Below, piece after piece: positions 1-32,000 of a stretch of DNA of 32,000 nt; the first letter of the stretch is position 1; the number at the start of each line of letters is the position of its first letter. Source of the DNA: Paramicrosporidium saccamoebae KSL3. Taxonomy: Eukaryota; Fungi; Cryptomycota. A model generated the notes under the pieces. The model saw only the letters and a list, made by a program, of their open reading frames with translations, ran no database searches and had not been told where the DNA came from. The stretch is taken from the NCBI GenBank assembly GCA_002794465.1, contig MTSL01000178.1, positions 127,609 through 159,608 on the forward strand. Direction: 5' to 3'. The translations under genes were made by a program, and so were the position numbers.

Positions 1-9149: not shown

Positions 9150-11859
9150 ATGGAAGACCCGGTGCGATGGACTCGTTTTCAGCTCAGGCAGCTCTGTCGT
9201 GACAAAAAGCGCAGCAAGCCAGTTGCCAAATGCATTAAAAGTGCCCGAAGGGGCAATTCTAAAAAAGGAAATCCCCCCAAAGACATGGCCATTTCAACCC
9301 CGCAAATTGACAATGTTGACACGTGGAACGACTATATCAACCTATTTAGCTGCGACCAGTGTAATGTTCAAATACGCGAATTCCGACTCTACTGCCGATA
9401 TTGCGAAAAATCCAGTCTTGACGAATGGAATTATGAGAGCTATGATCTGTGTCCTGATTGCTACCAAAAGGCGTTTCCAGCGGAGCATCCGCATCCGCGC
9501 GAAAGTTTTGCGATCCGACACATGTCCTACTTTAATCGCGATGTCTCGACACTCATCCCAGACGGCCGTTGGGAGGGCGTATTGCTGGAGAAAAGCAACG
9601 TTGAGAGACTGTGTGCTTTCTGTCATGAGAACGAGACTGCCAATGAGCCCTTCATACCCTTTCCAATGTTGCGATTGCGCAAGACTGAACTGACGGAACA
9701 ACCTTCTCAACAACGAGATTACTTTCATCGGCCATATTTTTATACTCACCATCGTTGCGCAATCCTGAGTCCAGAGGTATATCACTGTCCGACCCCAACA
9801 GCCTCAATGACAGGCTACTACAATGTTGCTGCTGCATTACATCGCGCTCGTTCATTGAAATGCACACTGTGTCGACGTTCAGGTGCCACCATCGGCTGCT
9901 TCCATGTCCGGTGCAACCGCAGTTTCCATGTCACTTGTACGGAGAGGATGGACGAGTTAGCAAATGGGGCAGTGTTCTGGTGCGAGATGCATCGAGACGG
10001 ATGGGCTGATGTTTGGAGCTGCGATGCCTGCGGTGTGGAAATGGACGACAATTGGTTTTCATGTGCCACTTGCAAAGATTACTACAATTCTTTTGATTTG
10101 TGTACGTCATGTTATGAGCGCAATGACTGGAGTCATGATCATTCAAGAGAGGACTTTATAGCAACCCAGAAGGCTCAAGAGGATCCCAATGGAAATTGCG
10201 AAAGTCCTAATGGAAACTGCGGAAATCCTAGCGTATCTTTATTACAGTCAACGGATCGATCCAATGGGCCTGTCATTACTGAGCCCTATGCGCACTCTAG
10301 TGGATCTGTCACTGCTGAGCTCTATCCGCAATCTAATGGATCTGCTCTCGCTGAGATTTATTCACCGCCCCTTACTGAGTTTTTCTCGCTATATAATGGA
10401 CCCGCCCTTGCTGATCTCTACTCGTTGGATCTTACTTCTACCATCTTTGATATTCACAACCGGGCACCTCGATGTATGTTTACTGATTCCCACTTAGCTT
10501 GTAGGGTCCACTCATAACTCGTCCGATCTCAGTGGCACTTGGATCCCACAAATCCCCCGCTGGGCAATCCTCAAATACACAGCAGAGACTACCAAGGTGC
10601 TGTCCAACTTTCTGGGTCGTGGTACTGATGCTATTGAGGCGACTCTGCTCGGCCGGGCCTTTCTCGGGATTGATGTTAATGCTACGACACTGGAACTTGC
10701 ATTGCGCAATTGTCCAGACGCAAATGTTCAACTGGGCGATTCCCGCCAGGTGCCCCTAGAGGACGGAACGGTGGGATTGGTATTATCTCATCCGCCATAC
10801 TACAAGTGCATTGTTTATTCGACAGCTGGAGAGGCACCGGGAGATTTGTCCCGTTCCGTTTCTCTCGACGACTTTTGCGTCTCCATGCGGCTCGTGGCGG
10901 CCGAATCGAGAAGAGTGCTGATGGAGGACGGACGGATTGTGCTGTGCATTGGAGATAATCGCGAATCACGCCACGTTATCCCCGTAACACTGCGTGTGCT
11001 GCAAGAGTACCTACGGATGGGATTTGTCTTGGAGGAATACATTGTCAAACGCCAACGATGCTGTGCTGGTACTGCAAAGTCAGTCAGTCTCTCCACAATG
11101 TTTGGATTTCTCCTCCTCACCCATGAAATCATTATAGTTCTCGGTAAAACATCCACAACTAGCCGCCCAATGCCGATTAACTTACTTCTGTCAGTGAGTG
11201 AAACCAAACGAGTCATTTCGGCCAGTGTCGGGATAAAACCCTGTAAGGGAACAATTTGGATGGTCCCATCAGCCTGCAGAGACATTTCCACGCATCTCCA
11301 AAACCATTTTAGTGCCGTTTTTGGTGTCGTAGGTACTATGGCGTCAATCCTTTCTGCTTCATTTGACTACCACATGGCGCTTCCGTCTGGTCCTTTTCGG
11401 ACTACAGGTGAGATTCTCGATTTGTCGACAGATTTTGAAAGAAAAAGGAGAGAGAATATGACTCGGAATGCCTCTTTCTTGGAGGTTTCATGTGTTCCTG
11501 ATGTCTCTGACAAGAGCTCTGTTATCTCATTGTTGATTGCCGAGCCTGGTGTTCCCGTCTCGGCGATTTTAGAATATGCTAAATCTTTGCCAATTGGGGC
11601 CAGCGTGATCGTCGGAACGCAGGATTCTCGATGGGAGGATGGATCGTATCACTCGGCACTGTATTCCGCGTGGAAGACTTGCAGCGCCGTCCTACAGCTT
11701 AAAGAGATTGTCTATGTGGTGCGCGAAGGATGGACACGTCATCCCTCCCAATATCAGTCCACTGTCCGTCATCCGACCGAATGGCAGCCCTCTCCCTCTC
11801 CGTTGCAGATTGCCCATCTATCATATCTCATATACACCAAACACACTAATATGCGATAG
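9150..11859 (+). CDS. ZZ-ePHD-ZZ chromatin reader fused to an N6A/N4C-type amino-methyltransferase plus degenerate second MTase domain; intron 10474-10504; 892 aa
   Basis: Two ZZ fingers (CxxC..CxxC..Y/FDLCxxCY..H.H) and an HC5HC2H PHD-like finger. Splicing GTATGT..ACTGAT..TGTAG (31 nt) gives RAPR-W-STH...GTWIPQIPRWAILKYT...VLSNFLGRGTDAIEA...GIDVN...GDSR...LVLSHPPYY; total 2679 nt in frame. Confidence 0.82.
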
Positions 11860-12093
11860 AATGCCATAAAGATCCATTAAATTCAATTGTGTGAGGTTAT
11901 TATCAAAATCCTGTTAATCAGCGAATGAGTTTTATCAAGTGTGTGGCATACAGGATACCATCCTCCACACACGGGACTGTGGGATCGCTATCGGGGTTGG
12001 ACTCGTCAATAACAAGCGGATACCGTTTAACAGATCCTTGGCCCGTAGCTGTACTATTTCAAAAAGTATCATAAAAATTCATTGATTGATTGT

Positions 12094-13689
12094 CTACTTT
12101 TCCTCATCATGGATGAGTTGCGAATTGTTAATGCCATAAGTAAAGTAAATGAGCAGGCCTATGGCTGTCCATGCGGAAAATTGGAAAAAACCAATGAGCA
12201 CCTTTTCCATCTGCAACATCATGAACGAGTTGGCAGCCATGGCCACGCACGGAAACAGCGGCATTAGGGGAGTGGAAAAGGCTAGGGAGGTAGAGGCGAG
12301 ATAGCCGGAGTAAGCGGCAAAAAGATAGCAGAGACCAAGGAAGGGGACCAACATGGTCACAGCGGCGGTAATGTAGCCAAAGAAATGGTCAGTGTTATAG
12401 ACAACGGTCGACACAATTGTGCCCAGGAGATAGATTACGCTGAGGGCAGTTCCGAGTTTGGATATCGGACGATGCTGCTCAAACCTCACCACCAATAGTC
12501 CAGAACACAGAATTGACATTCCCAGCAGGGTTCCAAACGAAATCATATCAATCAATCCATTGTCAACATCCAAGAACAATGCCATTGCCGCAGTCAGGAT
12601 TGCCGTCATCGAAACACCAGCAACCGGTGTACCGTGATGATTCTCACGGGCAAAGAGACGGGGAAGAAGACCGTCCTTGGCAATCGCCTGGAAAATTTTT
12701 GGCTGTCCCATCAGACACGCAAACATTGTTGCCGCCATTGTAAACAGGGCACAAATTGCCACCACATACGACGCCCATGGAGCACCAACCTGCACAAATG
12801 CGTGCGCCAACGGCGACCTCTCGTCCAACAACAGATAACTCTTCATTCCGGTCAATACCAATCCTACTCCCATGTACAGAACAGTCGCTGTGCCTACAGT
12901 CAGCAACACGGCAATTGGCAGATCGCGGCCCGGATTGATGGCCTCTCCAGCCAGCGATGAGATTGTGTCATATCCAATGTATGAGAAGAACATTTCTCCA
13001 CTTCCCGAGAACACCCCATTCAGACCGTGGGGCATAAAGGGGGTCCAGTTTGACTTTTCCACGTACATGCTTCCCACACCCAAAATGAACAGAATGATTC
13101 CGAGATTCAGCGCCGTAATGCAGTTGGTGATGATGGCACCAAACTTGAGGCCGCGCGATACAATCCCACCGATCAGGAGGATAACCACTGCTGCCATCAC
13201 ATTGATACGAAAGTCAATGCCTCCCATTGTTGTCAGTGGTACGTGGTACAACACTTCAGGGACCTTCCATCCTGCTTGCGCAAAGACTGACACAAGATAT
13301 TGCGACCAGCCACCAGCAATAGCAGCGGCGGCAAAGGCATATTCCAGTGTCAAATTCCATCCAATCAGCCATCCCAAAAACTCACCCATCAGCGTGTAAA
13401 AGTATGCGTATCCAGACCCTGCGATGGGCAGACTGCTGGCAAATTCCAGGTAGCATATCCCCGTGAACAGGCTCAGGAGACCCGCTATACCGGTGGAGAA
13501 TACTACTGAGGGGCCGGCCATATCCTTGGCGATCCTCCCGCATGTCACATAAATCCCACTGCCCACAGTGGCTGCTATCCCATATGCAGTCAGGTCATAC
13601 CACGTCAAGTGTTTCTCTCCCGAGGTCTGTTCGAGACTCTTTGCTATCGGTTTCCTTCTTGTAAGTGAATTCCAAATACCCTTGCTCAT
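12094..13689 (-). CDS. Cationic amino-acid transporter-like APC permease (CAT/SLC7 type)
   Basis: TM1 motif GIAATVGSGIYV, FFSYIGYD in TM6, PKIFQAIAKDGLLP, extra C-terminal TMs with FSTPLMPLFP. Confidence 0.9.
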   Translation of the reverse strand: MSKGIWNSLTRRKPIAKSLEQTSGEKHLTWYDLTAYGIAATVGSGIYVTCGRIAKDMAGPSVVFSTGIAGLLSLFTGICYLEFASSLPIAGSGYAYFYTLMGEFLGWLIGWNLTLEYAFAAAAIAGGWSQYLVSVFAQAGWKVPEVLYHVPLTTMGGIDFRINVMAAVVILLIGGIVSRGLKFGAIITNCITALNLGIILFILGVGSMYVEKSNWTPFMPHGLNGVFSGSGEMFFSYIGYDTISSLAGEAINPGRDLPIAVLLTVGTATVLYMGVGLVLTGMKSYLLLDERSPLAHAFVQVGAPWASYVVAICALFTMAATMFACLMGQPKIFQAIAKDGLLPRLFARENHHGTPVAGVSMTAILTAAMALFLDVDNGLIDMISFGTLLGMSILCSGLLVVRFEQHRPISKLGTALSVIYLLGTIVSTVVYNTDHFFGYITAAVTMLVPFLGLCYLFAAYSGYLASTSLAFSTPLMPLFPCVAMAANSFMMLQMEKVLIGFFQFSAWTAIGLLIYFTYGINNSQLIHDEEK

Positions 13690-13734
13690 ATTGCCAGTAT
13701 GTTATACTCTTGGACAACTGTAGGCCTCGCCGGA

Positions 13735-13810
13735 TGAGTCACAAAAATGTGCTGGCGGTCCGTCAGCCAATCAGCGCATTGAGTCATTTATGTAGCGTGT
13801 TCATTGGCTG
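13735..13810. promoter_or_regulatory. Two AP-1/Gcn4-type TGAGTCA sites and an inverted pair of CCAAT boxes upstream of the amino-acid permease
   Basis: TGAGTCA at 13735-13741 and 13780-13786; CAGCCAAT 13764-13771 and ATTGGCTG 13803-13810; 46-121 bp upstream of the permease ATG. Confidence 0.55.
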
Positions 13811-14795
13811 GTTCAGATGGCGGTTGTAATGCGTCATTTCCAACTTGTGGAATCAGTCATAATGCTAGCGTAAAGCAGGTATCCAAGGCTTTATAAGAAT
13901 TGTTGGCAAATTTCGAAAAGTTGCCTTATTAAAAGTGTATCCCTTTTGTAAATATCCACTCTCAATACCAATACACTGGATTAGGGTTCTGGAATAGACA
14001 TTTTTATTGGGGTTGTCAATGGACACTAACGATTTCTTTTGCGTCCCAAGCCAGACACACTGCGATATCTTAGTGTATCGAATATTAAGTGCACCCATCA
14101 ATGTTCAAGTCTCCGTGAAGCATGGTGCGCCAGTTAATTTTGTTATGGTTGCACGTAGTGTCGGCTATTAACCTATAACGAAGACACTAGGATGGTGTCA
14201 CCGCCTCAAATATAGCCATTTGTCTAGCAAGCACAGAAAAGGACCGACTAGCCAACCAGTGGACCGACGGGCAAGCAAATTCTTGCACACTGACCAGGGT
14301 AAATGGCGGTCTTATATAGTGGCAATTTGTAGAATTCCGCTGTTGATGGGCGAGTTGGCATTCTCAAACTATATGGCGCCATTCATAACATGACTGGAAT
14401 GAATTTTGTTGCGTAATGAGGAAGATGCCATGGACCAAGCCAAGCGTGAAGGGACGAGAAGAAAAGAGATGAGAATAGACGGGAGAGAACTCGTTCACTG
14501 TGCCACTGCTAGCCCGACGGCCTACTCCTAGTCTCACAAATTACGTAGTAGTAATCTTAAAATAGCAGGGATGTAGATTTCACCGTCTTTCACCGGTTGC
14601 TCCAAATACATGTCCTCAATACTCAACTGATCACTCTGTATCACAGGCTCCAGGATCGGTATTTGGGCTAGACCACCAAAAGTGGAGCCTGCTTACCACT
14701 CGCTCTGGCATGGCCAAACATCATTAATGCTTATTCATCTTTTACATCGGGCGTATGTTGGCTTTCCAAATAAGGAAATAGCATGAGCGAATCAT

Positions 14796-16973
14796 ATGAC
14801 ATCTAGCAGCATGAATACTTTGACCGCAATTAGCTCGGCCATGGTGCAACTGGATGAGGCAGCCTATCGTCTTGTGATGAGTGTTCCGGAGCATCGCAAA
14901 AAGTACCTCTTTGTTTTGGCCATGACACTCGTGTCAACCTACGTTGCGCGACGTAAACTCGGCCGCTCTGCCGCCCGCAATCCGTTGACGGAACTGGTGG
15001 AGCGCCGTCGCGTGCACAGAAAAGTCGGTGTGGACGCGCAATTCCTGGCCCAACTAAAGAAAATTGTGCCGATTTGCGTGCCGGGTGTGGCCAGCAAGGA
15101 ATGTGCATTGTTAGTGTCATTGGCGGGGATATTGATTGCCAGGACGTGGCTGGACATTTGGTTCTCCAGCTTCAACGGAGTTGTGGTGCGGTCCATTGTG
15201 TCGCGGGATTGGCAGCTCTTTACCAAAAATGCCCTGTTTCTGTTTGGAATGATGATGTGGCCGATGAGTGTGGTGAATAACTCGCTGAAGCTGAACATTA
15301 ACATGTTGGCGTTGGCGTTCCGGTCAAGGCTGACGCACTATGCACATGATCAGTACTTGAAGGCCATTACGTTCTACAAGGTCGCCAATCTGGATAATCG
15401 GATCCAGAACGCGGACCAGCTGCTCACTCAGGACATTGACAAGTTTAGCGAGACAATGACCCATCTTTATTCGGATATTGCCAAGCCGATTGTGGACATT
15501 GGGCTGTTTGCGTACAAGCTTGGCCAGTCGATTGGAGCTGAGGCGCCTTTGATGATGCTGGCATACTTTGTTACTTCGGGAGTGGTACTTCGGGCCGTCT
15601 CGCCGCCATTTGGAAAGTACACGGCCATTGAACAGAACCTGGAGGGTGAGCTCCGCTACAACCATAGCCGTATTATTGCTCATTCCGAAGAGATTGCATT
15701 TTATCGCGGTGGAGAGAGGGAGAAGCAGATTGCCAATGGAACTTTCCAGCGGATCAAGGGCCATTTGCGCAAAGTGTTTGTGCTGAGATTTACCAATGGG
15801 ATTATTGACTCTGTTCTTGTCAAGTATTGTGCCACCCAGCTGGCCTTTTTTATTCTGAGCCGACCGGTGTTTGGCAGGAATGCTGAACGGTATTCCAAAG
15901 AGGTGGTTGGTACGGATTCCACAAAGATTATGGAAGACTACAGCACAAATTCGGGCTATCTTATCAATTTGTCGCAGGCCGTGGGAAGACTTGTGTTGGC
16001 GGGACGCGATCTGACTCGATTTGCAGGCTACACGTTCCGAGTGTCAGAGTTCTTTGCAGTGCTGGAGGACATTAACAGTGGAAGATATCAACGCACAATG
16101 GTGTCGACGGATCCATCGGGAATCAACGAGGTGCGCACAATTGACCAAGGATCGCTGGATGGACAGATTGTGGAAATGGATGGAGTGATTGAGTTTAAGA
16201 ATGTTCCGATCTGCACGCCAAACGGAGACATTTTGGTGCCGTCCATGTCGTTCCGAGTGGAATCGGGGATGAACTGTCTGATCACGGGACCGAATGGATG
16301 TGGAAAAAGTTCACTATTCCGCATTCTTGGCGGACTGTGGCCAATCTTTGGAGGCGTACTGACAAAGCCGTCACCCCGCAACATGTTCTATGTGCCACAA
16401 AAACCCTACTTGACGTTGGGAACTTTGCGCGACCAACTAATCTACCCGGACGTGCGCGAAGATGCTACCAAGGCAGGATTTGACGATGCAAACCTGATGG
16501 CGCTACTTGGAAAGGTGAATTTGGAATACTTGGTGTCACGCGAGGGCGGTTGGGATGCAGTGCGTGATTGGGCGGATGTGTTGTCAGGAGGTGAGAAACA
16601 ACGGGTGGCAATGGCGCGACTGTTCTATCATCGCCCACAGTTTGCCATCCTCGATGAGTGCACAAGTGCAGTAAGTATGGACGTGGAAGGACAAATGTAC
16701 CGTTATGCCCGCGAACTGGGAATTACCCTATTTACAGTATCCCATCGACCGTCGTTGGTACCATACCATGAATTCCTGCTACGATTCGATGGCCAGGGGA
16801 ATTATGAATTTGAAGAGCTGAAACATGATGGGGCTTTTGCATTTGCCCGGAACAATGGTGACTCATCGCCAAGTCGACCGGTCAAGATGATGACGGAGGG
16901 ACCATATGTTGGCGACGGACATGATTACTTTGAAGAAGAGGAGGGTGAATTGTCTGATGACGAATTGGAGTAA
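14796..16973 (+). CDS. ABCD3: Peroxisomal ABC half-transporter, ABCD family (PMP70/ABCD3, Pxa-like)
   Basis: NADQLLTQDIDKF, EAA-like EEIAFYRG, Walker A GPNGCGKSS, signature LSGGEKQR, Walker B AILDECTSA, TVSHR switch. Confidence 0.92.
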   Translation: MTSSSMNTLTAISSAMVQLDEAAYRLVMSVPEHRKKYLFVLAMTLVSTYVARRKLGRSAARNPLTELVERRRVHRKVGVDAQFLAQLKKIVPICVPGVASKECALLVSLAGILIARTWLDIWFSSFNGVVVRSIVSRDWQLFTKNALFLFGMMMWPMSVVNNSLKLNINMLALAFRSRLTHYAHDQYLKAITFYKVANLDNRIQNADQLLTQDIDKFSETMTHLYSDIAKPIVDIGLFAYKLGQSIGAEAPLMMLAYFVTSGVVLRAVSPPFGKYTAIEQNLEGELRYNHSRIIAHSEEIAFYRGGEREKQIANGTFQRIKGHLRKVFVLRFTNGIIDSVLVKYCATQLAFFILSRPVFGRNAERYSKEVVGTDSTKIMEDYSTNSGYLINLSQAVGRLVLAGRDLTRFAGYTFRVSEFFAVLEDINSGRYQRTMVSTDPSGINEVRTIDQGSLDGQIVEMDGVIEFKNVPICTPNGDILVPSMSFRVESGMNCLITGPNGCGKSSLFRILGGLWPIFGGVLTKPSPRNMFYVPQKPYLTLGTLRDQLIYPDVREDATKAGFDDANLMALLGKVNLEYLVSREGGWDAVRDWADVLSGGEKQRVAMARLFYHRPQFAILDECTSAVSMDVEGQMYRYARELGITLFTVSHRPSLVPYHEFLLRFDGQGNYEFEELKHDGAFAFARNNGDSSPSRPVKMMTEGPYVGDGHDYFEEEEGELSDDELE

Positions 16974-17098
16974 AAGGAGTAAATGGTTCATAAATACTAA
17001 TACTATATATATGGGTCTAGTGGGTGGTGGATAATACTGTTGTCATATGAGCACTTTGCCACACGAGCAAACTCCTGGCACCTCCACACGGTTATAGG

Positions 17099-20000
17099 CT
17101 ACTGGGATCGGTAGTTTTGCTTGAACCAGACAATAAGGGCCTCAATAGTGTCAAAACGCTTACCCCGCAAAATAAACCCGCTGGGAGTAACATCAACCGG
17201 CTCACGATACTCCCGTCCACCGGGTTGGAAGGACAGAATCACATGGCCGGGTCGACGATGATCCAAGACGAGACAATACGCAATTCGGTCAGGATTTTGA
17301 CGACGCATCTCGAGGAGATGGGAGGCCGTGTCGCCGATATGGTATTTGGGGGTGGCCTTGACGTCGCGTAGATAGGAGGCAATGGGCTCAATGTGACGAG
17401 CCACAACCTCATCAAGATCTTCATAGTGCAAAGAGCCAACCCGAACCTCATTGTCACGGAGTTGCAGATCAATATGTTGAAAGAGGGCAGTGGGACCGTC
17501 ATCAAGCTTCCAAGTACAGGTCACATGGGCGCCGTCGCGGGAGCTGGGACGGAAAATGGCCTCACCCAACACTGCGTCCTTTAACAATGTCTCTGCCTGA
17601 CTGCGGGAGACATTGCGGAAGGCGGGATGGACGACCCGAGGCGCTGATCGGACGGAGGGAGTACGTACAGGGACGGAAGCAATTCGAGAAGAGTCGTAAT
17701 AAGGGTCACGACCAAACCGTGGACTACAGGACTCGTCAGGACGTTGCAACTTGCAGTCCACAGAAAAGGAAACCAAATCAATACTAACAACCTTTGCATC
17801 GACACTCTGACCCGGACGCAATCTTTCGCCAGTATGCAGAGTACCCTCCACACCCGAAGCCAATCGTGCAATAATACGATCTCCAACACGTACTATCTGT
17901 ACTCTTACGGGAGCACCAATCCATAAAGTGCGCTCATTCTCTCCCGTCAACATTTCAAATAACGCTTCCTCCGAGGGTCCGGTGGAGAGGGTGCGTAGAT
18001 CGGTATAGGGTTGTTGCAGTTCCGCCTTGATATCCAACAGAGTCAAATGTTTGGCAGGCTGACCTCTTTTGATCAATTCCTTGGCATATTCATCAAGCAG
18101 CAGATCGTCCAATCGCGTGGGATGTTGCATGACAGCGTGGACAGCACGTTCGTCATCCTCAAGGGCCAATTCCATGGCATCGGCAGCCATTTTGCGAGCA
18201 AGCGGATAGTTTTCCGGATGGACACGTGTACGATCCAATGGTTCATCGCCGCTGATCCGCAAGAAACTGGCGCAGTTGAAGCACACTACGGGGCCTAACC
18301 AACGCGATAATTCTGTTCGATTGGCAATGGTTGTGTGGGCAAGACTCTTGACAAGCATTTCGGCTTTACGGGGCCCCAATCCACATACATATTGCAGGGG
18401 CGATCGCATCCAAGCCCCGGAAAGAGTCTGATGGAGATCCACACCAACCAAATTCACCACATTGACAAAGGCTCGATGCAAATGTTTTAGTCGGGTGTCA
18501 GTCCGCACTAAACTGGCCAATGGACTGGGATCAAGGGCAAGCAATTCCACATCACTTAGTGCCGTCAACTCAAACAGCGGATTCATCCATCGTCGAGCCA
18601 CAGCAATGCAATAGCGCACTAATGGCGGCATGTCAGGCCATTCCCGTTGGCCCCGGGCTGAGATGCAATATATCCGCGCCGTGTCATCTTCTGCATACAT
18701 TACAGTGGGCGAGGTTGTTGGCCGTTTTGTCCGTCCCTCTCCATACGAAATCTTTTGTCCACGGAGCTCCTCATACAGATCACGTGTCTCCAATGTCCGA
18801 CCTGCCACCAAAATGCAGCCCGGTTCATTGTCTACAGCAAATTGCACAAGACGATCCCATTCGTCCCTATTGTTTGCACGGTGTTTGGGATGTAATCGGG
18901 CAATCCGCGTCTGCTCCAACACACGGCCCCGGTTATCCACAATCACTGCCATCAGTACTGCATCCGGACCGCCTGTTCCCCAACTGACGGCCATGGCCTT
19001 GGTGCCTGTATACGGCAGGGACATCATCTTGTCCTGTAGCAGATATTGCCCTGCCGTTGCCACCCAGCGCTCCGCATTATGGCGCAATTTGGCCGTCACG
19101 TGGCGACGCAATGGAGGAAGAATGAAATCATCAATGGCCTTGGATAGTGCCTGACGACGCACCTGACTCCATTCATCTTCGCCTCCTGCTCCATATAACC
19201 GACTGAAATGTTCCCGTGACTCTTCCAGCCCCGGAAATACCACCTGAAAAGTCAATAGTCCCACTGCTTCGCCCTTGACGAGTAAGAGGAATTGATCCTC
19301 TTGGAACGCACCAGTCGGTTTGTTGGTCACATACAGAATGGATGCCATTTCGTGCTGATTATCGACTTCCTGGAGACCTCGTTCTGTGGGGGTTACCGTA
19401 ATGGCAGCCATTCTCTCCAGACTGGAACGGATGCTCAAATGTCCATAAGGATGATGGCCAATGTATGCACTGACATGGGCAATCAATGCAGTGGAATCCA
19501 AAGGGTTCCCCTCACTAGAGTTGGGATGATGGATACATTGCTGTTTCTGCAGATTCTCCACAAACTGCTCCATGGCCAGAGTGGAGGCAATTCTCTGTTG
19601 CTCCAACTCTTGACGTGTACCACGCTTCTTGTCCCAACGCAAATAATCGCTAACCACGGCGAGAATCTCCATCGAATCTGCGGATTGCACCACCTTGACC
19701 AACAGCTCATCCTCCACCTGCTGTAGCATTAGTTTTTGTTGTCGTCTCAATAATGCCCATTGCTCGTCCAAATCCCAAATACTCCATAAATCATTCAATC
19801 CCATCAAATGTTGGAAATATTCCTTCCGATGAGTAGCCACGGTGGGGACTTCTAACAAATGTTCCCGGAACAGCGACAGTACTGCTGCAATGGTCGCTAC
19901 CAATGTGGGATGGTCCACATTGACAAATTTTTCTGCAAAAGCAACGTCTTGGGACCATTTCAGGGCGATCCATGTCGCCTCTGCTTCCAACTCTTCTGGC

Positions 20001-20671
20001 TCTGGACCCTCTCTCTTCTTGAGGCGTTCTGGAATGTCGTCCATCGCGGGCCCAGTCTCTCCTCGAATGTGTCGTTCCTCACCGTCCTCATTGTTTTCAT
20101 TGTCTTCATCATTTTGGTTGTCTTGATTGTCTTCGTCTCCATCGTCCACCAAGCCAAGATAGTCGGTACCGTCGCCAAAAATGTCCAAAATGTCCTGGAT
20201 GACGCGGGCTGGAAGACGTCCTCCAAAGGCCTCGGCCAAAAATGCCTTAGTCTTGGTCTTTTCCTTTGGTTTGGGACGATCCTCGTCCATCTCTTCAATG
20301 AAGTCGGCCATTTCGTCTTCACTCTCCTCCAGCAACTCGCGTTCCCTTTGCTGGTCATAAGTCGGCTCGTCCTCGTCAAACAGCTTCTCCAAATCCTCCT
20401 TGGCCACTCGTTTGCGAACAATGGGTGCATCGTCTTCTGAATCCTCAGATTTTGCAAAAGTCTCCTTTGAATCGTCTTCATAAATACGTTGTTGAAGACG
20501 ACGGAAGCCGGACCGTTTCAAGTTTTCATTCAACAGTTCGAGGTCTTCGTCCTCCAGCTCGTCTGTCGATGGTTGGTTGCTCTCAACAGGCACCTCGGCA
20601 TTTCCAACTGTCACTTCCTCCTCCCCTCTGACCGCTGGTGTTTCTTCCTTACCCAAAGGGTCCATTGTCAT
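17099..20671 (-). CDS. SPT6: Transcription elongation factor / histone chaperone Spt6
   Basis: Acidic N-terminus with DIFGDG, YqgF-like region, GLGPRKA HhH, LDRTRVHPENY-x-LARKMAADA, S1 domain and tandem SH2 (HPAF-x-N...FRPSS...TWK). Confidence 0.93.
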   Translation of the reverse strand: MTMDPLGKEETPAVRGEEEVTVGNAEVPVESNQPSTDELEDEDLELLNENLKRSGFRRLQQRIYEDDSKETFAKSEDSEDDAPIVRKRVAKEDLEKLFDEDEPTYDQQRERELLEESEDEMADFIEEMDEDRPKPKEKTKTKAFLAEAFGGRLPARVIQDILDIFGDGTDYLGLVDDGDEDNQDNQNDEDNENNEDGEERHIRGETGPAMDDIPERLKKREGPEPEELEAEATWIALKWSQDVAFAEKFVNVDHPTLVATIAAVLSLFREHLLEVPTVATHRKEYFQHLMGLNDLWSIWDLDEQWALLRRQQKLMLQQVEDELLVKVVQSADSMEILAVVSDYLRWDKKRGTRQELEQQRIASTLAMEQFVENLQKQQCIHHPNSSEGNPLDSTALIAHVSAYIGHHPYGHLSIRSSLERMAAITVTPTERGLQEVDNQHEMASILYVTNKPTGAFQEDQFLLLVKGEAVGLLTFQVVFPGLEESREHFSRLYGAGGEDEWSQVRRQALSKAIDDFILPPLRRHVTAKLRHNAERWVATAGQYLLQDKMMSLPYTGTKAMAVSWGTGGPDAVLMAVIVDNRGRVLEQTRIARLHPKHRANNRDEWDRLVQFAVDNEPGCILVAGRTLETRDLYEELRGQKISYGEGRTKRPTTSPTVMYAEDDTARIYCISARGQREWPDMPPLVRYCIAVARRWMNPLFELTALSDVELLALDPSPLASLVRTDTRLKHLHRAFVNVVNLVGVDLHQTLSGAWMRSPLQYVCGLGPRKAEMLVKSLAHTTIANRTELSRWLGPVVCFNCASFLRISGDEPLDRTRVHPENYPLARKMAADAMELALEDDERAVHAVMQHPTRLDDLLLDEYAKELIKRGQPAKHLTLLDIKAELQQPYTDLRTLSTGPSEEALFEMLTGENERTLWIGAPVRVQIVRVGDRIIARLASGVEGTLHTGERLRPGQSVDAKVVSIDLVSFSVDCKLQRPDESCSPRFGRDPYYDSSRIASVPVRTPSVRSAPRVVHPAFRNVSRSQAETLLKDAVLGEAIFRPSSRDGAHVTCTWKLDDGPTALFQHIDLQLRDNEVRVGSLHYEDLDEVVARHIEPIASYLRDVKATPKYHIGDTASHLLEMRRQNPDRIAYCLVLDHRRPGHVILSFQPGGREYREPVDVTPSGFILRGKRFDTIEALIVWFKQNYRSQ

Positions 20672-20932
20672 GAGCTAAACAGCAATTAATGACCCCTGTG
20701 CGCTTAGGAAGGGTCTACACTGGGATGGCTGTGATGGCTCATGACGGTCAAGGGACTGTTAATCCTACTACACTGATTATTACGCAGTGGTTATCATGCA
20801 TGCGAAGGTTGCGATGAATGTCAATTACCATACACCACCGATTATTATTACTATTAATTCGATTTGCATTCTGTTTATACTCATCTTTAAATCTTCACTA
20901 CTATCCCTTCCTCCAAAAATGATATCAGTTTA

Positions 20933-22177
20933 TTACATCCACTTCTTCTCCCTCTTATCCATCCGTTGTTTGACAGCCAGGAAACCCGCCAAGATGGCCA
21001 CTTGCAATGCCATAAACATCAAATAGCTGCCATATCGGCTAACAGTGCTCGTCGGCTCCACCGCCTTTCGGAGGGTGGCGTGTTCTTGCTGCACCAATGT
21101 TGTCTGACCCCGCAATCCGTCCAACCGAGCCTTTAGCTCTTCCCCCAGATGATGCAACTCTTCGCCAAGATGACTTTGGTCGTTGTGATGCAGTTGCTCA
21201 GCCAGTCCTGCAATAGTCTGTTGCATTGTACTTAGAGTGTCTCCTACACTTTTGATGCGGTCATCGAGGGAGGAAAGATGGCTGCTGCTAACCTTTCGCA
21301 CGGCATCCTCACTATGGCCACTGATTATCTTGGGCATATATTGGCGCAGCTGTCCTGCCAATGCCTTTTCAATTTGCGCAGAAATGTCACGATGGTCCTG
21401 ATTCGAAGCGACAGCGGGCTTACTGTTATTGTGGTCCTCACTGAGCGGTCGTCCTCCATAGACCTTTAGATCGAGTAGCTCCAGACCATCTGGATAGCTG
21501 TTGGTCATACCGGACACTCCGAAAAAGTAACCAGCCGGCAGTTTGATTCCCACCCGTTCGAAACAGTTTACAAACTCTCGACCATCGGTAGAGTCGTCCA
21601 ATTCAACACGCAACATTTCTCGCACATAGGTAACACGCAAGGTGAGAGGCGAGGCCAGATTTCGGACATTACGGAGACATCCTGCAAAGTATTGTCCTTC
21701 TCCGTCCTGGGCGTGATTATAGGTCGTTGTTCCATTGTTTAGGATCCCCATGATCGCCGGATTATTTCCTCTTCCATCGTCGTCATATGTGTCAATCAGA
21801 ATTCCCAGTCCCGTCCACAGATCTGCTCCGCCCATTACTGGTCCCGTTGCGCGATCCTTGGAATACCACAGTGCCATTCCCTCCCCGCCCAGCTTCTCTC
21901 CCGTAATCTGGATTTTGGCATGGATCTGCCAATCAGTAAACTCGCTGGGGATTTTGGACCAGATCGCTCCGCCCAGGTTAGGCTGGCGTTTTCCAAAAAG
22001 AATGGACCCGGGGGAAATGTCCACTGCTCCGTGTTGGTCATAATTGGGCAGGGTGGAGTGCAAGAAGGGCGACGTGGCACCCAGAGCGACCTCGTTTGAT
22101 AGTGAAAAGCCGGAGGCATTACTGGCCGTTGCGGCTGCGACAAATGTGAAGAGGAGCTGGATTTTGCTTATTTGCAT
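20933..22177 (-). CDS. EMP47: L-type lectin cargo receptor, Emp47/ERGIC-53 (LMAN1)-like
   Basis: Signal peptide, lectin motifs GEGMALWY and GLGILIDTYDDD, GYFFGVSGMT, coiled-coil stalk, TM helix and C-terminal di-lysine signal KKWM. Confidence 0.85.
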   Translation of the reverse strand: MQISKIQLLFTFVAAATASNASGFSLSNEVALGATSPFLHSTLPNYDQHGAVDISPGSILFGKRQPNLGGAIWSKIPSEFTDWQIHAKIQITGEKLGGEGMALWYSKDRATGPVMGGADLWTGLGILIDTYDDDGRGNNPAIMGILNNGTTTYNHAQDGEGQYFAGCLRNVRNLASPLTLRVTYVREMLRVELDDSTDGREFVNCFERVGIKLPAGYFFGVSGMTNSYPDGLELLDLKVYGGRPLSEDHNNSKPAVASNQDHRDISAQIEKALAGQLRQYMPKIISGHSEDAVRKVSSSHLSSLDDRIKSVGDTLSTMQQTIAGLAEQLHHNDQSHLGEELHHLGEELKARLDGLRGQTTLVQQEHATLRKAVEPTSTVSRYGSYLMFMALQVAILAGFLAVKQRMDKREKKWM

Positions 22178-22410
22178 GGAAATTTAGTTTACAAAATTGC
22201 ATTGCATCCGTCTATAACAAACAAATGTAGTTGTCATGGCCACTGACAAGGGCAAACAAAAGTGGTGGATTGAATTTGGATTAGGTTGTAGCAAGTTGGG
22301 TTAATCTGAATGGCGATGAATTGAGGAATACAATGACTCGATACAGTTGTGACGTAGAGGTAGAGGATGGATTAGTTGGGTATTTGAGGATGGTTCTCTA
22401 GTTTGGAGAA

Positions 22411-22515
22411 GACATTTGTGTGATAGAGCGGACTGATTAGCTGGGTATCCATACTATTCGAGGATTAGCAGTGAACAACCCCCTTCCTGTCTGTGGTATT
22501 ATTACCACTACGCGA
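22411..22515 (-). ncRNA. Conserved structured non-coding element, copy 2 (candidate ncRNA or dispersed repeat; strand inferred)
   Basis: Homologous to 7091-7220 with a shorter central spacer; perfect GTGGTA-ATAA-TACCAC hairpin and long hairpin on the minus strand. Confidence 0.45.
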
Positions 22516-22646
22516 CACAGTACACGATGGCAATAAGAGGTCTAACCTTTTGATCTAGCCATTAGAAACAATACCAGCCAATCTATTCCTCTCGCTCTCG
22601 CTTTTGTTTTTGCTTTTACTCTCGTTTATTAATGACTATGAACCCT

Positions 22647-23435
22647 TTAACGGACAAGACGCGATTCGGCCTTGGCAAGATGGTCAGAGTGCACCTGGAG
22701 AGGGGATGCATTCAGGGGAGAGTCGGTCCACAGATCGGGGGTGTGGTACGAGCAGGTGTTGGTGATGGCATTAAAGGTGGCACGGATAAAGTTTCCAAGA
22801 GTCTTGGTCTTTCCGCGGGTCTGCGAGTAGACGTCCTCAACACCAGCAAGCTCCAAAAGCTTCTTGATCTTGGGGGCAGACACAATTCCGGTTCCGCGGG
22901 GAGCAGGCACCAAACGGCACGAGACGGATCCGCACTTTCCGGTGACCTTGGCCGGCACAGTGTGCGGCTCACCGATCAAATTGCCCCAGTAGCCGAGACG
23001 GACGGGCACAATGCTAAGCTTGGCCAGGATCATGGCGCCACGGATGGCAGTTGCCACTTCCTTGCTGCACTTGACACCAAGACCAACGTGTCCAGCAGAG
23101 TCTCCAATGATGACAAAGGCCTTGAAGCGGGTGCGCTGTCCGGCTTGAGTCTGCTTCTGCACGGGCATAATCTTGATGACCTCATCAGTCAACTTGGGGA
23201 AGAAGTGATCAATAATCTGATACTCCTTCACGGCCATCGAGTGACGATAGATTTCCGACATGTCGCGGATCTTTCCGTCCTTGACGAGACGTCCCAGCTT
23301 GGTGACGGGGACCCATTCCTTGTCCTCCTCCTTTCCACGGCCACGAGCGCCGCCACGGCCTCCACGGCCACCGCGACCACCACGACCTCCACGGCCGCCA
23401 CGTCCAGAGCGTTCAGGGCGAGATGCGTCTGCCAT
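22647..23435 (-). CDS. RPS2: 40S ribosomal protein S2 (uS5)
   Basis: RGG-rich N-terminus, [44 protein letters not shown]. Confidence 0.99.
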
Positions 23436-23439
23436 TTTA

Positions 23440-23475
23440 CTACAGTCATTAACGGGATGGATGGATGGGCCATAC
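23440..23475 (-). other. 36-nt 5'-UTR intron of RPS2, ending 4 nt before the ATG
   Basis: AAG|GTATGG...GTTAATGACTGTAG|TAAAATG; contains CATCCATCCATCCC. Confidence 0.75.
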
Positions 23476-23542
23476 CTTTCTTGGTCTCTAAGGGTGAGTC
23501 AAGAAGACTGACCCTGGCAAGGCCATCGGTACTTGGCCGCGG

Positions 23543-25690
23543 ATGAAAGCTGATTGTATGTATGTTTCGGCCGGCTGTTCTCCCGAGACAGACGTTCTGG
23601 ATGTATCTCCAGACGGACTACTCGCATACGGTTCGGGCCCGAATGTTCTTATTACATCAGTGACCAATCCAAGAGCGAGGCTAGTCCAGGAACTTCCTAC
23701 AGGACACGTCCACTGCATTCGATTGCTATGTAATGTCAGTGGCGCTGTTTGCTGGGTCATGGCAGGTTCCGTAGACGGAACCGTGCGCACCTGGACACCA
23801 AAAGGGGCTGCAGGTCCTGTTTTAAAGATAGGAAATCCTGTGAATGCTATTGCAGTTGCACGGTCTGGAGACTCGCAGTGGATTGTCTGCGCATCGGATA
23901 CACAGGGCAATGTGCATTTAGCCTCATTTGATGGCAAAGATTATCAAAATGTCACTTCGATGGCTGTCAGTAGTCGTAAAGTCATCTCGGTAGGGATAAT
24001 GTTGGTTGAGGGTGTGCCAGTTGTGCTGGCTGGCTTGGGTGATAGTCAACTCGCCGTCCTTATGGACTCCAGGATTGTTCTTAGACTCGGCGGACATTCC
24101 AACTGGATTAATTCTATCGACTGCATTGTCGTTGATGGTGTACTTTATTTTGCAACCGGCTCGTCTGATCGGACTGTGCGGGTTTGGAAGGTTAGCCCGG
24201 TTAAGGAAAAACCGACGGGGTTAGTGGAATTGGTTCCGAGTCGCACCGAATTTGTCCTTTCCAATGGCATTAAATATGAGATATCATGCGACACAATCAT
24301 TTATGGACACGAAGGCATGATAAACTCGGTCCGGTGGGACCGCCAGTCCAAGAGGCGTTGTCTAGTGACCGCCTCGGCAGATCGCAGCTTGATCATATGG
24401 GAACCCGCCATTGATGGATGGAAAAGTATCATGCAGTTGGGCGAGATTTCTGGTATGAGTACTGCTAGTGGTTTCTTCTCGGGACTCGTCTGTACTGTTA
24501 ATGGGAAAGAACGGATCATTGCACACGGTGCCACGGGAAGTATTATACAGTATGCCCGCTCGGATTGTCATGAACTGTACAAAGTGACAGAACCAATAGT
24601 GACAGGCCACACGGGCAGCATTCAGTCATGCTCTTGGGAGCCCAATGGAGAGTTTCTGGCAACTACCAGTCTGGACAAGACGACACGTATTTTTGCACCC
24701 CGTTTGGATGGCGATTGGAATGAAATTGCCCGTCCGCAGATTCACGGCTACGATATGCAAGCCATCAGTGTCCTCGATTCTGGCCACTTTCTTTCTGCTG
24801 GCGATGAAAAAATTCTTCGATCGTTTGAGGCACCAAAATCATTTTCCATTCGTCTCAAATGCATGAATGGGGCTGCTTTAGAGGAGAATGAACACGCTGA
24901 GGCCGTGGTAGTTCCGGCATTGGGATTGTCTAATAGAATGGGCGGTTCTGAAGATGAAAGAGTCGTCCTCCCTGACATGTCTCTTGACAAGTCACCCTCC
25001 GAGTACGATCTTTGTAAACACACATTTTGGATTGAGACGGATAAGTTGTATGGACACGGCTTGGAGGTTTATTCTCTGGCGATTAATCGCACAGGACAAT
25101 TGGCTGCATCAGCCAGCAAATCAACCACAACCATTGACGCTGCCATCCATTTTTGGTCCCGTAATCCAAACAACACCTGGACACCACTCTCGTCCATCAA
25201 TGTACATGCCTTGACGGTGGTTAGGATGAAATTCTCGCCTGATAGTCGGTATCTCCTCAGCGTATCTCGGGACCGTCATTTCTCCATAATTGACCTCCGG
25301 GAGCAGCCAGTCTGCGTCCAATATCAGGAGGCACATGGTCGAATTATTTGGTGCGCAGACTGGTCCCACGACGGCAGCTTCTTTGTCACGGGCTCTCGTG
25401 ATCGCACCATTAAAACCTGGCACCGAACAGGCGACTTGTGGACAGAATCGAGTCGCATTCAATTCGAATCCCCAGTCACTGCAGTTGCCCTACATGCCTC
25501 CAATTTAATGGCTGTTGGTTTAGAAAATGGATCGCTTGCCTTTTATAGACTCACAAACGATGCATGGACATTGGCAGTCATGCATAGTAATGCGCATTCT
25601 GCACCAATCACTGATCTCCAATGGCGGCCACAGTCTGACCAGTTGGCGGCCGTTTCCAACACTGTTCAAATTTACAGCCTTGTCAGTTAA
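23543..25690 (+). CDS. ELP2: Elongator complex subunit 2 (WD40)
   Basis: WD repeats with Elp2 hallmarks EIARPQIHGYD, DEK-I-L-R-S-F-E-A-P, KLYGHGLEV, AHGRIIWCADW. Confidence 0.93.
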   Translation: MKADCMYVSAGCSPETDVLDVSPDGLLAYGSGPNVLITSVTNPRARLVQELPTGHVHCIRLLCNVSGAVCWVMAGSVDGTVRTWTPKGAAGPVLKIGNPVNAIAVARSGDSQWIVCASDTQGNVHLASFDGKDYQNVTSMAVSSRKVISVGIMLVEGVPVVLAGLGDSQLAVLMDSRIVLRLGGHSNWINSIDCIVVDGVLYFATGSSDRTVRVWKVSPVKEKPTGLVELVPSRTEFVLSNGIKYEISCDTIIYGHEGMINSVRWDRQSKRRCLVTASADRSLIIWEPAIDGWKSIMQLGEISGMSTASGFFSGLVCTVNGKERIIAHGATGSIIQYARSDCHELYKVTEPIVTGHTGSIQSCSWEPNGEFLATTSLDKTTRIFAPRLDGDWNEIARPQIHGYDMQAISVLDSGHFLSAGDEKILRSFEAPKSFSIRLKCMNGAALEENEHAEAVVVPALGLSNRMGGSEDERVVLPDMSLDKSPSEYDLCKHTFWIETDKLYGHGLEVYSLAINRTGQLAASASKSTTTIDAAIHFWSRNPNNTWTPLSSINVHALTVVRMKFSPDSRYLLSVSRDRHFSIIDLREQPVCVQYQEAHGRIIWCADWSHDGSFFVTGSRDRTIKTWHRTGDLWTESSRIQFESPVTAVALHASNLMAVGLENGSLAFYRLTNDAWTLAVMHSNAHSAPITDLQWRPQSDQLAAVSNTVQIYSLVS

Positions 25691-25936
25691 CGTTAGTGTT
25701 AATGTTAGCGAAAGTGACAGTGAAAGGGGAATGATGTGATTAGTCCTGCAGCGAGCCGAGATTGCCCGCATTACCACCGATAATATTAGACTAAACTGTT
25801 ATCGCCAACACCAACTCCTTTAATAGTATCTATCCCTTTTTACTAATAGCCTCCTTTTCTTTACTGCTTTATCTCTCCCCCCTCACGCACACACATATGG
25901 ATAAATACGAATAGTTTATTGACCCGTCTTGTTTAC

Positions 25937-26373
<437 letters not shown>

Positions 26374-26440
26374 CTATCGGTTAGTATCAGCAAGCGTGAC
26401 GACAAGGGGATGGATGGATGACCAAGGGACGGAAACTTAC
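26374..26440 (-). other. 67-nt 5'-UTR intron of RPL40, ending 3 nt before the ATG
   Basis: AAG|GTAAGT...TACTAAC-CGATAG|ACGATG: perfect donor, branch point and acceptor; contains CATCCATCCATCCC. Confidence 0.85.
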
Positions 26441-26514
26441 CTTAGGACCAGCGGCACCAACCAGGGTTGGCGGGCAATACAAGTGGGACGCTGATTGGTG
26501 CGAGTTGGAGGACG

Positions 26515-27871
26515 ATGTTGGACAGCGTGTTCTGTCTAGGCGTCTCGGCGTTTATGGTGCTGGGGCCTCTGCTCATAGCAAATCACAGTACAAACCATTT
26601 GAAGACTAATTGTAGTGTCGACGACGGTGACGCTGGTGCACGGGGCGCGGGTTGCGCAATGGCAGCTGATATTGTTTGTGACGATGGCCGGCTGTGTACT
26701 AGGCTCGCCCGTCTGGGGTATTCTGCGCGAGTACTTTGAAACCCGCATGGTGGCCATCCAGCTGGTGGGCAATCCGACAAATGGAATGTTATTTGGACTG
26801 CTGGGGTGGACGATAGCGCTGTTGGGTGGGGCAGCAGCCTTGGGGGTCCCTGTCCCAACAACACTGACCCTGATTTTGGGTCTATTAGTAGGGGCACGAG
26901 TAGCTGGACTGTCCGTCTCCCTTATGCCGCTGGGATCATTGTTGATTGTACACGGTGTGGTTATGGCGGCATCGGTAGTGGGAAGTCTGATCGCACATTA
27001 CATGTTTAATAATCTTGTAAACAAGGCTGACGACCCCCTGGATGCCGCCCTATGGCTTCTCCCATTCCTGTTTGTGTTTGTCATCCCAATCCACGGAACC
27101 CTACTGCTCATGTCGCTGTTTCCGCTCGTGGGAAAACCGCTTAGTCCCCTTTGGATGTATCTTTTGGGGGGCGGTCTGCAGATTGTATTCATGGCAACAA
27201 CGCTGGTGTGGGCGCGAGTATTCATTGTCAATCGGACGAAGCGGTTAGTGTTTGAGCGTCATCCCCAAAATGTGTTGGAATATGCGCCGTCATTGGGAGA
27301 GCAGCGTCTGGCGGAGCGCGGAATGGTGGTGGGAAGACAATCTCCGTCACCGTCGGCCGATTCAGGATCAAGTCAAGGCTTGAACAAGTCACGTGCCGAA
27401 GAATCCTTCACCCTGTTACTACTGGCCATTTTAGCCATTTCGGGAATCACGCAGGGGATTTTGGACATGGGTACGATTTTGGGAATGCATCGGGTGTTTT
27501 CAGGTCTAACAGGCACTCCAAGGGCATTCTGGCTGTTGGGAATCTCCTCGGTGGTACTCAGTGTGCCGATGGTTCTTCTGACGACAAGACGGATAGCAAA
27601 GCCTCTGGGCGACATTGCGGCACTGGGGATGATGATGACAACAGCCGTGGAGCTGGGATGTTATCTACCGATGCAGGCGGCCTTGTTCCTGGGATGGCCC
27701 ATTAGTCCGGTGCTATGCAAATTACCCGCGGTGCTATTAGTAGCGTGGCTTGGTGGTCGCGGTATCCATCGGAGGACGGCCTTGCAAGCGACATTGGCCG
27801 TGACTCTTTCCCCCATAATTGTTGTTTCGTTGGTAGCCCTTACTGCGTTCCTTGTTGCCATGTGGAGATGA
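26515..27871 (+). CDS. Highly divergent PiT/Pho89/SLC20-family phosphate transporter homologue, 442 aa; intron 26588-26615
   Basis: 28-nt GTACAA..ACTAAT..TGTAG intron adds an N-terminal TM exon (ATG 26515). Inverted-repeat topology with LGVPVPTTL and LGWPISPVLCK matching PiT P-V/I-S-T-T-H motifs, and QGILD matching HGAND. Confidence 0.65.
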
Positions 27872-28030
27872 TCCATGTTGAGACGATGGAGCTTTGGTAA
27901 TAGATGGACAAAGGGTACATTGTAAAATATGATAGACTAAAATACATAATATAAGTATGCCAATATTGACAGACCAGAGAGAGAGATATAGTGCGAATGC
28001 TAATATGAGTATGGTGTTTAAGTGGAGGGA

Positions 28031-28143
28031 GACTTGATTAGATTGAGAGAAACATGATCAAGTAGAGGACCTGATGAAACGGAGGAAATTCTGATCAACT
28101 AGAAAGACCTGATTAAACAAAGAAAATTCTGATCAACTAGAAA
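28031..28143. repeat. Tandem array of about 3 x 38 bp with six TGATNA cores spaced 17-20 bp apart
   Basis: GACCTGATGAAACGGAGGAAATTCTGATCAACTAGAAA (28068-28105) and GACCTGATTAAACAAAGAAAATTCTGATCAACTAGAAA (28106-28143), plus a degenerate copy at 28031-28067. Confidence 0.85.
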
Positions 28144-28215
28144 GAAACAATTCATCTCCCATGTCATATAACACCACATATCGCATATCACAAACCAGCC
28201 GGGGTAGTCTTCAAT

Positions 28216-28674
28216 ATGACGGACAAGCTTATGATGTCGCTCGACGACATAATCAAAACCGAAAAGCCGCGTCACTCTGCCTCACGCGGCCGTGCTGGAC
28301 GTGGCCGTGGTGCTTCAAGGGGAGTGAGCAAGACACATTCGGTGCGCAGCCATACCGCTTCAAGACCCAACACCCGACCCACCGACACTCGACGGGATAA
28401 CCGTCCCGAAACTCGTCCGGTAAGCCGTCCAGTAGCCCGTCCAGCAACCCGTCAGACGACTCGTCCTCATACCGCCCAGCGACCCTCAACTCAGCGACCT
28501 GTCCGTTCGCCGACAAAGAAGCAACAGAATTATGAAATCACCATTGTTAACGACCGCGCATCGGAAGCACCGACCTCGTACCGCACAATGGACGTTTATC
28601 CCAGTCGACCCGCAGTAGAGCGATACCGTCCGCCGGTGACATATGGACATATGGAACAGATCCGCAAGCCTTAA
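28216..28674 (+). CDS. Basic low-complexity protein with N-terminal UAP56/Sub2-binding motif (Yra1/ALYREF/UIF-like), no RRM
   Basis: MTDKLMMSLDDIIK matches the ALYREF/Yra1 N-terminal box, followed by an RG/RP-rich region. Confidence 0.7.
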   Translation: MTDKLMMSLDDIIKTEKPRHSASRGRAGRGRGASRGVSKTHSVRSHTASRPNTRPTDTRRDNRPETRPVSRPVARPATRQTTRPHTAQRPSTQRPVRSPTKKQQNYEITIVNDRASEAPTSYRTMDVYPSRPAVERYRPPVTYGHMEQIRKP

Positions 28675-28685
28675 TAAATTCGTTT

Positions 28686-30008
28686 CTATTTCTGCTTCTT
28701 CTTCTCCAATAGGGCCAATAGTTTTCGGACCTCAGTCATTGTAATGCCAATGGATGCGGCCACGGTGAGATAGGCGTGCGGATAGGCCGTATGATGAGTC
28801 CCAAATGGCTGTCCCATTCGGACGAGACGCGCTCCCGAGACGGAACGATGGAATAGACGTGCGCCAAGCATATCGTCAGTTGGATCTACTACGAGGGCTA
28901 TAGATATGTCATTGGAGGGTGTCTCCAAGACTCGATGGCTCAAGCAGAGTCCCTCCTTCAATGCCTTGAAACAGTCGATCCGTTGCTGCAATAATTGACG
29001 GTAACCAACGGCTCCCATGGACAGCAAGGTGATGAGCAGATCGAGAAGGGGTGAAATGCTGGCTCGGCCTGGATAGAGAGCAGCCACTTCGGCACAAAGG
29101 ACGTCTGCTCCAAAGACAATCGATCCTCCAACGGGAACCATGAAATTCTTGTCGCTGCTCTGTATCACTGCCGTCACTAAACCCCGACGGATGGCTTCAT
29201 TTAGTTGCTTGGTGACAACATTGGATTGCAATCCGTAGGCATTGTTGACCACTTGGGGGATGGCGTAGAGCTGACACAATTCTCCAATTGCACATATATT
29301 GTCACAGCCTCGTGGTGCAAAGCAACTGCTGGTTGCCACCACTGCTGCAATATTTTCTGCGCCCAGACGGCCAATGGTTGTCTCGAGGGCATTCAAATCT
29401 GTACTCACTTGATCCCTCATCAGACAGTTCTCCACCACCACCAGTTCCAGTCCCGTAAAGCTGACACATTTCACACACGATTTCTGGTCGATTCTCGGCA
29501 TCAGTACATAGCGACTTTTGGGACGTCGAAGGGCTATTACTCGCAATACACAGGCCAATCCCATTCCTGTGGCTACCGGCAGCACTAGCACACCTCCCAA
29601 CATTCCCAATTGTAGACCTGCCACCTTGATTGCCTGTTTCACCAGCTTGGTGGTAATAATCTGTATGAGGGAAGATCCGGGGGCTTTGGGCTGCACCTCT
29701 GTCAGTTCACCTGACCGGCCAATGCCATGGGCCAGACCAAAATGTCTTCTTTTCACGATTCCCGAGTATACTCGTCCTTCCCGCTCACCCGCTCCGCAAG
29801 AGTCTGGGTTGTTGTTTGCGTCCATGCATGCGAGCTTGTTTATAATAAACTCAATGGTGCTGTCATCGTATCCTTTTGAGGGCAGGGTCGGGTTGCCTAG
29901 AAAGTCCAGAAACAGCTTTTCCCGCTTCTCCACTGCCTGTCCCGCCTGTTGCAATACGCTCTCTCCACACTGGTCTAATTGACTGCCAATAACTGTCTGT
30001 GCTCTCAT
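28686..30008 (-). CDS. SEPSECS: O-phosphoseryl-tRNA(Sec) selenium transferase (eukaryotic selenocysteine synthase)
   Basis: Colinear with eukaryotic SepSecS: MDANN..GAGEREGRV, HGIGRSG..VQPKAPGSS, PVATGM, PRIDQKSC, SCFAPR, VNNAYG, PLP-lysine motif SSDKNFMVPVGG, YPGRAS, VSGAR, YPHAYL. Confidence 0.96.
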   Translation of the reverse strand: MRAQTVIGSQLDQCGESVLQQAGQAVEKREKLFLDFLGNPTLPSKGYDDSTIEFIINKLACMDANNNPDSCGAGEREGRVYSGIVKRRHFGLAHGIGRSGELTEVQPKAPGSSLIQIITTKLVKQAIKVAGLQLGMLGGVLVLPVATGMGLACVLRVIALRRPKSRYVLMPRIDQKSCVKCVSFTGLELVVVENCLMRDQVSTDLNALETTIGRLGAENIAAVVATSSCFAPRGCDNICAIGELCQLYAIPQVVNNAYGLQSNVVTKQLNEAIRRGLVTAVIQSSDKNFMVPVGGSIVFGADVLCAEVAALYPGRASISPLLDLLITLLSMGAVGYRQLLQQRIDCFKALKEGLCLSHRVLETPSNDISIALVVDPTDDMLGARLFHRSVSGARLVRMGQPFGTHHTAYPHAYLTVAASIGITMTEVRKLLALLEKKKQK

Positions 30009-30046
30009 TGGCGGGATTACAATTAGTCGCCCTCCCCTTGTCAGCC

Positions 30047-32000
30047 ATGGAATTTGAACTCGGCAAATTGACGCCAGTCTCCGACACCACTGTCCATTCG
30101 GCCTTTTCCGACCATGCCCATTCTCCGCCCAAACGGGGACCCGGACGACCCCGCGGCAGCACTACTAAGAAGCTAAAAGCCCTCGAGGCCCTGTTTAATG
30201 ACCCCAATATCATGGCGGCCGGCCGGAGGAGCACCAAGACCAGTCCCACCTTGGGCGAGGCCGAGACTACTGCCGAATTCCATCGTGCCTGTCAGTATGG
30301 ACAGGTTGGATTGGTCGACTCTATGGTGCGCAAGGACAAGGTCGATGTCAATTGTCGCGATTCCTCCCTCAATACTCCATTGCATGAGGCCGTCAGCCAT
30401 AGACAGGTGCAGGTAGTCACCATGCTCCTCAAATTTGGTGCCGATCCTGAGGCCGAAAATATTATTGGAGAAAAGCCCGTCTCCCTCGCCGGTGTCCATG
30501 AAATTGTTGAGCTGTTGGCAGATTTTTCACAGTGCAGCAAAGAGGCCGAGGTTGAGTCGCTGTTTCGGTATTGTTGGCTGGGACAGATTTTAAATTTGCA
30601 CAGGAAATGGATTGGCGACAATGAAGATGCAAACCTTGTTGACAAGAATGGCTCTACTGGCTTGCATTATGCAGCAATTAGAGATTATGCCCAGGTGGCC
30701 GGGATGCTAATCTCTGCCGGAATCGACATTAATGCGGCAAACAAGAAAGGAAACACGGCATTGCATGAGGCTTGTCGTTTCTCATCTCCCGAAACATTAC
30801 GGCTCCTGCTCGAGGCGGGGGCCCTTTACTCCATTTTGAACAATTCTGGACACTCGCCCATTTATTATGCCAGCAAGGCCCTCCGAAGGGTGTTTCGGAA
30901 ATTTGCCCGTGACAAGGGCATTGACGACCCCGATTTCCTTTTGGCAGCGAGTACTCAGCGCTATGTGGAAGTGTCCGAGGGCGATGCCGAGGAAGAAGAC
31001 GAAGCGGAAGAGTCGGGTATAATGATTAATCATCGGTTGGGAGGGTTGACGAGGGAAGAACGGAAATTGCAGCAGATGTTGGCCATTTTCAGTAGGTCAG
31101 TGTCGGGTGAGGTGGAGGGGAAGCGGAAAAAGTTGTCGAATCGGTCTCGTCCTCAGAACAGCGGAATTGTGACTGAGGAGGAACTGACCCCGCCCAGGCC
31201 ATCCAGACCAAGGAATCATGGCCGGCCGGTGAGAATAGATCCGACATATGTTGACAAGTCCTCCGGGAGGACACAACTTCACAAATTTGCTGCTCGGGGG
31301 AAACTGACAGAAATTGCCGATTTATTAAAACTTGATGACAGTCTCATCCAGCGAACTGACAACGGCGGCTATTTGGCTTTGCATGAAGCCTGTCTCGGGG
31401 GACAGCTAGGGGCTGTGAAGGCTCTAATTGAAGCCGGTTCAAATATCAACGCCACCTCCAATAATGGCGATACGCCTCTGCATGATGCAGTGGAAAATGT
31501 GCATGTGGATATTGTAAAATATTTATTGTCCAAAGGTGCCGATACCAAGGCAAAGAATAAGAATGGAGACCGACCCATTGATGTTTCCAAAGATGCGCAA
31601 ATAGTCGATATCCTACGGGGCACTAACAAGTTGTCTGACTTGGACTTTTATGATCCCGACTTCAAATCACGTGGCCGTAAGGCGCACAGCACAAAGTTGC
31701 ACGACTCGAAGGAACCGAAAGAATCAAAGGAATCGAAAGATTTTGATTCTAAACCACCCGGCTCAGAGTCTGAGGAAACCGGGACACCCAGGAGATCATC
31801 TCGACGTGCTCCGATAGAGGCTGGTCTAGATAAGCTTTTTGGAAAGACAAATGGTCGCAAGATTATTGAAATTGTCACCAATGAACCGCTGGTACAACTT
31901 CACTGTGGGGCCACCGATATGGAAAATGCTGGCTGGTACTACCTGGGGGCCCAAGCCGATGCCCTCTTCCAGAAATCCTTCCATCCTCTCCGTCTCCAAG
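30047..32000 (+). CDS. AT-hook + ankyrin-repeat protein, 3'-truncated by the window end (absent from the ORF track)
   Basis: Frame open from ATG 30047 to the window end: KRGPGRPRGS AT-hook; two clusters of ankyrin repeats (NTPLHEAV, STGLHYAA, NTALHEAC, YLALHEAC, DTPLHDAV). Confidence 0.88.
   Translation, partial: MEFELGKLTPVSDTTVHSAFSDHAHSPPKRGPGRPRGSTTKKLKALEALFNDPNIMAAGRRSTKTSPTLGEAETTAEFHRACQYGQVGLVDSMVRKDKVDVNCRDSSLNTPLHEAVSHRQVQVVTMLLKFGADPEAENIIGEKPVSLAGVHEIVELLADFSQCSKEAEVESLFRYCWLGQILNLHRKWIGDNEDANLVDKNGSTGLHYAAIRDYAQVAGMLISAGIDINAANKKGNTALHEACRFSSPETLRLLLEAGALYSILNNSGHSPIYYASKALRRVFRKFARDKGIDDPDFLLAASTQRYVEVSEGDAEEEDEAEESGIMINHRLGGLTREERKLQQMLAIFSRSVSGEVEGKRKKLSNRSRPQNSGIVTEEELTPPRPSRPRNHGRPVRIDPTYVDKSSGRTQLHKFAARGKLTEIADLLKLDDSLIQRTDNGGYLALHEACLGGQLGAVKALIEAGSNINATSNNGDTPLHDAVENVHVDIVKYLLSKGADTKAKNKNGDRPIDVSKDAQIVDILRGTNKLSDLDFYDPDFKSRGRKAHSTKLHDSKEPKESKESKDFDSKPPGSESEETGTPRRSSRRAPIEAGLDKLFGKTNGRKIIEIVTNEPLVQLHCGATDMENAGWYYLGAQADALFQKSFHPLRLQ

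Follow-up and report, generated by a model that had tools for sequence, protein, structure and literature searches.

Two adjacent open reading frames in Paramicrosporidium saccamoebae (Rozellomycota), within a 32,000-nt stretch of genomic DNA (hereafter the window), raise the question of whether they form a single gene and, if so, what its product would modify. The first-pass annotation had read them as one gene in which a ZZ-ePHD-ZZ module is joined to a prokaryotic-type amino-methyltransferase. Our analysis supports a single two-exon gene encoding an 892-aa predicted chromatin protein. From the N-terminus, this comprises a basic segment, a ZZ finger, an extended PHD finger (ePHD), a second ZZ finger, a repeat linker, a non-permuted amino-methyltransferase domain and a degenerate second methyltransferase-like domain. 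The best overall explanation, which we consider probable, is that the gene belongs to a basal-fungal methyltransferase clade derived from restriction-modification (R-M) systems and is predicted to carry out DNA N6-adenine methylation.

Gene model and splice junction

Joining the open reading frame at 9150-10517 in silico to the frame at 10505-11859, with removal of exactly 10474-10504, yields a single 892-aa frame on the forward (+) strand, on which all features described below are also encoded. Exon 1 (9150..10473), which is conserved in homologues, encodes residues 1-441 and the first base of the W442 codon, and covers the basic N-terminus, both ZZ fingers, the ePHD and the linker, as well as the 11 residues (TIFDIHNRAPR) with which the methyltransferase block begins. 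Exon 2 (10505..11859) encodes residues 442-892 and the stop codon, spanning the methyltransferase core and the C-terminal degenerate domain, and lacks a second intron. The predicted spliceosomal intron (10474..10504; 31 nt, phase 1), GTATGTTTACTGATTCCCACTTAGCTTGTAG, carries a GTATGT donor, a CTGAT element matching the CTRAY branch consensus and a TAG acceptor. Its removal is the only one that restores the conserved RAPR-W(S/A)TH block. The W442 codon is split by the intron, T(10473)+GG(10505-6), and the tryptophan of WSTH is created at the junction, as had been noted from the first reading.

In homologues, RAPRW(A/S)(T/S)HSG.DYHGTW(L/I)PQ forms one contiguous, strongly conserved block, with the RAPR-WSTH junction conserved in about 18 of them, and in the nearest relative (P0005) the same block lies inside an uninterrupted 911-aa open reading frame. 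The proposal that the two frames are one gene is borne out by these comparisons. Simple read-through is ruled out, because the acceptor TAG closes the exon-2 frame directly upstream and the exon-1 frame ends at the stop codon at 10515-10517. A 24-nt intron ending at the first AG (10497) was rejected, as a stop results at residue 448.

The deposited model, PSACC_02863 (798 aa), appears to be mis-spliced twice. Its 109-nt intron costs 26 conserved residues, and its second intron (47 nt, 11557-11603) yields a frameshifted tail without homology; we rejected both. When the sequence is read straight through to 11859, the C-terminus aligns with homologues (IVGTQDSR.., LKEIV.., LQIAHLSYLIY). The catalytic core of the deposited protein is incomplete and its C-terminal domain is largely missing, and the 892-aa model proposed earlier is, as judged by homology, the better prediction. 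The same comparisons fix the predicted splice junction and where the coding sequence starts and stops. Bacterial contamination was ruled out, since the flanking genes are typically eukaryotic and the gene has a spliceosomal intron. A tRNA scan of the window found no tRNA.

Reader module

The first zinc finger of ZZ type (9351..9494; residues 68-115) has the ligands C68, C71, C82, C85, C101, C104, H113 and H115, which are unchanged in 18 family members. Pfam did not detect this finger from the single sequence; in a PDB search, its family profile matched ZZ domains only (p300/CBP, p62, ADA2, PRT1). It is followed by the ePHD (zf-HC5HC2H; 9612..9995, residues ~155-282), which matches Pfam PF13771 (1.7e-11) and PF13832 (1.2e-8), both above the Pfam threshold. 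The ePHD family profile matches the ePHD of KMT2D (1.6e-14) and ePHD2 of PHF6 (8.9e-11), and also NTO1, JADE1 and BRPF1. The second ZZ finger (10020..10142; residues 291-331) scores 0.0091 with Pfam ZZ, below threshold for a single sequence. Its eight ligands are invariant across 16 members, and its profile matches the ZZ domains of PRT1, ADA2, CBP/p300 and HERC2 at 1e-4 to 1e-3, again with ZZ domains as the only PDB matches. Each ZZ finger thus carries a complete C2-C2-C2-H2 ligand set that is invariant family-wide, and the ZZ-ePHD-ZZ assignment, made originally from the sequence, stands on the Pfam zf-HC5HC2H match, these ligand sets and the family profiles.

A low-complexity linker (10183..10344) separates the readers from the methyltransferase. 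Its coding DNA is made up of a pair of short tandem repeats (10183-10230, 21 nt x2.3; 10259-10344, 36 nt x2.4) that give rise to NGNC and SNG....E.Y peptide repeats, and it is not conserved in homologues. One gene joins the reader module to a predicted methyltransferase, in agreement with the reader-writer fusion first suggested.

Methyltransferase domains

The catalytic amino-methyltransferase domain (10440..11154; residues 431-658) is interrupted by the intron and has a non-permuted order: W.TH..GTWIPQIPR, motif I SNFLGRGT (10603-10626), GIDVN, motif IV SHPPY (10786-10800), GDNRE, KRQR and THE. SNFLGRGT (residues 475-482) precedes SHPPY (residues 536-540), and the three motifs picked out beforehand (SNFLGRGT, GIDVN and HPPY) were found as described. 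All residues invariant in the family are kept, namely S-N-F-x-G-R-G-T-D, the D/N of GIDxN, L-S-H-P-P-Y and G-D-N-R. HPPY is invariant in the 21 of 21 homologues that reach this region and predominates in prokaryotic relatives, and about 50 catalytic-domain residues, including FxGxG, the acidic residue of motif II and HPPY, are invariant across all sampled groups of early-diverging fungi. On this conservation, the predicted methyltransferase core in the C-terminal half is intact. The AF2 model has a pLDDT of ~80-90 over the catalytic domain; overall, the structural models are of moderate confidence (pLDDT 65-67).

The protein scores 32.8 bits with Pfam N6_N4_Mtase (PF01555), whose gathering threshold is 26.7, and 26/26 family members match the same profile. 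Neither MT-A70 (PF05063) nor N6_Mtase (PF02384) was matched in the protein by Pfam. The order of beta-class enzymes (motif IV, target-recognition region, motif I) is reversed here, and the matches to Pfam N6_N4_Mtase and to the PDB profile of the beta-class enzyme TTHA0409 fall in two swapped stretches. The prokaryotic motif I, DPF.G.GTT, has become SNFLGRGTD in the fungal protein, a change that could alter cofactor binding. Histidine is uncommon at the first position of motif IV, and the literature searched yielded no study of the base specificity that it confers.

The degenerate second domain (11155..11856; residues 659-892) has neither a glycine-rich motif I nor a PPY motif, and carries AEPGVP at the motif IV position. 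Its AF2 model (pLDDT 66.7) shows a Rossmann-like order of secondary structure, and all of the top 50 Foldseek matches are class-I SAM methyltransferases, albeit weak ones (E ~1e-3, TM ~0.3). A test for internal duplication by hhalign aligned it with the catalytic domain at a probability of 8%, in a sensible register. A family helix, Y-E-x-x-R-x-(K/R)-(R/Q)-I-x-E-N, aligns to the KRI-type helix FERKRRENMTRN (~11428-11490), in which E753, R756 and N763 are invariant; in the model it occupies residues 92-105, between strands 63-67 and 125-130. By hhalign, two-domain prokaryotic relatives carry a homologous domain at their C-terminus (98.1%, E 8.9e-14), where it already exists in forms of ~500 aa, which supports its inheritance from prokaryotes.

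Family membership and distribution

The gene almost certainly belongs to Group-1 clade 4 of the non-permuted amino-methyltransferases defined by Iyer, Zhang and Aravind in 2016. That clade was described as confined to basal fungi, fused to ZZ, PHD and chromo domains and akin to the methylases of DpnII restriction-modification systems, and was predicted to write DNA adenine methylation in early fungi (PMC4738411). The window protein shares with it the non-permuted catalytic domain with a [DNSH]PP[YFW] motif, the fused ZZ and PHD fingers (other members bear chromo/MBT-type and GATA domains), a C-terminal domain that has a KRI element between strands 3 and 4 and is a candidate for the clade's second, inactive methyltransferase domain, the restriction to early-diverging fungi and the prokaryotic kin in DpnII-type R-M loci. 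The caution of the first-pass annotation over novelty was apt, since the fusion family had been described computationally in the 2016 paper (PMC4738411). The Paramicrosporidium gene is a further and better-annotated member of an already predicted family, and the type of system is not itself new.

Unlike earlier members, this one comes from the Rozellomycota, from a genome published in 2017, after the Iyer paper; a P. saccamoebae transcriptome was also sequenced for Quandt et al. 2017 (PMC5701793). Named matches come from Mucoromycota, Mortierellomycota, Glomeromycota, Zoopagomycota, Kickxellomycotina, Chytridiomycota and Rozellomycota. None of the named homologue matches is from Dikarya, animals or plants; a few metagenome proteins (e.g. 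P0102) carry no taxon. Across 26 members, ePHD occurs in 23, MBT in 13, ZZ in 5 and GATA in 4, together with chromo-like/Tudor/Agenet/SAWADEE domains. The Rozellomycota member widens the range of the family and supports an acquisition near the base of Fungi.

Prokaryotic relatives and origin

The fungal profile aligned by hhalign to an operon-encoded prokaryotic HPPY methylase with an E of 1.6e-47 over 218 colinear columns. A profile search returned 9117 matches, including a tier of full-length colinear proteins of 240-540 aa that bear the name ‘DNA methyltransferase’ and come from MAGs of archaea and bacteria, and we collected 380 genomic relatives. Close loci of the prokaryotic HPPY relatives encode a Dam-like D12 methylase in 29/49 cases and a DpnII endonuclease in 13/49, identified by Pfam as PF02086 (3.9e-53) and PF04556 (5.4e-110), respectively, and other nucleases are also encoded beside the two-domain relatives. 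One prokaryotic relative scored 102 bits on N6_N4_Mtase versus 37 bits on UPF0020. The two-domain methyltransferase unit as a whole is colinear with prokaryotic proteins.

The Iyer paper ties the clade to DpnA (PMC4738411), whereas the relatives found here are a separate, non-permuted HPPY methylase that often co-occurs with DpnM and DpnA in operons. For a canonical DpnA-type protein (locus L023; DPPY first, FxGxG last), the match to the fungal profile was confined to 51 columns (71%, E 3.6e-5), and the PDB ‘DpnA’ entry 5hek matched in motif I only (8e-4). DpnA proper was therefore rejected as the specific relative, the neighbouring non-permuted HPPY methylase being the protein that matches at E 1.6e-47. 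This refines the prokaryotic source to a distinct non-permuted HPPY methylase, often two-domain, in Dam/DpnII operons.

In a crude neighbour-joining tree, built without support values, the eukaryotic sequences form one clade beside the two-domain prokaryotic forms, with the window sequence near the base of the clade. The prokaryotic character of the methyltransferase, as first claimed, is upheld by the colinear HPPY relatives, and its horizontal derivation by the nesting in this tree and the colinearity with R-M-associated methylases.

Predicted activity and alternatives

A DNA substrate is suggested by the Pfam affinity and the R-M context of the prokaryotic relatives, and we rate DNA adenine methylation as the activity at even or slightly better. 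Under this reading, a two-domain unit would have been acquired in a single event from an R-M-associated gene, no later than the base of Fungi, and would subsequently have become fused to chromatin readers. The ZZ and ePHD fingers may tether the enzyme to the tails of histone H3, to DNA or to both. The ZZ domains of p300 and HERC2, which read the N-terminus of H3, are similar to the ZZ fingers here, and the ePHD has counterparts in KMT2D, PHF6 and BRPF. The HPPY pocket would flip the base out and methylate its exocyclic amine, most likely N6 of DNA adenine and possibly in single-stranded DNA. The second domain, predicted to be inactive, may supply an internal partner, a role like that of the second protomer in dimers of beta-class DNA methylases or of METTL14/MTA9.

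An RNA methyltransferase (Trm11-like N2-guanine or RNA N6-adenine), recruited by the readers to chromatin-associated RNA or acting off chromatin, is unlikely. The likeness to Trm11 extends to a non-permuted Rossmann fold with a [D/H]PPY motif: the archaeal tRNA m2G10 methyltransferase Trm11 is the best Foldseek match of the catalytic domain (7.7e-11), aTrm11 5e71 gives a colinear PDB profile match at 3.4e-8, and NCBIfam TIGR01177 matches at 1.7e-4. That last match, however, reaches 21 bits, far under the cut-off of 316.55. Trm11 has an N-terminal THUMP, a Trm112 partner and a tRNA substrate, whereas neither THUMP nor any other RNA-binding domain was found in the window protein by Pfam at E<=1. 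UPF0020 likewise has no match at E<=1 and is absent from the families matched by the 26 members. Foldseek, which ranks Trm11 ahead of generic class-I methyltransferases, was discarded as a discriminator between DNA and RNA and is uninformative on substrate, because permuted beta-class DNA methylases cannot be aligned sequentially and are penalised. With the prokaryotic HPPY relatives located in DpnII-type R-M operons, the Trm11-like alternative is weakened. Activity as a DNA N4-cytosine methyltransferase, which would make the protein a fungal counterpart to N4CMT of bdelloid rotifers, is quite unlikely. N6_N4_Mtase enzymes have repeatedly switched between 6mA and 4mC (PMC8885841), and the first residue of motif IV is not the D/N typical of N6A enzymes; N4C enzymes, however, typically have S at this position (PMC4738411), where H is invariant in the family, and the Dam/DpnII systems beside which the prokaryotic relatives occur are GATC-specific and rely on adenine methylation. 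N4CMT, moreover, is beta-class and permuted and has its chromodomain at the C-terminus, and so represents an independent acquisition (PMC8885841).

Methylation of a protein amide or amine in the manner of HemK/N6AMT1, for instance at a histone residue brought in by the ZZ/ePHD module, is very unlikely. The glutamine-N5 protein methylases do belong to the [DNSH]PP[YFW] superfamily (PMC4738411), the reader module of related proteins binds histone tails, and bulk 6mA in Mucor is accounted for by other enzymes (PMC11258239), but Pfam, NCBIfam and PDB profile searches found no sequence affinity to HemK/PrmC families and the closest relatives are R-M-associated. It is highly improbable that the methyltransferase half is catalytically dead, leaving a chromatin reader or scaffold, or that the intron is retained and only a 455-aa reader is made. 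Motif I departs from the prokaryotic consensus, and miniature introns are often spliced poorly in the sister lineage Microsporidia (PMC6349667); if the intron were retained or the first AG (10497) used, the product would be a ZZ-ePHD-ZZ protein of 455 or 447 aa. A dead or untranslated region is nevertheless not expected, because some 50 catalytic residues are invariant across the sampled early-diverging fungal groups and the 450 codons 3′ of the intron are open and conserved up to the last residues. The same splicing events could instead toggle between reader-only (447/455 aa) and reader-writer (892 aa) isoforms.

It is doubtful that the clade writes a mark missed by current surveys of fungal 6mA, such as methylation of DNA that is transiently single-stranded (in replication or transcription bubbles), 4mC, or an amine of chromatin-associated RNA or protein, with the ZZ/ePHD module aiming the enzyme via H3 tails and the dead domain serving as intramolecular partner. 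Were this so, the fact that an intranuclear parasite has kept the gene despite strong genome reduction would suggest that its function is important.

Comparison with known methylation systems

In the literature searched, we found no biochemical, functional or modification study of the clade. The family is not mentioned in a 2025 Nat Genet survey, a 2026 review of fungal methylation or a 2025 Rhizopus paper. A search for N6_N4_Mtase/PF01555 in fungi found only the rotifer paper, and ‘HPPY’ retrieved irrelevant Hippo-pathway papers.

In Mucor lusitanicus, experiments showed that asymmetric and symmetric 6mA are written by MetB (PF02384) and the MT-A70 complex, and the PF01555-type family was absent from the candidates tested (Lax et al. 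2024; PMC11258239). This species has an orthologue of the window gene (P0012; MUCCIDRAFT_114945 type). Because MetB and MT-A70 explain most of the 6mA in Mucor, little bulk 6mA is left for the orthologue, which argues against a major bulk role. MetB and the MT-A70 complex MTA1c resemble the window family as proven or candidate 6mA writers in early-diverging fungi, MetB being likewise of bacterial origin, but MetB (PF02384) and MT-A70 (PF05063) are methyltransferase families unrelated to its PF01555-type domain. We accordingly rejected the idea that the window protein is the ‘EDF-specific methyltransferase of bacterial origin’ reported by Lax et al. in 2024, as that enzyme is MetB.

The closest parallel in design is bdelloid N4CMT, experimentally a 4mC writer and reported without eukaryotic homologues (Rodriguez et al. 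2022; PMC8885841). In both cases, a eukaryote took up a bacterial N6_N4_Mtase amino-methyltransferase that became joined to a reader of histone marks, a predicted one in the fungal family. In contrast to the permuted N4CMT with its C-terminal chromodomain, the window family is non-permuted, with HPPY, N-terminal ZZ/ePHD fingers and a degenerate second domain. Should the prediction hold, early fungi would have in this family a third way of making amino-methylated bases, acquired independently from bacteria, beside the MT-A70 complex and MetB, and the enzyme would be a natural ‘histone-read, DNA-write’ one comparable to plant chromomethylases and rotifer N4CMT. The Paramicrosporidium member, now supplied with a corrected gene model, is a minimal form without MBT, chromo or GATA modules; lacking the MBT/chromo extensions of most members, its compact 892-aa product should be handy for expression and structural work.

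Gene model and splice junction

Read directly, the region 9150–11859 (+) contains two adjacent ORFs, one at 9150–10517 and a second whose frame ends at 11859. The first-pass annotation had proposed that these form a single 892-aa frame, and in silico splicing yields that frame when exactly 10474–10504 (+; 31 nt, GTATGTTTACTGATTCCCACTTAGCTTGTAG) is removed. The tryptophan said to be created by splicing is also reproduced, the junction codon T|GG giving the W of RAPR-W-STH. Simple read-through could not join the ORFs, since the acceptor TAG closes the exon-2 frame just upstream of exon 2 and the exon-1 frame, read on into the intron, stops after 14 codons. The block DIPGRAPRW(A/S)(T/S)HSG.DYHGTWLPQ..RR.(L/I)L(R/K)YT is unbroken and almost invariant in ~18 homologues from Mucoromycota, Mortierellomycota, Glomeromycota, Zoopagomycota and Chytridiomycota. 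The closest relative, P0005, from compact eukaryotic metagenome contigs, has a single 911-aa ORF without interruption that spans this junction block and the entire ZZ-ePHD-ZZ-methyltransferase layout.

When GT..AG removals leaving long frames open were listed mechanically, three acceptors, 10497, 10504 and 10582, were available to the 10474 donor. A 24-nt intron (acceptor 10497) produces a stop at aa 448, and the 109-nt intron of the deposited model (10474–10582) removes 26 conserved methyltransferase-core residues; among the three choices, only the 31-nt removal restores the family sequence. The predicted splice junction is fixed by homology. Its length is plausible, as the sister lineage Microsporidia has introns of ~25 nt (PMC6349667).

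The gene is deposited as PSACC_02863 (P0001; Paramicrosporidium saccamoebae, phylum Rozellomycota), whose protein is near-identical to the window protein but is modelled as 798 aa with introns of 109 nt (10474–10582) and 47 nt (11557–11603). The latter causes a frameshift that truncates the C-terminal domain and leaves a tail without homology; the uninterrupted frame to 11859 matches homologues as far as the terminal LPIVHAYYLVF.K-like motif. Homology points to two errors in the deposited model and favours the 892-aa product. As both deposited introns conflict with the homologues, the first-pass model is better than the database annotation.

The intron holds two candidate acceptors, TAG 10495–10497 and TAG 10502–10504. 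If splicing went to the first, or if the intron were kept, the product would be an enzyme-less ZZ-ePHD-ZZ protein of 447 or 455 aa, a putative reader-only isoform. Further candidate GT..AG introns of 52–119 nt, whose removal keeps long frames open, occur in neighbouring genes (23494–23612, 26345–26451, 29342–29408 and 16011–16096); if these are real, the 31-nt intron is the shortest in the window.

Catalytic domain and candidate substrates

The catalytic domain (aa 431–658) has the order motif I SNFLGRGT, GIDVN, motif IV SHPPY, GDNRE, KRQR and THE, and thus contains the NFLGRGT, GIDVN and HPPY motifs noted at first reading. HPPY is invariant in every homologue covering the motif IV region, and ~50 positions invariant among 11 aligned family sequences are all intact in the window protein. 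Pfam N6_N4_Mtase is matched by all 26 family members, the window protein scoring 32.8 bits against a threshold of 26.7, with its match split into two swapped pieces. In a PDB profile search, the beta-class enzyme TTHA0409 (2zie) aligned as two permuted stretches (2.7e-10). These swapped matches indicate that the domain is a non-permuted relative of beta-class DNA amino-methylases. An AF2 model of exon 2 gave pLDDT ~80–90 for the catalytic domain (overall 64.9, pTM 0.70).

The HPPY pocket would transfer a methyl group to an exocyclic amine on a flipped base, N6 of adenine in DNA being the most probable target. The His at the first motif IV position is without assigned specificity. RNA may be the substrate instead. 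Archaeal Trm11 (5e71), a tRNA m2G methyltransferase, aligned colinearly in the PDB search (3.4e-8) and ranked first in Foldseek, followed by generic class-I methyltransferases; this ranking is a weak guide to substrate, because the alignment is sequential and leaves circular permutants unmatched. In the PDB search, alignment to N4C methylases, MboIIA and 'DpnA' 5hek was limited to motif I. Other candidates are 4mC as product and protein as substrate. Adenine N6 in DNA is the reading we prefer.

C-terminal domain

Residues 659–892 have beta-alpha-beta order, without a glycine-rich loop or PPY. A long helix with a conserved Y-E-x-x-R-x-x-x-I-x-E-N signature, here FERKRRENMTRN, follows the early strands and precedes the strand where motif IV would fall. 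The top 50 Foldseek hits for the model (pLDDT 66.7) were all class-I SAM methyltransferases, at weak scores (E ~1e-3, TM ~0.3), and sequence similarity between aa 659–892 and the catalytic domain was not significant. These features are compatible with, though not proof of, an inactive second methyltransferase domain. Beta-class methylases gain second-subunit function by dimerising; the degenerate domain may be a built-in substitute for that subunit.

Prokaryotic relatives and origin

An exhaustive profile search returned 9117 proteins at E<=1e-3. Below the fungal tier come proteins of 240–540 aa, colinear over the whole domain (1e-68 to 1e-35), that share a W.TH..Y.GNW.P.IPR segment, DPF.G.GTT and GxDIN, and mostly (T/A/L)HPPY; named entries are 'DNA methyltransferase' from archaeal and bacterial MAGs. 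Motif I, SNFLGRGT in the window protein, has diverged from the prokaryotic DPF.G.GTT. Within species-representative genomes, 380 relatives were confirmed; they come from Clostridia, Lachnospiraceae, Thermodesulfovibrionales, several archaeal phyla and a few isolates. Among 49 close loci, 29 had a Dam-type D12 methylase (Pfam 3.9e-53) and 13 a DpnII endonuclease (Pfam 5.4e-110) near the HPPY methylase; some other loci had a PD-(D/E)XK nuclease. One locus, L023, encodes, in this order, an HPPY methylase, a DpnM-like protein, a canonical DpnA-like protein and DpnII; the fungal profile matched the HPPY methylase over 218 colinear columns (E 1.6e-47) and the canonical DpnA over 51 columns only.

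The fungal C-terminal domain has a homologue at the C-terminus of ~500-aa prokaryotic forms (hhalign 98.1%, E 8.9e-14), so the two-domain unit is older than the transfer. In a neighbour-joining tree without support values, eukaryote-type sequences formed one clade beside the two-domain prokaryotic forms, with the window protein and P0005 near its base. Colinearity with prokaryotic relatives and this placement support the horizontal derivation proposed for this prokaryotic-type methyltransferase. By sequence, the core is shown to descend from restriction-modification-associated prokaryotic methylases.

The ~500-aa HPPY methylases (L001, L003, L042; P0068, P0070, P0075, P0088) have an N-terminal region resembling a C-x2-C...H-x3-H zinc ribbon plus a helix-turn-helix, the latter with the pattern ..GLSD.EIG..(F/Y)GV(T/N)F..(L/I)E... 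In many cases the next gene encodes a conserved ~190-aa protein without Pfam match. At L015, L037 and L004, a conserved ~443-aa cysteine-rich protein, also without Pfam match, lies directly upstream of the HPPY methylase in the nuclease position of other loci, and is possibly an uncharacterised restriction component. A metagenomic protein, P0102 (683 aa, 3.7-kb ENA contig), pairs an ePHD-like region with a methyltransferase from the family; its motif I is intermediate (SNFSGGSGAEAIE), it branches at the base of the eukaryotic clade in the neighbour-joining tree, and its source could be non-fungal.

Reader half

The ZZ-ePHD-ZZ arrangement described at first pass was recovered. The extended PHD finger of the window protein exceeds the Pfam threshold (zf-HC5HC2H, 1.7e-11), and its family profile matches the ePHDs of KMT2D (1.6e-14), PHF6 (8.9e-11), NTO1, JADE1, PHF7 and BRPF1. 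As single sequences, ZZ2 (aa 291–331) is sub-threshold (Pfam 0.009) and ZZ1 (aa 68–115) drew no Pfam report. Each finger nevertheless has the full ligand set C-x2-C...C-x2-C...C-x2-C...H-x-H, its eight ligands invariant across 16–18 family members, and the best PDB matches of both family profiles are ZZ domains, those of p300/CBP, p62, ADA2, PRT1 and HERC2 (1e-4 to 1e-3). p300 and HERC2 recognise the H3 N-terminus through their ZZ domains, and the ePHDs of PHF6, BRPF and KMT2D have DNA or histone tails as ligands; by analogy, the fingers would tether the enzyme to chromatin. The first ~45 residues are K/R-rich, compatible with a role in nuclear import. The stretch that links ZZ2 to the methyltransferase shows no conservation among homologues; in-frame tandem repeats at 10183–10230 (+; 21 nt x2.3) and 10259–10344 (+; 36 nt x2.4) encode NGNC and SNG....E.Y peptide repeats there. 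One polypeptide is thus shown, at the level of sequence, to unite predicted histone/DNA-reader fingers with an intact, strongly conserved SAM-dependent amino-methyltransferase core.

Comparison with known systems

Iyer, Zhang and Aravind (BioEssays 2016) described a 'Group-1 clade 4', confined to basal fungi, with an unpermuted catalytic domain, an inactive second C-terminal methyltransferase domain with KRI between strands 3 and 4, and prokaryotic versions in DpnII R-M systems; by analogy with DpnA it was predicted to act on ssDNA (PMC4738411). The window protein shows the testable features of this description, is compatible with an inactive second domain, and departs from it in the 'specific relationship to DpnA', a link reassigned here to a separate non-permuted HPPY methylase of the same operons. 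A Pfam scan of 26 members reproduced the published partner-domain list (PMC4738411), with ePHD in 23, MBT in 13, and chromo-like, Tudor, Agenet, SAWADEE, ZZ and GATA domains; the Paramicrosporidium protein, with ZZ-ePHD-ZZ alone, is a minimal member. The clade goes unmentioned in a 2025 Nat Genet survey, a 2026 fungal methylation review and a 2025 Rhizopus paper, and no functional study of it was found in the literature searched. The window protein is a new member of this known, uncharacterised clade, coming from Rozellomycota and having a minimal architecture; the reader-writer interpretation is reasonable as a prediction and was anticipated in 2016.

What Lax et al. 2024 call an 'EDF-specific methyltransferase of bacterial origin' is MetB (PF02384), from a distinct family, and their candidates did not include the PF01555-type family. 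Because MetB and MTA1c between them explain both asymmetric and symmetric 6mA in Mucor (Lax et al. 2024), the orthologue there may have a minor, conditional or different substrate. The rotifer N4CMT, an experimentally proven 4mC writer, is of the permuted beta class and carries a chromodomain; it is an independent analogue.

Genomic neighbourhood

No tRNA genes were found across the 32 kb window. The flanking genes (7282–8451 (-), 12094–13689 (-), 5637–6986 (+) and 14796–16973 (+)) are ordinary eukaryotic housekeeping genes, their products being a UBA-thioredoxin-like (UAS)-UBX protein, an amino-acid permease, an M48 peptidase and an ABCD-type half transporter. Gene arrangement around the locus is very dense.

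Follow-up and report, generated by a model that had tools for sequence, protein, structure and literature searches.

The closest described counterparts of the enzyme considered here are the O-phosphoseryl-tRNA(Sec) selenium transferases (SepSecS) of human and mouse, represented by structures 3HL2, 7L1T, 7MDL and 3BC8, and the archaeal enzyme of Methanococcus maripaludis (2Z67). In human SepSecS the pyridoxal phosphate (PLP) cofactor is linked to Lys284 (PMC10164584, PMC5006159), and Arg398 hydrogen-bonds the G73 discriminator base of tRNA-Sec, such that an R398E substitution abolishes tRNA binding (PMC10164584). An arginine at this position has been described as a general eukaryotic recognition mechanism, conservation of the SepSecS P-loop has been reported, and the acidic C-terminal extension of the protein is regarded as a vertebrate/mammalian innovation (PMC11602143). 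Bacterial SelA carries out the same overall step, forming Sec-tRNA(Sec) with PLP and selenophosphate on a fold-type I scaffold, but belongs to a different family, assembles as a decameric ring and uses Ser-tRNA(Sec) directly, no phosphoserine intermediate being formed (PMC11602143).

Among the early-diverging fungi, outside Dikarya, SepSecS of the eukaryotic type is also encoded by Polychytrium aggregatum and Hyaloraphidium curvatum. Selenocysteine (Sec) in fungi is reportedly found in Chytridiomycota, Zoopagomycota and Mucoromycota only, according to the abstract of a survey of the subject. Sec use has been attributed to nine fungal species (Mariotti 2019, as relayed in a citing review), and Amses et al. 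2022 (PMC9457484) describe an HMM search of a 137-taxon set in which Sec was found in all early-diverging fungal phyla but Aphelidiomycota and Neocallimastigomycota. These authors treat Sec in fungi as an ancestral opisthokont trait that has been patchily kept, count Rozellomycota/Cryptomycota as a phylum and cite the genome paper of Paramicrosporidium saccamoebae; since only two phyla are excepted there, a Sec-positive rozellid has in effect already been reported. Our literature search found no published statement joining Paramicrosporidium with selenocysteine. The genome paper (Quandt et al. 2017) leaves selenium unmentioned and its supplements contain no Sec-related term, and Paramicrosporidium is likewise unmentioned in one supplementary file of PMC11602143.

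P. saccamoebae, an early-diverging relative of microsporidia, is an intranuclear parasite of amoebae with a genome of 7.3 Mb in 221 scaffolds, comprising 3750 genes at 47% GC and deposited as MTSL00000000 (Quandt et al. 2017); core-gene completeness of the assembly is 89%. The obligate intranuclear habit and reduced genome set it apart from the fungi known to use Sec, which are free-living or gut-dwelling. The window analyzed here, a stretch of 32,000 nucleotides, was suspected in the preliminary description to derive from a Rozellomycota-like parasite; this was borne out, as the exact protein is found on a single public contig, MTSL01000178.1 (186,989 bp) of the P. saccamoebae assembly (GCA_002794465.1), a species placed by NCBI taxonomy in Fungi, phylum Rozellomycota. 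The window is dense in ordinary eukaryotic genes, including those for Nudix, alpha/beta hydrolase, M48-like, UBX and PHD-like zinc finger proteins, an amino-acid permease, an ABCD transporter, Spt6, an ERGIC53-type lectin, RPS2 and an Elp2-like WD40 protein, and it also carries a 5S rRNA gene identified with Rfam.

The SepSecS coding sequence occupies 28686..30008 on the minus strand as a single exon and constitutes one open reading frame, with an ATG start, 440 codons, one terminal stop and no internal stops. In a Pfam profile search, the SepSecS family PF05889 spans residues 62-436 of the product, covering 386 of 389 profile positions (E = 8.4e-114; 380.7 bits against a cutoff of 21.1), and the NCBIfam equivalog TIGR03531 is matched over positions 5-442 of 444 with 478.9 bits (cutoff 224.85). 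A sequence search of the PDB matched SepSecS chains alone, with the mouse and human proteins at E of about 1e-103 over residues 19-436 and the archaeal chain at E = 4e-67, and SelA matches were absent. The protein is thus clearly of the eukaryotic type. Its identity to human and mouse SepSecS is about 50% in local alignment and 42-43% in structure alignment with Foldseek, compared with 31% for the archaeal enzyme and 44-45% for the Polychytrium and Hyaloraphidium proteins. The earlier claim of a full-length, intact SepSecS of 440 residues is upheld by the uninterrupted frame and both profile matches (8e-114 and 479 bits when rounded). To judge from its sequence, the product is a canonical eukaryotic SepSecS, encoded by a gene that is real and intact and looks functional.

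An AlphaFold2 model built on a 41-sequence alignment has a mean pLDDT of 90.2 and a pTM of 0.90. The best Foldseek matches to this model were 22 human and mouse SepSecS entries, with TM-scores of 0.86-0.91 and an rmsd of about 2 A (0.91 and 2.1 A for human 7L1T); archaeal SepSecS, of the same family and fold, reached 0.88. Among other fold families, the sphingosine-1-phosphate lyases came next, with a TM-score of only 0.5-0.6. The modeled protein is accordingly predicted to adopt a fold-type I PLP enzyme fold that is superposable on solved SepSecS structures.

Residues were numbered by alignment to human 3HL2 together with two multiple alignments of 41 and 12 sequences. The positions kept in the P. 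saccamoebae protein are R76, R98, S99, Q106, K108, K176, N255, K287, R315 and R388, most of which are invariant in the 41 eukaryotic sequences; their human equivalents are R75 (R76), R97 (R98), S98 (S99), Q105 (Q106), K107 (K108), K173 (K176), K284 (K287), R313 (R315) and R398 (R388). We take the human residues R75, R97, S98, Q105, K173 and R313 to have the active-site roles seen in the human and mouse structures, that of R313 presumably going back to the 2009 structural work on human SepSecS with tRNASec. The phosphate-binding loop, GIGRSGELTEVQPK (residues 95-108; 29685..29726, minus strand), was located by alignment to 3HL2, and its R98, S99, Q106 and K108 are invariant in both multiple alignments. 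The PLP Schiff-base lysine, K287, is encoded at 29148..29150 (minus strand) within the motif SSDKNFMVPVGG and corresponds to human K284 in a column that is invariant in both alignments, which verifies the PLP lysine motif noted in the preliminary description; the conserved active-site segments mentioned there were found as well, as GEREGR, GIGRSGE..VQPK, PRIDQKSC, VNNAYG and YPGRAS. The last of these contains the active-site arginine R315 (codon 29064..29066, minus strand), also in an invariant column. The codon of R388, the counterpart of the arginine that reads G73 of tRNA-Sec, lies at 28845..28847 (minus strand) in the segment LFHRSVSGAR, to be compared with human LFTRQVSGAR, and this residue is nearly invariant in both the 41- and the 12-sequence alignments. 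The mammalian and Paramicrosporidium enzymes thus have in common the lysine that binds PLP, the phosphate loop, the arginines of the active site and the Arg398 equivalent, and the arginine at the discriminator-reading position is of the eukaryotic type, unlike archaeal 2Z67 (PMC11602143).

At 440 residues, compared with 501 in human, the Paramicrosporidium protein ends just past helix alpha15; the acidic C-terminal extension and helix alpha16, present in the mammalian enzymes, are missing, an absence to be expected given that the extension is confined to vertebrates or mammals. It also lacks about 12 residues equivalent to human 407-418, at the site ARLVRMGQPFGTHH (28791..28832, minus strand; placed by multiple alignment). 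This lineage-specific deletion is shared only with a relative of 80% identity (P0002), the hairpin being present in all other SepSecS compared; the deleted hairpin belongs to the C-terminal domain, and the pLDDT of the model there is 77-81. The basic residues K38 and K40 of human helix alpha1 are not conserved in the Paramicrosporidium protein, which is consistent with the weak conservation of the tRNA-binding surface reported in PMC11602143. Signatures of the clade to which the protein belongs include LMPRIDQKSC in place of LWPRIDQKSC, MDANNN and FGxHHDxYP, as well as AIGQT in most members.

If it works as its human and archaeal counterparts do, the product of 28686..30008 would act as an O-phosphoseryl-tRNA(Sec) selenium transferase, using PLP and binding Sep-tRNA(Sec). 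Arg388 may read the G73 discriminator base of tRNA-Sec, after which the cofactor held by Lys287 would eliminate phosphate from the tRNA-bound phosphoserine, and selenium from selenophosphate would then be added to yield Sec-tRNA(Sec). We consider it likely that the gene is a canonical SepSecS within a retained and vertically inherited Sec pathway of P. saccamoebae, and that the lineage probably still uses selenocysteine. The simplest reading is that the clade would still decode UGA as selenocysteine in the service of a small selenoproteome. Such a reading presumes that the protein is enzymatically active and that tRNA-Sec, PSTK, SPS2, eEFSec, SBP2 and at least one selenoprotein would be encoded elsewhere in the genome.

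To place the gene among its relatives, a collection of 5.8 billion sequences was searched, and the nearest proteins were from metagenome and SRA assemblies, at 45-80% identity. Named matches, among those listed, had identities of 41-48% and derived from molluscs, crustaceans, the chytrid Polychytrium, dictyostelids and an oomycete. The relative of 80% identity is represented by two short JGI contigs (L002, L003) bearing the SepSecS gene alone. In three further contig sets (L004/L005 from JGI, L006 from ENA with L007 from Logan, and L008/L009 from Logan) the gene lies in a collinear block that also occurs in the window, in the order ankyrin-repeat (Ank) gene, SepSecS, a small ORF, a PHO4-like membrane protein, Elp2-like, RPS2 and ERGIC53-like lectin, with Spt6 coming next after the lectin where the contig extends far enough (the window and L004). 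An extra ubiquitin-L40 gene is inserted in the L004/L005 block and an Rft1 gene in L006/L007, both of which otherwise retain the order, and L008/L009 show the same gene order once more. Orthology of each neighbor in the block was confirmed by blastp and tblastn. The relatives occur in the JGI metagenomes 3300037657, 3300037044, 3300042203 and 3300042204, in ENA ERZ27237304, and in the runs SRR13203278, SRR28204434 and SRR28204431.

The 12 proteins of the group form a neighbor-joining clade of their own (bootstrap 170/200), which is a separate and longer branch relative to the Polychytrium and Hyaloraphidium SepSecS. Searched with a profile of the clade, its members score 595-758 bits and all other matches listed score 589 or less, the top named protein among them being that of Polychytrium at 586 bits. 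When six outside SepSecS were used as queries (chytrid, monoblepharid, dictyostelid, filasterean, green-algal and oomycete), the 12 members of the Paramicrosporidium clade occupied ranks 149-173 of 173. A search of JGI contigs with the clade alignment, in a collection that excludes the metagenomes of the close relatives, returned a best match of 47% identity, and the 80 loci listed were all from other eukaryotes. From the collinear block and the separate clade, it follows that SepSecS already occupied this locus in the common ancestor of a Paramicrosporidium-like clade of some depth. The gene is vertically inherited and retains the same chromosomal position across this clade. The best 120 matches of either search included no named protein from Rozella, Mitosporidium, a microsporidian or any other member of Rozellomycota, such that Sec use, if present, would be patchy in the Rozellomycota/Microsporidia part of the tree.

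These results also bear on whether the gene could be a contaminant, or a recent horizontal acquisition from a eukaryote present in the culture, such as the amoeba host. Saccamoeba serves as host for growing the parasite and probably makes selenoproteins too, Amoebozoa possess SepSecS, and dictyostelid matches reach 42-47% identity. However, the gene resides inside a 187-kb scaffold among typical compact parasite genes, its GC content of 51% equals that of the window, several metagenome and SRA assemblies of relatives, obtained independently, have it in a collinear position, and the closest sequences form a clade that is not nested in Amoebozoa or Metazoa. We reject contamination or transfer because gene order is conserved, and regard it as extremely improbable; the contaminant contig that had been raised as a possibility is contradicted by the scaffold and by the collinear block in relatives.

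Selection on the gene was assessed by the Nei-Gojobori method against the relative of 80% identity (L002), giving dN = 0.121, dS = 0.89 and a dN/dS of 0.136, with synonymous change near saturation. The SepSecS ORF is intact in 12 of 12 clade members, at 45-80% identity. To three more distant relatives, SepSecS is 52, 49 and 45% identical, whereas the corresponding values are 47, 42 and 38% for Elp2-like, 49, 30 and 37% for the lectin, 41, 37 and 35% for the ankyrin protein and 37, 40 and 42% for the PHO4-like protein; only RPS2 (87-90%) and one prenyltransferase (66%) are better conserved. SepSecS is under strong purifying selection. A decaying relic, recently released from selection after loss of Sec and still intact by chance of timing, would agree with the fact that no further part of the pathway was observed, and with nothing else among these data. 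Against it stand the low dN/dS at near-saturated synonymous change, the intact frame in all 12 members and a conservation exceeding that of most neighboring genes. Constraint on the gene is no looser than on its housekeeping neighbors, which rules out a relic in decay for practical purposes and leaves it a negligible probability; a pseudogene was likewise rejected on the basis of dN/dS.

We then considered whether other components of the Sec pathway occur near the gene. ARAGORN returned no tRNAs of any kind in the window, its two 10-kb flanks (L001, L090) or the contigs of relatives, and an Rfam scan at E <= 1 detected no tRNA-Sec or SECIS in the window, its flanks or the relatives' loci, the only window matches at this threshold being 5S rRNA and a weak snoRNA-like match. 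Pfam domains of other Sec machinery were absent from the called genes of the window, its flanks and the relatives' contigs. Seventeen UGA read-through ORFs with redox-type motifs in the window were all alternative frames of known genes and were dismissed as noise. The preliminary description had reported no tRNA-Sec, SECIS or selenoprotein in the window, and these searches agree with it. The scaffold sequence covered, about 52 kb, makes up some 0.7% of the 7.3-Mb genome, and the lack of Sec-pathway parts within it is for that reason uninformative rather than negative.

The same lack of any further Sec component in the 52 kb is nonetheless what would be seen if Sec decoding had been lost and SepSecS were selected for another PLP-dependent reaction. 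Such a reaction might involve another phosphoserine, free or carried by a tRNA, or the transfer of selenium or sulfur. A pathway requiring at least five extra genes might erode in a reduced intranuclear parasite of 3750 genes, and the lineage-specific deletion of 12 residues could be taken as a sign of altered function. On the other hand, the residues tied to the canonical reaction, including the G73-reading arginine and the phosphate loop, have been kept in about a dozen divergent members. To our knowledge, the losses of Sec in insects, nematodes, plants and Dikarya have taken SepSecS along with them, and we know of no free-standing SepSecS left behind. An orphan or repurposed enzyme is disfavored because no clade member departs from the arginine or the phosphate loop, and because every documented loss of Sec known to us took SepSecS too; we consider it unlikely. 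That a whole clade without UGA-to-Sec decoding should keep a free-standing SepSecS for a different job seems to us a little less likely again, and we are aware of no such case in any eukaryote. A further argument against repurposing is that Amses et al. 2022 (PMC9457484) score a member of the rozellid phylum as Sec-encoding.

Retention of a canonical SepSecS in a working Sec pathway is consequently the reading we carry forward. Of the two proposals made in the preliminary description, the implication that Sec is synthesized receives indirect support: the dN/dS of about 0.14, a conservation equal to or above that of housekeeping neighbors and the presence of the catalytic and discriminator-reading residues all speak for it, and the other parts of the pathway did not appear in the 52 kb. 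The proposed extension of Sec use to a new lineage loses much of its novelty, as Sec in Rozellomycota was already implied by Amses et al. 2022 (PMC9457484). What is new here is the strong constraint on SepSecS and its fixation, within a collinear block, in some dozen uncultured relatives. As an enzyme it is ordinary. The practical value of the finding is modest, and the published trait map of Amses et al. 2022 already implies a Sec-positive rozellid.

If the full pathway is present, Sec use would reach the branch of Rozellomycota and Microsporidia, which among the fungi diverged earliest and is the most reduced, and would support a scenario in which the fungal ancestor had Sec and many lineages lost it separately. 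An intranuclear parasite of 3750 genes would then also be retaining a costly recoding system, and the selenoprotein that this system serves would then probably be important to the parasite. The uncultured relatives bearing the same locus provide a ready data set for comparative analysis.

The immediate surroundings of the gene are compact on both sides. A small ORF of 152 aa (28216..28674, plus strand), supported by the ORF list and by blastp and tblastn, lies tail-to-tail with SepSecS, the two stop codons being 11 bp apart. It had no Pfam or NCBIfam matches, and belongs to the conserved block without being evidently related to Sec. On the other side, the ATG of SepSecS and that of the ankyrin-repeat gene are arranged head-to-head across a spacer of 38 bp (30009..30046), as defined by the sequence and gene calls, which presumably constitutes a shared minimal promoter region. 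The divergent ankyrin/SepSecS gene pair is also found in the contigs of relatives.

Gene packing at the SepSecS locus (window 28686-30008, minus strand) is extremely compact: 38 bp (30009-30046) separate the SepSecS start codon from that of the divergent ankyrin gene, while 11 bp (28675-28685) lie between its stop codon and that of a convergent small ORF. The SepSecS and ankyrin gene transcripts presumably share a promoter region, and the 3' ends of the SepSecS and small ORF transcripts probably overlap. The position of this small ORF (28216-28674, plus strand) is kept in two Paramicrosporidium-like relatives, at 11616-11969 on contig L004 and, in the relative represented by contigs L006/L007, at 11664-12026 on L006. 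Similarity to these counterparts is detectable only over the C-terminal ~40-55 residues, at 41-45% identity. The product of the window copy begins with MTDKLMMSLDDIIK followed by RG-rich sequence, a start that resembles the N-termini of mRNA-export adaptors; searches of Pfam and NCBIfam returned no family match for the ORF. On its other side lies a gene for a 418-aa membrane protein (26615-27871, plus strand), which had no match in a Pfam search and occupies the position of a gene annotated as PHO4 (phosphate transporter) in the relatives, with 37-42% identity to it. We describe this protein as PHO4-like.

A scan of JGI metagenome contigs with the clade SepSecS alignment matched an apparently intron-less SepSecS (39% identity) at 10001-11341 on L033 and L034, two long compost contigs of 64 and 112 kb. 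These genes could derive from another compact, Sec-using eukaryote. On L008, a further contig of a Paramicrosporidium-like relative, a palindromic hairpin (1499-1596) within the gene upstream of SepSecS gave weak microRNA-family matches on both strands in an Rfam scan and is probably a mere inverted repeat.

Among RNA genes in the window, a full-length 5S rRNA gene (913-1031, plus strand; Rfam RF00001, 110 bits) is located between a Nudix gene and a 701-aa ORF. A weak H/ACA snoRNA-like match to SNORA9 (14156-14288, minus strand; 31.5 bits, E = 0.012), well under the gathering score of 85, falls inside the 1.1-kb gap from an amino-acid permease gene to an ABCD transporter gene, and may be a real snoRNA or a chance match.

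The plus-strand region 9150-11859 is a single 798-aa product in the public annotation, whereas the ORF listing separates a PHD-like zinc finger ORF (9150-10517) from an ORF with an N6_N4 DNA-methylase-like domain (10597-11859). A DNA methylase domain of prokaryote type in the P. saccamoebae genome could be of interest. An M48/Ste24-like protein (5637-6986, plus strand; Pfam PF01435, E = 1e-7) carries AAREFGHW at the site of the family zinc motif HExxH, and may be an inactive protease homologue because arginine replaces the first histidine of the motif.
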